Virus record (IMG/VR): IMGVR_UViG_3300042691_018174
Reading direction: 5' to 3' (one strand)
From: a virus
Length of the DNA: 64,000 nt
Part shown: positions 1 to 64,000 of the stretch, in pieces
How positions within the stretch are numbered: position 1 is the stretch's first letter
Layout of the letters: each line of letters begins with the position of its first letter
Made by a program: the position numbers and the translations under genes
The notes under the pieces: generated by a model
Seen by the model: the letters and a program-made list of their open reading frames with translations, nothing else
Told to the model about the DNA's origin: nothing
Databases searched by the model: none

Positions 1-160
1 GCCAGCGGTGATGGAAGGCAAGGCACAAACTAAGGCACCTAAACAGGCACTAAATGAAAGTAAAGAAGTTACAGGCGACAAGCCTAGCAAACCAATCACT
101 GCCGAGGCCGGTATTGATAATTTAATTGACATCCGCAAACTAGCGGGTCTTAAGATTTAA
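1..160 (+). CDS. 3' end of prohead core/scaffold protein (T4 gp22-like), partial
   Basis: Frame 2 is open from the window edge: PAVMEGKAQTKAPKQALNESKEVTGDKPSKPITAEAGIDNLIDIRKLAGLKI, stop at 158-160. It lies directly upstream of the major capsid gene, the gp22 position in T4-like phages, and has LNE|S, a prohead-protease-type site. Confidence 0.7.
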   Translation, partial: PAVMEGKAQTKAPKQALNESKEVTGDKPSKPITAEAGIDNLIDIRKLAGLKI

Positions 161-172
161 GGAGATGACAAG

Positions 173-1339
173 ATGTCCGTATTGCTAAACGAAAAATGGC
201 AAGAAACCAAAGAGGCCCTGCTAGAAGGGTTACAAGGTCACAAGCGTAGCGTCATGGGCGTTACACTTGAGAACACTCGCAAGTATCTTGCAGAAAGTGC
301 AACAGCTGGTTCTACCAGTGCAGGTAACGTTGCAACCCTAAACCGTGTGATCCTTCCAGTGATCAGACGTGTTATGCCGACTGTTATTGCTAACGAAATC
401 GTTGGTGTACAGCCAATGACTGGTCCAGTTGGTCAAATCCATACACTACGTGTCCGCTATGCTGACAGTGGTGATGGTGTTACAGCTGGTGATGAAGCAC
501 TAAGCCCATTCAAGATTGCTGCTGCTTACTCTGGAAACAACACAGATTCTACCCCTAAAGCGAATAGTACTGCTGCTTTAGAAGGATCACCAGGTAAGCG
601 TATGAGCATTCAAATCTTGAAACAAGCTGTTGAAGCCAAAACACGCAAACTAAGCGCACGTTGGACTTTTGAAGCTGCTCAAGATGCACAAGCTCAACAA
701 GGTATTGATATTGAAGCAGAAATTATGGCTGCATTAGCACAAGAAATTACTGCTGAAATTGATCAAGAAGTTCTAGCAAGCCTACGCAGTTTAGCTAGTT
801 TAGGTTCTACCTATGACCAAGCTGCTGTTAGTGGTACTGCTACTTTCGTTGGTGACGAACACGCTGCATTAGCTGTTCTAATCAACAGAGAAGCAAACAA
901 AGTTGCACAGCGTACACGTCGTGGTGCTGCAAACTGGGCAGTTGTTTCTGCTGAAGCCCTAACAATTCTTCAGTCTGCTACAACCAGCGCATTTGCACGT
1001 ACAACAGAAGGTACTTTCGAAGCACCTACAAACACTAAGTTTGTTGGTACATTGAACGGTGCTATGCGTGTTTACGTTGATGGTTATGCTGCTGATGGTA
1101 CAGGTGTACTAATTGGTTACAAAGGACCAAGCGAGGCAGATGCTGCTGCATTCTATTGCCCATACATCCCTCTAATGAGCTCTGGCGTTGTGCTAGATCC
1201 AGCTACATTTGAGCCAGTTGTAGGCTTTATGACAAGATATGGCTATGTTGAATTAACCAACACAGCATCATCTCTTGGCAATGCTGCTGACTACCTAAGC
1301 GAAATTGGCATTACAACTGCCAACGTTAGCTTCCAGTAA
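173..1339 (+). CDS. gp23: Major capsid protein (T4 gp23-like)
   Basis: Motifs IRRVMPTVIANEIVGVQPMTGPVGQI, EAKTRKLSARWTFEAAQD, LAQEITAEIDQE, FYCPYIPL and FEPVVGFMTRYG. Strong SD (TAAGGAG). Probable maturation site LAE|S. Confidence 0.97.
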   Translation: MSVLLNEKWQETKEALLEGLQGHKRSVMGVTLENTRKYLAESATAGSTSAGNVATLNRVILPVIRRVMPTVIANEIVGVQPMTGPVGQIHTLRVRYADSGDGVTAGDEALSPFKIAAAYSGNNTDSTPKANSTAALEGSPGKRMSIQILKQAVEAKTRKLSARWTFEAAQDAQAQQGIDIEAEIMAALAQEITAEIDQEVLASLRSLASLGSTYDQAAVSGTATFVGDEHAALAVLINREANKVAQRTRRGAANWAVVSAEALTILQSATTSAFARTTEGTFEAPTNTKFVGTLNGAMRVYVDGYAADGTGVLIGYKGPSEADAAAFYCPYIPLMSSGVVLDPATFEPVVGFMTRYGYVELTNTASSLGNAADYLSEIGITTANVSFQ

Positions 1340-1360
1340 TTTAATTACTGAAACAAAAAC

Positions 1361-1388
1361 AAAAAGCCCCAGATTTTGGGGCTTTTTT
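1361..1388 (+). terminator. Intrinsic terminator after the capsid gene (possibly bidirectional)
   Basis: AAAAAGCCCCA-gattt-TGGGGCTTTTTT: GC stem flanked by A and T runs. Confidence 0.9.
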
Positions 1389-1393
1389 GTGAG

Positions 1394-1399
1394 TAAATA
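1394..1399 (+). promoter_or_regulatory. T4-type late promoter TAAATA, 5 nt before ATG 1405
   Basis: gagTAAATAgtaatATG; no SD between the motif and the start codon. Confidence 0.7.
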
Positions 1400-1404
1400 G
1401 TAAT

Positions 1405-1683
1405 ATGGAAGATTATCAAATATCTAACAGTACTGAATGGAACAATGTTCGAATCAAACTAGAAAAAAGTAGAAAAAATCTTTCTATGTTTAAAGAAGAT
1501 GTGGATAGAATGCTCTATTCAATAGATACTGAAGTTAAAAAATTAGGAAATTTAGAAGTTATTGCTAGAAATAAAAAATCAAATAGTTGTATAATTGCAG
1601 CACAAACACAGCTAGATTTAGTAAATCAAAGAATCAAAAATTTTAACAAATTTTATATGATAGCACTGATGTCATATACTTAA
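1405..1683 (+). CDS. Hypothetical protein (helical/coiled-coil)
   Basis: 92-aa ORF filling the gap between the terminator and the next late promoter. Confidence 0.7.
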   Translation: MEDYQISNSTEWNNVRIKLEKSRKNLSMFKEDVDRMLYSIDTEVKKLGNLEVIARNKKSNSCIIAAQTQLDLVNQRIKNFNKFYMIALMSYT

Positions 1684-1698
1684 CTGACAAACAAGCAG

Positions 1699-1705
1699 AT
1701 AAATA
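1699..1705 (+). promoter_or_regulatory. Late promoter ATAAATA for the fibre/structural operon
   Basis: gATAAATAtcataTAAGGAaaatattATG: promoter motif followed by an SD. Confidence 0.7.
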
Positions 1706-1723
1706 TCATATAAGGAAAATATT

Positions 1724-2809
1724 ATGCCATCCATAAAAGACGTAAAAAGAGTATCCGGAGATCATCATATACAAACAACGAATGACATCCATTTAGAAAC
1801 ACAGTTTTCTACTGGAAATAACGGCACTGTATGGATTTATGGTAATCTTAATGTTATTGGTACCACAACAACTATTGAATCAAATGAACTAGTAATTGGT
1901 GACAAAATACTAGTTTTAAATAAAAATGAACAGGGGCTTAATAACGGAGCACTGGCAGGAGTTAGCGGAGACGGCATATCCGGACTATCCATAGCTAGGG
2001 GAGGTCCATCAGCACCAAATGAAAATGCAAATTTAGTATATAATCAAAATAAAAATTGGTCTTACGGAGGTAATACAAATTCTGGAATGTGGGAATTTTT
2101 AGTAGGTCCTGCTACTGGAGGTATTGGAAATCCTTCGGGTATAACAATTTCGGCAATTAGAACTGGCAGCTCTAACAGAGATTTAAGTTTATTAGGAGCA
2201 GAAAATCCTAGCGCCACAGTGACTTTATCTGGTGTTTTAAACTATACTTCTAGAATTGTAAACAGAAATAATCCTGATGACGTACCAAACAAAGGATACG
2301 TTGACTATGCTATTGAAGGTCAGCCTGACAGAAGAAGATTGCAATTAAATTATAGAAACAATCTAAATATTTTAGTTCAAGATCCAACGAACTATTTAGA
2401 ACTAGTAGATGTAGCAGTTCCTGGTTATGCAGGAGTAGTAGAACCTCAGCTTCGAATGGGTATTGGCGGCAATCAATGGGTAACGGCTTACAACAATAGA
2501 ATCATTATTGGTGATATTAAAATTCTTGATAGTAATGAAATTACTATGGAAGCACCAAATACTTCTATGATACTTTCTACTAACCCATCAGGTGGCACAA
2601 CACAAAACCCAAGTGTAGAATTACATACATCATTAAGTTTAAAAATTGATACAGTATACGACGAACCAACATCTAGTGGAACTGCTGTTAAGATATATTC
2701 TCGAACAGAAGGAAATGGAAACACTGGAATTTATTTTGTAAATAGTAATAACAGAAGAGACGAATTACCAAGTAAACGCAGAAGTTTTTTTGCTAGTTTA
2801 GTCCTTTAA
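1724..2809 (+). CDS. Virion structural/fibre protein
   Basis: Fibre-type segments (IYGNLNVIGTTTTIESNELVIGDKILVLN; DDVPNKGYVD) and a hydrophobic C-terminus FFASLVL. Confidence 0.7.
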   Translation: MPSIKDVKRVSGDHHIQTTNDIHLETQFSTGNNGTVWIYGNLNVIGTTTTIESNELVIGDKILVLNKNEQGLNNGALAGVSGDGISGLSIARGGPSAPNENANLVYNQNKNWSYGGNTNSGMWEFLVGPATGGIGNPSGITISAIRTGSSNRDLSLLGAENPSATVTLSGVLNYTSRIVNRNNPDDVPNKGYVDYAIEGQPDRRRLQLNYRNNLNILVQDPTNYLELVDVAVPGYAGVVEPQLRMGIGGNQWVTAYNNRIIIGDIKILDSNEITMEAPNTSMILSTNPSGGTTQNPSVELHTSLSLKIDTVYDEPTSSGTAVKIYSRTEGNGNTGIYFVNSNNRRDELPSKRRSFFASLVL

Positions 2810-2818
2810 GGAAGAATA

Positions 2819-3151
2819 ATGATCACAGCAACTAATATATCAACAACCAATCAAACAGACGTTTTTATTGCAGGGGAAGAAAGTGCAATAACAACTTTAA
2901 TTATTTGTAATCATGATGCAGTAACAGATGCGACCATTAATGTTTGGGTAGTACCTGGAACAGGTAATCCAAGATTACCAGGTACCACAGCAGTGCAACA
3001 TCAAATTTTAAAAGATTTAAGAATTGTTGCCAGCGACACTTTTGTTATGGATATGGAAAAACTAGTATTAGACCTACAGGACAAAATAGTAGTACAAGCA
3101 AGCATTGGAAACGCAGTCAATGTAGTCGTAAGTAGCATGGCGATAGAATAA
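2819..3151 (+). CDS. Small beta-rich structural/adaptor protein, paralogue of 10561..10890
   Basis: 110 aa; AITTLIICN...INVWVV...MEKLVLDLQDKIVV pattern shared with 10561..10890. Confidence 0.65.
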   Translation: MITATNISTTNQTDVFIAGEESAITTLIICNHDAVTDATINVWVVPGTGNPRLPGTTAVQHQILKDLRIVASDTFVMDMEKLVLDLQDKIVVQASIGNAVNVVVSSMAIE

Positions 3152-3891
3152 TGAGATTTATTAAAAGAAAAAACATAGATACGTATCTGCCAAAGAGTCA
3201 GAGATTTTCTGTTGAAAACGATGGCAGAGCTATCATAGATACTAATAAGAGTCTAACACTACCAATTGGTGATAACACTGAACGTCCAGGCACAGGTGTG
3301 CCTGGTATGATAAGGTATAATGACCAAATAGAAGATTTTGAAGTCTTTACTTCATATGCCTCTTGGGGTTGGGAAAAAGTTAGAACAGATAGACCTAGTG
3401 ACATCACTATATCGAACATTGGTACAGGTCAAGGCGATGGCACGGTTGCAACTATCAGTGTTTTAAATTCTGGATCAGGGTATGATCCACTGAACCCGCC
3501 AACAATAACTATTGGCAATCCGGACATTGGTACCGATAATGCAGTGATCGGAAATATTACTATTGTTGCAGGACAAATTACAGCCGTAGCAGTTGCAGAT
3601 TCAGGAAGCGGTTATATCTCAGTACCAACAATTACAATATCAGGCGGAAATCAATCAGCACAACTACTAGTACAATTAACTGGAACTTTAGAATATCTAT
3701 TACCAGTCATACCAGTGAATAGTCAAGGTAATTTAAGTGCAACCAATGTTCAAGTATATGTTGAAAACGTATACCAATTACCAGGAATTAACTATACATT
3801 GGTTCTACAGTCAGGCAATGCATATGTTAGATTCGATGCACCTGTTCCATTTGGAAAACCAGTATACGCAATATACGGGTTTGATAGGTAA
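3151..3891 (+). CDS. Virion structural protein
   Basis: LTLPIGDNTERP...GMIRYN fibre motif, two GSGYxxPTITI repeats, C-terminal VQVYVENVYQLPG domain; coupled to the previous gene via TAATG. Confidence 0.7.
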   Translation: MRFIKRKNIDTYLPKSQRFSVENDGRAIIDTNKSLTLPIGDNTERPGTGVPGMIRYNDQIEDFEVFTSYASWGWEKVRTDRPSDITISNIGTGQGDGTVATISVLNSGSGYDPLNPPTITIGNPDIGTDNAVIGNITIVAGQITAVAVADSGSGYISVPTITISGGNQSAQLLVQLTGTLEYLLPVIPVNSQGNLSATNVQVYVENVYQLPGINYTLVLQSGNAYVRFDAPVPFGKPVYAIYGFDR

Positions 3892-3902
3892 AGGATTGTA
3901 AA

Positions 3903-6719
3903 ATGAGTCAGGGAATTGGGCGAATTTCCGGATCATTATTAAAAGACAATCTTTTAAGAAATGGTGTTGATCTCAGTTTCGAAACTGATTTACTCTATCT
4001 AAACGTCAATGATGATAGAATTGGTATACAAACTTCGTCTCCTGCTAGATTATTAGAAATCGAAGGCAGTACCAAAACTACAGATATAATTGTTGACAAT
4101 TATATCAAAGTAACATCTAATATTATATTCGACACAGTCAGTAACATTACAACTGATTTAGGAATATTATATTTAAATTCTAATGCGACCGTAAATGCTC
4201 CAGGGTTATCTACAGATAAAATATTAATCAATAATAATAAAATATCTGTAACAACTACTGATACTGATTTAAATCTAACTCCGGCAGCTACTAAAAAAAT
4301 AATCATTAATAGTGATTTAGATGTAGACGCAAATTTACACTCTACAGGAAATATTACTCTTGGCGGAACAATTACTTTAGGATCTGACTCAACAGATCAA
4401 GTATTAATTTCTTCAGATGTAGCCAGTAACATAATTCCAGATTTAGACAATACGTATGATTTAGGTTCTGACATTGCTCCAACTCCTAAAAGATGGGGTG
4501 AAGTTTCTATCAAAGACATTACAGCAAATAATGTTTACACTAGAAATATCACTGCTGGAGGTTTAAACCTAACATACAATTTTAGTAATACATTATTTGT
4601 TTCAACAAACGGTGACGATCTTTTAAATCGAGGTAATATTTTTGTATCACCTTATAGAACATTAACAAAGGCTCTATCTGAAGCCAGTTCTGGTGATACT
4701 ATAAAAATAATGCCAGGTACTTACCAAGAAATTTTTCCATTAACTGTGCCTGAAGGAGTAAGCATTATTGGAGAGAATTTAAGATCAGTTACTATAGTTC
4801 CTACTCTTGCTACAAAAAATAATAACGCATTTCTTTTAAATGGACAGTCTACAGTTAGTAATTTAACAGTGGCTAACTTTTACAGTCCTGGACATGCATT
4901 TAGTTTTGCTTCTGGAATGAATGTAACTAGCAGAAGTCCGTATGTACAGAATGTTTCTGTTATAACACAAGGCAGTGTAACTACAGTCGATGATCCTAGA
5001 GGATTTAATCAAGGCGATGCCGGTAAAGGCGCATTAGTTGATGGTAGCGTAGTATCTGCAACTTCTAATGAAGCTAGTATGTTATTTCATAGTGTTACAT
5101 TTATTACTCCTGGAGTCAACGCACTTACTGTAACAAATGGATCAAGAGTAGAATGGTTAAGTGGTTTTACATATTTTGCCAACAACGGCATATATGCAAC
5201 ACAAGGAACTCTAGGATTCGCAGGACAAGGTGTTAAATTTGGTGCAGAAATTCGTAGTATCGCATCTGCTAATGTGTATGGTAAGAATGGTGTTGTAGCA
5301 GACGGTGCAGATGTTTTAATATATTTGATTAATCATAATTTTGGATATGTTGGTACTGACGAATTCAAAGATAACGATCAAACTCAAGTTATACAAGAAA
5401 ATGAAGTTATAGAATTAAATTCAGGAAAAATTTATTACTCTAGCCAATCTCAAAATGGTGATTTTAGAATAGGGAATAGTTTTTATGTAGACTTTACAAA
5501 AGGCAATGTTGAGTTTCCCAACTCTAATGTGATTTTTGATGATCTTAGTACAATATTATTTGAAGGTACCGGCGAAAATAGACTGATATTGAAATCAGGA
5601 TCTATAGAAATAGGTGATATTAGAATCTCTGATAACACTATAACAACTCTAAGTAGTGATTTTAATTTTGTTAGTTCTTCAGGGGAAATAAATCTATTAG
5701 AAAATACATTTTTAAATGGAAATATTGGAATTACTGGTAATTTTCAAACTGACGGAACGATATCTTTTGGCAATCAATCTAGTGATACTATAACCTTTAA
5801 TACAGAATTAGAGCAGAATTTAGACCCAAAAAACAATAATTTATATAATATAGGAAGCGATTTAAAGAGATGGCAGGACATTTGGTCAGTATCTTTAGCA
5901 GTTACTGATATAAAATTTTCATCAAATATTATAGAAACTACTGTTACAAACAGTAATATGAATATAGATTCAAACGGTACTGGATCTATTAAATTAGAAG
6001 AATTATTGTTTAAAAATTCTAATATAAGATCTCTAAGTTCTGCAGATATTATATTCGCACCAGCAAGTACGAAAAGTCTTATCATTAATAAAACTAATGC
6101 AGTTAAAATACCAAGTAATACTGTAACACTTGGCTTAACTGGACAATTGAAACTTGAATCAACTAGTGGGTATTTCCAAGGATTTAGTAGTGATCTAGTT
6201 AACTTAGGCGGGGTATATTCCAAGGATAGAAACACTAGATTTTTTGCTCATCCTACAGATAATACTTTTAGATTTGTAGCAAACAACTCTGAAACAGCAC
6301 AATTGTCAGCTACTGGTTTAACAGCTATATTATTAAATTTTGGCGATATTACAATTAATAATAATTTAATACAGTCGTCATCTACCTTATCTTTTTCGTC
6401 AGGGTCAGTAAATGCCAGCAGTCTAACTTTTTCGGGAGGTTCTATAGCTGCTCCCCAAAATTCTACTCTTACTTTAGTAACTGGCGGAACTGGTTATGTT
6501 GAATTCTCTGGAAGTTCTGCAATACAGATTCCATCAGGAACAAGAAATCAAACTCCAGAAAATCCGGTCGTTGGCATGACTCGGTTTAATATTGAAGATC
6601 TACAAGTTGAAGCATATAACGGAACTGTTTGGGTTCCTGCCGGAGGCGTCGCATCAGAAGTTGTTACTCAAGAATACGTAGAGGAACAGATAACTTTCTG
6701 GAGCTTGATTGTCGGTTAA
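3903..6719 (+). CDS. Large fibre/appendage protein with pectin-lyase-like beta-helix; paralogue of 6838..10557
   Basis: N-terminal GRISGSLLKDNLLRNGVDLSFETDLLYL; FVSTNGDD...PYRTLTKAL...PGTYQEIFPLTVP (DUF1565-like); IPSG..GMTRFN C-terminal motif. Confidence 0.75.
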   Translation: MSQGIGRISGSLLKDNLLRNGVDLSFETDLLYLNVNDDRIGIQTSSPARLLEIEGSTKTTDIIVDNYIKVTSNIIFDTVSNITTDLGILYLNSNATVNAPGLSTDKILINNNKISVTTTDTDLNLTPAATKKIIINSDLDVDANLHSTGNITLGGTITLGSDSTDQVLISSDVASNIIPDLDNTYDLGSDIAPTPKRWGEVSIKDITANNVYTRNITAGGLNLTYNFSNTLFVSTNGDDLLNRGNIFVSPYRTLTKALSEASSGDTIKIMPGTYQEIFPLTVPEGVSIIGENLRSVTIVPTLATKNNNAFLLNGQSTVSNLTVANFYSPGHAFSFASGMNVTSRSPYVQNVSVITQGSVTTVDDPRGFNQGDAGKGALVDGSVVSATSNEASMLFHSVTFITPGVNALTVTNGSRVEWLSGFTYFANNGIYATQGTLGFAGQGVKFGAEIRSIASANVYGKNGVVADGADVLIYLINHNFGYVGTDEFKDNDQTQVIQENEVIELNSGKIYYSSQSQNGDFRIGNSFYVDFTKGNVEFPNSNVIFDDLSTILFEGTGENRLILKSGSIEIGDIRISDNTITTLSSDFNFVSSSGEINLLENTFLNGNIGITGNFQTDGTISFGNQSSDTITFNTELEQNLDPKNNNLYNIGSDLKRWQDIWSVSLAVTDIKFSSNIIETTVTNSNMNIDSNGTGSIKLEELLFKNSNIRSLSSADIIFAPASTKSLIINKTNAVKIPSNTVTLGLTGQLKLESTSGYFQGFSSDLVNLGGVYSKDRNTRFFAHPTDNTFRFVANNSETAQLSATGLTAILLNFGDITINNNLIQSSSTLSFSSGSVNASSLTFSGGSIAAPQNSTLTLVTGGTGYVEFSGSSAIQIPSGTRNQTPENPVVGMTRFNIEDLQVEAYNGTVWVPAGGVASEVVTQEYVEEQITFWSLIVG

Positions 6720-6732
6720 TCCTACTTTAAAC

Positions 6733-6837
6733 TAAATAATACTAATGTAAAGTTGGACCAAAAACTTTACAAATCAAACTGTGGTAAACCCGCAATGTAA
6801 GGTGGTTAACCGTGAAACACGGGGTAAGGAGTGAACT
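6733..6837 (+). promoter_or_regulatory. Late promoter TAAATA plus a ~95-nt structured 5' leader
   Basis: TAAATA at 6733-6738. Hairpins TGTAAAGTT/AACTTTACA (6746-6771), TGTGG/CCGCA (6780-6794) and CCGTG-AAA-CACGG (6810-6822). SD AAGGAG at 6826-6831. Confidence 0.6.
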
Positions 6838-9800
6838 ATGGCCGTTGGTCGAATTTCCGGTCCGTTACTCAAGGCGAATCTGCTCCGTAATGGGGTCGAT
6901 CTGGCATTTGAGACGGATCTTTTATACTTAGATGTTAACAATCTCCGCATTGGTATAAAGACCAATAACCCTACTCATGATTTACACGTTGACGGAACCA
7001 CAAGAACACAGATATTAGAAGCAACAACATCTGCCGTTGTAGGACAAACTACAATTTCTGGCAGTACAATATCCACAACAAACAACCAACTTAATCTATC
7101 GCCTGCTGGAACAGCAGCAGTAGTCTATCAGAAAAAAGCTGTAATTGACTCTATAGATTTAGAAAATAATTCTATAACAGTAAATCAATTAAACACTGAT
7201 CTAGAGTTAGAAGCCAACGGAACGGGCAAAGTAAAAGTATTTTCGGATATGTTAGTGAATGGAAACATTCACGCAACTGGTGATATCACTGCTGATGGAA
7301 ACATTGTTATTGGTGATTCAGACACTGATAGTATCAATTTCGTTGCAGATGTAGCCAGCAATATTATTCCTGATGTTACTGATTTTTACAATTTAGGTTC
7401 TCCTTCTAAACGATGGAAAGATCTCCATGTAGATACAATAAGATCAGACACACTGATTTTAATAGACGATTTACAAGTTGACGGTGTCAGCTTAGATACT
7501 AGACCAGGAAATATGTTGTTTGTAGGCACTAATGGTGATGATACACTTAGTGGCACACATCAAAATGATCCGTTTAGAACAGTTAAACATGCACTAAGCC
7601 AAGCAACTTCAGGTACTACAGTTTTAATATACCCTGGAGTTTACCAAGAAATTTTTCCTCTTACCGTACCAGCAGGAGTTACTTTAAAAGGTGTAGGCTT
7701 ACGCAGTGTAAAAATTACTCCTACTCCAGCAACTCTAGACAAAGATGCAATTTTGCTCAACGGTGAAACAACTATTGAAGATTTAACTATTGCTGATTTT
7801 AGATTTAATTCTACTAATAACACAGGATACGCATTTAAATTTGCCAGTAATTTTACTGTTACAGCCCGTAGCCCTTATATTAAAAACATTTCTGTCATAA
7901 CACAAGGAAGTACCACTACCAGTTTAGATCCAAGAGGCTTTTTATCTGGAGATGCAGGTAAAGGTGCATTTTTAGACGGTAGCATTGCAACTGCAGGATC
8001 AAAAGAAGCATCATGCTTATTTCATAGTGTGACTTTTATATGCCCTGGAGCGGATGCTATAACAGCAACTAACGGTGTTAGAATTGAGTGGTTAAATTCG
8101 TTCACATACTTCGCAGAAAAAAGCCTTTATGGTTACAGTGGGTCAACAGGATTTGCAGGACAAGGCAAAACATCGTTAAGATTAGAAAATTTAGTAGGCA
8201 CTATTGCTGCTGGCGACATACTAACTTATTACGATACTGACGGAACAACTGTTATAGCTACAGCTAATGTTGACAGTGTTGCGCCAGATGGAAAAATATT
8301 TTTAAGCGGCAAGGCTACAGGGTTCGTTACTGCTGAGGAAAGAGGCGGAAAAACTATTATAGCCAATGGCGACGCAAAATTAAGTCAAAGCATCAAAAAA
8401 TTTGGATCCGCAAGTTTGTCATTAGATGGTACAGGCGACTATGTCACAGTACCAAGCACAGCAGATTTTAATTTTGGAACTGGAGATTTTACAATAGAGT
8501 GCTGGATATATAGAAGCATATCTAACGTACAACATAACATATTTGATTTTAGAACAACCAATACACAAAATGCTCCCGTAGTCTACATTCAAAATACTAA
8601 CCAGTTAACATATTACGTTAATGGTTCTATTAGGATTACAGGAACAACAGTATCAACAGGTGTGTGGCATCACGTTGCCCTGTCAAGACAAGGAACGTCT
8701 ACAAAATTATTCTTTAACGGAGCTCAAGTTGGTTCTACATGGACTGATACAACTAACTATATTCAATCTCCGTTAACTATCGGTTCTAGATTTGACGGCA
8801 TATCTGGAAACTTTAATGGGTACATTGACGATTTAAGAATTATCAAAGGAGTTGGTCTTTACACAACTACCTTCCCAGCGCCAACTACTCGAGCATTTGT
8901 TACACCTGAAACTGTATTAATGGCTCGATTTGATGGGGCAGACAACTCAACTGTTTTTGAAGACGATGTTGTTTACACACAAGATATTAGATCAAACAAT
9001 GGCGCTACAGCTACAAAAATTTCCTTAACTGATTTTAGTGATTTTGGGGTAGAAGTTCGAAGCATTGCCAGCGCATCAATATATGGTGAGTCAGGAGCAG
9101 TAGGTAATGGTGAAGGCGTAGTAATGTACTTAATTGGCCACAATATGGCCTACGTCGGAACACAGTATAGAACTGATAACGATAACACATATGTTGTACA
9201 AGCCAACGAAGTAATAACATCAAATAACGCAAAAATATATTATTCCAGCGTAGATCATAAAGGTGATTTTAGAGTTGGTGATTTATTCTATGTGGATCAA
9301 GCTAATGGAACTGTAAACTTTACTTCGGCCACATTTAATCTCTCCAGCACTCAAGGAATAACTTTAGTTGATGGATCAAATGTTACGTTCTTAGATGGAA
9401 ATAAGATTGAGACAGGAAATTTAAGATTATCTGGCAACACTTTAGAATCTATCACTGGCGATATTAATATTGATGCAGCGTCTAGTCAGATTAATATGAA
9501 CACTAACGTTAATATTTCTGGCAATTTAGATGTTACTGGAAATGTTACAATTGGTGGAAATATTATTATTGGTGATCAAAACACTGATAGTATTAATTTT
9601 GTAGGTGGAATAACTAGTGATCTAATTCCTAATGCTAACAATACATATGACATTGGTTCAGACCCACTTAGATGGAAAGATGTTTATGCTTATCAACTAA
9701 ATGTAGGCAATTTAACAGTTACCAATAACAACATCACCACCCCAGTAACCAATGGAAATATAGAAATATCTGCCAATGGTACTGGATTTCTGTCTATAGA

Positions 9801-10557
9801 TAATTTAGAAATACAAGATTCAGAAATACGTTCTATATCAAATTCAGACATTACTCTAACGCCAAACGGTTCAGGAATGGTAGTAATTGATTCTACAGTT
9901 AGCTTAAAAATTCCTGTAGGAATTTCTAATGATCGTCCACTGACTCCTCAAAGCGGAATGATTAGATTCAATTCTACTTTGAATAGATACGAAGGTTATA
10001 ACGGCACATCTTGGGTATTTTTAGATGGCATCAGTGATTTAGATGGAAACACATATGTAACAGCAGAATTAACCCCGGGAGCTAATGATAACACCATTAG
10101 ATTCTATGCTGATGGTAACTTGGTAGCAAACGTAAATCAAAATGGTTTTACCATTCCTAAAATAAATGTCGACGATATTGTAATTGACAATAATTCTATC
10201 AGCAATACTGCATCTAATACGTTAAGTATACAGACCACTGGAAATGTTACTATTAACAATTTTTCTCTAAGTGGAACCACGATTACAAATACGGTAAATA
10301 ACAGTATAACTTCATTCGTGACCACTGGAACAGGATATTTCAGTGTTCCAGGAACAGGAGCAATGGTAATTCCGTCAGGCGTTAGCATTGATAGACCAGG
10401 AAACGCAGTAGTCGGAATGATGAGATTTGACACGATTAATAATCGATTAGAAGTTTACGATGGACTTAATTGGATTTCAGCAGCAGGATCAGCAGTAGGT
10501 ATTACAAGACCTGAAGCAGAGGATATTGCAGTCGGAATAGCACTTATATTTGGATAA
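6838..10557 (+). CDS. Large fibre/appendage protein with beta-helix and an inserted LamG (concanavalin A-like) domain
   Basis: MAVGRISGPLLKANLLRNGVDLAFETDLLYL; DUF1565-like region; LamG signature DFTIECWIY...WHHVALSR...FNGYIDDLRI; C-terminus GIALIFG. Confidence 0.8.
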   Translation: MAVGRISGPLLKANLLRNGVDLAFETDLLYLDVNNLRIGIKTNNPTHDLHVDGTTRTQILEATTSAVVGQTTISGSTISTTNNQLNLSPAGTAAVVYQKKAVIDSIDLENNSITVNQLNTDLELEANGTGKVKVFSDMLVNGNIHATGDITADGNIVIGDSDTDSINFVADVASNIIPDVTDFYNLGSPSKRWKDLHVDTIRSDTLILIDDLQVDGVSLDTRPGNMLFVGTNGDDTLSGTHQNDPFRTVKHALSQATSGTTVLIYPGVYQEIFPLTVPAGVTLKGVGLRSVKITPTPATLDKDAILLNGETTIEDLTIADFRFNSTNNTGYAFKFASNFTVTARSPYIKNISVITQGSTTTSLDPRGFLSGDAGKGAFLDGSIATAGSKEASCLFHSVTFICPGADAITATNGVRIEWLNSFTYFAEKSLYGYSGSTGFAGQGKTSLRLENLVGTIAAGDILTYYDTDGTTVIATANVDSVAPDGKIFLSGKATGFVTAEERGGKTIIANGDAKLSQSIKKFGSASLSLDGTGDYVTVPSTADFNFGTGDFTIECWIYRSISNVQHNIFDFRTTNTQNAPVVYIQNTNQLTYYVNGSIRITGTTVSTGVWHHVALSRQGTSTKLFFNGAQVGSTWTDTTNYIQSPLTIGSRFDGISGNFNGYIDDLRIIKGVGLYTTTFPAPTTRAFVTPETVLMARFDGADNSTVFEDDVVYTQDIRSNNGATATKISLTDFSDFGVEVRSIASASIYGESGAVGNGEGVVMYLIGHNMAYVGTQYRTDNDNTYVVQANEVITSNNAKIYYSSVDHKGDFRVGDLFYVDQANGTVNFTSATFNLSSTQGITLVDGSNVTFLDGNKIETGNLRLSGNTLESITGDINIDAASSQINMNTNVNISGNLDVTGNVTIGGNIIIGDQNTDSINFVGGITSDLIPNANNTYDIGSDPLRWKDVYAYQLNVGNLTVTNNNITTPVTNGNIEISANGTGFLSIDNLEIQDSEIRSISNSDITLTPNGSGMVVIDSTVSLKIPVGISNDRPLTPQSGMIRFNSTLNRYEGYNGTSWVFLDGISDLDGNTYVTAELTPGANDNTIRFYADGNLVANVNQNGFTIPKINVDDIVIDNNSISNTASNTLSIQTTGNVTINNFSLSGTTITNTVNNSITSFVTTGTGYFSVPGTGAMVIPSGVSIDRPGNAVVGMMRFDTINNRLEVYDGLNWISAAGSAVGITRPEAEDIAVGIALIFG

Positions 10558-10560
10558 AAA

Positions 10561-10890
10561 ATGGCAACATATTTAAGAACAACTGTTAGTACAAATATTG
10601 GAACTTCACCAGTGAACGTAGTAACTGCCGGAGCAAACAGCAGACTAACTGTTATTGGCTGCAACTTAGCTAATAAGGTCGCAGAAAATATTAAAATTGA
10701 TGTATTCGTAATTGCAGCTAATGGTACTTCTGGATATTATATTAAAGGGTTAATTATACCAATGAATGCCAGTATTAAATTAATTACCAACGGGGAAAAA
10801 TTAGTCTTGGCGGAAAATTGTATTTTAAGAATAGTTTCAGACACTGCTAGTAGTGTAGATGCTGTAGTAAGTTACGCTGAAATTATATAA
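10561..10890 (+). CDS. Small beta-rich structural/adaptor protein, paralogue of 2819..3151
   Basis: 109 aa; TVIGCNLAN...IDVFV...GEKLVLAENCILRIVSD. Confidence 0.65.
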   Translation: MATYLRTTVSTNIGTSPVNVVTAGANSRLTVIGCNLANKVAENIKIDVFVIAANGTSGYYIKGLIIPMNASIKLITNGEKLVLAENCILRIVSDTASSVDAVVSYAEII

Positions 10891-10900
10891 GGAAAAATAA

Positions 10901-11254
10901 ATGAGCAATTATGTTTTTGGAAATGATTCTGCAACATTATTAGGTAACGAACCTAGATATTTCTATGCTCTAAGAAGAACTCAAGATGGTGACTTATATG
11001 TTTCAAGAGTTGATCAATTAGACGGTGATACTATAGAAGTAAATAATCCAGGTGATGCAGAAAACAATTACGAAAAATTTACAGTTGGTATTGACTTGCT
11101 TAACGGCATTGCTGCCAATAGAGAAAAAATTTATCCTAATTTAAAATTTGATCAATTTCGTTGGGATGATAAATTTTTGAGTTATTACATTAACTCTGAC
11201 GGAGAACTTGTTGTGAAAATTGGTAAGTCTTATAACTATACCAACAACGTATAA
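10901..11254 (+). CDS. Hypothetical structural/adaptor protein
   Basis: SD AAGGA; FYALRRTQDGDLY...YYINSDGELVVKI resembles the C-terminal domain of 11275..14862. Confidence 0.65.
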   Translation: MSNYVFGNDSATLLGNEPRYFYALRRTQDGDLYVSRVDQLDGDTIEVNNPGDAENNYEKFTVGIDLLNGIAANREKIYPNLKFDQFRWDDKFLSYYINSDGELVVKIGKSYNYTNNV

Positions 11255-11274
11255 GATAGAAAAAGGATATTAAA

Positions 11275-14200
11275 ATGGCCGAGTTTAAAATAGGTAGATT
11301 AAAGTTTGTTTGGAGAGGTGTTTGGACCACTGGGTACGACTATGTTAAAGATGATGTAGTCAGAGTTGGTGGATCGTCTTATGTATGTATTGATGGACAT
11401 ACTTCAGCAGCAGCGTTTGCTACTGATTCAGCAAAATGGGACAAGATGCAGGAAGGTATCTTATTCAAAAGTAGCTGGGCACCGACTACAATTTATGATA
11501 TTAATGACATTGTTGTTTACGGCGGAATTGGTTATATTGTAACTACTGCGCACACTTCAACTTCTACTTTTGATCCTACTAAATTCCAAACTTTAGTTAA
11601 AGGTTTCGATTACAAAACAACTTGGACTGCGGCAGTACTTTATAAATTAAACGATTTAGTTAGATACGGTCCAAACGTCTATCTTTGCACCACTACACAT
11701 ACTAGTACTTCAACATTTGATGATACCAAGTGGAGTTTATTTGTTCCAGGATTAGAATTTGAAGATAGTTGGAGTAATTCTACTGTTTATCAGATTGGTG
11801 ACATTGTAACTTACGGCGGATACTCTTATATTTCTCTACAAAATCACACTGGACAAACACCAAGTACTGCATCTTCATATTGGGAAATTTTAACTACTGG
11901 TTATAAAAATGAGGGAGTATGGTCGGCTGTTTCTGCCTATAGAGTTGGAATGGTCGTACAGTACGGTGGTAACAGCTATGAATGTATTGCAGACAATACT
12001 AATCAAGTTCCCACTAACGCTACGTATTGGAAACTGTTAATACAAGGATTAAATTTCTTAGGTAGCTGGACTTCAGGACAAACTTATAGACCAAATGATG
12101 TTGTTTCTTATGGTAGCAGCACTTACAGAGTTAAAGTAACCCATACTGCTGATAATACTGGTGCTCTAAGACCAGATCTAGACATTGGTGGTGTTAATTA
12201 TGGATTATTAGCTGAAGGTGACAGTAACTATGTTACATTGAATCGCGGTGATATGATTGCACGTGGTGCAAGTGCAAACTATAATATTCCGCTTGGTGCT
12301 GTAGGAAAAGTATTAAGATCTGATGGAACAGATCCTGTTTGGGAATATTTAAATGTAGTAGATAAAGTTTATTATGTAACCCCAGATGGTGTAGACGCCG
12401 CTGGTCGTGGAGATACGCTGGATAGACCTTGGAGAACTATTCGATATGCTTGTCAAAACGTAACAGGCCCAGCAACTATTAATATTAAAACAGGAACTTA
12501 TGAAGAAATATTACCTATCAGTGTACCTGCAAATGTATCTTTGGTTGGCGATGAATTAAGAACTGTTATAGTAACTCCTGCTTCTGGTTATCAAACCAAC
12601 AACATGTTCTATTTAAGAAATGGAACTAACCTTAGAAATATTACCATGACAGGTCTAGTTAATACATTAACTGCACCACTTCCTTCTGGAACTAGAAGAA
12701 CACAAAATTCATTTGTAAGTTTAGACCCAGGAACAGGACCAACAGACAATACAGTTTGGATTACTTCAAAATCTCCATATGTACAGAACTGTTCATCATT
12801 TGGTACTGCTGTGTGCGGTATGAAAGTTGATGGAGATTTACATAACGGCGGTAACAAGTCTATTGTTGCTAACGACTTTACTAACATTATTGACAATGGT
12901 ATTGGTATTTGGCTTAATGGTAAAGGTAAAGCAGAACTAGTTTCTGTGTTTACTTATTACTGTTACATTGGTTATCTATGTACTAACGGTGGAACTATCC
13001 GAGGTGTTAATGGTAACAACTCATACGGTGAGTTTGGAGCAGTATCAGAAGAAGGAGATCCAACTGAGACTCCACAGACTGGTACTGTTAACAATAGAAA
13101 TAATGAAGCAATTGTTGGTGCAGTATTAGCAGGCGGTAGCGAAATTATAATTTTAGAAATTAAAAATGGCGGTGAATCATATACTAGTGCATCAGTTATA
13201 GTGTCTGGAAATGGTGCAGGAGCCAACGTTACTCCTGTATTTGCAGACGATGCTATTTCTAGAGTAGATGTAGGCTTGTCAGGTGCTAATCATAAATTTG
13301 CATTAAACAACGCACAAACTGGAACTACTACCACAATAACGTTAGGGGTAACAGACGTAACACCAACAAATGCTTATAACGGAATGAGAATAACAATTGT
13401 TGATGGTACTGGTGCAGGACAAACTGGCGTAATCACTGCATATAACGGCGGAACAAAATTAGCAACTGTTGTTAAAGAAGATGGGTCACCAGGATGGGAT
13501 CATTTAATAGTTGGAACTCCGATAGTTTCCGTATTAGATGAAACTTCTAGATATAGAATTGAACCACGTGTTACACTAGTAGGTGGTGCAGCTCCTACTA
13601 CACCTGCAAAATTACGAGCAGTTGTTGAAGCAGGCGAAGTAATTGCTATCCATATATTAGATGGCGGTGCAGGCTATAATACTTCAAATTTACCAGCAGT
13701 AGTAATTACTGATCCAAATGCTACAATTTTAGCAACAGCTACGCTATTAGTTAAAGATGGTGCTATCGCTAAATTTAACTATGTTAACAGAGGTATTTCT
13801 TATACAACAGCCACTGCTACTATAACTGGTAATGGTTTTGCGGATATTCAACAAACTGGTGGATATTTATTTGTGGACGGATTATCACAAATACCTAGAG
13901 GCGGTAGCAATATTATTCTAACTGGGCAAGCGACAACTTATAGAGTTGTTGCTATAACAGACGTCGCAGGAACCTCTCCAAATATTAGCGGAAGAATTAG
14001 AATTAGTCCTTATATTTCTACAGCACCAGCACATGGGTCAACTGTTACTATAACTGAAAAATATTCTAATGTTAGACTTACTGGACATGATTTCTTAAAC
14101 ATTGGTACTGGCGGGGTTTCTACAACAAACTATCCAAATTTACCAACACAGAATCCAGATCAAGCAGACGAAGTTATTGAATATAACGGCGGTCGTGTGT

Positions 14201-14862
14201 TCTATACCAGTACTGACCAAGATGGTAACTTTAGAGTTGGTGAATTATTTAGAGTCGAACAGGCCACTGGTATTGCCACATTGAATGCTGATGCGTTTAA
14301 TTTGAGCGGTTTGAATGAATTACAATTAGGGTCTGTAGCATTAGGTGGAACAGGCGTAAGCATTAGAGAATTCAGTGCTGATCCATTATTAACTGCTAAC
14401 AGTGACGCTATTGTGCCAACGCAAAAAGCAATTAAAACTTTCGTAGAAAATATTATTGGTGCTGGCGGTTCTAATATTAGTGCAACAAGTTTAACATTAG
14501 GCGGTATGGTAATATCAAATAATACTATACAGTCCTCAGGTGATAATGACTTAGTATTAGATACTACTGGGTCAGGTAAGGTTGTGGTATTCAATAAAAT
14601 ACCCACCACATCAGTAGCACCAACATTAGGAACACATTTAACAAATAAAACCTATACTGATTATACATATGCTCCAACTGTTCAAGGTGTATCTTTAGAT
14701 ATTAGTACTGGAAGAATTTCTTATGTAGAGGAACACGGAGACAGTGTTAATACTATAGGCCAGGATTCAAATTCTAAAAATTATAGATATGAAACATTTA
14801 TTGGACAATTGAGATCCAACATGTCAATTGACAACAACGGACATTTGATAATTACATTATAA
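11275..14862 (+). CDS. Fibre protein with tandem carbohydrate-binding-like (CBM5/12-type) repeats and a beta-helix
   Basis: About six W..(Y)..GD.V.YGG..Y.C...H repeats; YYVTPDG...PWRTIRYAC...TGTYEEILPISVP (DUF1565-like); STDQDGNFRVGELF. Confidence 0.75.
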   Translation: MAEFKIGRLKFVWRGVWTTGYDYVKDDVVRVGGSSYVCIDGHTSAAAFATDSAKWDKMQEGILFKSSWAPTTIYDINDIVVYGGIGYIVTTAHTSTSTFDPTKFQTLVKGFDYKTTWTAAVLYKLNDLVRYGPNVYLCTTTHTSTSTFDDTKWSLFVPGLEFEDSWSNSTVYQIGDIVTYGGYSYISLQNHTGQTPSTASSYWEILTTGYKNEGVWSAVSAYRVGMVVQYGGNSYECIADNTNQVPTNATYWKLLIQGLNFLGSWTSGQTYRPNDVVSYGSSTYRVKVTHTADNTGALRPDLDIGGVNYGLLAEGDSNYVTLNRGDMIARGASANYNIPLGAVGKVLRSDGTDPVWEYLNVVDKVYYVTPDGVDAAGRGDTLDRPWRTIRYACQNVTGPATINIKTGTYEEILPISVPANVSLVGDELRTVIVTPASGYQTNNMFYLRNGTNLRNITMTGLVNTLTAPLPSGTRRTQNSFVSLDPGTGPTDNTVWITSKSPYVQNCSSFGTAVCGMKVDGDLHNGGNKSIVANDFTNIIDNGIGIWLNGKGKAELVSVFTYYCYIGYLCTNGGTIRGVNGNNSYGEFGAVSEEGDPTETPQTGTVNNRNNEAIVGAVLAGGSEIIILEIKNGGESYTSASVIVSGNGAGANVTPVFADDAISRVDVGLSGANHKFALNNAQTGTTTTITLGVTDVTPTNAYNGMRITIVDGTGAGQTGVITAYNGGTKLATVVKEDGSPGWDHLIVGTPIVSVLDETSRYRIEPRVTLVGGAAPTTPAKLRAVVEAGEVIAIHILDGGAGYNTSNLPAVVITDPNATILATATLLVKDGAIAKFNYVNRGISYTTATATITGNGFADIQQTGGYLFVDGLSQIPRGGSNIILTGQATTYRVVAITDVAGTSPNISGRIRISPYISTAPAHGSTVTITEKYSNVRLTGHDFLNIGTGGVSTTNYPNLPTQNPDQADEVIEYNGGRVFYTSTDQDGNFRVGELFRVEQATGIATLNADAFNLSGLNELQLGSVALGGTGVSIREFSADPLLTANSDAIVPTQKAIKTFVENIIGAGGSNISATSLTLGGMVISNNTIQSSGDNDLVLDTTGSGKVVVFNKIPTTSVAPTLGTHLTNKTYTDYTYAPTVQGVSLDISTGRISYVEEHGDSVNTIGQDSNSKNYRYETFIGQLRSNMSIDNNGHLIITL

Positions 14863-14877
14863 AAATAAGGAACAAAG

Positions 14878-16983
14878 ATGACAATTACTGCATTAGGATC
14901 AACAAGATTCGTCAAAAAAGGAGTCTATAGTGGGACTGCTGAATATCAAAAAGACGATGTTGTACTTTATAACGGTGCGTGGTACCTATGTACAGCTAAC
15001 GCGGTAGCAGGAACGCTACCAACTAACACTAGTTTTTTCACTGTTTGGCAAAATCTTTGGAATTGGAAAGGTCAGCATAATAATACATCTACTGTGTACG
15101 CAGTCGGAGACGTAGTTTATTATTTGGCAGATTATACTACCGGCTCTACCAATGCAGGTACTTTTACTAGAAAAGCTAGAAACGTTTATAGATGTATCCA
15201 AGCACATACTAGTGATGGCACCAATACATTCAAACCAATCAACACCACATATTGGCAACCTATCAGCTTAGCCAACTACAATGATGGATCAGTTAACGTT
15301 TCCACAGCAACAATCACTGAGAAATGGGGTGTAATTGGTAACAGTCCAGATAAATTATCAAAGTTTCCTAACGAAGGAAGAGTCGGCGAAACTGTGGATT
15401 GCTTATTATTGGGAACTAATAAGAATCAAGCATTTACGTATGATTGGTCTTGTTTTATTACAGAATCTGGACAAATACGTGTTTGGGGTCGAGGCAGTAA
15501 CAGTTGTACATTTATTAATACTGGTAACGGAACATCTGTTGGACCAGCAACAGCCGTGCCAAGTTTTTTCTTCCATGACTTTTTTAGATCAACATCAAAT
15601 GGCGGGGCAGGTGTTCATTCTACTCCTGACGGCAAACATCCAAGATGCATACAACTTGAAACTGGTTATGATTGGTGGGTAGCACTATTTAATAATGGTG
15701 AAGTGTACACTGGTGGTTATGGTGGTAATGGAGAAATGGGCAACAGAGCAACCACTAATAGATGGATCGCTAGAGTAGGCGGAACCTACACTGAAGTTGC
15801 CGTGGCCACAAACAGCACCACACATCTTTTTAGAGATGTTAGGATATCAATGATCGCTGCTTCAGGTGGTGAAAGAGCGGCATCGTCACATCACGTATTA
15901 GCGTTAGATGAAGATGGCCAAGTATGGAGTTGGGGCTATAATGCCTACGGACAGTTGGGGGATAACAGTGTTACTTCTAGAAGTATTCCAACGTTGATAC
16001 CCAAAGCACAGTTTGGTTTGACTTCCGTACAAAAAGTTGTTGCTATTTGGGCAGGTGGAGGAGAATACGGATATAGTTTTGCACTAACTGATCAGAATAA
16101 ATTATTTGCCTGGGGTTATAATAACTACGGACACTTAGGTTTAGGAGTTACCAGTACTAACGTGCGTGTTCCTACAGAAGTAACAACACAAACATGGACC
16201 ACTGCGGCAGCAGGAACTATTAAAAAGTTAGTTACAGCAGACAGCAATACTACACAATATTCTACTACAGCAATTTTGACCAGTAAAGGGGCAATTTATT
16301 GTGCAGGATATAATGGATCAGGTCACATGATGAAAGGTGATACTGCGCAAGCTAACTCTTTCTTAGTATGTACTTCAGGACCAGGAGCAACAAATACTGC
16401 TAAAGATGTTTTCTTAACTAATGGAAACGCAGCCAGTATGTTTGTTATAGATAATACAAATAGATTATTTGCTGCAGGTGCTAATAATGGCGGACAATTG
16501 GGAATTGCAGGCACCAATGCAAATTACACTGCTTCTCAATCGTGTCAAAAATCAGTAAATGGTGTAATGAGCAATATGACCAATGTTAAAACTCTTACTG
16601 CATTAGGCGGCGGCAATGGAACAAACACATCAGTAATTGTTACCACTAATGATGGGTGGTCTTATGGCGCAGGCTATAACGGATACGGCCAATTAAGCAT
16701 GGGTTGGCAAGCAGCATATCATTATACTACTACAGATACTGCTAAAGAAAACACAGGACAACGTGGATTTAATATGGTAAAAATGCCTTCGGCATTAGCA
16801 GGCAAGGTTGCTGAAGTTTGGTTTACTGGATATACTGACGGCACTGCTACTAACTATGGAACCCCAATTTGGGTGAGTACTACAGGCATGCCGTATCAAG
16901 CAGGGTATAATGCAGGTTGGAGCATTTCAGGGCACAACAACAGTGCCCATAGAAATATCATGACCCCGATATCATTATCTTAA
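14878..16983 (+). CDS. RCC1/BLIP-II-like beta-propeller receptor-binding protein with N-terminal CBM-like repeats (paralogue 1)
   Basis: HVLALDEDGQVWSWGYNAYGQLG, FAWGYNNYGHLG and GYNGYGQLS RCC1 repeats. Confidence 0.8.
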   Translation: MTITALGSTRFVKKGVYSGTAEYQKDDVVLYNGAWYLCTANAVAGTLPTNTSFFTVWQNLWNWKGQHNNTSTVYAVGDVVYYLADYTTGSTNAGTFTRKARNVYRCIQAHTSDGTNTFKPINTTYWQPISLANYNDGSVNVSTATITEKWGVIGNSPDKLSKFPNEGRVGETVDCLLLGTNKNQAFTYDWSCFITESGQIRVWGRGSNSCTFINTGNGTSVGPATAVPSFFFHDFFRSTSNGGAGVHSTPDGKHPRCIQLETGYDWWVALFNNGEVYTGGYGGNGEMGNRATTNRWIARVGGTYTEVAVATNSTTHLFRDVRISMIAASGGERAASSHHVLALDEDGQVWSWGYNAYGQLGDNSVTSRSIPTLIPKAQFGLTSVQKVVAIWAGGGEYGYSFALTDQNKLFAWGYNNYGHLGLGVTSTNVRVPTEVTTQTWTTAAAGTIKKLVTADSNTTQYSTTAILTSKGAIYCAGYNGSGHMMKGDTAQANSFLVCTSGPGATNTAKDVFLTNGNAASMFVIDNTNRLFAAGANNGGQLGIAGTNANYTASQSCQKSVNGVMSNMTNVKTLTALGGGNGTNTSVIVTTNDGWSYGAGYNGYGQLSMGWQAAYHYTTTDTAKENTGQRGFNMVKMPSALAGKVAEVWFTGYTDGTATNYGTPIWVSTTGMPYQAGYNAGWSISGHNNSAHRNIMTPISLS

Positions 16984-16995
16984 AAGGATTAAAAA

Positions 16996-19383
16996 ATGGC
17001 AATTTTAGATTTAGGTAAAATTAAATTATATTGGAAAGGTGCTTGGACTACTGGCACTAATTATGAGCAAGATGATATAGTTTATCACAATGGCAACGTC
17101 TACATTTGTAGTCAAACTCATACAGCATCTACTAACGGAGAAGGTCTTAATAGATTAGCTCCAGGAGAAAAACTTAGGACTTCTGCATATGGTGCGCAGT
17201 ATGATGCTGAAAAAGAATCAGTAGTTTATTTTGTTACTAAACAAACGGGAAAATTTTATTTGAATGGTAGATTAACACCAAACATAAGATTAGATAAAGC
17301 CCAACGTTATAGATTTTATGTATACGACACTTCTATGTCAGGTGTTAATTTTAGATTTTCTACTTCTTTAGACGGAACCACATATTCAACTGGAGTAGTT
17401 ACTGAAGGAACCCCGGGGCTTCCAGGAGCGTATGTTGAAATAACAGTTCCTTTAGATGCACCTGCTTTACTGTATTATAAACAAGATGGCACATCAGGAG
17501 TAGCAAATTCAGCTACAGTCACAGTTAACAATATTTGGCAAGGTTTTGATTATTGGGAAAAAGTTACACAAGGCATGAAATGGGCCGGAATTTGGTCCAA
17601 TGCTACTCAGTACTATAGAAACGATATTGTTTCGTGGGACGGTAGTTTATATTATGCAATGGCAGACAATCAAAATGAAATACCAAATATTATACAAGCT
17701 AGTAGAAGTGCTTTTACTGATTGGACCGGTAAACAGACTGACTTAAGAAACAACTTTGTGTGGTTTCCACTGTCAACTACTTCCAGAGCAAGAAGAAAAG
17801 ATTTAGCAATGTGGCTACCAAATCAAGGTCCCATTAATTGGCCATATCTTCATAATGATGACAACAATTCTGCGGCATATCGAAAATCTTATTACATATC
17901 TAATGCAGGTAGAGTTTATGCCACTGGAGGTGGTACATCAGAAAACAGGGGACAAGTCAATACTGGTACTGGTACAACATACATGACAGAATTAGTTTTT
18001 AAATGGTATGATTGGCACAGATCTAGAGATTCTGTCAATGCAGACGGATTTAAATTGCCAAGATTTGAAGAAGGTCAAGACATTGCTGATGGACACGGGA
18101 AATTATACAATAGATCCGGTCTGCCGCCAAAATGTATCCAAATAGAAAGTAACTATGATGCTACATATTTCTTGTTCGATAACGGAGAACTATGGCAGAT
18201 AGGTTATAATGGTCATGGTCAAGCTGGATATGGAAGAACTGGAAATAATAGTAGACCAGTAAGAGTACAAAATCTACATGACAGAAAAATAATTAAAGTA
18301 TCAATTAGTAAGGGCTTCGAAACATCTGCTCATCATGCCATAGCATTAGATGATGAAGGAGCAGTTTGGGTTTGGGGATACAATGGTTACGGTCAGTGCG
18401 GTAATGGTACTACAGAAAATGTCTACTCTCCAAGACAGCTTCCTCAAGAATACTTTGGAAATGAAAAAATAATAGATATTTTGGCCACCGGTCAAGAATA
18501 TGGTTCATGTTATGTTAGAACTGAAAGTAATTTCTTTTATTCATGGGGATATAATGGTGTAGGACAATTAGCTGTAGGCGATACTACTAATAGATATACA
18601 CCTGTAAAAATAACTTCTTTCAACCCGACCGCTAACGGAGGGGTACTAAAATTCTCTATGAGCGGTACTTCTAGTGGATCATTCCATATTTTAGATGGCA
18701 ATGGTTATATGTGGCATGCAGGATATAATGGATACGGCACAGCATTGAACGCCACTACCACAAATAATACTACCTTGGTAAGAAGTACTCTAGCACCAAC
18801 AGCAGGCGCAACAGTTAATTTTTGGGCAGCATGTCCAGGAGGCTATCATAATGTGTTTTTGAGAACTTCAAATGGTAATACTTATTTTGTTGGTTATAAT
18901 GCAACTAATCATAACGGTTTAGGGAATACCACTAGCCCAATTTCCAGTCCTACTCAAGTGCCATTGGTATTCTTCCCTAAAACAATCGCGTCGAGAGCCA
19001 CATACACCAACAACATTAGGACAACGATTTTAACTGATAAAGGTGAAGTTTGGTATGCAGGCTATGATAACTATAATACTAATGGAAATGAATATTATGC
19101 TGGGGCCACATCAACTATTGAAAACGGCGTCAACAGTTATGTTGTTAGGATGGCGATTCCCTCGTCTGCTAAAATTATCGATATGTACAGTCTGGTCTGT
19201 GACGAAACTACGAACTACGCCAACGGTGTAAACTTTTTCATCACTGACAATGGACAGTATTTTGGTAACGGCTTCGCAGGAAGAGCAAGCCAAGGCAACA
19301 ATTATCTTTTAGGTGGTCAAGCGGCTAGTTTCAATGCCTGGATTAGGTATCCTACTAATATATCCAGCGGTTGGGCTTGCTAA
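16996..19383 (+). CDS. RCC1-like beta-propeller receptor-binding protein (paralogue 2)
   Basis: MAILDLGKIKLYWKGAW; HAIALDDEGAVWVWGYNGYGQCG, WGYNGVGQLA. Confidence 0.8.
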   Translation: MAILDLGKIKLYWKGAWTTGTNYEQDDIVYHNGNVYICSQTHTASTNGEGLNRLAPGEKLRTSAYGAQYDAEKESVVYFVTKQTGKFYLNGRLTPNIRLDKAQRYRFYVYDTSMSGVNFRFSTSLDGTTYSTGVVTEGTPGLPGAYVEITVPLDAPALLYYKQDGTSGVANSATVTVNNIWQGFDYWEKVTQGMKWAGIWSNATQYYRNDIVSWDGSLYYAMADNQNEIPNIIQASRSAFTDWTGKQTDLRNNFVWFPLSTTSRARRKDLAMWLPNQGPINWPYLHNDDNNSAAYRKSYYISNAGRVYATGGGTSENRGQVNTGTGTTYMTELVFKWYDWHRSRDSVNADGFKLPRFEEGQDIADGHGKLYNRSGLPPKCIQIESNYDATYFLFDNGELWQIGYNGHGQAGYGRTGNNSRPVRVQNLHDRKIIKVSISKGFETSAHHAIALDDEGAVWVWGYNGYGQCGNGTTENVYSPRQLPQEYFGNEKIIDILATGQEYGSCYVRTESNFFYSWGYNGVGQLAVGDTTNRYTPVKITSFNPTANGGVLKFSMSGTSSGSFHILDGNGYMWHAGYNGYGTALNATTTNNTTLVRSTLAPTAGATVNFWAACPGGYHNVFLRTSNGNTYFVGYNATNHNGLGNTTSPISSPTQVPLVFFPKTIASRATYTNNIRTTILTDKGEVWYAGYDNYNTNGNEYYAGATSTIENGVNSYVVRMAIPSSAKIIDMYSLVCDETTNYANGVNFFITDNGQYFGNGFAGRASQGNNYLLGGQAASFNAWIRYPTNISSGWAC

Positions 19384-19406
19384 TTTATATAACAGGAGTT
19401 TAAAAA

Positions 19407-19826
19407 ATGACTATGAAAATTTGCAGTTTTAAAGATATTCCAGGAGTGCAAGCTCCAGAATTTACAAAAGAATCCCCAGAGAACGTTACACAACTGGGCA
19501 CAATTAATGGTAAGTTTTACTTTTCTTATGATGACGCCAACGCATCTGTACAAGCGCCAGATGCAGCATCAGAACTTAAAGTATATGATTTTACTGATGA
19601 TGAAGACGTTGCAGAAATTAAAGCATCACTGAATGGTATGTTTTATGTAACAGTAAAAATAGAAGAAATGGAAAGAGCATTTTTTGCCAAGCACAGTCAG
19701 TTCAGCGTGTTAAAAGGAATTAAAGATTCTGATAGCGCAGTACTAGCGGCAATTGATGCACATGAAGATGAAAGAGATAGTTTCCTTCAATCATTGGGAT
19801 TTCCAGGCACAAGCATTTTAAATTAA
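19407..19826 (+). CDS. Acidic hypothetical protein, possibly a fibre chaperone/accessory protein
   Basis: 139 aa, SD AGGAG, lies between two RCC1 paralogues. Confidence 0.6.
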   Translation: MTMKICSFKDIPGVQAPEFTKESPENVTQLGTINGKFYFSYDDANASVQAPDAASELKVYDFTDDEDVAEIKASLNGMFYVTVKIEEMERAFFAKHSQFSVLKGIKDSDSAVLAAIDAHEDERDSFLQSLGFPGTSILN

Positions 19827-19836
19827 GGATAAAATA

Positions 19837-21969
19837 ATGTCTATAGATATCAGTAAACTAAAAAATCGCTGGGTAGGTGTGTGGAATCCTACAGTGATAT
19901 ACAAAATTAATGATATTGTTCAATATAGAGGATCCAGTTACGTTTGTATTCAAGACATACCAGAAAGATATGTGGTTGCAGGCGAAACAGGGGTCTCTAC
20001 GAGCTTTTATACATACGTACCACCAACTGTGGTTTTAAAAACCATAGATCCCAAAGATTCTGATTACTGGTTAGACATGGCTCCAGGAATGACCTATAGA
20101 AGAACTTGGGAACCAAGAACTTCATACAATGTAGGTGATATTGTAGAATTGGCTGGAGATTTGTATATTTGTATTAAATCTAAGAACAGAAATTCATATG
20201 TAACAGATTCACAATATTGGACTAAAGTTTTTGAAAATGCTGACAGAGACCAAAGATATGTCTGCGCTGATCTTTGGAATCAACAGCCTTTAGGTTGGAC
20301 TAGAAACAATGGAGACTCTCACTGGGGTTGCTCTGGTACTGCTTATATGTACGGATTTTTAGGATATGACGGCAACGTGAACATCGGCGGTATGCACTAT
20401 CGAGGTGCAGGCACCGGATCAAGCGCCGCCAACGCAGCAGGTGCAGCTAATTGGTCTACACCGGGATTCAGTTTTGTTGATTGGTTAAACAGTACACAAA
20501 ATGGCGGATCTGGCAGATTAACTACACCTGATGGAGAAGCCCCAAAATGTATTCAATGGATACATCAAGGCGGCGACACTACTGCGACCAGTGGAGGAAA
20601 TTCATTATTTTTGATGAATAACGGCGAAGTATATTCCACCGGGTATAATGCTGTTGGGCAACTTGGTATTGGCAACACAACAGAATGGTATCATCCTGTT
20701 AGAGTCAGTAATACTAAGTTAACTGATTGGAGAGGAAATACCATACCAAGAAATTTTGATGAAACAAAAATGATCAAAGTAACAATGAGCGGTATCGGTT
20801 TTTGGAATAACGGATACAACTCTTGCTATGCACTAGGTGATGATGGAACTGTTTGGGTTTGGGGAAGAAATGACAGAGGACAATTAGGATTAGGACCAGA
20901 AACTGGAACTACTGCTGGTTTAGGTTTGGCTAGAACAGATCAAACTCGTCCAGAAAGATTGCCACAATCATTCTTTAATCATAGAAAGATTGTAGATATC
21001 ATGTGCTGCGGTGGTAACAGCTCATTAGTTTTCGCTATAGATGACGAAGATTATCTTTGGGCATGGGGTATCAGTATTAGAGGTGGCACTGGCCTAGCAG
21101 ATACACATGCTGATACTGGGTATACATACGGTAAACAATTTACTCCACAACAAGTTAGTATTGATTGGAAGAGACACGGCGGTATTAAAAAAATCATGAT
21201 GTCTAGTGATGGTGGAAACTACGAAAGAACTTGGATACTTGATGGAAATGGATTTTTGTGGTTCGCTGGGGAAAGATATGACAACGGTCTAAATCAAACA
21301 GCACAAGGAACTAACTCAGGCACTACCAGTATGCAGACCACAAAGTTTACTAGATTAGAGAGACATTGGTTTGGTGAACATAAAATTGAAAACTTCTGGG
21401 CACTGGATTCTAGAGATGGTAATATTATTCTAAGAGAAAAAGGCACTGGTTTAACATATAGTATGGGAGGTAATCAAGAAGGACAATTAGGATTAACTGT
21501 AAACCATAAGTACGCTGATAGTAGTTGGAATATCTTTCCTTCTTTAATACATGGTGTGCGCTATCTGAAAGAATGTATTAATTCTTCAAACACATATACT
21601 GACGCTACTACTACTATCATTGCATTGACTGATGACGGCGAAGTTTGGACACGTGGACTTAATACTCACGGATCAGGATCGATTGGGTATAGTGGTTCAA
21701 GTTGGGTAGGTACAGGTGAAGCTGAATATGAAACAAGCTCTAATATTTGGCAAAGAGTATTATTGCCTCCAGGCGAATATTGCACAGCTATTGCAGCTTT
21801 TGGACCAACGTCTAGTGGAGATGGTGCTATGTATAGATTGAGTACTGGCGGCATAATGATTTGCGGAACTGACGGCACTGCTATTAACCAACAGATGCAA
21901 GGACATATTCACTCTAGAACATTTAGTACAATATATCATTGGTATACAATGCATAGTTATCCAGGTTGA
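19837..21969 (+). CDS. RCC1-like beta-propeller receptor-binding protein (paralogue 3)
   Basis: MSIDISKLKNRWVGVW; GYNAVGQLG, YALGDDGTVWVWGRNDRGQLG, GGNQEGQLG. Confidence 0.8.
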   Translation: MSIDISKLKNRWVGVWNPTVIYKINDIVQYRGSSYVCIQDIPERYVVAGETGVSTSFYTYVPPTVVLKTIDPKDSDYWLDMAPGMTYRRTWEPRTSYNVGDIVELAGDLYICIKSKNRNSYVTDSQYWTKVFENADRDQRYVCADLWNQQPLGWTRNNGDSHWGCSGTAYMYGFLGYDGNVNIGGMHYRGAGTGSSAANAAGAANWSTPGFSFVDWLNSTQNGGSGRLTTPDGEAPKCIQWIHQGGDTTATSGGNSLFLMNNGEVYSTGYNAVGQLGIGNTTEWYHPVRVSNTKLTDWRGNTIPRNFDETKMIKVTMSGIGFWNNGYNSCYALGDDGTVWVWGRNDRGQLGLGPETGTTAGLGLARTDQTRPERLPQSFFNHRKIVDIMCCGGNSSLVFAIDDEDYLWAWGISIRGGTGLADTHADTGYTYGKQFTPQQVSIDWKRHGGIKKIMMSSDGGNYERTWILDGNGFLWFAGERYDNGLNQTAQGTNSGTTSMQTTKFTRLERHWFGEHKIENFWALDSRDGNIILREKGTGLTYSMGGNQEGQLGLTVNHKYADSSWNIFPSLIHGVRYLKECINSSNTYTDATTTIIALTDDGEVWTRGLNTHGSGSIGYSGSSWVGTGEAEYETSSNIWQRVLLPPGEYCTAIAAFGPTSSGDGAMYRLSTGGIMICGTDGTAINQQMQGHIHSRTFSTIYHWYTMHSYPG

Positions 21970-21982
21970 TTAGGATTAATAA

Positions 21983-24900
21983 ATGTCAAATTTATCATGG
22001 TTGGGCAATGTAATAACCAGAGAAGAAGGTGCCATCAAAATCAAAGATGGCACCAATCTGGCTTTTACAGGCGTTGAGACACTAATAGTAGATGGCCCAG
22101 AATTAAATGTTTTACATGAGTTTAATACTGAGATATATTCAAGTGCGCATTATCTAATTAATGCGGAATGCGGCATTGACCAAAGAGAAACACTTAATGT
22201 CACAGTAGTATCTAAATTCAATAAAGCATCTATTACCATATATGGAAGAATAAACACTGGCGTAAACTTAGTTGAAGTCAGTGCAGATATCACAGATGGC
22301 ATTTTAAAAGTTTATGCATCATCTTCAGTACAAGGGTTACAAAATATAAGAGTCACAGCATTTGCTACTCTAGCAGAAACTATAGTATCAAATAATACAA
22401 GAGCAACTGTTTACTATTACACAGAAGTAAATGCTACTCCAAAATACCTACTCAATTCTGGCAATTATTCACAAAATTCTATAAGTCCTTCTCTGATTTT
22501 TTATAAGGGATTAACTTATAGATTTGATCAATCAGACAGCAGTAATGATCAAGATCCATTAATGATAGGTGAAACTGCAAATGATATTAATTCTGAATAT
22601 GTTCTAGGAATTTCATATTACTTAGATTCTGCCAAAGTACTGCCATCTGAATATAGAACATTACAGAGATTCCAAGCAGCAGATAAAAGATACGTTGAAA
22701 TTACGGTCAGTGACACGTATCCTTCCCAACTTTTTTATTTTAGTAGATATAGGAGCGGATTAGGAGCAACTATTACTGTGACTACTCTTAGTGATTCTGG
22801 AGTAGGTGGTTCTGGAAGTTCTGGAAGTGGTGGTAGTGGGAATGTGGATGGTGCTAATAAGGAATTAAGTAATCTTACAGTCACTGCAATTAATGCTTCT
22901 TTAATACCTAGTGTTGATTCTAGTATAGATCTAGGATCTCCATTTTTAAAGTGGAGAGATTTGTATCTTAGCGGAAATACGCTTTATTTAGGCGCTGCTA
23001 ACATAACTGCTAATGGCAATGTAGTTAATCTACCTACAGGTTCTACCGTCGGCGGACAATTGATCCCACAAGGTGGAACACAAAATGTTTTCTCTACAGT
23101 TAGAGTGTCAGGGCAATCTGATGTTGTTGCTGATTCTGTCACTGATGTATTAACACTAGTTGCCGGATCAAACATTACTTTAACTACAAATCCTGCAACA
23201 GATACTATTACTATTTCATCAACCGGAGGCGGTGGAGGAACAGCTAGTAATTCATTTAGCACTATTCAGATTGCAGGACAAAGTCCTGTGACAGCAGATT
23301 CTTCAACAGATACATTGACATTGATAGCAGGTCCAAACATAGTATTGACTACTAATGAGTCAGGTGATGCTATAACTATTTCTGCATCATCGTCTGGCGG
23401 CGGCGCTAGTGGAGTTAGTTCAGGAACAGCAAACAGACTTGCTTATTATGCATCAAACGGTGCTATTATTCAAGATAGCGGACCTAATTTAGAATGGAAC
23501 GGGTCTTTTTTAAGTGTAAATGGTTACATTTATTCAACTGGAAGAAAAAATTACGTAAGATCCTATTGGGACACACTAGCTGATTTGAATATTGAAGCAC
23601 CACCTAATCCTTGGCGAGGCATGATTGCATATGCTGGCGATACAGGTAAAGTATACTATGCACACGGTGGTGTTTGGAACAGGCTTGCAAATTTTTCAGA
23701 TATACCTACTATCCCAAATAATTTTGGAAACATAGTAGTTAGCGGGCAAACTATAGTGAGTTCCGATGCTATCAATGATACATTAACATTGGTTGCGGGT
23801 GTAGGAATGAGTATTACAACTGACGCTGCAAACAATACAATTATTTTTACCAATACAGGAACAGGTGGTGGCACTGGTGGTGGCATCACAACTGAAGATG
23901 CACAAGATGCAGCCGCTACATTATTTTTAAACAGTAATCATACAGGAATCAGTTTTACATATGATGACGCTACTAATCAAATAGTCGCCGCAGTCAGTGC
24001 TCAGGCCGGAATTTATACAGATGAGCAAGCTGCCGATGCTGCCGCAGCATTGTTTACCACTGGTACACACAGTGGATTGATATTTACTTACGACGACATC
24101 GCTAATAAAATGAATGTTAGTGTGTCACAAAATGATCTTCAAGATTACATACAAGATCAGGCAGCTGCATTGTTAACTTCAGGTACACATTCAAATATCA
24201 GCTTTACGTATGATGATAATAATGCCAGAATAAATGCAGCAGTTTCTGTACCATCAAATTTTTCACAACTATCCGATGTTACCACTGCAGGGATCACAGT
24301 TGATGAAATAGGATATCAAGCTAATACAGTATTAACAGTTACTAATACTGGAAATACTGCATATCTTTTTTCACAGTATACAGGAAATAATCCTACAATA
24401 TATGTTACCGCAGGAGAAACTATTGCGTTTAAATTAAACGCTGGCGGTCATCCGTTTTTAATACAAACGAATACAGGCACTAATTTTGACAATGTCCTAG
24501 TACATGTAGCCACATCTGGATCAGTAAGTACTTTATCTTCTGCTCAAGGAAAAGATTCAGGAACATTATATTGGCAGATTCCTATTACAGAAAGAGGACT
24601 TTTTAAATACGCCTGCCAACTTCATAGTGGTTCAATGAACGGAACTATTGTGGTCATGCCGCAAAGATTTCATTATGTGTTAAACACTACTTGGAACACT
24701 GCAGGAACTATTAATATTAATGCGTCATATATTAGTAGATTAAATTTAACATTAGATACTGGCGGAAATGTTTCTGGTTGGGCTTTTACTGGTATACCAG
24801 CTAGCGGAACAGAATACGAACTAAGATTATATATTTCAATAAATGGAGGAACTATTTCTAGTTGGCCTACTGGAACTGTTTGGCCTTCTGGAGTCGCACC

Positions 24901-25000
24901 AACATTGACCACTGTATCGGGTAAAGTTGATATAATAAGTTTGATCACTATTAACGGTGGCACTGGTTGGATTGGATCTGTTATCGGTCAAAATTATTAA
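21983..25000 (+). CDS. Mosaic tail-fibre-like protein with internal repeats and a cupredoxin-like domain
   Basis: Three F..I.+.GQ..V.AD...D.LTL+AG repeats; three AQDAAA.LF..G.H.GI.FTYDD repeats; GGHPF...YACQLHSGSMNG; C-terminal WPSGVAPTLT...DIISL domain. Confidence 0.75.
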   Translation: MSNLSWLGNVITREEGAIKIKDGTNLAFTGVETLIVDGPELNVLHEFNTEIYSSAHYLINAECGIDQRETLNVTVVSKFNKASITIYGRINTGVNLVEVSADITDGILKVYASSSVQGLQNIRVTAFATLAETIVSNNTRATVYYYTEVNATPKYLLNSGNYSQNSISPSLIFYKGLTYRFDQSDSSNDQDPLMIGETANDINSEYVLGISYYLDSAKVLPSEYRTLQRFQAADKRYVEITVSDTYPSQLFYFSRYRSGLGATITVTTLSDSGVGGSGSSGSGGSGNVDGANKELSNLTVTAINASLIPSVDSSIDLGSPFLKWRDLYLSGNTLYLGAANITANGNVVNLPTGSTVGGQLIPQGGTQNVFSTVRVSGQSDVVADSVTDVLTLVAGSNITLTTNPATDTITISSTGGGGGTASNSFSTIQIAGQSPVTADSSTDTLTLIAGPNIVLTTNESGDAITISASSSGGGASGVSSGTANRLAYYASNGAIIQDSGPNLEWNGSFLSVNGYIYSTGRKNYVRSYWDTLADLNIEAPPNPWRGMIAYAGDTGKVYYAHGGVWNRLANFSDIPTIPNNFGNIVVSGQTIVSSDAINDTLTLVAGVGMSITTDAANNTIIFTNTGTGGGTGGGITTEDAQDAAATLFLNSNHTGISFTYDDATNQIVAAVSAQAGIYTDEQAADAAAALFTTGTHSGLIFTYDDIANKMNVSVSQNDLQDYIQDQAAALLTSGTHSNISFTYDDNNARINAAVSVPSNFSQLSDVTTAGITVDEIGYQANTVLTVTNTGNTAYLFSQYTGNNPTIYVTAGETIAFKLNAGGHPFLIQTNTGTNFDNVLVHVATSGSVSTLSSAQGKDSGTLYWQIPITERGLFKYACQLHSGSMNGTIVVMPQRFHYVLNTTWNTAGTININASYISRLNLTLDTGGNVSGWAFTGIPASGTEYELRLYISINGGTISSWPTGTVWPSGVAPTLTTVSGKVDIISLITINGGTGWIGSVIGQNY

Positions 25001-25001
25001 C

Positions 25002-25733
25002 ATGAATTTCCAACATAATCCAATATTTGATATTAGTAAAACAAATGCTGTACAAGTAGTTGCAGACGCGGGAACAGCAACATCATATTCTACAACTACT
25101 ACATCTATAATAAATGATAGAGACACTGTAGTTTATTGTGTGACTATTATAAAAGATATATCTCTATTTACAGGTGTTACTCTATCAGATCCTCAAGGAT
25201 CTATTTTAACAGTATCTGCTGTTGGTACTGGAGCAACATTTACTGGAAAATTAACTAATATAATATTTGTTAAAAATTATTCAAGTTCAGGACTTGCAGT
25301 CGGATCTACTATTACAGTAAATTCTACCACAACTAACGGAAGTGGCCTTGGGTGGGTAGCCATTACTGCTTGTGTTTTAAGAGGTCCTGCTATTATTGCC
25401 AATCATCAAACAGTTAGTGCTCAAAATTTGCTTGCCAATACTGCGTATGGTGTAGGAAATTTGAGTTGGAATTCGGGAACTGTTGTTAGAGGTGACTACA
25501 AAAAGTCCACAGCAACTATACTTTTTTCAGCATCTAATGCAGCGCAATTTATTAATGGATTGAGCCCATTAACAGGTGTTAGACAATTTGTTAATTCAGG
25601 AAATGCAGCAGTTTCACAAAGTATTTTTGGATGGCAATCACCACTGACTCCATTAGGAACTGTGGGGTACGCTGCTTCTTGGAATGTTTTTACAGGTGCA
25701 GTTTTATTGACTATTTTACGATTAACTATATAA
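25002..25733 (+). CDS. Hypothetical beta-rich structural protein
   Basis: ATG at 25002, immediately after the stop of the upstream gene, is more plausible than the 24957 start in the ORF track. Confidence 0.6.
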   Translation: MNFQHNPIFDISKTNAVQVVADAGTATSYSTTTTSIINDRDTVVYCVTIIKDISLFTGVTLSDPQGSILTVSAVGTGATFTGKLTNIIFVKNYSSSGLAVGSTITVNSTTTNGSGLGWVAITACVLRGPAIIANHQTVSAQNLLANTAYGVGNLSWNSGTVVRGDYKKSTATILFSASNAAQFINGLSPLTGVRQFVNSGNAAVSQSIFGWQSPLTPLGTVGYAASWNVFTGAVLLTILRLTI

Positions 25734-25742
25734 GAGAAAATC

Positions 25743-25961
25743 ATGACAGAAATATTACTAAAAGATATCAAAGATTTATCATTGAATAATAACAGTTCTC
25801 TTGATATGTCCAATGAACCCAGCTCCACTGCTATGGTAGCCTTGGACTCTACCAATGTCATAGATTTATCATCAAGTTTAGTAAATTCAAACATTGTAGA
25901 ACAGATTGAAACACAAAATTTAACGAGTTCAACACAGTCACTATCGATTGATTTAAGCTAA
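25743..25961 (+). CDS. Small Ser/Asn-rich hypothetical protein
   Basis: 72-aa ORF in operon position, weak SD (AAGAG). Confidence 0.45.
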   Translation: MTEILLKDIKDLSLNNNSSLDMSNEPSSTAMVALDSTNVIDLSSSLVNSNIVEQIETQNLTSSTQSLSIDLS

Positions 25962-25972
25962 TTTTTGACTGA

Positions 25973-25978
25973 TAAATA
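25973..25978 (+). promoter_or_regulatory. Late promoter TAAATA
   Basis: gaTAAATAaa in the short intergenic gap before 26000. Confidence 0.55.
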
Positions 25979-25999
25979 AAAAAGATAAAAGAAAATAAA

Positions 26000-26743
26000 A
26001 TGACTCAAGCAATTCTTAAACAATTTAGGGCTGAAGGCGGGTTTAAAACTAACCCTTCTAGTAATTTTGGCGAAATTTTTGGTACAAAATTAGACATAGA
26101 TGGGGTAATGACCATTGATAATAATAGTATTGCTATTACCAATGCAAATCAAAATTTAAATTTGATAGTTACTGGTACTGGATCTGTATCTACAACTCGT
26201 TTAGTAGCTAATCAAATCACAGCATCAACAATTTCAGGTAATTTAACAGGCAATGTTACTGGCAATGTTACTGGTAATTTAACAGGCAATGTTACTGGCA
26301 ATGTTACTGGCAATGTCACAGGTGACATAATTTCTTCTGGAACATCTAGTTTTTCAAATGCGTTAATATCTGGTGGAGTTATTAATGCTGTTCAGATAGG
26401 AACAACTAGTCCATCATCAGGAAGATTCACATCTTTAGAAGCTAATGAAATTACGGGTGCTATAGGAAACGGAAGTAAAAATTCAGGAAGTTTTACTACA
26501 CTGTCCGCAACAGGACAAATCACACTGTTGAGTAATGTAGAAAGTAATAATTTAACCAGCGGTGCACTGATTCTATCTGGCGGAGTTGGCATCGCCAAAA
26601 ACGTAAATATAGGTGGTAATGTAAATATTACAGGAACAGCAAGTGCTGCCAATCCGACCACAAATACACATTTAACTACAAAACTTTACGTAGATAGGCA
26701 AGATATAAAAAGTTTAGCGTATGCAGTGGCTTTTGGATTATAA
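26000..26743 (+). CDS. Short fibre protein with GNVT/GNLT repeats
   Basis: (GN[LV]T)x7; SGALILSGGVGIAKNVNIGG; HLTTKLYVD; C-terminus AYAVAFGL. Confidence 0.75.
   Translation: MTQAILKQFRAEGGFKTNPSSNFGEIFGTKLDIDGVMTIDNNSIAITNANQNLNLIVTGTGSVSTTRLVANQITASTISGNLTGNVTGNVTGNLTGNVTGNVTGNVTGDIISSGTSSFSNALISGGVINAVQIGTTSPSSGRFTSLEANEITGAIGNGSKNSGSFTTLSATGQITLLSNVESNNLTSGALILSGGVGIAKNVNIGGNVNITGTASAANPTTNTHLTTKLYVDRQDIKSLAYAVAFGL
26237..26320 (+). repeat. 12-bp tandem repeat x7 (GGYAATKTHACW) encoding GNVT/GNLT
   Basis: Directly visible in the DNA and the protein. Confidence 0.9.
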
Positions 26744-26754
26744 AAGGATTAATA

Positions 26755-29700
26755 ATGGCAAAGAAAAGAATTAAAGAATATATTTTTGTACCAGGAAGAT
26801 CGGCGTTAGATAATCTCTTTCCAAATGCCTATTCTTTAATCACTTCAAATAAAGAATTCATAAAAGATGAAGCTAGAGAATACATTGCCTATCGTGTAGT
26901 ACAAGACACCGCAGTAAATTATTTTCCTGTAGCAGTTACATTATTACAATCTAATAGAAATTTTATTTTAGCAGAAATGTCTGCGTGGATAAGATTCCAA
27001 ATTAGTAATAATATTTCTCCATTTGGTGGATATGAATATAATGATACACAAAAATCAAAATGTGAGAGAGATGTTGGATATTTGCTTGATGCATATGCTT
27101 ATGACTTGAGATATGGTGGAAACGAAAAAACAATAGAAGTTAATCGTGAATTCTACATTAATGGGGTAGCTCAGTTATATCATATCCCACAAGAAGTTGC
27201 AACACACGAGTTTTTAACTGATTTAATATCTAACTATGTTTTAAAAAGTATTTTATATCCTACCAAACAGTCGCCAATAGTACAAACTCAAGTACTAGGG
27301 GTATCTGGTGAAACTTCAGCAATATCAAAAGCTGCAACATTATCTAATATTGCTAGAGATGTAATTGCAAATGGTCTAACTTCTTTACCAGCAGTTCAAT
27401 TTAATCTAGCTTTTGCAAATTATACATACAATGCTGCTAAATGTGAAAGAGATGTTGGGTATGTTTTAAGTGCATATCTTTGGGATTTGAGATATGGCGG
27501 AAATAGAGATACTAGAAAAGTTTCAGAAAAATATTGGGTAGGCGATACTCCACAAGTGGACGGAAGCAGACAACCTGAAATTGAAACGCATAATTTTATT
27601 AAAGAGTTAATTAATTCTTATATATTAACCAACACGCAATTTCCTTATAGACAGTCACCTGTAGCAACTACACAGATAATTGATCCTTCTAAAACTTTAG
27701 AAGCAGGGTCAACAACTAAAATCATAGAATTATACGGCATACTGTCTGGCGTAATACAAAATGGATTGTCAGCACTACCGGCCTTAATAAGTGGTGTTGG
27801 TATTGCTTATATACAAGGCAAGTGGACACTAGATCAAATTCTTTTGATTACTAATGTTTCCAAAAATATAATCATTTATAATTTTGCAGATCCAGGAGCA
27901 GGTAGTATATTGGCATATGCTGATCCCACTACTCCTGATGTTGACACTCAGATTGATTATGGATATACTGGCATTGTACTAAATTTTGATACATCAAATA
28001 TGGATGTAGGTGATGATCTACAAATATTCGTAGAAGATTATCAAGAGCTCAAAGTTAGACCTTATGATTTTGGTACAGATGCAATTGAAAGACAGCGTGT
28101 GGCGAATGCTCAGTCCATGCTCGATGCTGACTTTGAGTATGGACTTCAGCCTACCAAATGGCAGGCATTGGCATTGGCTAGATCATATCCAGGCACATAT
28201 GAAGTTCCAGGAACAGAACTCGCTGTAACAGCCGTAACGACCGATGCTTCTGCACCAACAGGATTTATAGGTCAGAGCTTAATAACTGTGACCACTGAAG
28301 GTGCTCACGGACTTTCGCCTGGCATAGCATTTACAATAAAAAGTTTAGATAGCACAGTAACTGGATTTAGTAGAGCTGAAGGAACTTTCTTATGTAATAC
28401 TACTCCAACTTCTAATACATTTACATATTATTCTAAAGCAAAAGTTGGATCGACTTCAGGACAAAATTTAGTTCTATCTACTACAACATTTAAACGAGCA
28501 AAATTTTTTACTGGAGCAGCTATTGGCTCACCTACATTTAGTATATTTTCTCAAGGATCATCAGGAGAGTTTTCTCCTGCATTAGCGTCTCCTACAGGAA
28601 CATTTTATATACCGTATACTGGATCAATTCCAGTAGTTAATGCACCTGTTATTGGTTCTGGATATATCACTCCTGGTACTGTGATAACAGCAGTTAATGG
28701 AACAGGCTCGCCCAGTTCAGTTCAATATACCAATTTAGTAGGAACAAATATTGGTGGCATTGGTGTAGGAGCAACATTTAATATCAATAGAACTTCTGGA
28801 GTTTATATAGTAACAATAGCTACAGGTGGAACTGGCTATGCGATCGGTGATCAAATTATATTCTTTGGAGAAACATTAGATGGCGTAACTCCTGGCAACG
28901 ATTGTTTAGTGCAGGTTGCAACTGTTGATTCAGGAACTGGCGAAATACTAACAATAACTTCTTCAGGAACAGGTATTGCTTCTGGTGTAACAACATCAAA
29001 TCAAGTGCAAATTACTGCACAAACAGGCACCACCGTAATAGAAATGAGCAGTACTTCTGGAATTATACCAGGACTAGCATTTAATCGAGGAGACGGCACA
29101 CCAACAGTAGTAACTACTGTAGAAGGAAATACTATTAACATTAATAGGCCTTTAACAGCAAATATTGTGGGTTCTACAGCAACATTTCAAAACGTGTCGC
29201 CAGTGGATATAGTAGGTAGCGGCACTAACGCAACCTTTAATGTGACTAGAACAGGAACTGTATATTCTGCTACTGTAGCAAATCAAGGAACAAATTATCA
29301 AGCAGGTGATTCTTTAATAATTTTAGGTTCAAGTTTAGGAGGATCTAATGGATTACATGATCTAGTTATAACTGTTAGTACAGTAAACGTGGGAGGAACT
29401 ATTGCCACTTTTACAACTACGGGTACAGGATTGGACACTAATTCCTTTACTAATGTTGCTACATCCAACATAACTGGACAAGGTTCCGGTGCTACATTTA
29501 ATGTTACAAGAAGCAATGATGCCTATTCAGTGGTTAATATTAACAGTACTGGTTTAGATTATGTCGATGGTGATATTATTAAGATTAATGGTTTAGCAGT
29601 TGGCGGAGCAGCCCTTACAAATGACATAACACTAACAGTAACGTCAGTCAGTGTCTTAGGCGCAATATTGACTTATACTTTTTCAGGTACTGCGCAGCCT

Positions 29701-32700
29701 TCTACATCATCATATACGAACCCTGCAAATACTACAAACGGAGTGGGCACAGGTGCGACATTTAATGTAACTAGATTAGGTAACACTTATTCGTTAGTTA
29801 CTTTAACCAACGCAGGTGACAACACTAGAACAGCTAAAAGTTTTAATGTATTTGGCAGCACAAACATATCAATCACTGAATCTAAGTATGGTGGCTCATC
29901 ATTAAAAATATTTAATCAGTTGGCACCATCTACAGCTGACAGTTATGTGCAAGTAGCAGCCAATTCAGATTTTGATTTTGGAACTGCACCATTTACTATA
30001 GAGTTTGATATTTTTAAAGTAGGTACTGGCGCCAACCAAACTATTTTAGATATGAGACAAGCAGAACCTGACACAGGTTTGTTGTTAGGTATTGATGCTA
30101 CTGAGCATTTATATATTTTCTTAAATGGTTCAATAGTAGCTACATCAACTAATCCTCTTTCTGCTAACACATGGCATCATATTGAAATATCTTCTACTAC
30201 ACGAACTGTGTCAGGCACCACAAGAATTTTTGTAGATGGAGTAGTGGAAGCTAGTTTTACTGATACAACTAATTACGGTTCAAGTTATTCTACAGTTCCT
30301 ATGATCATAGGAGCAAACTATACTGGTGCTGGTGACGGCTTCAGAGGATATATTGAAGAATTTAGGGTTTCTACTAGCACTGCGAGACATACATCAGCTT
30401 ATACAGCGCCAACATCAGAATTTTTACACGATTCTAATACTGTAATGTTGCTACATTTTAATGGTCAAGACGGGTCGACTGTTATAGATGATGATTTTGG
30501 CGGATATAAGACAGGTGACTTAGTAACTATACTAGGTTCTAATTTAGGTGGTACTAATACCACAAATGATTTAACCATCACAATAACTTCGACTACTATT
30601 GGTAAAATTAGTACGTTTAATTGGGCAGGCGCCGCATCAGACGTATCACAATATAATGCAGTTTCAGTAGCAAATGTATCTGGACAAGGAAGTGGGTTAA
30701 CATTTAATATAACACAAAACGGAACTGTATACGAAAACATATCTACAGATAATGAAGGATCTAGTTACGTAGTCACTGATAGAATACGAATTTCTGGAAC
30801 TGCGTTAGGTGGAGCAACACCTGCAAATGATATAATTATTAGAATTACTTCAGCAAGTTCAACTGGTGTTGTAGGAACTTTTGAAATATTATCTGGTACT
30901 GCGGCAGCAAGTACTGATACCTATAATGCTGTGACCACTGCGTCTGTTGAAAGTCCTGGTTCAGGAGTAATATTAACAGTATCAAAAGAAGCGGGTTCAT
31001 ATGCTATAGATTCTTTCGATAATGGTGGTTCTGGATATAAAGTAGGAAACAGACTAAAAATTGTAGGTAATTTTCTATCTGGAGCACCAGTATTACATGA
31101 TGCATTAGTAACAGTTCTCACTGTGGATGGCACTGGCGCAATCACAGATGCGTCTATATCAGGTACTGCCAGCGGCGGTGAAACTATTGATTTTTATTCA
31201 ACAATTACTTTATCAGATCCAATAGCATCAACCATTCCCACTAATGCAATTTTAAATTTTAGTGCTATTGCTAAAATTCAAGTGACTTTTGACAACTTCC
31301 ATGGTTTAGTTCCAGGCAGTGCATTGATTATTCAAATTACTTCTGGCGGTTTAAATCAAAATCTCGCTGCAGGAAACTTTTACGTTGAGGAAGTACCAGA
31401 ACCAAATATAATTAGGTACACTGCACGAGCTCAAGGATCTATTAGTGAAGGTGGTTTAATTGGCAAAGTATATTCTAGAACTGATGCGTTCTTCGTTCAC
31501 AGACCATTCGACGGGGGAGTTCAGTTAGGCACTGGCGGACCACAACATGCTGCTCAAGCCATACGTATGAGTAAAAATTACATTCGTTATCAATCTGGTA
31601 AAGGTTTGATGTATACCACAGGATGTTTATTTGCTCCAAGCTATGATTTGTCCTCAGCTACAGCAGACGGACTTGATTCTGGAAGTATAATAACTTTCCA
31701 AACAGATGATATTGATCATGGTTTACAAATTGGTGCCGAAGTTAGAATTCTCGGAGTAGCTACCAGCGGATATAATAATACATACACTGTATCAAATATT
31801 ATAGATGAAAAAACGTTTCAAGTTGAAGCAGTGTCAAGATTAGGGTCTAAAGTAGCAGAACTTGATGTTGCTCAAGTTTCTCTATATCAATGGAGCGGTG
31901 CTACGGTCAGGGCTGGTTGTTTTGATGAACAAAATGGAATGTTTTGGCAGTATGATGGACAGAAAATCGCCGTTGGCATTAGATCCGCTACTTTCCAATT
32001 AGCAGGAACAGCCACTGCGATTCCGGATTCGAATTTAATAACAGGACTTGGCACTAGATTTAGAGATCAGTTGAACGCAGGAGATAAAATTGTAATTAAA
32101 GGTATGACTCATACAGTAAGTCATGTAATTAATCAAACAACAATGTATATTACTCCTGACTTTAGAGGTGCGGTAACTGTTGGAAAAATTAAAATTTGTA
32201 AAATTGTTGATAGATTATTCTACCAAGAAGAATGGAACAGAGACAGGGCAGATGGCACTGGGCCTAGCGGCTATAAAATTGATGTTACAAAAATGCAGAT
32301 GATCGGTATTCAATATACTTGGTACGGTGCAGGTTTCATTGATTGGATGTTGCGTGGCAAAGAAGGTAACTTCTTATTTGTTCATAGAGTTAGAAACAAT
32401 AACGTTAATACTGAAGCATTCATGAGAACTGCTAACTTACCAGTTCGTTATGAGGTCATAAATGACGGAGCATTAAGTAAATTAACGTCAAATATTACTA
32501 ACACCAGTACTATTCTTCCAGTAGAAGATACTAGTAACTTCCCATCAAGTGGTGTAGTTTATGTTGATAATGAATTGATTAGTTACACTGGAAAATCTTC
32601 TAGTACTTTAACAGGATTAACTAGATCGTCGGCACTACAGAACTTTGTTGCAGGCGCAGTTAGAACATATAGTGCAGGTACTTCTGACGATCATGATAGA

Positions 32701-33633
32701 GGAACAGGGGTGATATTGGTCAGTAATAAAACTAGTCCTAATATCAGTCACTGGGGTAGTGCGTATTTGACTGATGGCGGATTTGATTCAGATCGAGGAT
32801 ATTTGTTTAACTATCAAGCTACTTCATTTATTGCTAGTACTGTACGTAAAACAGCGTTCCTAATTCGATTAAGTCCAAGCGTGTCTAATGCTGTTGTTGG
32901 AGATCTTGGAACAAGAGATTTGATTAATAGAGCGCAGTTGCTATTACAAGGTATTGAAATTACTGCAGGTACTGGAAGTGCTTCTGGTATCGTTATTGAA
33001 GGAATTTTGAATCCTAGCAATTATCCAGAAGATGCTACATTGATTGACTGGAGATCTTTGGCTAACCCAAGTCTTGGTGGCCAACCATCTTTCGCTCAAG
33101 TGGCATTAGGCACAACTGTAACATGGGATAACGCATTTACTGTTAGTTTTGATGCTACAACACAATTACAAAATAGAAATAGACCTTCAAGTTTATATTT
33201 TATCGCTGCTGAAACAGCCAATGTTAGACTAGGTATGACTGTAGGATCGTCGACGCCAGCTGTTGCTGCTCTAATTCCAGGTGGTACAACTGTTGTTGGT
33301 ATCAGCGGAGCATTTAATATCAGCGGTATAAATTATAGAGAAATTTATTTTAACAAGCAATTTACAGGCAACGTTAATACTGGTGTAGCAATATCTTTTA
33401 GCTCTATCGCAAGTTTTGCAAGTCCAGGCGAAACAATTTTCTCATTTGTTGGATTACCTAATAATCAAACAGTGTTAGATTTAACTCCACTTAAAGAGAT
33501 TACTAATACTGCTATTGGTGGTAGAGGTGTGTTCCCTGATGGCCCAGACGTATTAGCGATTAACTGTTACTTGACCAGCGGTAGCGATCAAGAAGTTAGT
33601 ATTGTTTTACGTTGGAGTGAGGCGCAGGCTTAA
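26755..33633 (+). CDS. Very large virion structural (baseplate/tail-associated) protein with phycobiliprotein-like, repeated beta and LamG modules
   Basis: 2292 aa; two KCERDVGY...DLRYGGN domains; DADFEYGLQPTKW; about six ATFN+.R....Y...GT.Y..GD.+.I.G..LGG....D repeats; LamG (FTIEFDIF..WHHIEI..GYIEEFRV); RYQSGKG and QYTWYGAG motifs; ends WSEAQA. Confidence 0.8.
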   Translation: MAKKRIKEYIFVPGRSALDNLFPNAYSLITSNKEFIKDEAREYIAYRVVQDTAVNYFPVAVTLLQSNRNFILAEMSAWIRFQISNNISPFGGYEYNDTQKSKCERDVGYLLDAYAYDLRYGGNEKTIEVNREFYINGVAQLYHIPQEVATHEFLTDLISNYVLKSILYPTKQSPIVQTQVLGVSGETSAISKAATLSNIARDVIANGLTSLPAVQFNLAFANYTYNAAKCERDVGYVLSAYLWDLRYGGNRDTRKVSEKYWVGDTPQVDGSRQPEIETHNFIKELINSYILTNTQFPYRQSPVATTQIIDPSKTLEAGSTTKIIELYGILSGVIQNGLSALPALISGVGIAYIQGKWTLDQILLITNVSKNIIIYNFADPGAGSILAYADPTTPDVDTQIDYGYTGIVLNFDTSNMDVGDDLQIFVEDYQELKVRPYDFGTDAIERQRVANAQSMLDADFEYGLQPTKWQALALARSYPGTYEVPGTELAVTAVTTDASAPTGFIGQSLITVTTEGAHGLSPGIAFTIKSLDSTVTGFSRAEGTFLCNTTPTSNTFTYYSKAKVGSTSGQNLVLSTTTFKRAKFFTGAAIGSPTFSIFSQGSSGEFSPALASPTGTFYIPYTGSIPVVNAPVIGSGYITPGTVITAVNGTGSPSSVQYTNLVGTNIGGIGVGATFNINRTSGVYIVTIATGGTGYAIGDQIIFFGETLDGVTPGNDCLVQVATVDSGTGEILTITSSGTGIASGVTTSNQVQITAQTGTTVIEMSSTSGIIPGLAFNRGDGTPTVVTTVEGNTININRPLTANIVGSTATFQNVSPVDIVGSGTNATFNVTRTGTVYSATVANQGTNYQAGDSLIILGSSLGGSNGLHDLVITVSTVNVGGTIATFTTTGTGLDTNSFTNVATSNITGQGSGATFNVTRSNDAYSVVNINSTGLDYVDGDIIKINGLAVGGAALTNDITLTVTSVSVLGAILTYTFSGTAQPSTSSYTNPANTTNGVGTGATFNVTRLGNTYSLVTLTNAGDNTRTAKSFNVFGSTNISITESKYGGSSLKIFNQLAPSTADSYVQVAANSDFDFGTAPFTIEFDIFKVGTGANQTILDMRQAEPDTGLLLGIDATEHLYIFLNGSIVATSTNPLSANTWHHIEISSTTRTVSGTTRIFVDGVVEASFTDTTNYGSSYSTVPMIIGANYTGAGDGFRGYIEEFRVSTSTARHTSAYTAPTSEFLHDSNTVMLLHFNGQDGSTVIDDDFGGYKTGDLVTILGSNLGGTNTTNDLTITITSTTIGKISTFNWAGAASDVSQYNAVSVANVSGQGSGLTFNITQNGTVYENISTDNEGSSYVVTDRIRISGTALGGATPANDIIIRITSASSTGVVGTFEILSGTAAASTDTYNAVTTASVESPGSGVILTVSKEAGSYAIDSFDNGGSGYKVGNRLKIVGNFLSGAPVLHDALVTVLTVDGTGAITDASISGTASGGETIDFYSTITLSDPIASTIPTNAILNFSAIAKIQVTFDNFHGLVPGSALIIQITSGGLNQNLAAGNFYVEEVPEPNIIRYTARAQGSISEGGLIGKVYSRTDAFFVHRPFDGGVQLGTGGPQHAAQAIRMSKNYIRYQSGKGLMYTTGCLFAPSYDLSSATADGLDSGSIITFQTDDIDHGLQIGAEVRILGVATSGYNNTYTVSNIIDEKTFQVEAVSRLGSKVAELDVAQVSLYQWSGATVRAGCFDEQNGMFWQYDGQKIAVGIRSATFQLAGTATAIPDSNLITGLGTRFRDQLNAGDKIVIKGMTHTVSHVINQTTMYITPDFRGAVTVGKIKICKIVDRLFYQEEWNRDRADGTGPSGYKIDVTKMQMIGIQYTWYGAGFIDWMLRGKEGNFLFVHRVRNNNVNTEAFMRTANLPVRYEVINDGALSKLTSNITNTSTILPVEDTSNFPSSGVVYVDNELISYTGKSSSTLTGLTRSSALQNFVAGAVRTYSAGTSDDHDRGTGVILVSNKTSPNISHWGSAYLTDGGFDSDRGYLFNYQATSFIASTVRKTAFLIRLSPSVSNAVVGDLGTRDLINRAQLLLQGIEITAGTGSASGIVIEGILNPSNYPEDATLIDWRSLANPSLGGQPSFAQVALGTTVTWDNAFTVSFDATTQLQNRNRPSSLYFIAAETANVRLGMTVGSSTPAVAALIPGGTTVVGISGAFNISGINYREIYFNKQFTGNVNTGVAISFSSIASFASPGETIFSFVGLPNNQTVLDLTPLKEITNTAIGGRGVFPDGPDVLAINCYLTSGSDQEVSIVLRWSEAQA

Positions 33634-34067
33634 AATAGTTCTATTATTTCAAATATAGTTTCTAATTTAGTTTTGATAATTTTATTAGAAAAACTATTTT
33701 TAAGACCTTGATGCAAAGGTTTGGGTGAAGCAGTTAATGCTGCCCAGGCCCACCCAGAATGCTCAGAATTTAATTTTGGAATAAACTCGTCTTCAACTAT
33801 CATCAAATATGTGTGATAAAAAAATCTATCATCCTTACTGACAAATAGTTCTAATGGTATAGTTTTTTTGATTTCAGGAAGAAAGCCAATCTCTTCCACT
33901 ATTTCTCTTTTTAATGCATCAAATGCACTGGCATCAAAATCTTCTTTTTTTCCGCCAACAATTCCCCATGTTCCAGCAGTTTTTCCGTTAGATCTCATTA
34001 AAAAAAGGAATCTTTTAGTAGATTTAGCGTAAAAAAGTGCGCCACTGCACACTATGTCTGTTGTCAT
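33630..34067 (-). CDS. NUDIX hydrolase
   Basis: Nudix box GGKKEDFDASAFDALKREIVEEIGF. Start ATG at 34067 overlaps the TGA of the gp15-like gene (ATGA). Confidence 0.85.
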   Translation of the reverse strand: MTTDIVCSGALFYAKSTKRFLFLMRSNGKTAGTWGIVGGKKEDFDASAFDALKREIVEEIGFLPEIKKTIPLELFVSKDDRFFYHTYLMIVEDEFIPKLNSEHSGWAWAALTASPKPLHQGLKNSFSNKIIKTKLETIFEIIELF

Positions 34068-35482
34068 AAAATCAATTGCCATTTACCTGGTACAAATGTA
34101 CCTTCCATGCTCTTAGTCCAACTAGCGCCATCCCATTTGTATTGAACACCAGTATAAGCATTAGTTATGTATGTCACTGTGTTAGTTGCTCTACTATTGA
34201 AAATAACTTTCCACTCAGTACCATCCCACATTATAATATCATTAGCATTTGCTACTAAATCTCCCCACTGTTCTACACCTTGTAAACTAGCATTAGTAGG
34301 ACCATAGTTTCTGTCATCAGTACTAATATCTGACAGTATTAAAAATCTAAGGTCAATAATTCTATTCATAGTGTAAGGCTTACTAGGATCAATAATAGCA
34401 TCAATTGTTCCTCTAGCAGCAATTCCAGTTACTGTAGAATTGATTAATGTGTTGGTAGGCAAACTTTGTGCATCAAATGTTAAATTTAATAAAGTTTCGT
34501 CATTTGAATTTAAACTTATGGTAGCAATGGCAGTTCTATTATCTGCCTTAATTATTTGCAATTTACTTAGATTAGGAGTAAATCTACCAGGATACTTTTC
34601 TAAAACTTCTCTCCAACTAATGTCTGCACTTATTTTAGTAGTTTTAGAATCAAAATTATTTTGTGACGAATATACGTTGTTTAAAAGTTTTGCAACATAT
34701 TGCGGAGTTCCGGCAGTAGCATTGTTGGTCACTAGGATAGCATATCCATCCATAGTAATAACCTGTTGACTTATTAAGGATCCATTCAATATGTCATCAC
34801 TTAAATTACCTTCTTCGTCAAATATCCTAGCAATAATACTAGTAATTACTCCCATACGTTTTACTTTAGCAGGAGGACTTAGCCATATCGGAGCCATAAA
34901 TGTTAAACTAGCAATTTCTAAATCTTGATCCCCAGTGGGCACAGTTTGATTAGTATATGATATATCCATTAATTCTAAAGTAGTCAAACTAGTCCAATCT
35001 AAATAACTTGATGATGTCTGTATTTCTAATGCAGGGTTAAACAATACTACAAGTTGTTCCAAAATCTGTAACTTTTGATCTATATTACTAGTCCAAATAT
35101 CTGCTATCATACTTAATTGAAAAGGATTAGGCATGATCCGTTCAACAGTAACATCAGACCCTTTTGAATTTATGTATTCCCCCGATACAGAATCGTATTC
35201 TCTTTCTCTTACCTGTACCTTACTTACAAAAGTTGGATCTTGCATACGATTTCTACTAAGTTCTAAATTGTTAATGTATACACTGATAAAGGGTGCTTGC
35301 ATAACAAAATTTTCACTGTTTTGTCGTAGAACATTAGCTGCTTGTTTATTTGCAGTACCGAATCTAACAGGAACTTCTTTTAAATTCCCCTGTCCGTCTT
35401 TGTAAGAAAATCCACTCAATGCTCTTATGAACTGAGTTAGATATTTCCTAAGTTGCCCATCATAAAAATAGTCCATAATCAA
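34064..35482 (-). CDS. gp15: Tail terminator / sheath stabiliser (T4 gp15-like)
   Basis: YFYDGQLRKYLTQF...VPVRFG...IWTSNIDQKLQILEQLVVLFNP...LTFMAPIWLSPP, next to the neck genes. True start is probably the second Met (35476). Confidence 0.8.
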   Translation of the reverse strand: MIMDYFYDGQLRKYLTQFIRALSGFSYKDGQGNLKEVPVRFGTANKQAANVLRQNSENFVMQAPFISVYINNLELSRNRMQDPTFVSKVQVREREYDSVSGEYINSKGSDVTVERIMPNPFQLSMIADIWTSNIDQKLQILEQLVVLFNPALEIQTSSSYLDWTSLTTLELMDISYTNQTVPTGDQDLEIASLTFMAPIWLSPPAKVKRMGVITSIIARIFDEEGNLSDDILNGSLISQQVITMDGYAILVTNNATAGTPQYVAKLLNNVYSSQNNFDSKTTKISADISWREVLEKYPGRFTPNLSKLQIIKADNRTAIATISLNSNDETLLNLTFDAQSLPTNTLINSTVTGIAARGTIDAIIDPSKPYTMNRIIDLRFLILSDISTDDRNYGPTNASLQGVEQWGDLVANANDIIMWDGTEWKVIFNSRATNTVTYITNAYTGVQYKWDGASWTKSMEGTFVPGKWQLIL

Positions 35483-36789
35483 TTATCCGGTATTGGTTTT
35501 AAGTTTTTAGTAATTTCTAGAGGTTTGCTTAATGGTTGCTTTTCATCAATCTCTTTGTTACCAAGCCTAGTTTTGTTCGTATTATTAATAAAACTAGTTT
35601 TCAAGGTCTGTCGCTGACTATTGTTACTCATAGTCATTCTAATGTTTTCTTCAAACACTCTCCATTTTGAACCATCGTATCTAAAAAGTCTGCTCGGAGA
35701 AAAATCTGTCCTTAGATAAAAATTACCATCTACGGCTGCATCTGGAAATTGCGCACCCATACCAGTAACTTGATATCCGTTAGGTGGTATACTATCGCCT
35801 ATCAAATATCCTAAGTAATAATTTTGTGTCGGAGACTTTAGAGTAATACTGGTATCAATAACTGGTACTCCATATAATGCTAATCTTTCCTCAGTAGGAT
35901 TACTAATAGGCAACCCTTCTCTGTCAGTATATGTCCATGAGCCATCTGCATTTTTAAAGCCGACATAGAATTGACTGGCATCTAAAATATTCCCACTAGC
36001 ATCTTGTAACATAATGTGGCCATTAGGATCTACAGGCACCATCCAAAGATTATTAATATCATATCCGCTCAGTGGTGCATCTTGCTCAGCTTGTAATATA
36101 ACTGCATCATTAATTTCTTTATTTCTATTGAAACTGCTCATTAAATCTCTTAACGAATCACCACTGTCTTCTTGAGCGTATGGACTCATTGGATCTTCTG
36201 CAGATTTGTCTAATATTTGTTTAAATTCTTGACTGTCTACTAAAGGTTTACATTTTAGTTTAATTAGATGAGGATACCAAGTTTGACTGAACCCTTCAGT
36301 TGGTCTTAGTACTTCGTCGACTACATAAAATCTTCTTAACGCTACCCCAAAATCATTTAGAGCATATGGATCTTTCAAATGCGGTAGCTCTAATACATCT
36401 CCTGGCATCAATTTTCTACCTATTCTTTTTACACTGTCATTTAGATGAATGTGTATAAAAATAGTGTCGTTGGCTAAAAATAACCCAAACTGAGTTAAAC
36501 TCCAATCGAGCTGTTGCATGTTGTAGATACAGCGCATAACATAAATGTCTTGGCTGTATTTTCGATCCCTGTTTTCTAATAACAATAGATCCTGTATTCC
36601 CAGTTCGGGAATATTTCCAGTTAAAACTGGTTGTGCAGGGCTGGCCTCGTCGGGATCTTGATCCGCGGGTCCTAAGTATTTGTGAACGTATACATCAGTT
36701 CCACCGACTAGAAACTGCTCTAGTACTAGGTTGTCTATGAATGTATAATCGTTGGCTTTTTCTGGTCGATATAAGCTGAGTCTAGGCAT
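35479..36789 (-). CDS. gp14: Neck/head-closure protein (T4 gp14-like)
   Basis: GGTDVYVHKY...LTQFGL...MPGDVLELP; divergent from the gp13-like gene and upstream of the gp15-like gene. Confidence 0.7.
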   Translation of the reverse strand: MPRLSLYRPEKANDYTFIDNLVLEQFLVGGTDVYVHKYLGPADQDPDEASPAQPVLTGNIPELGIQDLLLLENRDRKYSQDIYVMRCIYNMQQLDWSLTQFGLFLANDTIFIHIHLNDSVKRIGRKLMPGDVLELPHLKDPYALNDFGVALRRFYVVDEVLRPTEGFSQTWYPHLIKLKCKPLVDSQEFKQILDKSAEDPMSPYAQEDSGDSLRDLMSSFNRNKEINDAVILQAEQDAPLSGYDINNLWMVPVDPNGHIMLQDASGNILDASQFYVGFKNADGSWTYTDREGLPISNPTEERLALYGVPVIDTSITLKSPTQNYYLGYLIGDSIPPNGYQVTGMGAQFPDAAVDGNFYLRTDFSPSRLFRYDGSKWRVFEENIRMTMSNNSQRQTLKTSFINNTNKTRLGNKEIDEKQPLSKPLEITKNLKPIPDN

Positions 36790-36796
36790 AGTACAG

Positions 36797-36824
36797 TATT
36801 TATTGAATCCGATAAAGGTAAATA
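36797..36824. promoter_or_regulatory. Back-to-back late promoters for gp14 (-) and gp13 (+)
   Basis: TATTTA at 36797-36802 (TAAATA on the - strand, 7 nt before ATG 36789) and TAAATA at 36819-36824 (5 nt before ATG 36830). Confidence 0.75.
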
Positions 36825-36829
36825 TTAGT

Positions 36830-37603
36830 ATGACAACTACACTTGATCCTTTAAAAGAGAAAAAAGAAGAAGTATTTGACTACGTCAAAGCCTTTTTGGG
36901 CGACGGGATGGTCGATGTTGAATTAGATCCTAAACACTACGAAATTGCGCTGGGCAAAGCTCTTTCTATCTACAGGCAGCGAAGTCCAAATAGCGTTGAA
37001 GATAGCTATGCTTTTTTAGATCTAATCCAAGATCAAAATGAGTATATTCTCCCAAAAGAAATAATAGAAGTAAAAGAAATATTCCGTAGAAGTATTGGAT
37101 CTAGGACTGGTGGGGGCGATGGCGGCACATTGTTTGAACCGTTTAACCTAGCATATACAAACACATATCTATTATCTAGCTCAAATATGGGCGGTCTCGC
37201 CACATATTATCTCTTTGGCGGATATCAGAAATTAGTAGGTAAAATGTTCGGAAGTTTTATCAACTTCAGTTATCATCCAACCTCAAATAAGTTGATATTA
37301 CAACAGAGACCACAAAGTAATGAAAGAGTGTTATTACAGATTTATAATAAGAGACCAGATTTTGCGTTTTTAGAAGACACATACGCATCAATATGGATTA
37401 AAGATTATACCCTAGCACAATGTAAAGTGATGTTAGGTGAAGCTAGAGAAAAATTTGCGCAAATCGCAAGCCCACAAGGCGGAACTCAATTAAATGGAAC
37501 TGCATTAAAAACAGAAGGAATTGCTGCTTCAAAAGAATTAGAAGAGCAACTGAAAAAAGGCGATGCAGCCGCAATGGGCGGTTATACTTGGATTATTGGA
37601 TAA
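36830..37603 (+). CDS. gp13: Neck protein (T4 gp13-like)
   Basis: YVKAFLGDGMVDVEL...WIKDYTLAQCKVMLGEAREKF...PQGGTQLNG; ends WIIG. Start ATG 36830 is 5 nt after TAAATA. Confidence 0.85.
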   Translation: MTTTLDPLKEKKEEVFDYVKAFLGDGMVDVELDPKHYEIALGKALSIYRQRSPNSVEDSYAFLDLIQDQNEYILPKEIIEVKEIFRRSIGSRTGGGDGGTLFEPFNLAYTNTYLLSSSNMGGLATYYLFGGYQKLVGKMFGSFINFSYHPTSNKLILQQRPQSNERVLLQIYNKRPDFAFLEDTYASIWIKDYTLAQCKVMLGEAREKFAQIASPQGGTQLNGTALKTEGIAASKELEEQLKKGDAAAMGGYTWIIG

Positions 37604-37611
37604 TCACTTTC

Positions 37612-37641
37612 TTGACTTGAACAACTGAATTTGTATAAAAT
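37612..37641 (+). promoter_or_regulatory. Sigma70-like promoter for the dNMP kinase gene
   Basis: TTGACT (37612-37617) with TATAAA/TAAAAT at 16-18 nt spacing; SD GGAG before 37663. Confidence 0.55.
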
Positions 37642-37662
37642 ATAGTATCCTTTGGAGATTAT

Positions 37663-38322
37663 ATGATTATTGGATTCGTCGGATTTATTAGTTCAGGGAA
37701 AGACACAGCCGCAGACTATTTGGTCAACTTTCACGGTTTTCGTAGAGACAGTTTTGCTAACACACTCAAAGATGCAGTAGCAGCCGTGTTTGGTTGGGAT
37801 CGAACTCTTTTAGAAGGACGTACTAAAGAAGCTCGGGAGTGGAGAGAACAAGTAGACCCGTGGTGGTCAGAGCGTTTAGGCATGCCCAATCTTACACCTA
37901 GATGGATATTACAATATTGGGGTACAGAAGTTTGCCGACAAGGATTCCATGATGATATCTGGATAGCCAGCTTAGAAAACAAACTAAGAAAAACCAAAGA
38001 TAATATTGTTATTTCTGATGTTAGATTTCCAAATGAGATCAAAGCTATACATAGTTCAGGCGGCAAAGTAATTAGAATTCGACGTGGTCCTGAACCTGAT
38101 TGGTATCAATATGCTCTAGCCTTTAATGAAGGTCCAAAAAATATGCAATGGGCATTATCTAAAATGAAGCTGGATCATCTAAAAATTCATGCCAGTGAAA
38201 CTTCTTGGGTAGGACGAGAAATTGATGTCACTATAGACAATGATGGAACTATAGATGAACTCTATCAAGCAATTAAAAATCAGGTGTCAGATCACCCTGC
38301 CGCCAACCAAGTCCTTGCTTAA
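37663..38322 (+). CDS. Deoxynucleoside monophosphate kinase (T4 gp1-like)
   Basis: IIGFVGFISSGKDTAA P-loop; SFANTLKD; TPRWILQYWGTEVCR; VISDVRFPNE; HASE. Confidence 0.9.
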   Translation: MIIGFVGFISSGKDTAADYLVNFHGFRRDSFANTLKDAVAAVFGWDRTLLEGRTKEAREWREQVDPWWSERLGMPNLTPRWILQYWGTEVCRQGFHDDIWIASLENKLRKTKDNIVISDVRFPNEIKAIHSSGGKVIRIRRGPEPDWYQYALAFNEGPKNMQWALSKMKLDHLKIHASETSWVGREIDVTIDNDGTIDELYQAIKNQVSDHPAANQVLA

Positions 38323-38611
38323 TCAACATTCTTTGGCAGTTTGCACATACTGTTTTTAAATTATCACGCAGACAGTTGTTCAAATTGCCATCCACATGAT
38401 ATACATCAAATACTATCTGTTCGTTACTGCTGAATCCACATTTATCACATTTTGATTTTTTCTTATAACCAGCAGCCAACCATCTAGGTAATTTTACGGT
38501 GGTTCCTCTAGCGCAACCGTCGCACACACTTCGATAAAACACTCTATCATCTTTATAATAGTTGATAGCAGAGAAGTTTTTCTTACATTTTTTACATAAA
38601 GGGCGTTTCAT
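38273..38611 (-). CDS. Zn-ribbon / HNH-like protein
   Basis: CKKC, CDGC and CDKC, plus YHVDGNLNNCLRDNLKTVCANCQ. Preceded by TAAGTA-N5-ATG. Confidence 0.75.
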   Translation of the reverse strand: MKRPLCKKCKKNFSAINYYKDDRVFYRSVCDGCARGTTVKLPRWLAAGYKKKSKCDKCGFSSNEQIVFDVYHVDGNLNNCLRDNLKTVCANCQRMLIKQGLGWRQGDLTPDF

Positions 38612-38678
38612 AAAAATACTTAGCCCTTTTCGGTGCCCTTTTCAACGGTTATAAACCGCGAAATATTGAAAATATCAC

Positions 38679-38684
38679 TAAATA
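38679..38684 (+). promoter_or_regulatory. Late promoter TAAATA for the sheath/tube operon
   Basis: cacTAAATAttata...AAGGAGaaaacaaatATG. Confidence 0.7.
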
Positions 38685-38721
38685 TTATATAACAACAAGT
38701 ATCCCCAAGGAGAAAACAAAT

Positions 38722-41700
38722 ATGGCACAACTTGGATCACCTGGAGTACAGGTAAACGTAATAGACGAAAGTTTTTATAATCCTGCGACACCTGGAACTG
38801 TACCTTTAGTCATCGTAGCAACCGCACAAGATAAAGCTAATGCTGCAGGAACAGGTATAGCATTAGGAACAACCGCAGAAAATTCAAACAGTCTTTATTT
38901 GGCAACTAGCCAAAAAGATTTAACAGATAGATTTGGAGTTCCCAAATTTGAAAAAGATTCTAGCTCAAACGCAATACAAGGAAGCGAACTTAGCGAATAT
39001 GGATTATTTGCTGCCTATAGTTTCTTAGGAGCAAGTAGCAGCGCATATGTATTGAGAGCAAATGTTGATTTAGGTAAATTATCAGGATCAGCACTGGCCC
39101 CTGTAGGAAGCCCTGCTGCCGATACTTACTGGGTTGACACCTCAGCTACTAGATTTGGTATGTTTGAGTGGAATAGAGGACTTCAACAATTTGAAAATAA
39201 AATCCCCCTAGTCATCAACAGCGTAAATGACGTTATGTCGACTACTGGTGGAAACGCATACAAGCCTAAAGCCAGTGTTGGTGTTTCAGGCAATTACGCG
39301 ATTGTTACCCTAAGGGACGACAACCAACTTTGGTATAAAAATATTGATAACGAATGGGTTAAAGTAGGAAGCAAAGGAGTTACAACTTTTGGAGCTAACG
39401 ATTTTAATTCATTAGATTGGACTTCTAGTTGGCCAACAGTGACTTCTAAAGCATTTACAACTGTGCCTATTACTAGCGTTAGTTACACAGGTGTAAGCCA
39501 GTCTAACACATCAGGCTCAGGAATCAATGCAACATTTAATATTACTAGAGCAAATGGTTCTTATACTGTAGCTGTTAGTAATCAAGGTTCAGGATATGTA
39601 GGTACAAATACTGTCACAATCTTAGGATCTTTGTTAGGCGGTGTTGATGGAACTAATAATTTAACTATTACAGTGGACACAGTAGCAGCAGTTACTGGTG
39701 CTATCCTTTCAATTAGTTCAACTGGCACAGCAGCTACAGTTAGCGATCTTGGAATGAAAATTACTATCGGTAATTTTGATAGAAGCGGAACACCAACAGT
39801 TATTAACTATAAAATTGATGGTGGCGTATCTGGCGGCTCGGGCGGCACAGGTGCAACCCCAACAGAAATCGCAACTCAACTTAACGCTTTACTACCAGCT
39901 TCAGTTGGTGTTAGAGTTAGAAACAGCAGATTAGAGTTCATTGCTAACTCTGATGTTTATATTAATTTAGAAGCTCCTGCAACAGGTACTAGTGCATTGG
40001 CAGTATCAAGCGCAACTCCTGCTCAAGTAGCAGCAAGTCCATTAGGTGTTGCAGAAGGTGTTTATAATGCTCCTAAGATACAATTCAGCGATCATACTAG
40101 AGTTCCTTTCTGGAATGTTGCTGATACAGTTAATACATATCCAAGTGCTAGACCAAGTGGTAGTATTTGGATTAAGATGACTGAATTTAATTTAGGTGCA
40201 AAGTGGTCTGTTAAAAACTTCAATAGTGATACAAAACTATTTGAAACTAATAATGTAGGCATGTTTACTGGCGCACCTGCTGCTATAGTATCTTTAGATC
40301 CTTTAGGCGGTGGCACAAACATACGTTTGAATACGGTGTTTGTTGACGCAGATCCTTCAAGAACAGATCTTGCTGGTTTTACATTAAGATATAGAAGTAC
40401 TGTAGGATCTACAGTAGCTACTGTTACTGTTCCTTCAGGATTCGCAGCTGAAAATGAAACAATTACCATTAGAGAAACTGTAAAAGGAAGTGCTGTACTG
40501 AATTCTAAAACCTTCGCAGTGGATGGTGAAACAGTTGAAGAATTTGTTCAAGCTATACAAGATGCGGGACTAACTAATGTTACTGCTACATGGCAGCAAG
40601 ATATTTCAAGATTAACATTGACTCATGCATTAGGCGGTGACATTGTTTTAATTGGTGATTCATGGGCAGAATTAGGATTTGCTGAAACTGTTACCAATGT
40701 GTATACTGCTGCATCAGGCATCAATGCTGATTTTGTTGTTTCAAATTGGAAGCCATTGATCCAGAAGAACGCAACTCCATATGTTGTAGGTCCTTCACAA
40801 CCAACAGACACTCCTGCTGACGGCACACTTTGGTATGCAAGTTATCAAAATCAAGTTGATATTATGGTACATGATGGTGCAAAGTGGGCAGGGTACAACA
40901 ACGTATTCCAAAATGCTAGTATATTGGTGCAAGCATCACGTCCTGGTTCATTAGGTAGAGTTTTTGGTGATCTTTGGATTGATACTAGTGATCAAGAAAA
41001 CTACGGAAGAAAAATGTACCGTTGGAACAACACCGCAAAAACTTGGGATGCGATTGATGTAACTGATCATACAAGTCAATATGGTATTATCTATGCAGAT
41101 GCACGTTGGGCTACAACAGGCGCAAGCTCTACTGCTAGTACTGTGGCAGATCTAATGTCAAGCAATTATGTTGATTATGATTGTCCAGATCCAACAGCAT
41201 ATCCTAGAGGAATGTTGTTATGGAACACAAGAAGAAATGGCTTCAATATCAAACAATATAGAAAAGATTACGTTAACGTTAACGAAATCAACACTAGATT
41301 TTCTGATGAAGCTCAAACAGCATATTATCCAGATCGTTGGGTAAGTGTTAGTGGTCAAGACTTGAATCAAGTCGCACACTTCGGAAGAAAAGCACAAAGA
41401 GCATATGTTGTTGGACAACTAAAAGTAGCTATCAACACTAGTCAAACAATTTTAGATGAAGATAATATTTTCTTTAACTTGATTGCATGTCCTGGATATC
41501 CAGAATTGATTAGTGACATGGTCAACCTAAACAATGCTAGAAATGGCACTGCATTGGTAATTGGTGATACACCTTTAAGATTAGAAAGCAATGCACAATC
41601 TTTAATAGATTATGGTAACGATTCTGCTAACAGCGGTATTGACGGGGAACTTGGTTTACACACAGCAAGTGACCATTTAGCTGTATATTACCCAAGCGGT

Positions 41701-42324
41701 CTTTCAACTGATCTTAGCGGTTCTAACGTTGTTGTTCCAGCAAGCCACATGATGTTAAGAACTATTGCGATCAGTGATCAACGTAGTTTCCAATGGTTTG
41801 CTCCAGCAGGAACACGTAGAGGCGGAATTACTAACGCTACATCTGTTGGATATTTAAAGAATGGTTCTTTTGTACCAGTGAGTTTGAATCAAGGCACTAG
41901 AGATCAAATGGCACAGGTAAAAATTAACCCAATTACAAATATCCCAGGCGCAGGATTAGTAGCATTTGGTCAATATACAAAAACAGGCATTAACAGTAGT
42001 TTAGATAGAGTAAATGTATCAAGACTAGTTAGTTACCTGCGTAGACAATTAGGGATCATTACAAAACCGTTCATATTTGAACCAAACGACAAACAAACAA
42101 GAAGCGAAATCAAGAACGTTTGTGAAAGTTTAATGTTAGACTTAGTTAGTTTGAGAGGCATTTATGACTTTATTGTGATTTGTGATGAATCAAACAATAC
42201 ACCATCGGTGATTAGTAACAATCAACTTTATGTTGATATTGCTGTAGAGCCGGTAAAAGCAGTTGAATTCATTTACATTCCTCTAAGATTGAAGAATGTC
42301 GGTGATATCAAGTCACGTCAATAA
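38722..42324 (+). CDS. gp18: Contractile tail sheath protein (T4 gp18-like), enlarged by insertions
   Basis: SPGVQVNVIDES; WFAPAGTRRG; INPI; LDRVNVSRL; FIFEPND; VICDESNNTP; PVKAVEFIYIP. Confidence 0.95.
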   Translation: MAQLGSPGVQVNVIDESFYNPATPGTVPLVIVATAQDKANAAGTGIALGTTAENSNSLYLATSQKDLTDRFGVPKFEKDSSSNAIQGSELSEYGLFAAYSFLGASSSAYVLRANVDLGKLSGSALAPVGSPAADTYWVDTSATRFGMFEWNRGLQQFENKIPLVINSVNDVMSTTGGNAYKPKASVGVSGNYAIVTLRDDNQLWYKNIDNEWVKVGSKGVTTFGANDFNSLDWTSSWPTVTSKAFTTVPITSVSYTGVSQSNTSGSGINATFNITRANGSYTVAVSNQGSGYVGTNTVTILGSLLGGVDGTNNLTITVDTVAAVTGAILSISSTGTAATVSDLGMKITIGNFDRSGTPTVINYKIDGGVSGGSGGTGATPTEIATQLNALLPASVGVRVRNSRLEFIANSDVYINLEAPATGTSALAVSSATPAQVAASPLGVAEGVYNAPKIQFSDHTRVPFWNVADTVNTYPSARPSGSIWIKMTEFNLGAKWSVKNFNSDTKLFETNNVGMFTGAPAAIVSLDPLGGGTNIRLNTVFVDADPSRTDLAGFTLRYRSTVGSTVATVTVPSGFAAENETITIRETVKGSAVLNSKTFAVDGETVEEFVQAIQDAGLTNVTATWQQDISRLTLTHALGGDIVLIGDSWAELGFAETVTNVYTAASGINADFVVSNWKPLIQKNATPYVVGPSQPTDTPADGTLWYASYQNQVDIMVHDGAKWAGYNNVFQNASILVQASRPGSLGRVFGDLWIDTSDQENYGRKMYRWNNTAKTWDAIDVTDHTSQYGIIYADARWATTGASSTASTVADLMSSNYVDYDCPDPTAYPRGMLLWNTRRNGFNIKQYRKDYVNVNEINTRFSDEAQTAYYPDRWVSVSGQDLNQVAHFGRKAQRAYVVGQLKVAINTSQTILDEDNIFFNLIACPGYPELISDMVNLNNARNGTALVIGDTPLRLESNAQSLIDYGNDSANSGIDGELGLHTASDHLAVYYPSGLSTDLSGSNVVVPASHMMLRTIAISDQRSFQWFAPAGTRRGGITNATSVGYLKNGSFVPVSLNQGTRDQMAQVKINPITNIPGAGLVAFGQYTKTGINSSLDRVNVSRLVSYLRRQLGIITKPFIFEPNDKQTRSEIKNVCESLMLDLVSLRGIYDFIVICDESNNTPSVISNNQLYVDIAVEPVKAVEFIYIPLRLKNVGDIKSRQ

Positions 42325-42337
42325 GGAGAGCTTATAA

Positions 42338-42970
42338 ATGGCGATTACAAGTTTAAGTAGATTTACAGTACCCATTCCAGGGGGTCAAAGCAACCCTAGC
42401 CAGGGTCTACTAATGCCCAAGCTCAAATACAGATTTAGAGTAACATTAGGTAACTTTGGAGTAACAAAATCAACAACTGAGTTGACGAAACAAGTCATGA
42501 CAGTTGCTAGGCCAAACGTACAATTTGACAGTCAAACCATTGACGTTTACAACAGCAAGATTTTCTATGCTGGTAAACACACATGGCAACCAATTAGTAT
42601 GACTGTAAGAGATGATATCAATGGCGAAGTTGCTAGATTAGTTGGCGAGCAAGTACAGAAACAATTTGATATGTTAGAGCAAGTCAGCGCATATAGCGGC
42701 AGTGATTATAAGTTTGTTACAAAAATTGAAATTTTAGATGGCGGTAACGGTAATGTTAACGAGCCAAATATTTTAGAAGTTTTTGAATTATATGGCTGTT
42801 TCTTAACAGACGTTAATTATAACGAATTAACGTATGCTGAGAGCGCACCAGTAGACATTACAATGGCTATACAATATGACAATGCTGTACAATATGGAAA
42901 AGATGGGGCACAACCTGTTACATTTGGTTCAGTAATTGCACGTGGAGTCAGATCAAGTTTAACTGGTTAA
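42338..42970 (+). CDS. gp19: Tail tube protein (T4 gp19-like)
   Basis: Follows the sheath gene; PKLKYRFRV..RPNV..YAGKHTWQPISMTVRDD..FELYGCF..IQYD. Confidence 0.9.
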   Translation: MAITSLSRFTVPIPGGQSNPSQGLLMPKLKYRFRVTLGNFGVTKSTTELTKQVMTVARPNVQFDSQTIDVYNSKIFYAGKHTWQPISMTVRDDINGEVARLVGEQVQKQFDMLEQVSAYSGSDYKFVTKIEILDGGNGNVNEPNILEVFELYGCFLTDVNYNELTYAESAPVDITMAIQYDNAVQYGKDGAQPVTFGSVIARGVRSSLTG

Positions 42971-42997
42971 TAGAAATTAAAATTCTGGGAGTGGATC

Positions 42998-43025
42998 AAA
43001 AGCCTGGTTTTCGCCAGGCTTTTTT
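42998..43025 (+). terminator. Intrinsic terminator after the tail tube gene
   Basis: AAAAGCCTGG-ttttcg-CCAGGCTTTTTT. Confidence 0.9.
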
Positions 43026-43032
43026 AATGGGC

Positions 43033-43038
43033 TAAATA
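43033..43038 (+). promoter_or_regulatory. Late promoter TAAATA, 5 nt before ATG 43044
   Basis: gcTAAATAttattATG. Confidence 0.75.
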
Positions 43039-43043
43039 TTATT

Positions 43044-44288
43044 ATGGCCAATATCTTTACTAACTTCTTAGACAGTGTTTCTGGGGATCTTAAGAATACC
43101 AATCTGAAAGATTACAGACACGCAAATAAACTGTTTGTACAAAACTTTTATCGACTTGCCCCTAAACACGGATTTTTATACTTCGTTAAATTCCGTTTGA
43201 ACCCAAACGTAGCACAAACTGATGCTTGGAAAAATAATAGATTAGATTTAGAATTAGGAATGTTAGTTAAAAGTTGCGAGCTTCCTAAAATATCTTTCGA
43301 AGGTCAAACATTAAACATATATAATAAAAAACAACCTGTTTACACTAAAATATTGTATAATCCTCTGAACATGGTATTGCATGATGATAATCGAGGATTG
43401 GTCAGAGAATTTTGGCAGATGTACTATCAGTATTATTCTTCAGATAGTTATTATGCAGGCAGCAATGCAACGCCAGGTATATTACCTGTGAATCCAGTAA
43501 ACAGATATGAAAAACCTGCACCTGTTTCGCAACAACAATTAAATGCAAGAGCAACACCGAATGGTTCATATGTTGATACAACTGATCCTGCACGTTATGG
43601 TCTAGACACAACTATGAAAGAACAGTTGATAAGATCTATAGAAATATATCAGTTAAGTAGAAAAGATTTCTTTTTACATACATTGATTAATCCAAAAATT
43701 AGATCTTGGAACATGGATACTTTAGCTTCTGACAGTAAAAATTTACTAACTCATAATGTCACTTTTGAATATGAAGGAGTTTATTTTGGCTCTGGTAAAG
43801 TTACTAGATTTAACCCTGATGGATGGACTGATCTACATTATGATTTAGACCCTAGCCCAATAGGCGGGATTTTTGGTAAGACACAAAATGGATTGTATGG
43901 TCCTGGTGGATTAATACAAGACGGAACAACATTGTATGCTGATATCACAGATGCTCAACAAAACCAAAATCTAGATCAAAGACAAGCGTTAGCTCTTTTA
44001 TTTAGAAGTGCGAGGCTTATTAGTAATGCTAGTAATCTTGATGTTGATTTAGCTAGAAAACAAGTAGAAGAAACTTTCATAAATAGCGTTACCATAACAA
44101 ACCAAAGCAGCACTAGTAATGGCGCTGTACAAGGGTTAAATGTTAATAGACCTAATGATGGTTCAAATAATACTGAAGCAGTTAGTAGACAAGTATCGCC
44201 TGAATTTAATCCTAATAACTCTGCGATCAATACAAATACTGCAGGTACTCCTGATGGGTCTAACACAGTTCCTGTTTCTAGAGCTTAA
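43044..44288 (+). CDS. Tail-tube-fold baseplate protein (gp48/gp54-like tube initiator)
   Basis: VKSCELPKISF..NIYNKK..YNPLNMVLHDD..LINPKI..TFEYE, a tube-protein-like pattern; adjacent to gp19. Confidence 0.65.
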   Translation: MANIFTNFLDSVSGDLKNTNLKDYRHANKLFVQNFYRLAPKHGFLYFVKFRLNPNVAQTDAWKNNRLDLELGMLVKSCELPKISFEGQTLNIYNKKQPVYTKILYNPLNMVLHDDNRGLVREFWQMYYQYYSSDSYYAGSNATPGILPVNPVNRYEKPAPVSQQQLNARATPNGSYVDTTDPARYGLDTTMKEQLIRSIEIYQLSRKDFFLHTLINPKIRSWNMDTLASDSKNLLTHNVTFEYEGVYFGSGKVTRFNPDGWTDLHYDLDPSPIGGIFGKTQNGLYGPGGLIQDGTTLYADITDAQQNQNLDQRQALALLFRSARLISNASNLDVDLARKQVEETFINSVTITNQSSTSNGAVQGLNVNRPNDGSNNTEAVSRQVSPEFNPNNSAINTNTAGTPDGSNTVPVSRA

Positions 44289-44298
44289 GGAAATTTAA

Positions 44299-44676
44299 AT
44301 GGCAACAAATTATTCTAACTTACCAAGTAAATCTAATACTTCAAGTGAATCAAAAGTTATACAATACTTTGATAATTATTATACTAAACCTACAGAATTA
44401 GATGTTGGCAATATTGACGTTATGCGAGGGTTTTTTGAGCAAAGAGGATTCCAATCTGAAAGTGCAAAAAATATTACCTACTTAATTTTAAAAACAGCCA
44501 AGCAAAGTAATTATACATCCCAAGAGATTTTAGAAGCATTGTCATCATATAATGATCAACAGTTAAATGATTTTTTATTAAGCATTTTGAATTTTAATAG
44601 AGCCAAAACAAGTACACTAGGATCTATTAAAAAAGTTGAAACTACCGAAATCATAATGAGAAATATTGTAGCATGA
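44299..44676 (+). CDS. Hypothetical protein
   Basis: 125-aa ORF with SD AAGGA; overlaps the next gene (ATGA). Confidence 0.65.
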   Translation: MATNYSNLPSKSNTSSESKVIQYFDNYYTKPTELDVGNIDVMRGFFEQRGFQSESAKNITYLILKTAKQSNYTSQEILEALSSYNDQQLNDFLLSILNFNRAKTSTLGSIKKVETTEIIMRNIVA

Positions 44677-45116
44677 GTTTAGCAAAATTTTCTAAAGGTA
44701 GATTTCTTCTAAAAAATCCTGACAAATATGTAGGGAATCATGAACCTTTATATAGAAGCAGTTGGGAATGGCATTTCATGCAAATGTGTGACAGTCATCC
44801 CAATATAACTAACTGGGCCAGCGAAGGAGTAAAGATACCTTATTTAGATCCCACTACTGGTAGACAAACTGTATATGTTCCAGATTTTCTAATACAATAT
44901 GAAGATAGACACGGAAAGAAAAGAACAGAACTAGTAGAGATAAAACCTTCTAATCAAATGTTAAAAGAGAGGGTAGGCAAAAATCCATACAATCAGATGC
45001 AGTATGTGAAAAATCAAGCCAAATGGGCTGCTGCTGGAGCATGGTGTAAACAGAACGGTATCGTATTTAGGATAATTAATGAAAACGACATTTTTCATAA
45101 TGGAAAGAAAAGATGA
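44673..45116 (+). CDS. gp4: Head completion nuclease (T4 gp4-like, TnsA-N fold)
   Basis: KNPDKYVG..YRSSWE..WASE..IPY..YVPDF..EIKP..NQAKWAAA..F.IINE. Confidence 0.9.
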   Translation: MSLAKFSKGRFLLKNPDKYVGNHEPLYRSSWEWHFMQMCDSHPNITNWASEGVKIPYLDPTTGRQTVYVPDFLIQYEDRHGKKRTELVEIKPSNQMLKERVGKNPYNQMQYVKNQAKWAAAGAWCKQNGIVFRIINENDIFHNGKKR

Positions 45117-45604
45117 CTAAAAAATTAGAAGAACTATTAGATCTTCCTCCAAAAAATGAATCTATGATATCCCAGGAGATTATAGATCCAAAGACTATTG
45201 AGAAGGAATCAGAAGAGCGTATCAGAACTATTGAAGAATTTGATAAAATATCAGCAGCTCTTCCTCAAGTAAAAGGATTGGGCGACCTCAGTGACTCTGA
45301 ATTAGACACTCTGGCTCAAAAAGCTACAGATGCATATGATGATCTTATGGATTTGGGCATGAATGTTGAAGCTAGATATGGTGCTAGGATATTTGAAGTA
45401 GCGCAGTCTGCATTGAAAAATGCTATAGATGCTAAATCTGCTAAGATAGATAAAAAGCTAAAGATGATAGAATTGCAGCTGAAAAAGCAGAAATTAGATC
45501 AAGATAGAGATGATGTGGATGACGGTAGTGTAGTTGAAGGCCGGGCCTTTATTGTTTCTGACCGTAATAGCCTGCTACAAAAGTTAAAAAACATTGATAA
45601 ATAA
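45113..45604 (+). CDS. Probable terminase small subunit (gp16-like)
   Basis: Helical; DLMDLGMNVEARYGARIFEVA..KKLKMIELQL..FIVSDRNSLL resembles gp16 (R.+EV...V.+..L); lies upstream of the terminase large subunit. Confidence 0.6.
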   Translation: MTKKLEELLDLPPKNESMISQEIIDPKTIEKESEERIRTIEEFDKISAALPQVKGLGDLSDSELDTLAQKATDAYDDLMDLGMNVEARYGARIFEVAQSALKNAIDAKSAKIDKKLKMIELQLKKQKLDQDRDDVDDGSVVEGRAFIVSDRNSLLQKLKNIDK

Positions 45605-45620
45605 ATCAAAGGATCCAAAA

Positions 45621-46148
45621 ATGAAAACTTTTAAAGAATATATTACAGAATCTTTTGATAAAAAGAAATATCTGTTCAAAGTCAAGATCGCTGGCGATAT
45701 TTCTGAAGATCAACAGACTATATTAAAAACTGCCTTAGAAAAATATAAGGTAGAAAACTTCGCTAAAAACAGTACTACCCCAATTCAATCTCTGCCATTG
45801 GATTTTCCTAAACTAAGAAACACTAGTGTTAATATCTATGATGTTACTTTGGCGTACCCAGTGACACAATATGAATTACATGAATATATCTGCAACAATA
45901 TTAAATTAGGTGCTGACCATGTTGTAGTAAGAAATCCTTTTGAACCAACAGAAGAATATCAAAATGTCGATAAAGACAGCGATAAAAAAACTGCACTATT
46001 GAGTGACTCTGAATATAAAGAAGCATCTAAAGTAAAAGTTGAGGATTACTTTGGCGACAAGTTCAATGAAAATCTTCTTAAAGACTTAGCTAAGGCTTCT
46101 AAAGAAAGAGCCAAAGAACAAGGTTTAAAAATTCCTAAAGGCAAGTAA
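45621..46148 (+). CDS. Putative internal head/prohead protein with a T4-like capsid-targeting N-terminus
   Basis: TAAATA at 45598 and SD AAGGA favour start 45621. MKTFKEYITE|S resembles the N-termini of T4 internal proteins (MKTYQEFIAE). Confidence 0.6.
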   Translation: MKTFKEYITESFDKKKYLFKVKIAGDISEDQQTILKTALEKYKVENFAKNSTTPIQSLPLDFPKLRNTSVNIYDVTLAYPVTQYELHEYICNNIKLGADHVVVRNPFEPTEEYQNVDKDSDKKTALLSDSEYKEASKVKVEDYFGDKFNENLLKDLAKASKERAKEQGLKIPKGK

Positions 46149-46150
46149 TT

Positions 46151-48478
46151 ATGGATTTAAAGGCTATATCTGCTAAGTTGGCGGAACTGGAAAAGCTGTC
46201 AAAGCAATCACAAACGTCAACTGCTGCACCTACTAATAAGGTTCCAGGGCAACAGCCTTCAATGACTCCTACGTCTAATAGTCCAAGTACAGTTACTACT
46301 CCTAATAATACAGATCAAGAAACAAAACAATTGGCTGTTGATTTACAAAAGCAATTAGATACTTTAAAAAATCAACAAGTATCAGCGTCTCCGCAGACTA
46401 TGCAGGCACGGTCAGGAACTTCAATGATTCCGCCTCAGGAAAAAGATGAGCCAATAAACAAGGATACGCAAGGTCCTAAAACTGATCTACAGCAAAATAA
46501 AAAACCAGGTGAGCCTGTAGTAGAAAAAAAAGTTACCAGACAAGAATATATTGATGATAGGAAAAAAGCTGTTGCCCTGGAACCATCATTATATTTTAAT
46601 CTTAGACCAGATACTCAAGAAGAAATATATAATTCTTTACCTGCTTCGGCACAAAAAGTTGTCAGATTGCAGAACAAGTATAGAAAAGCAGTTGCAAGTA
46701 CTGATACTAAAGAAGGCGACTTACAAAAAATAAGTAAGGCGTTAGACAGTGCTAGAACCGAACATAAAAAAACTTTAGATGCACCTGCTGCATCTGATGC
46801 AAACACTCAACCAAATGCATCTGCTGCATCTAATGCAAACACTCAACCAAATGCATCTGCTGCATCTAATGCAAACACTCAACCAAATGCATCTGCTGCA
46901 TCTAATGCAAACACTCAACCAAATCCACCTGCTGCAAATACTTCATCTAGACAACTACCAAAAGACGGTGTAGTAGGAACTGCTTTACAAAAATACGGAG
47001 TATCAAAAGCTGATAGAAGAAATCCAGAATTTGTTACTAGAGTATTAGGGCCAGGTTATGAAGCAGGCAGCGCAAAGGCAAATTTAGCGTTGTTATCAAA
47101 AGCTAAAAAAGGTGAAATTAATACTTCTACAAGTTCCTCATCGAGTAGTGTATCAAGTGGTACTGGTTCAGATACAGGAGAACCAGACGAGACAGATGCC
47201 CAACGTCAAGCTCGTCTAGAACGAGAGAGACTTGATCAAATAGAGCAAGATAAAAAATATGGGATCCAACGTTCTGATGACGCTACGAGAAGAGCTGAGG
47301 CTGAAACTGCTGCTGCTCGGGAAAGAGAAATAGATGCGGAAGTTGCTGCATTTTTAGCCGCCCATCCAGGTGTCACTTACGACAAGAACAATAGCACATT
47401 CAAAGATGCTAATGGTAATCCTTTAGGAAGTTATAATACAGCTATTAATCCTGATACTAATAAAATTTACGGAATTGATATTTCAGGTAGAAAAGATTTT
47501 GTCACTACTCATCCAAATGTTTATAGAGGCAAGGAACAACCAGCTACACGAAGTGATTCTACTGCTAGTAATGGTAATGGCGGTTCACAGGTTGCTACCC
47601 AGACTTCAAATAATTCATCTAACTCACAATCATCGGCACCAGCTACACAAAGTGATTCTACTGCTAGTAATGGTAATGGCAGTTCACAGGTTGCTAGCCA
47701 GACTGCAAATGATTCATCTAACCCACAACAGGAACCAGCTAAAAATGATTATTCAAAACTTAGTTTTGACGATTTGAGACATTTGTCGCAAACTGATCCT
47801 GACGCAAGAGAAGAAGTTGGAAAAAGAATGGCTTCTGGAAAACTACAAGAAGAATTGGCTCTAAGATTAGATTTGTTAGTAAATGAAATTTTAGAAAATT
47901 CTGCTACTGCAACTATAGATAATAGAGCTAATAAACAAGCACCTAAAACTACTATCGGTTCTGATATAATAGACAAAGTTTCTAAAGCTATTCCAGAGCC
48001 AGTAAAAAGTGCATCTAAAAAAGTAGTTAACAATCCAGTATCTCGTACTGCTTTAAAATTTGGTGGACCAGCCGCAGGGGTATACAGTGCATTTAATTCT
48101 ATAAATGATTTTGAAGATGCCGATATCGCAGCAGCCAAAGGAGACAAAGTCGGAAAATGGATTAAAAATGCCAAAGGTGTTACTAATCTAGGACTGGGAG
48201 TTTCTGGAGCTGCTACACTAATACCTGCAACTTGGCCTGTTTCTATTCCAGCTGACATTGCTCTAGCCATAGCCAGCGGAAGTCTTGAAGCAGCTGATTG
48301 GGTCAATGACCAAATGAATAAGCCAAGAAGTAAAAAAGACATAGAACGCCAAATGTCAAATGTTGATGCCTTGGGCAATTTCACTGGCGATTATGGTATG
48401 ATGCCTGAAACACATGACAAGATAAGAGAAGATTTGAATCAAATACTCATGTTATCAAAGTATAAATTAGGACAATAA
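46151..48478 (+). CDS. Low-complexity, repeat-rich protein; candidate internal head/ejection protein
   Basis: 775 aa with tandem repeats, LQE|, ILE| and MPE| sites and a Gly/Ala-rich hydrophobic C-terminal region; ends QILMLSKY. Confidence 0.6.
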   Translation: MDLKAISAKLAELEKLSKQSQTSTAAPTNKVPGQQPSMTPTSNSPSTVTTPNNTDQETKQLAVDLQKQLDTLKNQQVSASPQTMQARSGTSMIPPQEKDEPINKDTQGPKTDLQQNKKPGEPVVEKKVTRQEYIDDRKKAVALEPSLYFNLRPDTQEEIYNSLPASAQKVVRLQNKYRKAVASTDTKEGDLQKISKALDSARTEHKKTLDAPAASDANTQPNASAASNANTQPNASAASNANTQPNASAASNANTQPNPPAANTSSRQLPKDGVVGTALQKYGVSKADRRNPEFVTRVLGPGYEAGSAKANLALLSKAKKGEINTSTSSSSSSVSSGTGSDTGEPDETDAQRQARLERERLDQIEQDKKYGIQRSDDATRRAEAETAAAREREIDAEVAAFLAAHPGVTYDKNNSTFKDANGNPLGSYNTAINPDTNKIYGIDISGRKDFVTTHPNVYRGKEQPATRSDSTASNGNGGSQVATQTSNNSSNSQSSAPATQSDSTASNGNGSSQVASQTANDSSNPQQEPAKNDYSKLSFDDLRHLSQTDPDAREEVGKRMASGKLQEELALRLDLLVNEILENSATATIDNRANKQAPKTTIGSDIIDKVSKAIPEPVKSASKKVVNNPVSRTALKFGGPAAGVYSAFNSINDFEDADIAAAKGDKVGKWIKNAKGVTNLGLGVSGAATLIPATWPVSIPADIALAIASGSLEAADWVNDQMNKPRSKKDIERQMSNVDALGNFTGDYGMMPETHDKIREDLNQILMLSKYKLGQ
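46781..46936 (+). repeat. 36-bp tandem repeat x4.3 (ASAASNANTQPN)
   Basis: gcatctgctgcatctaatgcaaacactcaaccaaat units, near-identical. Confidence 0.95.
47540..47730 (+). repeat. 99-bp tandem duplication (PAT.SDSTASNGNG.SQVA.QT.N.SSN.Q)
   Basis: Copies start at 47540 and 47639. Confidence 0.9.
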
Positions 48479-48480
48479 TT

Positions 48481-50304
48481 ATGAAATTATATGAATTAGA
48501 AGAAGGTTTGAAAGATTGGTTTAAACTAGGAAAATCTTCTGACGCCGCGGCTGACACGCAGAGAGTCATAAATCCTGAAACAGGTACTCCCAGCATATTT
48601 TCTCCAGAAAGATCTACACTGCAAAAATGGAGAGACCTTTTTACTGGAAAAAAAGACGATACATTATCTGATCTAGCAAATCAAAGACAAAGAAGAGATC
48701 CATACGTTGATGATGCAGACTTTTTTGACCCACCAACTACTTCAAATCGTGTGCCGCCTACAACTACTCAACAACAGAAGCCTGCGTTATTACAGCCTAA
48801 GTCAGATGCAACTGCGCCAGGAAATAAAAAGTCAAGTAGCAATAAAAAATCAGACGGTGGAAAATCATCAAGCAACAAGAAATCAGACGGTGGAAAATCA
48901 TCAAGCAACAAGAAATCAACGAAAAAAGGTACAGATACTGATAATACTGATACTAATAATCCAGTATTGCCAGCAACACCAGCAGCGGCAGCAGCAGACA
49001 ATACAGCATCTAGCACCGCGTCGGCTGCAGATAACACAGTAATTCCATCAACAGCGGCAGCAGCAGACAATACAGCATCTAGCACTGCATCGGCTGCAGA
49101 TAACACAGTAATTCCATCAACAGCGGCTGCGGATAACACAGCATCTAGCACCGCGTCGGCTGCAACTGATACACAAAAACCTGGAATACTAGACAAGGCT
49201 GGTGATGTTGCAGACGCATGGAGACGTATGAGATATGGAACAACAGATCCTGAAGTTATTGCAAGAATTAGACAAATGGACAGAAGTCCAGCAGCAGCTC
49301 CTGGTGCAGCAAATACAGCAAATACAACAGCAGATGCTGGAACAACAGCCGCTGCAACTGATGCGCCGCCACCAGGAACATTGAGCAAAGTATTTAAAAC
49401 TGCTAAGGATAATAAAATTACTACTGGAGCATTAGGTTATGGTGCATATGATTATCTAACTGGGGATGATCCTTGGGATGTTAAAGGATTTTTGTCAAGA
49501 TCTAAAGATAGACTTGGTGATCTTTGGAGTGCTAAAAAAGATTCTACAACGCCAAATGCAAACACTCAACAAAATGCACCTGCTGCACCTGCTGCATCTG
49601 ATGCAAACACTCAACAAAATGCACCAGCAGCAGATGGAGAGTATGTATTACCTGATGAGCCATTAGGTGGCGATGACAAAAAAGAAGATTTCATTAGAGA
49701 AATTTCTGAAATTATGAAACTAACAGGTCAGCGTTCAATAACACAACGAGATAATATTGCAGGCATAATTAAAGCAAAAGAAATAAAAACATTAACTGAA
49801 TCTACAGATTTGTCCGAATGCGGAGGAACAATAATGAATACAAATCAACCATCTTCTCTAAATATTTCTGCTTCGGCAGGCAGTGGAGAAGAAGTAGCAA
49901 GTATGCTACAAAGTATAATGACACTAGCAGGGGTAAGACCTGTTAGTTCTGATATGATGCCAAATGAAAGAGATCCAATGGTCATGAAATCTGATCCTGT
50001 ACTAACAGCACAAATATCATCACCGGACAGTTGCAATCATACCCCCGAAGGTATGGAATGTCCTTTACATGGCATGTCAGAATGTTCCATGGAAGAAACA
50101 TATGATAACAGCCCAGAAGTCACTGAACAACCATATGATCCAGATAGCATGGCACACGTTATCAACAAGGTTTCAGCAGCCGATATGGCAACAACTCCAT
50201 ATCAAAGTGCCAGCAATCCTTTAGTTAAAGAGCAGGGCTTGAAGGAACAGAGCGATGTCTACAAAGGATTATTCAAAGCCTATGAGGCCTTTAAAAATCA
50301 ATAA
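48481..50304 (+). CDS. Low-complexity, repeat-rich protein; candidate internal head protein
   Basis: 607 aa; MKLYELEE|G start; Ala/Thr/Asp-rich repeats; IMKLTG and IMTLAG motifs; CNHTPEGMECPLHGMSEC. Confidence 0.6.
   Translation: MKLYELEEGLKDWFKLGKSSDAAADTQRVINPETGTPSIFSPERSTLQKWRDLFTGKKDDTLSDLANQRQRRDPYVDDADFFDPPTTSNRVPPTTTQQQKPALLQPKSDATAPGNKKSSSNKKSDGGKSSSNKKSDGGKSSSNKKSTKKGTDTDNTDTNNPVLPATPAAAAADNTASSTASAADNTVIPSTAAAADNTASSTASAADNTVIPSTAAADNTASSTASAATDTQKPGILDKAGDVADAWRRMRYGTTDPEVIARIRQMDRSPAAAPGAANTANTTADAGTTAAATDAPPPGTLSKVFKTAKDNKITTGALGYGAYDYLTGDDPWDVKGFLSRSKDRLGDLWSAKKDSTTPNANTQQNAPAAPAASDANTQQNAPAADGEYVLPDEPLGGDDKKEDFIREISEIMKLTGQRSITQRDNIAGIIKAKEIKTLTESTDLSECGGTIMNTNQPSSLNISASAGSGEEVASMLQSIMTLAGVRPVSSDMMPNERDPMVMKSDPVLTAQISSPDSCNHTPEGMECPLHGMSECSMEETYDNSPEVTEQPYDPDSMAHVINKVSAADMATTPYQSASNPLVKEQGLKEQSDVYKGLFKAYEAFKNQ
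48832..48918 (+). repeat. 33-bp tandem repeat (SSSNKKSDGGK) x2.6
   Basis: Visible in the DNA and the protein. Confidence 0.85.
48983..49165 (+). repeat. ~69-bp tandem repeat (AAADNTASSTASAADNTVIPST) x2.6
   Basis: gcagacaatacagc occurs at 48994 and 49063; a third degenerate copy follows. Confidence 0.9.
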
Positions 50305-50362
50305 TAAATATTTTTAAGGTTGAAGGAGATCGAGACCTGCATTATGCAGGTCTCTGTATTTT
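50305..50362 (+). promoter_or_regulatory. Late promoter and hairpin-split ribosome-binding site of the terminase large subunit
   Basis: TAAATA at 50305-50310; AAGGAG at 50323-50328; hairpin GAGACCTGCA-TTA-TGCAGGTCTC at 50332-50354; ATG at 50363. Confidence 0.65.
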
Positions 50363-51934
50363 ATGGGAAAAAGTCTAGAAGGCGTATTAGTTAAAAAAGC
50401 ACACGTTAGGCAGCGGTGGTCTGAAGAAGAAATCAGTCATCTTGCCAAATGTAGTGATCCTGTGACTGGTCCGGAATATTTTATACGAAATTTCTTTTAC
50501 ATACAACATCCTACACGCGGGCAAATGTTGTTTGAACCTTTTGAATTTCAAACTAGATTATTGTATAGCTATCATCATTACAGATTTAATGTAAACATGA
50601 TGCCTAGACAAACAGGCAAAACTACCACAGCAGCTGGATATTTGTTATGGTATGCCATGTTTATTCCTGACAGCACTATATTAATCGCTGCACACAAATA
50701 TACTGGTGCTCAAGAAATTATGCAGCGTATTCGATACGCTTATGAATTATGTCCTGATTTTTTACGTGCAGGTGTTACATCATATAACAAAGGTAGTGTA
50801 GAATTTGATAATGGTAGTCGAATAGTAAGTGCTACTACTACAGGTAATACAGGTCGTGGTATGAGTATTTCATTACTATACTGTGATGAGTTCGCATTTG
50901 TGCCGCCAAACATCGCCACTGAATTCTGGACTTCTATCTCTCCTACTTTGGCCACAGGTGGTAAAGCTATTATCACATCAACACCAAACAGTGATGAAGA
51001 TCAATTTGCTATCATATGGACTGAAGCAAATAAACAATTTGATGAGTATGGTAATGAAAATGATGTAGGCATCAACGGATTCCATCCTTTTAAGGCACAT
51101 TGGAGTGAACACCCAGAAAGGGATGAAGAGTGGGCCAATCAAGAAAGAAGCAGGATTGGTGAAGAAAGATTCCGTAGAGAACATGAGTGCGAGTTCATTA
51201 TATTTGATGAAACACTTATCAACAGTATAACACTCAGTGAAATGAAGGGTGTTGAACCAATAATGAAAATGGGTCAAACTAGATGGTATGATAGAATCAA
51301 AAAAGATAAGACTTATTTGATTAGTTTAGATCCTAGTCTAGGCACAGGCGGAGATTATGCTGCTATTGAAGTTTTTGAATTACCTGGCATGGCGCAGGTA
51401 GCAGAATGGCAACATAATAATACTCCAGTACAACAACAGGTTCGTATTCTCAAAGAAATTTGCAAGTATATCAGTGAACAAGCAGAGCAAGTTGCAGGGT
51501 CGCCCAAAATATACTACAGCGTAGAAAATAATACCCTAGGCGAAGCTGCATTAGTGGCTATAAATGAGTTAGGCGAAGAAAACATACAAGGGTTATTTTT
51601 AAGTGAACCTATACGTAAAGGACATGTACGCAAGTTCCGTAAAGGGTTCAATACCACACATAATTCCAAAATAGCAGCCTGCTCAAAACTAAAACAATTA
51701 ATAGAAACTAATACCATCAAAATAAACAGTAAAGTTCTAATATCGCAACTCAAAGCATTTATTGCCCGGGGAACTACTTTTGCAGCCAAAAGTGGGGAAT
51801 CAGATGACCTAGTAATGAGTTTGCTATTGTCCGTTAGAATGTTGGGTGTTCTAAGCGATTGGGATCCTTCTGTGTACGATTTACTTAGACACGGGGAAGA
51901 AATCGTTATGCCCATGCCCATATTGATGAGTTAA
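50363..51934 (+). CDS. gp17: Terminase large subunit (T4 gp17-like)
   Basis: Walker A PRQTGKTT; Walker B LLYCDEFAF; ITSTPN; FRREHECEF; nuclease DPSLGTGGD, VENN and DDLVMS. Confidence 0.97.
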   Translation: MGKSLEGVLVKKAHVRQRWSEEEISHLAKCSDPVTGPEYFIRNFFYIQHPTRGQMLFEPFEFQTRLLYSYHHYRFNVNMMPRQTGKTTTAAGYLLWYAMFIPDSTILIAAHKYTGAQEIMQRIRYAYELCPDFLRAGVTSYNKGSVEFDNGSRIVSATTTGNTGRGMSISLLYCDEFAFVPPNIATEFWTSISPTLATGGKAIITSTPNSDEDQFAIIWTEANKQFDEYGNENDVGINGFHPFKAHWSEHPERDEEWANQERSRIGEERFRREHECEFIIFDETLINSITLSEMKGVEPIMKMGQTRWYDRIKKDKTYLISLDPSLGTGGDYAAIEVFELPGMAQVAEWQHNNTPVQQQVRILKEICKYISEQAEQVAGSPKIYYSVENNTLGEAALVAINELGEENIQGLFLSEPIRKGHVRKFRKGFNTTHNSKIAACSKLKQLIETNTIKINSKVLISQLKAFIARGTTFAAKSGESDDLVMSLLLSVRMLGVLSDWDPSVYDLLRHGEEIVMPMPILMS

Positions 51935-51940
51935 AAAGCA

Positions 51941-51946
51941 TAAATA
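51941..51946 (+). promoter_or_regulatory. Late promoter TAAATA, 5 nt before ATG 51952
   Basis: gcaTAAATAttaacATG. Confidence 0.75.
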
Positions 51947-51951
51947 TTAAC

Positions 51952-54666
51952 ATGATTAATCAAGACATCATTGCACAAGACCTTTTCTATAAAATCCGTA
52001 GCAGATTTCCCAAAATGGAGATGGGCGACGAAACTGGGCAACCTACATTTGAAGCTACCAAAGGCAGATTCTTTGACTTCGATGCAGTGTTTGAAACTGT
52101 AAACTTAGGTACAGTTAGCATCAGTATAAATGAGCCAGGTAGCTTAAAATTATATTTTAGTAGAAATATATTAGAAAACGTCGACGATCTTACTTCTAGG
52201 ACATGGTTTAAATTTCTCAGAGAGATGAGAAAATTTGCTATGAAAAGATTAATGAGTTTTGATACTAGAGATATCACAAAAACAAATTTAGATAAAAGAG
52301 ATTATACATATCTTGCTAATAAGGAATCAGTCATGAATGAATCATCAATTAGAGGTACCAGCAGAACTAGTTATATGCCACTAGAAGGCTTGGAAAGAAC
52401 ACGGTTAATTATAAGGCACAAGAAAAAGGTTGATGAGAATATTCCAGGAGCGAGAAGTAGAAATATTGAAAGTCTCTTTATTGAAAACGCATCAGGCGAG
52501 AGATTCAAATATCCTTTCCAACATTTGTCAGGCGCAAAAGCTATGCAGCGTCATGTGGCTAACGGCGGAGTACCACACGACCCCGTAGGTCAAGAAATCA
52601 TTCAACTCAGCGAGCAAATAGCTCAGTTATCATCCTTCAAACAATATGTTTATAAAGAAGACCTGATGAATAGTGAAACTAACCACATAGTGGATCGAGC
52701 AAATGTAAAGTTACAGAATATAAAAGAGCTAATGCATAGATTACAAAAACAACATCATTATGAATCTTTTAAACAAAAAATTGAATTAGGTTCCTCAGAT
52801 AACGAACCATTAATAGATGAAGTTACTATCAAAGAATACAGAGATAAATTTACCGTAAAGAATTTTAAAGAAGATATTGCAAGTGTATTTCCTTTACTTT
52901 ATTCCATTATGCAAGAAGAAGGAGTCGATTTAGAAACTGTTAGTTCGGAAGGGCTTGACACATCTAAAATAGAAGAACATGGCGATGCTAAAATTGGTCC
53001 AGAAGAAATGTTTGAAAATTGGGCCGACACGTTAATTGAAACCAAATTAACTCCAGAAAAACTTGATAGCCTAAAAGAATTAGTTAGCGAGCATTTTCCT
53101 TTAGGTAACAATGGTGAAAATACTGTGGGTGCTTTAGAGGAAATTGGTTTAAAACTTCCTGAGAATTTTAAAAAGGAACTTGCTGAACTTGCAGAAACTG
53201 CAGGGCCCGATACAGATTCTAAAGACATAGTAATTGAATATTTGAGCCAATATGAGCCAGAAGTTCATGGAGCATTGGGATTAGAACAAGATGTCCAAGA
53301 AGGCACAGAACAAGGAATTGTTATCAACGGAAAAGAAGTTGATCTAAGCAGCTTAGAAGTTGATGGAATTGATACTAGAGACTCACCTGACTTCAGTGAC
53401 TCATATTTTAGTGCAGGTAGTTTTACAGATGGAACTGAAATGAATGATAGTGAGTTAGAACAGCTAAGAGATGAACATGGTGATTTATTACACGAATTAG
53501 TTTGGGATAGTCTACACGAAACGCAAGGAATAGCGGAAAACGAAGTCCCCCATCCAAAAGAATTAGAGATGGACGCTAAAGTCCGTTCAATGCAAATACA
53601 ACAACGTGCTGACGCTGCAGAAAAAAGATTAGCAGACCGCCAAGCAGAACCAAAAACTTTTGTTCAAAAAATTGCAAGAGACATTGGCGATCCATTGAAA
53701 CAGCTGGCAAGAGGTGATGTAAAGGCTTCATTATTTGATCCTCCGGCCTCATTGACAAATAAAGTTGGCAGCGGAAGTGCTACCGGTAGAATGACTGGTG
53801 GTGGCGGCATGGGCGGTGGTGGTGGCATGGGCGGTGGCGGCTTTAAGAGACCAGGCGATGATAGATTTAATCAATTAAAGTTGGAAGGAAATGAAGACCA
53901 AACCCCAGAAGAAAAACAAATGGCTAGAGATTTTATTATGGCAGTAGCCACTAAAATTAAATCAGGCGAAATTGATCCTTCAGAAGTCGAACAAGAATTT
54001 TTTAATACATTGCCATTTTTCGGAGTCAACGATGATCAGGCAATGGCTGCATGGGATAGGATTACACAGTCTCCAGAACCTAAAGAGAAAAAACCAGCAA
54101 TGAGCGACAAGGATATTGATGCTGAATTGAAAGGGGTTTCTTCAAATGATGAAGAAGATGACGCTTCATTCCTTGCTAACTTAAGGAATAAAGCCAAGTC
54201 TGGCGGTATTAAACAAGATACCAGTGGTTTTGGTACAGGGTTAGATGAAGTTAATGACGAAGATAATAACAAATCTAAAACTAAAGAGATCGCAGAATTT
54301 ATTATGAGTTTTTTCAATGCAGAGGAAGGCAATTTCCCATTAGGTGAAAAAGCAGTGGCACTAAAGGTAGGAAAAGAGTTTGGCGATAGATATGAAAAAG
54401 TTGCCGAAATGCTCTGCAGAAGTATGAATGAACAAAGAGTGGAAAGAGATGCTTTTGAAGAATTAAAAGTATTAAGCGGAATGAAAAAACCAGCTGAGGG
54501 AAATTACTTTGGTAATCAAGTAAGACTTGCCAAAGAGAAAGGTTTGAAAAACGCTGACCTAGACGGCGACGGCGACATGGAACCAGTAACTGGTGAAGAT
54601 TTATCTTCTGTAGATGAAGGTAATTCCGAATTTGCTAGAATAAAAAAATTAGCAGGTATGAAATAA
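51952..54666 (+). CDS. Large acidic protein; candidate processed prohead-core/internal polyprotein
   Basis: 904 aa; late promoter; many [LIVM]xE|[GSTN] sites; Gly-rich insert; C-terminal RIKKLAGMK resembles the scaffold tail. Confidence 0.6.
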   Translation: MINQDIIAQDLFYKIRSRFPKMEMGDETGQPTFEATKGRFFDFDAVFETVNLGTVSISINEPGSLKLYFSRNILENVDDLTSRTWFKFLREMRKFAMKRLMSFDTRDITKTNLDKRDYTYLANKESVMNESSIRGTSRTSYMPLEGLERTRLIIRHKKKVDENIPGARSRNIESLFIENASGERFKYPFQHLSGAKAMQRHVANGGVPHDPVGQEIIQLSEQIAQLSSFKQYVYKEDLMNSETNHIVDRANVKLQNIKELMHRLQKQHHYESFKQKIELGSSDNEPLIDEVTIKEYRDKFTVKNFKEDIASVFPLLYSIMQEEGVDLETVSSEGLDTSKIEEHGDAKIGPEEMFENWADTLIETKLTPEKLDSLKELVSEHFPLGNNGENTVGALEEIGLKLPENFKKELAELAETAGPDTDSKDIVIEYLSQYEPEVHGALGLEQDVQEGTEQGIVINGKEVDLSSLEVDGIDTRDSPDFSDSYFSAGSFTDGTEMNDSELEQLRDEHGDLLHELVWDSLHETQGIAENEVPHPKELEMDAKVRSMQIQQRADAAEKRLADRQAEPKTFVQKIARDIGDPLKQLARGDVKASLFDPPASLTNKVGSGSATGRMTGGGGMGGGGGMGGGGFKRPGDDRFNQLKLEGNEDQTPEEKQMARDFIMAVATKIKSGEIDPSEVEQEFFNTLPFFGVNDDQAMAAWDRITQSPEPKEKKPAMSDKDIDAELKGVSSNDEEDDASFLANLRNKAKSGGIKQDTSGFGTGLDEVNDEDNNKSKTKEIAEFIMSFFNAEEGNFPLGEKAVALKVGKEFGDRYEKVAEMLCRSMNEQRVERDAFEELKVLSGMKKPAEGNYFGNQVRLAKEKGLKNADLDGDGDMEPVTGEDLSSVDEGNSEFARIKKLAGMK

Positions 54667-54680
54667 GTCTATCAAAATAC

Positions 54681-54725
54681 TTGACAGACTAAATAAAAAC
54701 GCATACTATTATGTATGCGTTTTTT
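54681..54725 (+). promoter_or_regulatory. Composite element: sigma70 promoter, embedded late TAAATA and an overlapping terminator-like inverted repeat
   Basis: TTGACA(54681)-17 nt-TACTAT(54704); TAAATA at 54690-54695; AAAAACGCATAC-tattat-GTATGCGTTTTT. Confidence 0.75.
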
Positions 54726-54786
54726 GTTTGTGTAGTTGCACAGACAAACTAAGGCAAAACAAAGGCACATATAAGGAGAAAAAATT

Positions 54787-55773
54787 ATGGCAACTTTGGC
54801 TGAAATTAGAGCAAAACTTCAAGAACAAAACAACCGCCAATCGGGCGGATCATCAGGCGGTGGCGATAATGCCATCTATCCACACTGGAACATGGACGAA
54901 GGTAAAGAAGCAATTGTCCGTTTTCTTCCAGACAACGATCCTAGTAACACATTCTTTTGGGCAGAACGTGCCATGATCAAATTGCCATTCGCTGGCATTA
55001 AAGGTCAAACAGATTCACGTCCTGTAACTGTACAAGTTCCTTGTATGGAAATGTGGGGAGAAACATGTCCAATTCTATCCGAGGTACGTCCTTGGTTTAA
55101 AGATAAAAGTTTAGAAGACATGGGTCGTAAGTATTGGAAAAAGAAATCATATGTTTTCCAAGGATTTGTTCAAGATCCTAATCCAATCGCTGAAGAAAAA
55201 ACTCCTGCGAATCCTATTCGTAGATTTATTATTGGTCCACAAATTTTCAATATCATCAAAGGTGCTTTGATGGATAATGAGATTGAAGAACTTCCAACCG
55301 ATTATGTTCGTGGTTTGGACTTTAAAATTATCAAAACAACTAAAGGTGGTTATGCAGACTACAGTACCAGTAAATGGGGCCGTAGAGAACGTGCATTAAC
55401 TGATTTTGAACAATCCGCCATTAAAGAACATGGCTTGTTCAATCTTAAGGACTTCCTACCTAAGAAGCCAACTGATGTTGAACTAAAAGTTATCAAACAG
55501 ATGTTTGAAGCATCTGTAGATGGCGAAGCGTTTGATATGGATAAGTGGGGACAATATTTCAAACCTGCTGGAGTTACTGGTAGTACATCATCTTCAAACA
55601 ATGATATTGAAGTTGATACTACTGTAGAAGTTGTTACCCCTAAGGTAATTTCAAATAAGGAATCCACTGTAGAAGATACTTCTGAAAAAACAGAAAATAA
55701 ATCTTCTAGTAGTGAACGTGCTCAAGATATCCTTGCGGCTATTAGAGCTCGCCAACAAAACAAAGACAACTAA
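54787..55773 (+). CDS. gp32: Single-stranded DNA-binding protein (T4 gp32-like)
   Basis: IVRFLPD..CMEMWGETCPI..RKYWKKKSY..IGPQIFNII..GLDFKIIK..GYADYSTSKW; acidic C-terminal region. Confidence 0.9.
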   Translation: MATLAEIRAKLQEQNNRQSGGSSGGGDNAIYPHWNMDEGKEAIVRFLPDNDPSNTFFWAERAMIKLPFAGIKGQTDSRPVTVQVPCMEMWGETCPILSEVRPWFKDKSLEDMGRKYWKKKSYVFQGFVQDPNPIAEEKTPANPIRRFIIGPQIFNIIKGALMDNEIEELPTDYVRGLDFKIIKTTKGGYADYSTSKWGRRERALTDFEQSAIKEHGLFNLKDFLPKKPTDVELKVIKQMFEASVDGEAFDMDKWGQYFKPAGVTGSTSSSNNDIEVDTTVEVVTPKVISNKESTVEDTSEKTENKSSSSERAQDILAAIRARQQNKDN

Positions 55774-55790
55774 TTTAGGAGGGTTTACGA

Positions 55791-56846
55791 ATGGCTAAGG
55801 CATTTGATGTGTCTAAGTTTCGTAAAACCCTCACTAAGTCTATTGACGGGCTTGGTGTTGGTTTTAACGATCCTACAGACTGGATTAGTACCGGAAACTA
55901 TGCATTAAACTATTTGATCAGTGGTGATTTTAAAAGAGGAGTCCCACTAGGAAAAGTTACGGTATTTGCGGGAGAAAGTGGAGCAGGTAAAAGTTTTATC
56001 TGTTCTGGCAACCTTGTGCGTCATGCACAAGAACAAGGCATTTATGTAGTTTTAATTGATACAGAAAATGCACTGGATGAAAAATGGTTACACGATTTAG
56101 GTGTTGATACTAATGAAGATAAACTTCTTAAACTTAACATAGCAATGATTGACGACGTTGCTAAGACTATTAACGAGTTCATGAAAGAATATAAAACAAT
56201 GGAAGATCGTCCCAAAGTTTTATTTGTTGTAGATAGTCTTGGAATGTTATTGACACCTACAGATGTTAATCAATTTGAAGCAGGAGATCTTAAAGGTGAT
56301 ATGGGTAGAAAGCCTAAAGCTCTTACGGCGTTGGTTCGTAATTGTGTTAATATGTTTGGTAGTCATAATGTTGGACTAATAGCAACTAATCACACATATG
56401 CAAGTCAAGACATGTTTGATCCGGACGATAAGATCTCAGGTGGTCAAGGGTTTATCTATGCGTCAAGTATTGTTGTTGCTATGAAAAAGCTCAAACTTAA
56501 AGAAGATGACGATGGTAATAAAATTACAGAAGTGCGTGGAATACGTGCAGCTTGTAAGGTTATGAAAACTCGTTATGCTAAACCCTTTGAAAGTGTACAA
56601 GTTAAAATTCCTTATGAGACTGGTATGAACCCTTATAGTGGATTAGTTGATATGTTTGAATCTAAAGGACTATTAAAGAAAGACGGTAATTCACTTTCTT
56701 ATATTACTCCTGATGGTGAAATAATCAAACAATTCAGAAAAGCATGGGAAAGAAACGAAAAGAACGGTTTAGATGTAATTATGGCTAACTATAATAATTC
56801 AGTTAACACACAGTACGTTGCTGATGAACAAACAGAGGAAGCATAA
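55791..56846 (+). CDS. uvsX: RecA-like recombinase UvsX
   Basis: ISTGNYALNYLISG; Walker A GESGAGKS; IDTENA; VVDSLG; NHTY; SGGQGFIYASS. Confidence 0.95.
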   Translation: MAKAFDVSKFRKTLTKSIDGLGVGFNDPTDWISTGNYALNYLISGDFKRGVPLGKVTVFAGESGAGKSFICSGNLVRHAQEQGIYVVLIDTENALDEKWLHDLGVDTNEDKLLKLNIAMIDDVAKTINEFMKEYKTMEDRPKVLFVVDSLGMLLTPTDVNQFEAGDLKGDMGRKPKALTALVRNCVNMFGSHNVGLIATNHTYASQDMFDPDDKISGGQGFIYASSIVVAMKKLKLKEDDDGNKITEVRGIRAACKVMKTRYAKPFESVQVKIPYETGMNPYSGLVDMFESKGLLKKDGNSLSYITPDGEIIKQFRKAWERNEKNGLDVIMANYNNSVNTQYVADEQTEEA

Positions 56847-56851
56847 CTATC

Positions 56852-57094
56852 ATGGATGAACAACTCATTATCGAAACATGGGATTTGTTTAAAGAATATA
56901 TCCCGACAAAAAATTTAGAAACTGCGGCAAATCATTTTGTTGATTTCTTAGTAGATCACGATGTTGACGAAGATGTTTTAAATGGTTTAATTGGTATGGA
57001 TTCAACCCTCGATGACGCTATCAAATCGATGTTAAAGGAATTAGATGGCTATGAGGATGAAGAAGAAATTGACCTTGACGATGAGGAATATTGA
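56852..57094 (+). CDS. Small acidic hypothetical protein
   Basis: 80 aa with a D/E-rich C-terminus; lies between uvsX and uvsY. Confidence 0.65.
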   Translation: MDEQLIIETWDLFKEYIPTKNLETAANHFVDFLVDHDVDEDVLNGLIGMDSTLDDAIKSMLKELDGYEDEEEIDLDDEEY

Positions 57095-57546
57095 TGTGGT
57101 ACAACAAGGTAAGTAAGGATATATCCGAATTACCTGCATGTCTGGAATACTATTACGTAGAATTAGAGGAAGCTAGGAGAGAATGTAAAATCAATGGCAA
57201 CATTGAGAGACTCTCCTCTTCCCTTCCAGGCATAGTAGAACATAGATTCAATCAACTTCAAGAGATAGAGGCAATTTTAGAATATCTCAATATAGAACTA
57301 CGACGACTTAGAAGTAAAACATTTAAAAAATATTTAGAAAATTATCAGCGGGCGTTGTCAAGTAGAGATGTAGAAAAGTATGTCGATGGCGAAGCAGATG
57401 TTGTTGATTTTGAAAAGTTGATTAATGAATTTGCATTAATCAGAAACAAATGGCTTGGTATTATTAAGTCATTAGATATTAAACAGTGGCAGATGAGCAA
57501 TATTATAAAACTTAGAACTGCCGGTATGGAAGATGTGACACTATGA
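57094..57546 (+). CDS. uvsY: Recombination mediator UvsY-like
   Basis: Helical; RRLRSKTFKKY...DVEKYVDGE.D...IIKSLDIKQWQMSNIIKLR..G matches the UvsY C-terminal pattern; lies near uvsX and uvsW. Confidence 0.8.
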   Translation: MWYNKVSKDISELPACLEYYYVELEEARRECKINGNIERLSSSLPGIVEHRFNQLQEIEAILEYLNIELRRLRSKTFKKYLENYQRALSSRDVEKYVDGEADVVDFEKLINEFALIRNKWLGIIKSLDIKQWQMSNIIKLRTAGMEDVTL

Positions 57547-57968
57547 CTAGAAAAATTTATATAGGCGATGTTGGTGGTTCAGTAGACGAGTGTAAGGATA
57601 GACTACAAAGAAAAAGTGAGGAAAGACTTTTATTTGAAGTTATCACTGTCGATGATTTAAAGAAAAAAGAATTATCTAAGAATGTAACTAAAGAAACTTT
57701 AAAATTTTATATTCCTGCTCTAAGTAAATTTTATGGCCAAGCTCTTTATGTCCCTAGTAATTATGTACCAAAGTTAGATATAGATCTGTTTTTCAGTGTC
57801 AGGGCTCATAAAAATTTAGGATCGATAGTTCATTTTATTAAACATGATATTTGGTATTTTGATTGCGCTTCGCCGGAAGCCCAAAAATTAAACATTTTTT
57901 ATGTTGATAGTATTGATGCACACACTATCAAAAATGCCATTAACATTGAAACTATAGAAAATATTTGA
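57543..57968 (+). CDS. Hypothetical protein, possibly a degenerate GT-A glycosyltransferase
   Basis: KIYIG...KFYIPALSKFYGQALYV...DIDLFF resembles phage GT-A enzymes, but the DxD position reads PSN. Confidence 0.45.
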   Translation: MTRKIYIGDVGGSVDECKDRLQRKSEERLLFEVITVDDLKKKELSKNVTKETLKFYIPALSKFYGQALYVPSNYVPKLDIDLFFSVRAHKNLGSIVHFIKHDIWYFDCASPEAQKLNIFYVDSIDAHTIKNAINIETIENI

Positions 57969-57993
57969 CTTTCTTCAATTATTCGTTTACAAT
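57965..57993 (+). promoter_or_regulatory. Sigma70-type promoter, leaderless into ATG 58000
   Basis: TTGACT-17 nt-TACAAT-6 nt-ATG. Confidence 0.75.
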
Positions 57994-57999
57994 ATTAAA

Positions 58000-59172
58000 A
58001 TGAATATTGAAGATTATTTGATGTTATTTTCTGCTCATATAAAACCGAGCAGCCACGATCATAATATTTGTTATAGCTTAGGTTATCAAGTTATGATGGG
58101 TAAGGCTTTGACTGAAAAACAATCAATCATTGCAGTCAGACTTGTCAAGAAATATCAAAATCAATTTTTAAAATTAGGGTATTCAGATGTTCTTTCGGAT
58201 ATTGAATCTCCCAAATTCAAATATCCTTTTAGATATGTGGACAATCAAAAGTCCGTTTCAATTTCTAAAGAATCTATTGTTGTTAAATTTCCGTTTGACC
58301 AAGACATTGTAAATCAAATTAGAGAATTAACTGTAAAATCTAGTTTTATAAAACCACAGTGGAACGCCGAAGAAAAATATTGGGGGTTAGATCTCAATGA
58401 AGAAAGTTTGAAGTTTGTTAGATTAGAATTAGTAAAAAAAGGATTTCAAATATCCGATGAAGTGAATGATCTCTTGTCTCAATTTGATGAGATAGAAAAT
58501 AATTTAGAAAATCATATTCCTATGATAGTTAAAGAAAGTAATTATTATAAGGTTATAAATTGCAACAATACGATTGAAGATCAAAATCTGGAAACTGTTC
58601 TGATGCATTCTTTAAAATGCGGTGTTAATACTTACGATGAAGAAGTCCTAACTGATATTAAGAATCTAGTAACAATAGATCCTATGATGGCTGTCTTCCA
58701 AAATACTGATTGTAACAACTTTCATGTTAACAGTCGAAAATTTTCTAAAGAAGATATTATAACTTTTTTAATAAAAACAGAATTAAATGTTGCATTCTTT
58801 TTTGATGATTCCTGTGACGAAGAGCATTTCTATTCTTGGGTCTCAGAATTTAAAAAGATAGATGATTTATCTAATAAAATTGGCGCATATTTTAGAAAAA
58901 ATAATTCATTAGATGATTCAGCGAAGACATTTAATAGTATTATTAAAGAAAACAAATTAAACAAAGAAGCCAATGATCCCAATGTTGAATGGTTCCTTTT
59001 AAGTTCTAAATTTCCAAAAAGTCTAGTTAAACACAATAAAAAGCCAGACATATGTGTTTTTATTAATAAATTGATATCAACCCATTATACAGTTATGTCT
59101 TGCTTCAAAAATTGTACTATAAACTTTGTTTATACTGATCAATCTTTCGGAGAAAAAATTGTCGAATTGTAA
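58000..59172 (+). CDS. Hypothetical protein (HARP-like central motif), upstream of uvsW
   Basis: 390 aa; ALTEKQ..AVRLVKKY; VKFPFDQDIVNQIR...WNAEEKYW. Confidence 0.65.
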   Translation: MNIEDYLMLFSAHIKPSSHDHNICYSLGYQVMMGKALTEKQSIIAVRLVKKYQNQFLKLGYSDVLSDIESPKFKYPFRYVDNQKSVSISKESIVVKFPFDQDIVNQIRELTVKSSFIKPQWNAEEKYWGLDLNEESLKFVRLELVKKGFQISDEVNDLLSQFDEIENNLENHIPMIVKESNYYKVINCNNTIEDQNLETVLMHSLKCGVNTYDEEVLTDIKNLVTIDPMMAVFQNTDCNNFHVNSRKFSKEDIITFLIKTELNVAFFFDDSCDEEHFYSWVSEFKKIDDLSNKIGAYFRKNNSLDDSAKTFNSIIKENKLNKEANDPNVEWFLLSSKFPKSLVKHNKKPDICVFINKLISTHYTVMSCFKNCTINFVYTDQSFGEKIVEL

Positions 59173-60616
59173 AATAATTTTGAAAGACGAGGTCAATGTT
59201 AAAATAGAGAATCTTGATTTAGATACTAGAAAAAAACTAGTTTCTAAATTCAAATATGAATTACCCTATGCAAGACATATGCCTGCATTTAAATTAGGTA
59301 GGTGGGATGGAACTGTTAGTTTTTTTGGTCTCGGTGGCACCACATACCTTAGTATGCTAGATAGAGTGCTACCTATTTTAGAGAGTGAAGGTTATGATAT
59401 TCAGTTAGAAGATTTACGAATACATAATGCTTTAGAGTTTGATAAGGTAGATGAAAATTACTGGGCAGATCAAGGAAAAACATGGCCAAAAGGCCATCCT
59501 AAAGAAGGTCAACCAATTATACTTAGAGATTATCAACCAGATGCAATCAATAGATTTTTAGAAAATCCACAGAGTATACAAGAACTTGCTACAGGTGCAG
59601 GTAAGACTATTATGACAGCTACATTAAGTCATCTCTGTGAAAAATATGGAAGAACTATGGTCATAGTTCCAAATAAAAGTCTCGTAGAACAAACCGAAGA
59701 AGATTATGTTAATGTAGGCCTAGACGTTGGTGTTTATTACGGTGACAGAAAAGATTTGAATAAGACGCACACTATTTGTACTTGGCAAAGTTTGAATATT
59801 TTAGAAAAAACTGGCAAGTCTAATGATGATGCTATGAAACTAATAGAATTTATTGACGGAGTCAGTTGTATTATAGTAGATGAAGTACACATGGCTAAGG
59901 CAGATGTTTTAAAGAATTTGTTAACAGGTGCATTTGCACATTGCCCTATACGTTGGGGATTGACCGGAACTATACCAAAAGCTGATTATGAATTTGAGGG
60001 CATAAAAGCAAGTTTGGGTCCAGTAGTCGGACAACTGGCAGCACATGAACTGCAAGAAGCAGGGCATTTAGCAAATTGTCATGTTAATATTATACAGACA
60101 CAAGAATGGAAAGAATTTGGAAATTATGCTGAAGAATTAAAATATCTTGTAACTGATTCTGATAGAATGACCTATATTACTAGTATTGTGAAGACAATTT
60201 CTGAATCTGGGAACACATTAGTTCTAGTAGATAGAATTGAATCAGGAAACTTTTTAAATTCTAAAATTGATGACTGCGTGTTCATCAATGGAAGCGTAAA
60301 AACCAAAGACAGGAAAGAAGAATATGACGAAGTTAAAACGAGTGATAACAAGATTATTGTGGCGACTTATGGTGTGGCCGCTGTGGGTATTAATATCCCT
60401 AGGATTTTTAATCTGGTTCTTTTGGAACCCGGAAAGAGCTTTGTTAGGGTTATACAAAGTATTGGACGAGGCATTAGGAAAGCAGAAGACAAAGACTTCG
60501 TACAAATCTGGGACTTAACAGCCAGCACGAAATATGCTAAGAGACATTTGACCGAACGTAAAAAGTTTTATAAAGAGGCCAAATATCCATTTACAATTGA
60601 CAAGGTGAAATATTAA
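59159..60616 (+). CDS. uvsW: SF2 DNA helicase UvsW
   Basis: LRDYQ; ATGAGKT; DEVH; GLTGT; VAAVGINIP; QSIGRGIR. Likely TTG start at 59159 after SD GGAG. Confidence 0.93.
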   Translation: MSNCKIILKDEVNVKIENLDLDTRKKLVSKFKYELPYARHMPAFKLGRWDGTVSFFGLGGTTYLSMLDRVLPILESEGYDIQLEDLRIHNALEFDKVDENYWADQGKTWPKGHPKEGQPIILRDYQPDAINRFLENPQSIQELATGAGKTIMTATLSHLCEKYGRTMVIVPNKSLVEQTEEDYVNVGLDVGVYYGDRKDLNKTHTICTWQSLNILEKTGKSNDDAMKLIEFIDGVSCIIVDEVHMAKADVLKNLLTGAFAHCPIRWGLTGTIPKADYEFEGIKASLGPVVGQLAAHELQEAGHLANCHVNIIQTQEWKEFGNYAEELKYLVTDSDRMTYITSIVKTISESGNTLVLVDRIESGNFLNSKIDDCVFINGSVKTKDRKEEYDEVKTSDNKIIVATYGVAAVGINIPRIFNLVLLEPGKSFVRVIQSIGRGIRKAEDKDFVQIWDLTASTKYAKRHLTERKKFYKEAKYPFTIDKVKY

Positions 60617-60617
60617 G

Positions 60618-61124
60618 ATGCAAATATTAACATTAAGAGATGAAGCGTTTAGTCTAAATGACTTACCCGAAGAAGTTGATGAGGATTGTAGGTTCGCTGT
60701 TTTAGATAACAGCGATCCTCAAAATCCAGACTATTTCTTTCAACCATTGATATTTTTAGAAAGTTTTACAAGCCCAGCCGCAGTCCTACAGATTGGTCCT
60801 TGGCAAATACAAATGCCATTAGATTGGTGTATGATTGTAGGGGATCCTGAATGTTCTGGAGAGTTAGAGGTACTGCCTATCACTAGTTTAAATGACAGAG
60901 GATTTAGTGCTTATACATTTAACCCTTTGAGTAGTTTTAAACCAGAGTTCCATCCAGTAGATATTGTAAATGTATATCAGGATGTGAAGTGGTATTTTCC
61001 AAAGATGAGATTAGGACAATTACTAGCGACTCCATTATTTCAAGGTAAAAAACCAGATTGTGCTTATTTTGTAAAAGAAGTGAGCAGACAAAGTGAAATT
61101 TTAGATTTTTCTAAATGTTGGTGA
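60618..61124 (+). CDS. Conserved-looking hypothetical protein (possible inactive Hint fold)
   Basis: 168 aa, beta-rich, directly after uvsW. Confidence 0.6.
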   Translation: MQILTLRDEAFSLNDLPEEVDEDCRFAVLDNSDPQNPDYFFQPLIFLESFTSPAAVLQIGPWQIQMPLDWCMIVGDPECSGELEVLPITSLNDRGFSAYTFNPLSSFKPEFHPVDIVNVYQDVKWYFPKMRLGQLLATPLFQGKKPDCAYFVKEVSRQSEILDFSKCW

Positions 61125-61130
61125 GGACAT

Positions 61131-61397
61131 ATGGGAACTTTAAAACCTGGAGCAACATATATCTATGAAAAGGCTGACGGCATAACTTATGCTAGAGAAT
61201 TTGGTGCAGAGCCGTCCGAAAGAAGAATAATTGGTTGGGATAGTAGAACCAGTGACGGTAGATCACTGCACGATCATATAATGGAAGATAAGATGTGGGG
61301 AGAAATGCGTCGTATGGCTAAAACCAATCCTGCTTTACAACATGCCCTAGATCAGTGTATAATAATTTATAATTTGAGTAAAGACCATGGCACTTGA
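61131..61397 (+). CDS. Hypothetical protein
   Basis: 88 aa, SD GAGGA; YIYEKADGITYAREFG. Confidence 0.65.
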   Translation: MGTLKPGATYIYEKADGITYAREFGAEPSERRIIGWDSRTSDGRSLHDHIMEDKMWGEMRRMAKTNPALQHALDQCIIIYNLSKDHGT

Positions 61398-61842
61398 TAT
61401 TAAACGAGAATTGTCAGCAGTAGATCTTCGGGATAAAAATTTTTATAGCAATCTTACTGAGGAAGAACAAAAAGAATTTAATCCTTATATATTAATGAGA
61501 TTTGTCAGCAATGTAGATGGCAACGCTGATTTGCAAGAATGGTTCGTGCTAATGACTAATGAACTAATCAATAAAAATCATTGGCAGTTTAGTAAAAATC
61601 ATAAAGGCTTACTTTGGAAATTATATTCAGGAGTTGGTGCAGGATTTAAAGTATACCACTCTTATCTTGCAGCCGGTAAAGCTGAAAAAGCAAATAAAAT
61701 TGAAAAATTGATAGCAGAACTCAATCCTACAATGAAAATGAGTGATGTAAAACTATTAACAAGCCTAATGGATAAAAATGACATCGAAGATCTTTTTAAC
61801 AAGCTGGGGTACGACAAAAAGCAAAGAAAAGCGTATGAGTAA
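61387..61842 (+). CDS. Clamp-loader small subunit-like protein (T4 gp62-like)
   Basis: FNPYILMRFVS...NELIN...H..L pattern and size match gp62-type proteins; lies in the replication block. Confidence 0.55.
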   Translation: MALDIKRELSAVDLRDKNFYSNLTEEEQKEFNPYILMRFVSNVDGNADLQEWFVLMTNELINKNHWQFSKNHKGLLWKLYSGVGAGFKVYHSYLAAGKAEKANKIEKLIAELNPTMKMSDVKLLTSLMDKNDIEDLFNKLGYDKKQRKAYE

Positions 61843-62515
61843 CTATGAGTGCGTACATTGTGGCAGAACATATTCTAAAGAAAGTACTTTAGTTGCCCAT
61901 ATGTGCGAACAAAAAAGACGTGCTCTACAAAAAGATGAAAAAAGAGTGCAAGCAGGATACATGGCATATAATAGGTTCTACAGACTTACACAAAATGCTA
62001 AAAAAGACAAAACATATGATGAATTTTGTAAAAGCCCATACTACAACGCATTTGTAAAATTTGGTAGCTTTATTAATAATATCAATCCATTATATCCAGA
62101 TAAGTTTATCGACTTTGTCATTAAATCTGGGGTGAAGTTGGATCATTGGTGTCGAGATGAATTATATGACACATATCTTTCAGAAATGATTAAAGTCGAA
62201 CCAGCAGATGCTGCCATACAAAGAACTCTCAATACTATGATGGAATGGGCAGAAGAGCAAAGTGCAAATTTTGCTCATTACTTCGATTATGTAAATTTAA
62301 ACCGAGCAGTATATCATATTTCGAATGGAATGATAAGTCCTTGGATATTGCTTAATACTGATTCTGGTAAGTCATTATTATCAAAATTAAATGATGAACA
62401 ATTAACAATAATTGGCGACAAAGTTGATCCTCTATATTGGGTTAAGAGATTTAAAACTTATCCTAGTGAAATTGTGTTAGTTAAAGAAATATGTAAAGAA
62501 ATTGGATTAAAATAA
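61835..62515 (+). CDS. N-terminal Zn-finger protein
   Basis: YECVHCGRTYSKESTLVAHMC (C2H2/C2HC-like); start ATG 61835; coupled to the mini-DnaE gene via TAATG. Confidence 0.7.
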   Translation: MSNYECVHCGRTYSKESTLVAHMCEQKRRALQKDEKRVQAGYMAYNRFYRLTQNAKKDKTYDEFCKSPYYNAFVKFGSFINNINPLYPDKFIDFVIKSGVKLDHWCRDELYDTYLSEMIKVEPADAAIQRTLNTMMEWAEEQSANFAHYFDYVNLNRAVYHISNGMISPWILLNTDSGKSLLSKLNDEQLTIIGDKVDPLYWVKRFKTYPSEIVLVKEICKEIGLK

Positions 62516-63093
62516 TGCCTGACATAGACATTGATTTTTATGACAGAGAATCTGCTTTAAAAATTATAAAGCATATTCCTGCTTCTAGATATGAAAATAA
62601 TGAATTAAAGAAGCATAATACTGGCATATATCTTCATCAAATTCCTGTAGATAAAATTAATAATATGTCAAGTATTGATTATGACGTTGCAGAAGATCGT
62701 GGATATTTTAAAATAGATTTTTTAAATGTAAGTCTTTATAAAGATATAAAGAATGAAGAACACTTGCAACAACTAATGAATCAGGAGCCGTTATGGGATC
62801 TATTGGAACAAGAAGAGTTCAGCAAAATGTTGTTTCACGTCGGAGGTCACGGGTCTATCTTAAAAATGATGAAGCCCCAGAATGTAGAACAGTTAGCAGC
62901 AGTATTGGCTATGATACGCCCTGCGAAGAGGAATTTGATTGGACTACCATGGGATACGGTGATGACACAAGTGTGGATACGCCCTGAAAACGACGATTAC
63001 TTTTTTAAGAAAAGTCATGCAATAGCATACGCAGTCGCAGTAGTAGTTCAAATGAATTTAATATGTGAAAAAATTAGTTACGGATTTTCTTAA
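62515..63093 (+). CDS. Miniature C-family DNA polymerase (DnaE/Pol III alpha palm fragment)
   Basis: PDIDIDF, KHNTGIY, GYFKIDFLNV, AMIRPAK and FFKKSHAIAYA occur in the same order as the DnaE motifs. Confidence 0.85.
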   Translation: MPDIDIDFYDRESALKIIKHIPASRYENNELKKHNTGIYLHQIPVDKINNMSSIDYDVAEDRGYFKIDFLNVSLYKDIKNEEHLQQLMNQEPLWDLLEQEEFSKMLFHVGGHGSILKMMKPQNVEQLAAVLAMIRPAKRNLIGLPWDTVMTQVWIRPENDDYFFKKSHAIAYAVAVVVQMNLICEKISYGFS

Positions 63094-63463
63094 CAGCTCT
63101 TACTAACTGAATACTTTTTCTTTTAACCCGTTTCTCGGCTATCTCATTTAGATTTACTATAGGGCCAAAAACATGCTCAACATCTTTACTATTCAAAGTT
63201 TTTATATACTTTTTGTAGTCTATGAGCTCGCCTTTGAGGAATATGTTGATTGGGATTTTTCTGTTACTTTCCCACCACCATTGTTCCCCTAAATCTAGGA
63301 AATTTTGACGAAGAGCGTTGTCCACTATGGCTGCAAGGTCATATATGCTTGTAACGCTTTCATTTTGATTGATTATGATCCCTACGATTTCAATATCATT
63401 GCATCGTATGCAGGTCAGAAACGGAAATGTTGTTTTTAATAATTCGTTGACTTGTTTCACCAT
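63074..63463 (-). CDS. Hypothetical protein
   Basis: 129 aa; FPFLTC..VGIIINQ..WWWESNRKIPINIFL; convergent with and overlapping the mini-DnaE gene. Confidence 0.7.
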   Translation of the reverse strand: MVKQVNELLKTTFPFLTCIRCNDIEIVGIIINQNESVTSIYDLAAIVDNALRQNFLDLGEQWWWESNRKIPINIFLKGELIDYKKYIKTLNSKDVEHVFGPIVNLNEIAEKRVKRKSIQLVRAVKKIRN

Positions 63464-63465
63464 TG

Positions 63466-63479
63466 TTTATCGATAAATA
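63466..63479. promoter_or_regulatory. Palindrome TTTATCGATAAA containing late promoter TAAATA (63474-63479), 5 nt before ATG 63485
   Basis: cattgTTTATCGATAAATAttagtATG, between two divergent start codons. Confidence 0.6.
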
Positions 63480-63484
63480 TTAGT

Positions 63485-64000
63485 ATGTTGAATTTACCAG
63501 TCTATTTATATACACCAGCCATCCGAGTTTTCGTAGATTTGGAAAATTCTACCAGGAGAGGGGTAGAGCAAATGTACCATGGATATGCAACCATAGCAAA
63601 GGGGTTGAAAAATACCTTAAAATTTGTATTTTTAAACGGAGATCAAAGGCCTATAGATGTTAGTTCTAAAACCTTTGTTTTTAAAGTATTTGATAGATAT
63701 ACAAATAATGAAGTTTTAGAAGAGAGTTTAACCATTATTGATGACGGCACTAACTATAATGTTCGTGGCCTAGCGTCTGTGACTTTGAGCGGCATAGATA
63801 CAAGGAACTTAACTACTGGGTTATATAATTACTCAATTTTAGAAGTAGACGGCGCTCAACTAACTGCATCATATATTGACGGCTCATATTCTATGAGTGG
63901 TAATTTGGAAATCACTGATGGTGTTGTGCCAAAACGTATTCCCAGTGAACAATTAACATTTACTGAAACTCAAAATCAACTGTTTACTGCTGGCCCCATA
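63485..64000 (+). CDS. Probable structural protein (BppU-N-like beta domain), runs off the window
   Basis: Open frame absent from the ORF track: MLNLPVYLYTPAIRVFVDLENSTRRGVEQMYHGYATIAKGLKNTLKFVFLNGDQRPIDVSSKTFVFKVFD...GLYNYSILE. Confidence 0.65.
   Translation, partial: MLNLPVYLYTPAIRVFVDLENSTRRGVEQMYHGYATIAKGLKNTLKFVFLNGDQRPIDVSSKTFVFKVFDRYTNNEVLEESLTIIDDGTNYNVRGLASVTLSGIDTRNLTTGLYNYSILEVDGAQLTASYIDGSYSMSGNLEITDGVVPKRIPSEQLTFTETQNQLFTAGPI

Follow-up and report, generated by a model that had tools for sequence, protein, structure and literature searches.

[quoted passage not shown] The gene lies in the window, by which we mean the whole stretch of 64,000 nucleotides that was analyzed (IMG/VR virus record IMGVR_UViG_3300042691_018174). 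The data as a whole are best explained if ORF 62515–63093 encodes the C-terminal unit (hereafter C-unit) of a minimal C-family (DnaE-like) DNA polymerase encoded by two genes, and we consider this reading probable. The gene and its surroundings are as follows:

61334–61363, + strand: sigma70-like promoter match TTTACA-18-TATAAT (11/12) from a consensus scan, just upstream of the 151-aa gene
61387–61842, + strand: 151-aa gene, phrog_11758 (E 1e-23), the first of a local three-gene run
61835–62515, + strand: Zn-finger gene, 226 aa, phrog_11058, conserved upstream neighbor of the C-unit
62513–62517, + strand: TAATG stop/start overlap of the Zn-finger gene and the C-unit gene, read in the sequence
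62515–63093, + strand: C-unit gene, 192 aa, probable C-terminal unit of a split minimal Pol III alpha (catalytic-Asp/Mg2+ part and residual fingers)
63074–63463, − strand: 129-aa gene, phrog_11637, converging on the C-unit gene and overlapping its 3' end by 20 nt

The C-unit begins with M-PDIDIDF, and its C-family catalytic triad consists of D3, D5 and D68. Five motifs are found along its length, PDIDIDF (residues 2–8), KHNTG (33–37), KIDFLNV (66–72) and, in the C-terminal part, IRPAK (134–138) and FKKSHAIAYA (163–172). The finger residues of the dNTP site (R135-P136, K165 and H168) are also present. The motifs are collinear with those of Thermus (Taq) Pol III alpha (MPDIDTDF at 461, YRPGP at 697–701, FNKSHAAAY at about 812), and collinear matches are found in Mtb DnaE as well. 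The ORFs, the five polymerase motifs and the three catalytic Asp listed in a preliminary description of this DNA are thus all confirmed. The best-matching PHROG family, phrog_11778 ('DNA polymerase'), aligns to residues 3–186 over profile positions 8–194 of 197 (E 2e-65), and the full-length Pol III family phrog_405 is matched with E 2.5e-6. Pfam models all remain below threshold, including DNA_pol3_finger at 14.2 bits compared with a cut-off of 22, and there are no PHP, HHH_6 or OB Pfam matches on the C-unit. The likeness of the protein to C-family polymerases is far beyond chance. The phage itself is known from metagenomes only. In a megablast search the region matched no isolated phage. The exact 192-aa protein is present on seven metagenomic contigs, with a contig of up to 147.7 kb on record for it, and it is 33–53% identical to the C-units of isolated phages.

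The predicted fold leads to the same family. An AlphaFold (AF2) model of the C-unit has a pLDDT of 96.3, and the top 17 matches in a Foldseek search of the PDB are all C-family polymerases. Structural alignment with VIA gives eight C-family entries at Z 8.1–9.7 and 14 at Z 6.3 or more, compared with Z 3.2 for the next unrelated chain. The alignments include Taq alpha (3e0d; Z 9.7, rmsd 3.7 Å, 188 aligned residues, 461–841), PolC (3f2b; Z 9.4) and E. coli alpha (2hnh; Z 9.2), with model residues 1–190 placed on 400–781/784 of the latter. The 190 modelled residues cover about 380 residues of DnaE, with about half of the span deleted. Of the palm, the ORF contains only the second half, and PHP, thumb, beta-binding and OB regions are missing; structural alignment and Pfam thus bear out the earlier statement that the PHP, thumb, OB and clamp-binding regions are absent. 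No sequence or fold match of the C-unit to X-family polymerases was seen.

The gene is intact and strongly conserved. Among 8000 candidates scored, 7971 are metagenomic relatives of the C-unit, which fall into 441 clusters at 50% identity; the best 120 of the 7971 are all 191–195 aa in length. D3, D5, K66, D68 and P136 are invariant across 84 diverse representatives (84/84 each), while R135, H168 and H34 are each kept in 83. The dN/dS ratio has a median of 0.137 (range 0.047–0.258; 110 pairs). With invariant Asp residues and a dN/dS of about 0.14, the C-unit is not a relic or decaying fragment, for which the preliminary description had expected variable Asp residues and a dN/dS near 1. Residue H168 corresponds in the alignment to H760 of E. 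coli, the presumptive steric gate, and the conservation of this steric-gate-equivalent His points to the use of dNTPs by the putative mini-polymerase. The C-unit was found in 96 phage records.

The palm half that the C-unit lacks is encoded by a second gene in relatives, as had been supposed when the protein was first described as part of a split polymerase with its GRGS motif possibly supplied in trans. In RaK2 and Phosso a second small ORF (the N-unit) matches PF07733. These N-units carry GLGRGSS or GVGRGSS and end in ..EFLKY or ..EFLN. The N-unit is a separate gene of 160–180 aa that terminates in ..EFL[K/N/R] with zero or one further residue, at the point where the C-unit starts. Conversely, C-units start with M-PDxD or carry only 1–11 (once 17) residues before the first Asp, which is located at residue 2–12 in 82 of the 84 representatives. 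The GxGRGS motif is invariant in 68 N-units. Both halves occur in the same jumbo-phage genera, and an N-unit was found elsewhere in the same genome as the C-unit in RaK2, Phosso, G003, Slickus01 and two further IMG/VR contigs. The two genes are 4–220 kb apart in RaK2, Phosso, PA5oct, a complete relative of 365 kb and a non-jumbo phage of 142 kb. For example, the N-unit is about 180 kb from its own C-unit in the complete relative (364.6 kb) and about 11 kb in the non-jumbo Alishewanella phage Slickus01 (141.6 kb). Of five large IMG/VR contigs that carry a C-unit, two gave no N-unit, but both of these are incomplete (10% and 79%). The N-unit of the window's phage was found neither in the window (by tblastn) nor in the 10 kb downstream on identical contigs, and the nearest records, fragments of 18.8 kb and 36.8 kb, showed no N-unit.

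The two halves also occur as a natural fusion. A 375-aa protein encoded at positions 1066–2193 of one metagenomic contig consists of an N-unit (14–180) and a C-unit (189–370) joined by a 9-residue linker. Since no further fused forms were found, the fusion rests on this one 2.4-kb contig. A word-based search among longer proteins gave no other fusions, and the 375-aa protein has no close relatives in IMG/VR.

Structure prediction suggests that separately encoded halves assemble. For the complex model, the N-unit came from a relative with a C-unit of 70% identity. In three runs the predicted N+C complex has an ipSAE of 0.91 (best control, 0.01); solved complexes attain that mark in 58 of 80 cases and mismatched pairs in 2 of 110. 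At least 91% of the contacts are common to the runs, and the partner pLDDT is 90. The predicted interface joins N-unit residues 121–134 (the GRGS loop) to C-unit residues 2–9 (the DxD strand), and N-unit residues 151–159 to C-unit residues 165–178. However, the high score may reflect resemblance to solved DnaE structures, in which the same contacts are made within one chain.

We infer the assembly, catalytic activity, dNTP use and biological role of the mini-polymerase to be as follows. The N-unit would provide the first half of the palm, a helical scaffold with the GxGRGS triphosphate-binding loop. The C-unit would provide the second half of a Pol-beta-like palm, consisting of the D3-x-D5 and K66-x-D68 strands, and a pared-down bundle of finger helices at the site of the incoming nucleotide (R135-P136, K165-S167-H168). 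The halves would dock by completing one beta-sheet through pairing between the GRGS and PDIDIDF strands, and the rebuilt enzyme of about 360 aa would add dNTPs to a primer on a template. From the absence of PHP/proofreading, thumb, clamp-binding and OB modules, we infer a distributive accessory polymerase engaged in gap filling, repair or a specialized step, not the main replicase. Its partners would be those of a T4-type replisome, namely PolB, a clamp loader, a DnaG-type primase and a DnaB-type helicase. The T4-type replication module assumed as the setting in the preliminary description is supported, as genes for UvsX-like, UvsW-like, DnaG-type primase and DnaB-type helicase proteins flank the C-unit. 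The primase shows a weak DNAG_N match here, and a relative's orthologue has Zn ribbon and Toprim motifs. Relatives, RaK2 and Phosso among them, have PolB at another place in the genome; it was not found in the window. In the literature searched, no member of the split mini-Pol III family turned out to have been tested biochemically or genetically, and the gene goes unmentioned in the omics paper on PA5oct.

The gene immediately upstream encodes a 226-aa protein that consists of an N-terminal C2H2-type zinc finger (C6, C9, H22, C24) and an all-helical body. Its length of 226 aa agrees with the gene calls on identical contigs from metagenomes. The zf-C2H2 model matches all 30 homologues examined, below the Pfam gathering score (best E 3e-4), and in Pfam and PDB profile searches only the zinc finger was matched. 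In nearly all of the 80 IMG/VR loci the gene precedes that of the C-unit, as do its homologues in Phosso (36% identity) and RaK2 (24%). In the distant Slickus01, a gene in the corresponding position encodes a finger of the same CxxC...H...C type. The Zn-finger gene was found in 93 phage records compared with 96 for the C-unit, in the same genera. The TAATG coupling noted in the preliminary description is present here. However, it is not general but peculiar to the window's phage and a few others, with the two genes overlapping in three of 60 distinct related loci. Spacing across the 60 loci ranges from −8 to 2253 nt and is usually about 170–430 nt, often with other genes between. An AF2 model of the Zn-finger protein (pLDDT 93) gave no significant fold match. 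The identification of the protein as a divergent T4 gp59 helicase loader is not supported by hhalign (0.2–0.5%; 0.5% with a 9-member gp59 alignment). Fold comparisons with gp59 give weak echoes (Foldseek 1c1k E 1.4; VIA Z 3.5 over 96 C-domain residues), as do BFVD helicase loaders (E 0.25–0.34). The gp59 models PF08993 and PF08994 were absent from three complete relatives.

The Zn-finger protein had been proposed as the second subunit of the enzyme. The role of the complementing half falls to the distinct, far-away PF07733-matching gene that donates the GRGS motif. Another part for the Zn-finger protein is conceivable. A mini-polymerase without the DnaE thumb and duplex-binding domains may need a partner for productive primer-template binding. 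The N-unit and C-unit might then rebuild the active site while the Zn-finger protein, whose gene follows clamp-loader genes in at least one relative, grips the DNA as a dedicated subunit, for example as a DNA-binding module replacing the thumb or the beta-binding domain. Such a three-part enzyme is suggested by the position of the gene in the IMG/VR loci, Phosso and RaK2, the Slickus01 counterpart, the nearly equal number of phage records, the overlap in the window and the retention of the finger in 30 of 30 homologues. However, the spacing is variable, other genes intervene, overlap is rare, and there is no Zn-finger gene in the 1 kb upstream of the fused form. Neighborhood and co-distribution are also unspecific, because these phages have long syntenic replication modules in common. 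We therefore regard a three-part enzyme as a tentative and rather unlikely extension of the two-gene reading.

The other explanations concern the activity of the C-unit itself. The loss of the thumb and all duplex-binding domains would suit a nucleotidyltransferase that adds nucleotides without a template, producing a nucleotide signal or a tail, and many enzymes with a Pol-beta fold are template-independent. This is unlikely given the location of the gene in a replication module and the retention of R135-P136, K165 and H168, which position the dNTP against the template in DnaE and PolC. The preliminary description had named a primase as one alternative. An enzyme of primase type or one that initiates de novo, whether by itself or together with the Zn-finger protein, would fit the small size, the zinc-finger neighbor and the placement in a replication module beside helicase and primase genes. 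It is very unlikely, however, as a separate DnaG-type primase and DnaB-type helicase are encoded 1–3 kb downstream and the steric-gate His argues for dNTP over rNTP. In addition, no Toprim or AEP primase domain and no likeness to DnaG or AEP proteins was found for the 192-aa protein in Pfam, PHROG and fold searches, and to our knowledge no C-family polymerase initiates de novo. Finally, a protein of about one-sixth of the length of DnaE whose ORF lacks the first palm half could be an inactive relic, either a decaying dnaE fragment or a non-catalytic mimic of part of the host polymerase. This reading is largely refuted, and we give it hardly any weight, by the invariant triad and nucleotide-site residues, the low dN/dS, the constant length and split point in hundreds of clusters, and the conservation of a matching N-unit with an invariant GxGRGS. 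There is also little for a decoy to mimic, because the DnaE regions that bind beta, tau or epsilon are missing.

A two-gene minimal polymerase, the reading we prefer, has a precedent in print. As stated in the preliminary description, such proteins had been noted bioinformatically: the sections of Iyer, Anantharaman, Krishnan, Burroughs and Aravind (2021, Viruses 13:63, PMC7824862) consulted here describe a split minimal Pol III alpha in 'group 2.2' jumbo phages, with the giant T4-like carriers RaK2, 121Q, PA5oct and Atu_ph07 encoding it beside a family-B polymerase. Like the C-terminal unit described in these sections (phrog_11778), the window's protein is a stand-alone unit of about 190 aa with Mg2+-binding Asp residues and a template-side subdomain. 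[quoted passage not shown] Unlike the group 2.2 copies, the window's copy comes from an uncultured phage known from metagenomes, whose own N-unit and PolB were not seen. Iyer and colleagues propose an ancestral status for the minimal form. The split mini-Pol III has thus been in print since 2021, and the window adds no new principle. The fused 375-aa form, the 142-kb non-jumbo carrier and the conserved Zn-finger neighbor go beyond the consulted sections of PMC7824862. The invariant residues, dN/dS values, fold Z-scores and controlled complex prediction are likewise added by the present analysis, as are the natural fusion and the non-jumbo carrier.

Comparison with other polymerases places the C-unit further. 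Like DnaE and PolC (2hnh, 2hpi, 3e0d, 5lew, 3f2b), it has a Pol-beta-like palm with three Asp (E. coli D401, D403 and D555), a K-x-D strand, an RP motif and a KSH helix with the steric-gate His. However, DnaE and PolC are single chains of about 1000 aa or more, whereas the C-unit lacks the PHP, thumb, outer fingers, beta-binding/HhH, OB and tau-binding tail, about 380 residues are condensed to 190, and the palm is divided over two polypeptides. Cyanobacterial DnaE is also encoded by two distant genes, the products of which are spliced to full length by split-intein halves at a break in the fingers. The phage enzyme would similarly be a C-family polymerase from two separate, distant genes. However, it has no split-intein segments, and its break falls within the palm, immediately ahead of the catalytic DxD. 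An intein would have no room at the split. The halves must act as a non-covalent heterodimer. Pol beta, of the X family, is an analogue in fold and size (a Pol-beta-like palm, about 350–370 aa, no proofreading) and not a family-level relative. A similar distributive gap-filling role might be expected of the phage mini-polymerase, which differs in having no 8-kDa lyase domain and in its DnaE-type finger and nucleotide-site residues.

C-family polymerases replicate all bacterial chromosomes, but neither their origin nor their minimal functional core is settled. A palm-split C-family polymerase of about 360 aa that is abundant in metagenomic phages, with thousands of relatives, would offer an experimental handle. 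It bears on which parts of DnaE are needed for catalysis and on the way in which two chains can build up one active site of the Pol-beta type, and it raises the question of why phages with a complete T4-type PolB replisome retain a second polymerase. If the Zn-finger protein were indeed a third part, the result would be an accessory replisome polymerase of a new type among T4-like phages, and the rare 375-aa fusion would provide a ready-made minimal C-family polymerase in one chain, suited to studies of structure and evolution.

Two further genes adjoin this pair. The 151-aa protein was described as gp62-like, and it may be the small subunit of a clamp loader judging by position only. Its counterpart in Slickus01 directly follows an RFC-like clamp-loader (RFC small-subunit) gene. 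However, the sequence does not support an assignment to T4 gp62, with an hhalign probability of 0.5% and no PDB sequence match. The promoter match preceding this gene is only a lead, because the regional count of such sites is no higher than in shuffles. On the other side, all 80 IMG/VR loci, and likewise Phosso and RaK2, have a homologue of the 129-aa gene on the opposite strand, downstream from the C-unit gene. In most loci it touches or overlaps the 3' end of the C-unit gene, and in about 20 the distance is 0.5–1.3 kb.

The region contains two genes, and gene callers gave the same models on identical metagenome contigs. These genes and the motifs of the second are as follows:

61835-62515, + strand, ORF encoding a 226-aa Zn-finger protein
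62515-63093, + strand, ORF encoding the 192-aa C-unit, the catalytic half of a two-gene mini Pol III alpha
C-unit residues 33-37, motif KHNTG
C-unit residues 66-72, motif KIDFLNV
C-unit residues 134-138, motif IRPAK
C-unit residues 163-172, motif FKKSHAIAYA

The stop codon of the Zn-finger gene and the start codon of the C-unit overlap in the window sequence (TAATG), and the C-unit begins with M-PDIDIDF. All five motifs are present as written in the preliminary description.

Evidence from protein families, sequence, modeling and fold comparison identifies the C-unit as a DnaE-like core. In PHROG searches, phrog_11778 ('DNA polymerase') matches it end to end (E 2e-65), and phrog_405, a full-length Pol III family, matches residues 50-138 (E 2.5e-6). 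No Pfam family scores above threshold (DNA_pol3_finger, 14.2 bits vs a cut-off of 22). Using phmmer against PDB sequences, we identified three weak, collinear stretches in which C-unit residues 1-30, 92-138, and 157-174 correspond to Thermus Pol III alpha residues 461-488, 654-701, and 806-823, respectively. An AlphaFold2 model was produced from 84 diverse homologues (pLDDT 96.3, pTM 0.88), and its top 17 Foldseek PDB matches are all C-family polymerases. With VIA-align, residues 1-190 of the model align to Taq alpha 461-841 (188 residues aligned at rmsd 3.7 A, Z 9.7), to E. coli alpha 400-781 with Z 9.2, and to PolC 971-1296 with Z 9.4, compared with Z 3.2 for the best unrelated chain. Given these spans, the 190 residues of the C-unit represent approximately 380 residues of DnaE. 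The C-unit keeps the palm's second half and, of the fingers, an inner part. The thumb is deleted, and the PHP, beta-binding and OB regions lie beyond the matched stretch of DnaE and are missing. The structural alignment thus agrees with the initial reading of a DnaE core without thumb, PHP, OB or clamp-binding regions, and the observation of a mini DnaE core at this locus was correct.

Of 8000 candidates scored, 7971 are relatives of the C-unit, and the top 120 all measure 191-195 aa. An exhaustive search yielded 441 clusters (50%-identity representatives), the full-length ones nearly all 185-215 aa, and at least 542 loci occur in IMG/VR. Conservation was counted in 84 representatives with 28-70% identity. 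D3, D5, K66, D68, and P136 are kept in all 84, R135, H168, and H34 in 83, and D7 in 82. Across 110 unsaturated pairs, the median dN/dS is 0.137 and the highest value 0.258. Variable aspartates and a dN/dS near 1, which had been proposed as signs of a decaying fragment, are therefore not what is observed.

It had been suggested that the polymerase is split, with the GRGS motif supplied in trans. This is borne out in relatives, where the GxGRGS half is a separate gene (the N-unit, comprising the first half of the palm). Whole-record searches of the isolated phages RaK2 and Phosso identified one further small ORF in each that matches Pfam DNA_pol3_alpha. These N-units are 172 and 177 aa, contain GLGRGSS and GVGRGSS, and end in ..EFLKY and ..EFLN, the point where the window's C-unit starts. 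All of 68 N-units carry GxGRGS, and almost every one ends in EFL[K/N/R]. G003 is a complete IMG/VR relative of 364.6 kb with a C-unit 70% identical to that of the window, and its two units are ~180 kb apart; two more large IMG/VR contigs also encode the N-unit. Isolated phages carry both halves in the same genera and in nearly equal counts, separated by ~5 kb (XacN1) to >200 kb (Phosso), with ~11 kb in the 141.6-kb Alishewanella phage Slickus01. The N-unit was not found in the window or the next 10 kb, and its presence elsewhere in this phage's genome is inferred.

In Xanthomonas phage XacN1 (AP018399.1, ~133-138 kb) and Stenotrophomonas phage RAS14 (OP752703.1, ~190-205 kb), the N-unit is encoded on the strand of the Zn-finger gene, ~3-4 kb upstream of it. 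The halves are thus not invariably far apart, and this close spacing may be nearer to their original arrangement. In translations inspected by eye, the N-unit gene is recurrently followed by one small gene and then a GroES-like (co-chaperonin-like) gene (relatives' stretches L097:531-1237 (-), L008:2226-2576, L009:1968-2486), and in G003 a MazG-like NTP pyrophosphohydrolase-like gene comes after the latter.

A single natural fusion, P0319 (375 aa), joins both halves in one ORF through a 9-residue linker (..KEFIK-DNKEGIYNI-ADFDID..); it stayed the only case when further fusions were sought. Residues 14-180 form the N-unit, 37% identical to that of G003, and residues 189-370 the C-unit, 38% identical. 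The ORF (L098:1066-2193) is on a 2.4-kb ENA contig (ERZ28653423 scaffold). This contig is AT-rich (25% GC), and its convergent downstream gene faintly resembles the window's 129-aa gene. We also predicted the complex of the window's C-unit with the G003 N-unit, each with its own alignment. All three runs gave an ipSAE of 0.91, a mark attained by 58 of 80 solved complexes and by 2 of 110 mismatched pairs; the highest-scoring of three controls gave 0.01. At least 91% of contacts are common to the runs, and the partner has a pLDDT of 90. In the predicted interface the GRGS loop (N-unit 121-134) packs on the PDIDIDF strand (C-unit 2-9), and the C-terminal segment of the N-unit (151-159) on the KSH helix (C-unit 165-178). 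These are within-chain contacts of solved DnaE, so the score may stem from that likeness. The model shows that the halves fit like a DnaE palm, rather than that they bind.

The preliminary description further considered that the Zn-finger protein and the C-unit could form a two-subunit primase or a protein-assisted polymerase. Neither the primase nor the partner reading is supported. Genes for a DnaG-type primase and a DnaB-type helicase are immediately downstream of the C-unit; the DNAG_N match of the primase is weak, and a zinc ribbon and Toprim motifs are seen in its G003 orthologue. Additionally, the widely kept H168 corresponds in alignment to H760 of E. coli, presumed to be the steric gate that keeps out ribonucleotides. 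Because of these features, a primase role for the C-unit is unlikely.

The Zn-finger protein combines a helical body (AF2 pLDDT 93) with a C2H2-type finger (C6, C9, H22, C24) that was recognized in each of 30 homologues. Fold searches with the protein gave no significant match. It is not the GRGS donor, as that half is another gene. It may be an accessory subunit of the mini-polymerase: its gene precedes the C-unit at almost every locus examined, including RaK2 and Phosso, has a positional counterpart in Slickus01, and is equally distributed among isolated phages (93 records vs 96 for the C-unit). It may also be merely another replication-module protein, as overlap of the genes is limited to 3 of 60 distinct loci and the gap is commonly ~170-430 nt, extends up to 2.25 kb, and often contains other genes. 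Assignment as a gp59 helicase loader is not supported.

Iyer et al. 2021 (PMC7824862, sections 3.4.1, 3.5, Fig. 3b) reported a minimal catalytic module of Pol III alpha from 'group 2.2' jumbo phages. In their description the module is divided between two proteins, an N-terminal one that binds NTP and a C-terminal one that binds Mg2+ and template; their genes lie far apart, and a family-B polymerase occurs alongside. The authors suggested a role in one-strand synthesis or repair. We found no experimental study of the split family in the literature searched. The window's C-unit is a new, metagenome-only member of this computationally described family.

Several conserved genes surround the block. 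A 390-aa gene (58000-59172, +) precedes a UvsW-like helicase, and genes of 168 aa (phrog_11279) and 88 aa (60618-61397, +) lie between the helicase and the mini-polymerase block; none has a Pfam match, and the latter two keep their synteny in most relatives. The region's best sigma70-like promoter match (61334-61363, +, TTTACA-18-TATAAT, 11/12) is just before a 151-aa gene and fits a single transcript of 61387-63093, in a region where the number of such sites is not above that in shuffles. A 129-aa gene (phrog_11637; 63074-63463, -) is convergent to the C-unit and shares the final 20 nt with it. In RaK2, Phosso and 80 of 80 IMG/VR loci, a homologue follows the C-unit on the other strand, abutting or overlapping it in most. 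The same module occurs in Slickus01 (L108, OQ508957.1 62373-74852; also L109), in the order RFC small subunit, 142-aa protein, Zn-finger protein, 131-aa protein, C-unit, convergent gene, primase, and helicase. At 141.6 kb this is not a jumbo phage, and the split mini-polymerase is therefore not restricted to genomes >200 kb.
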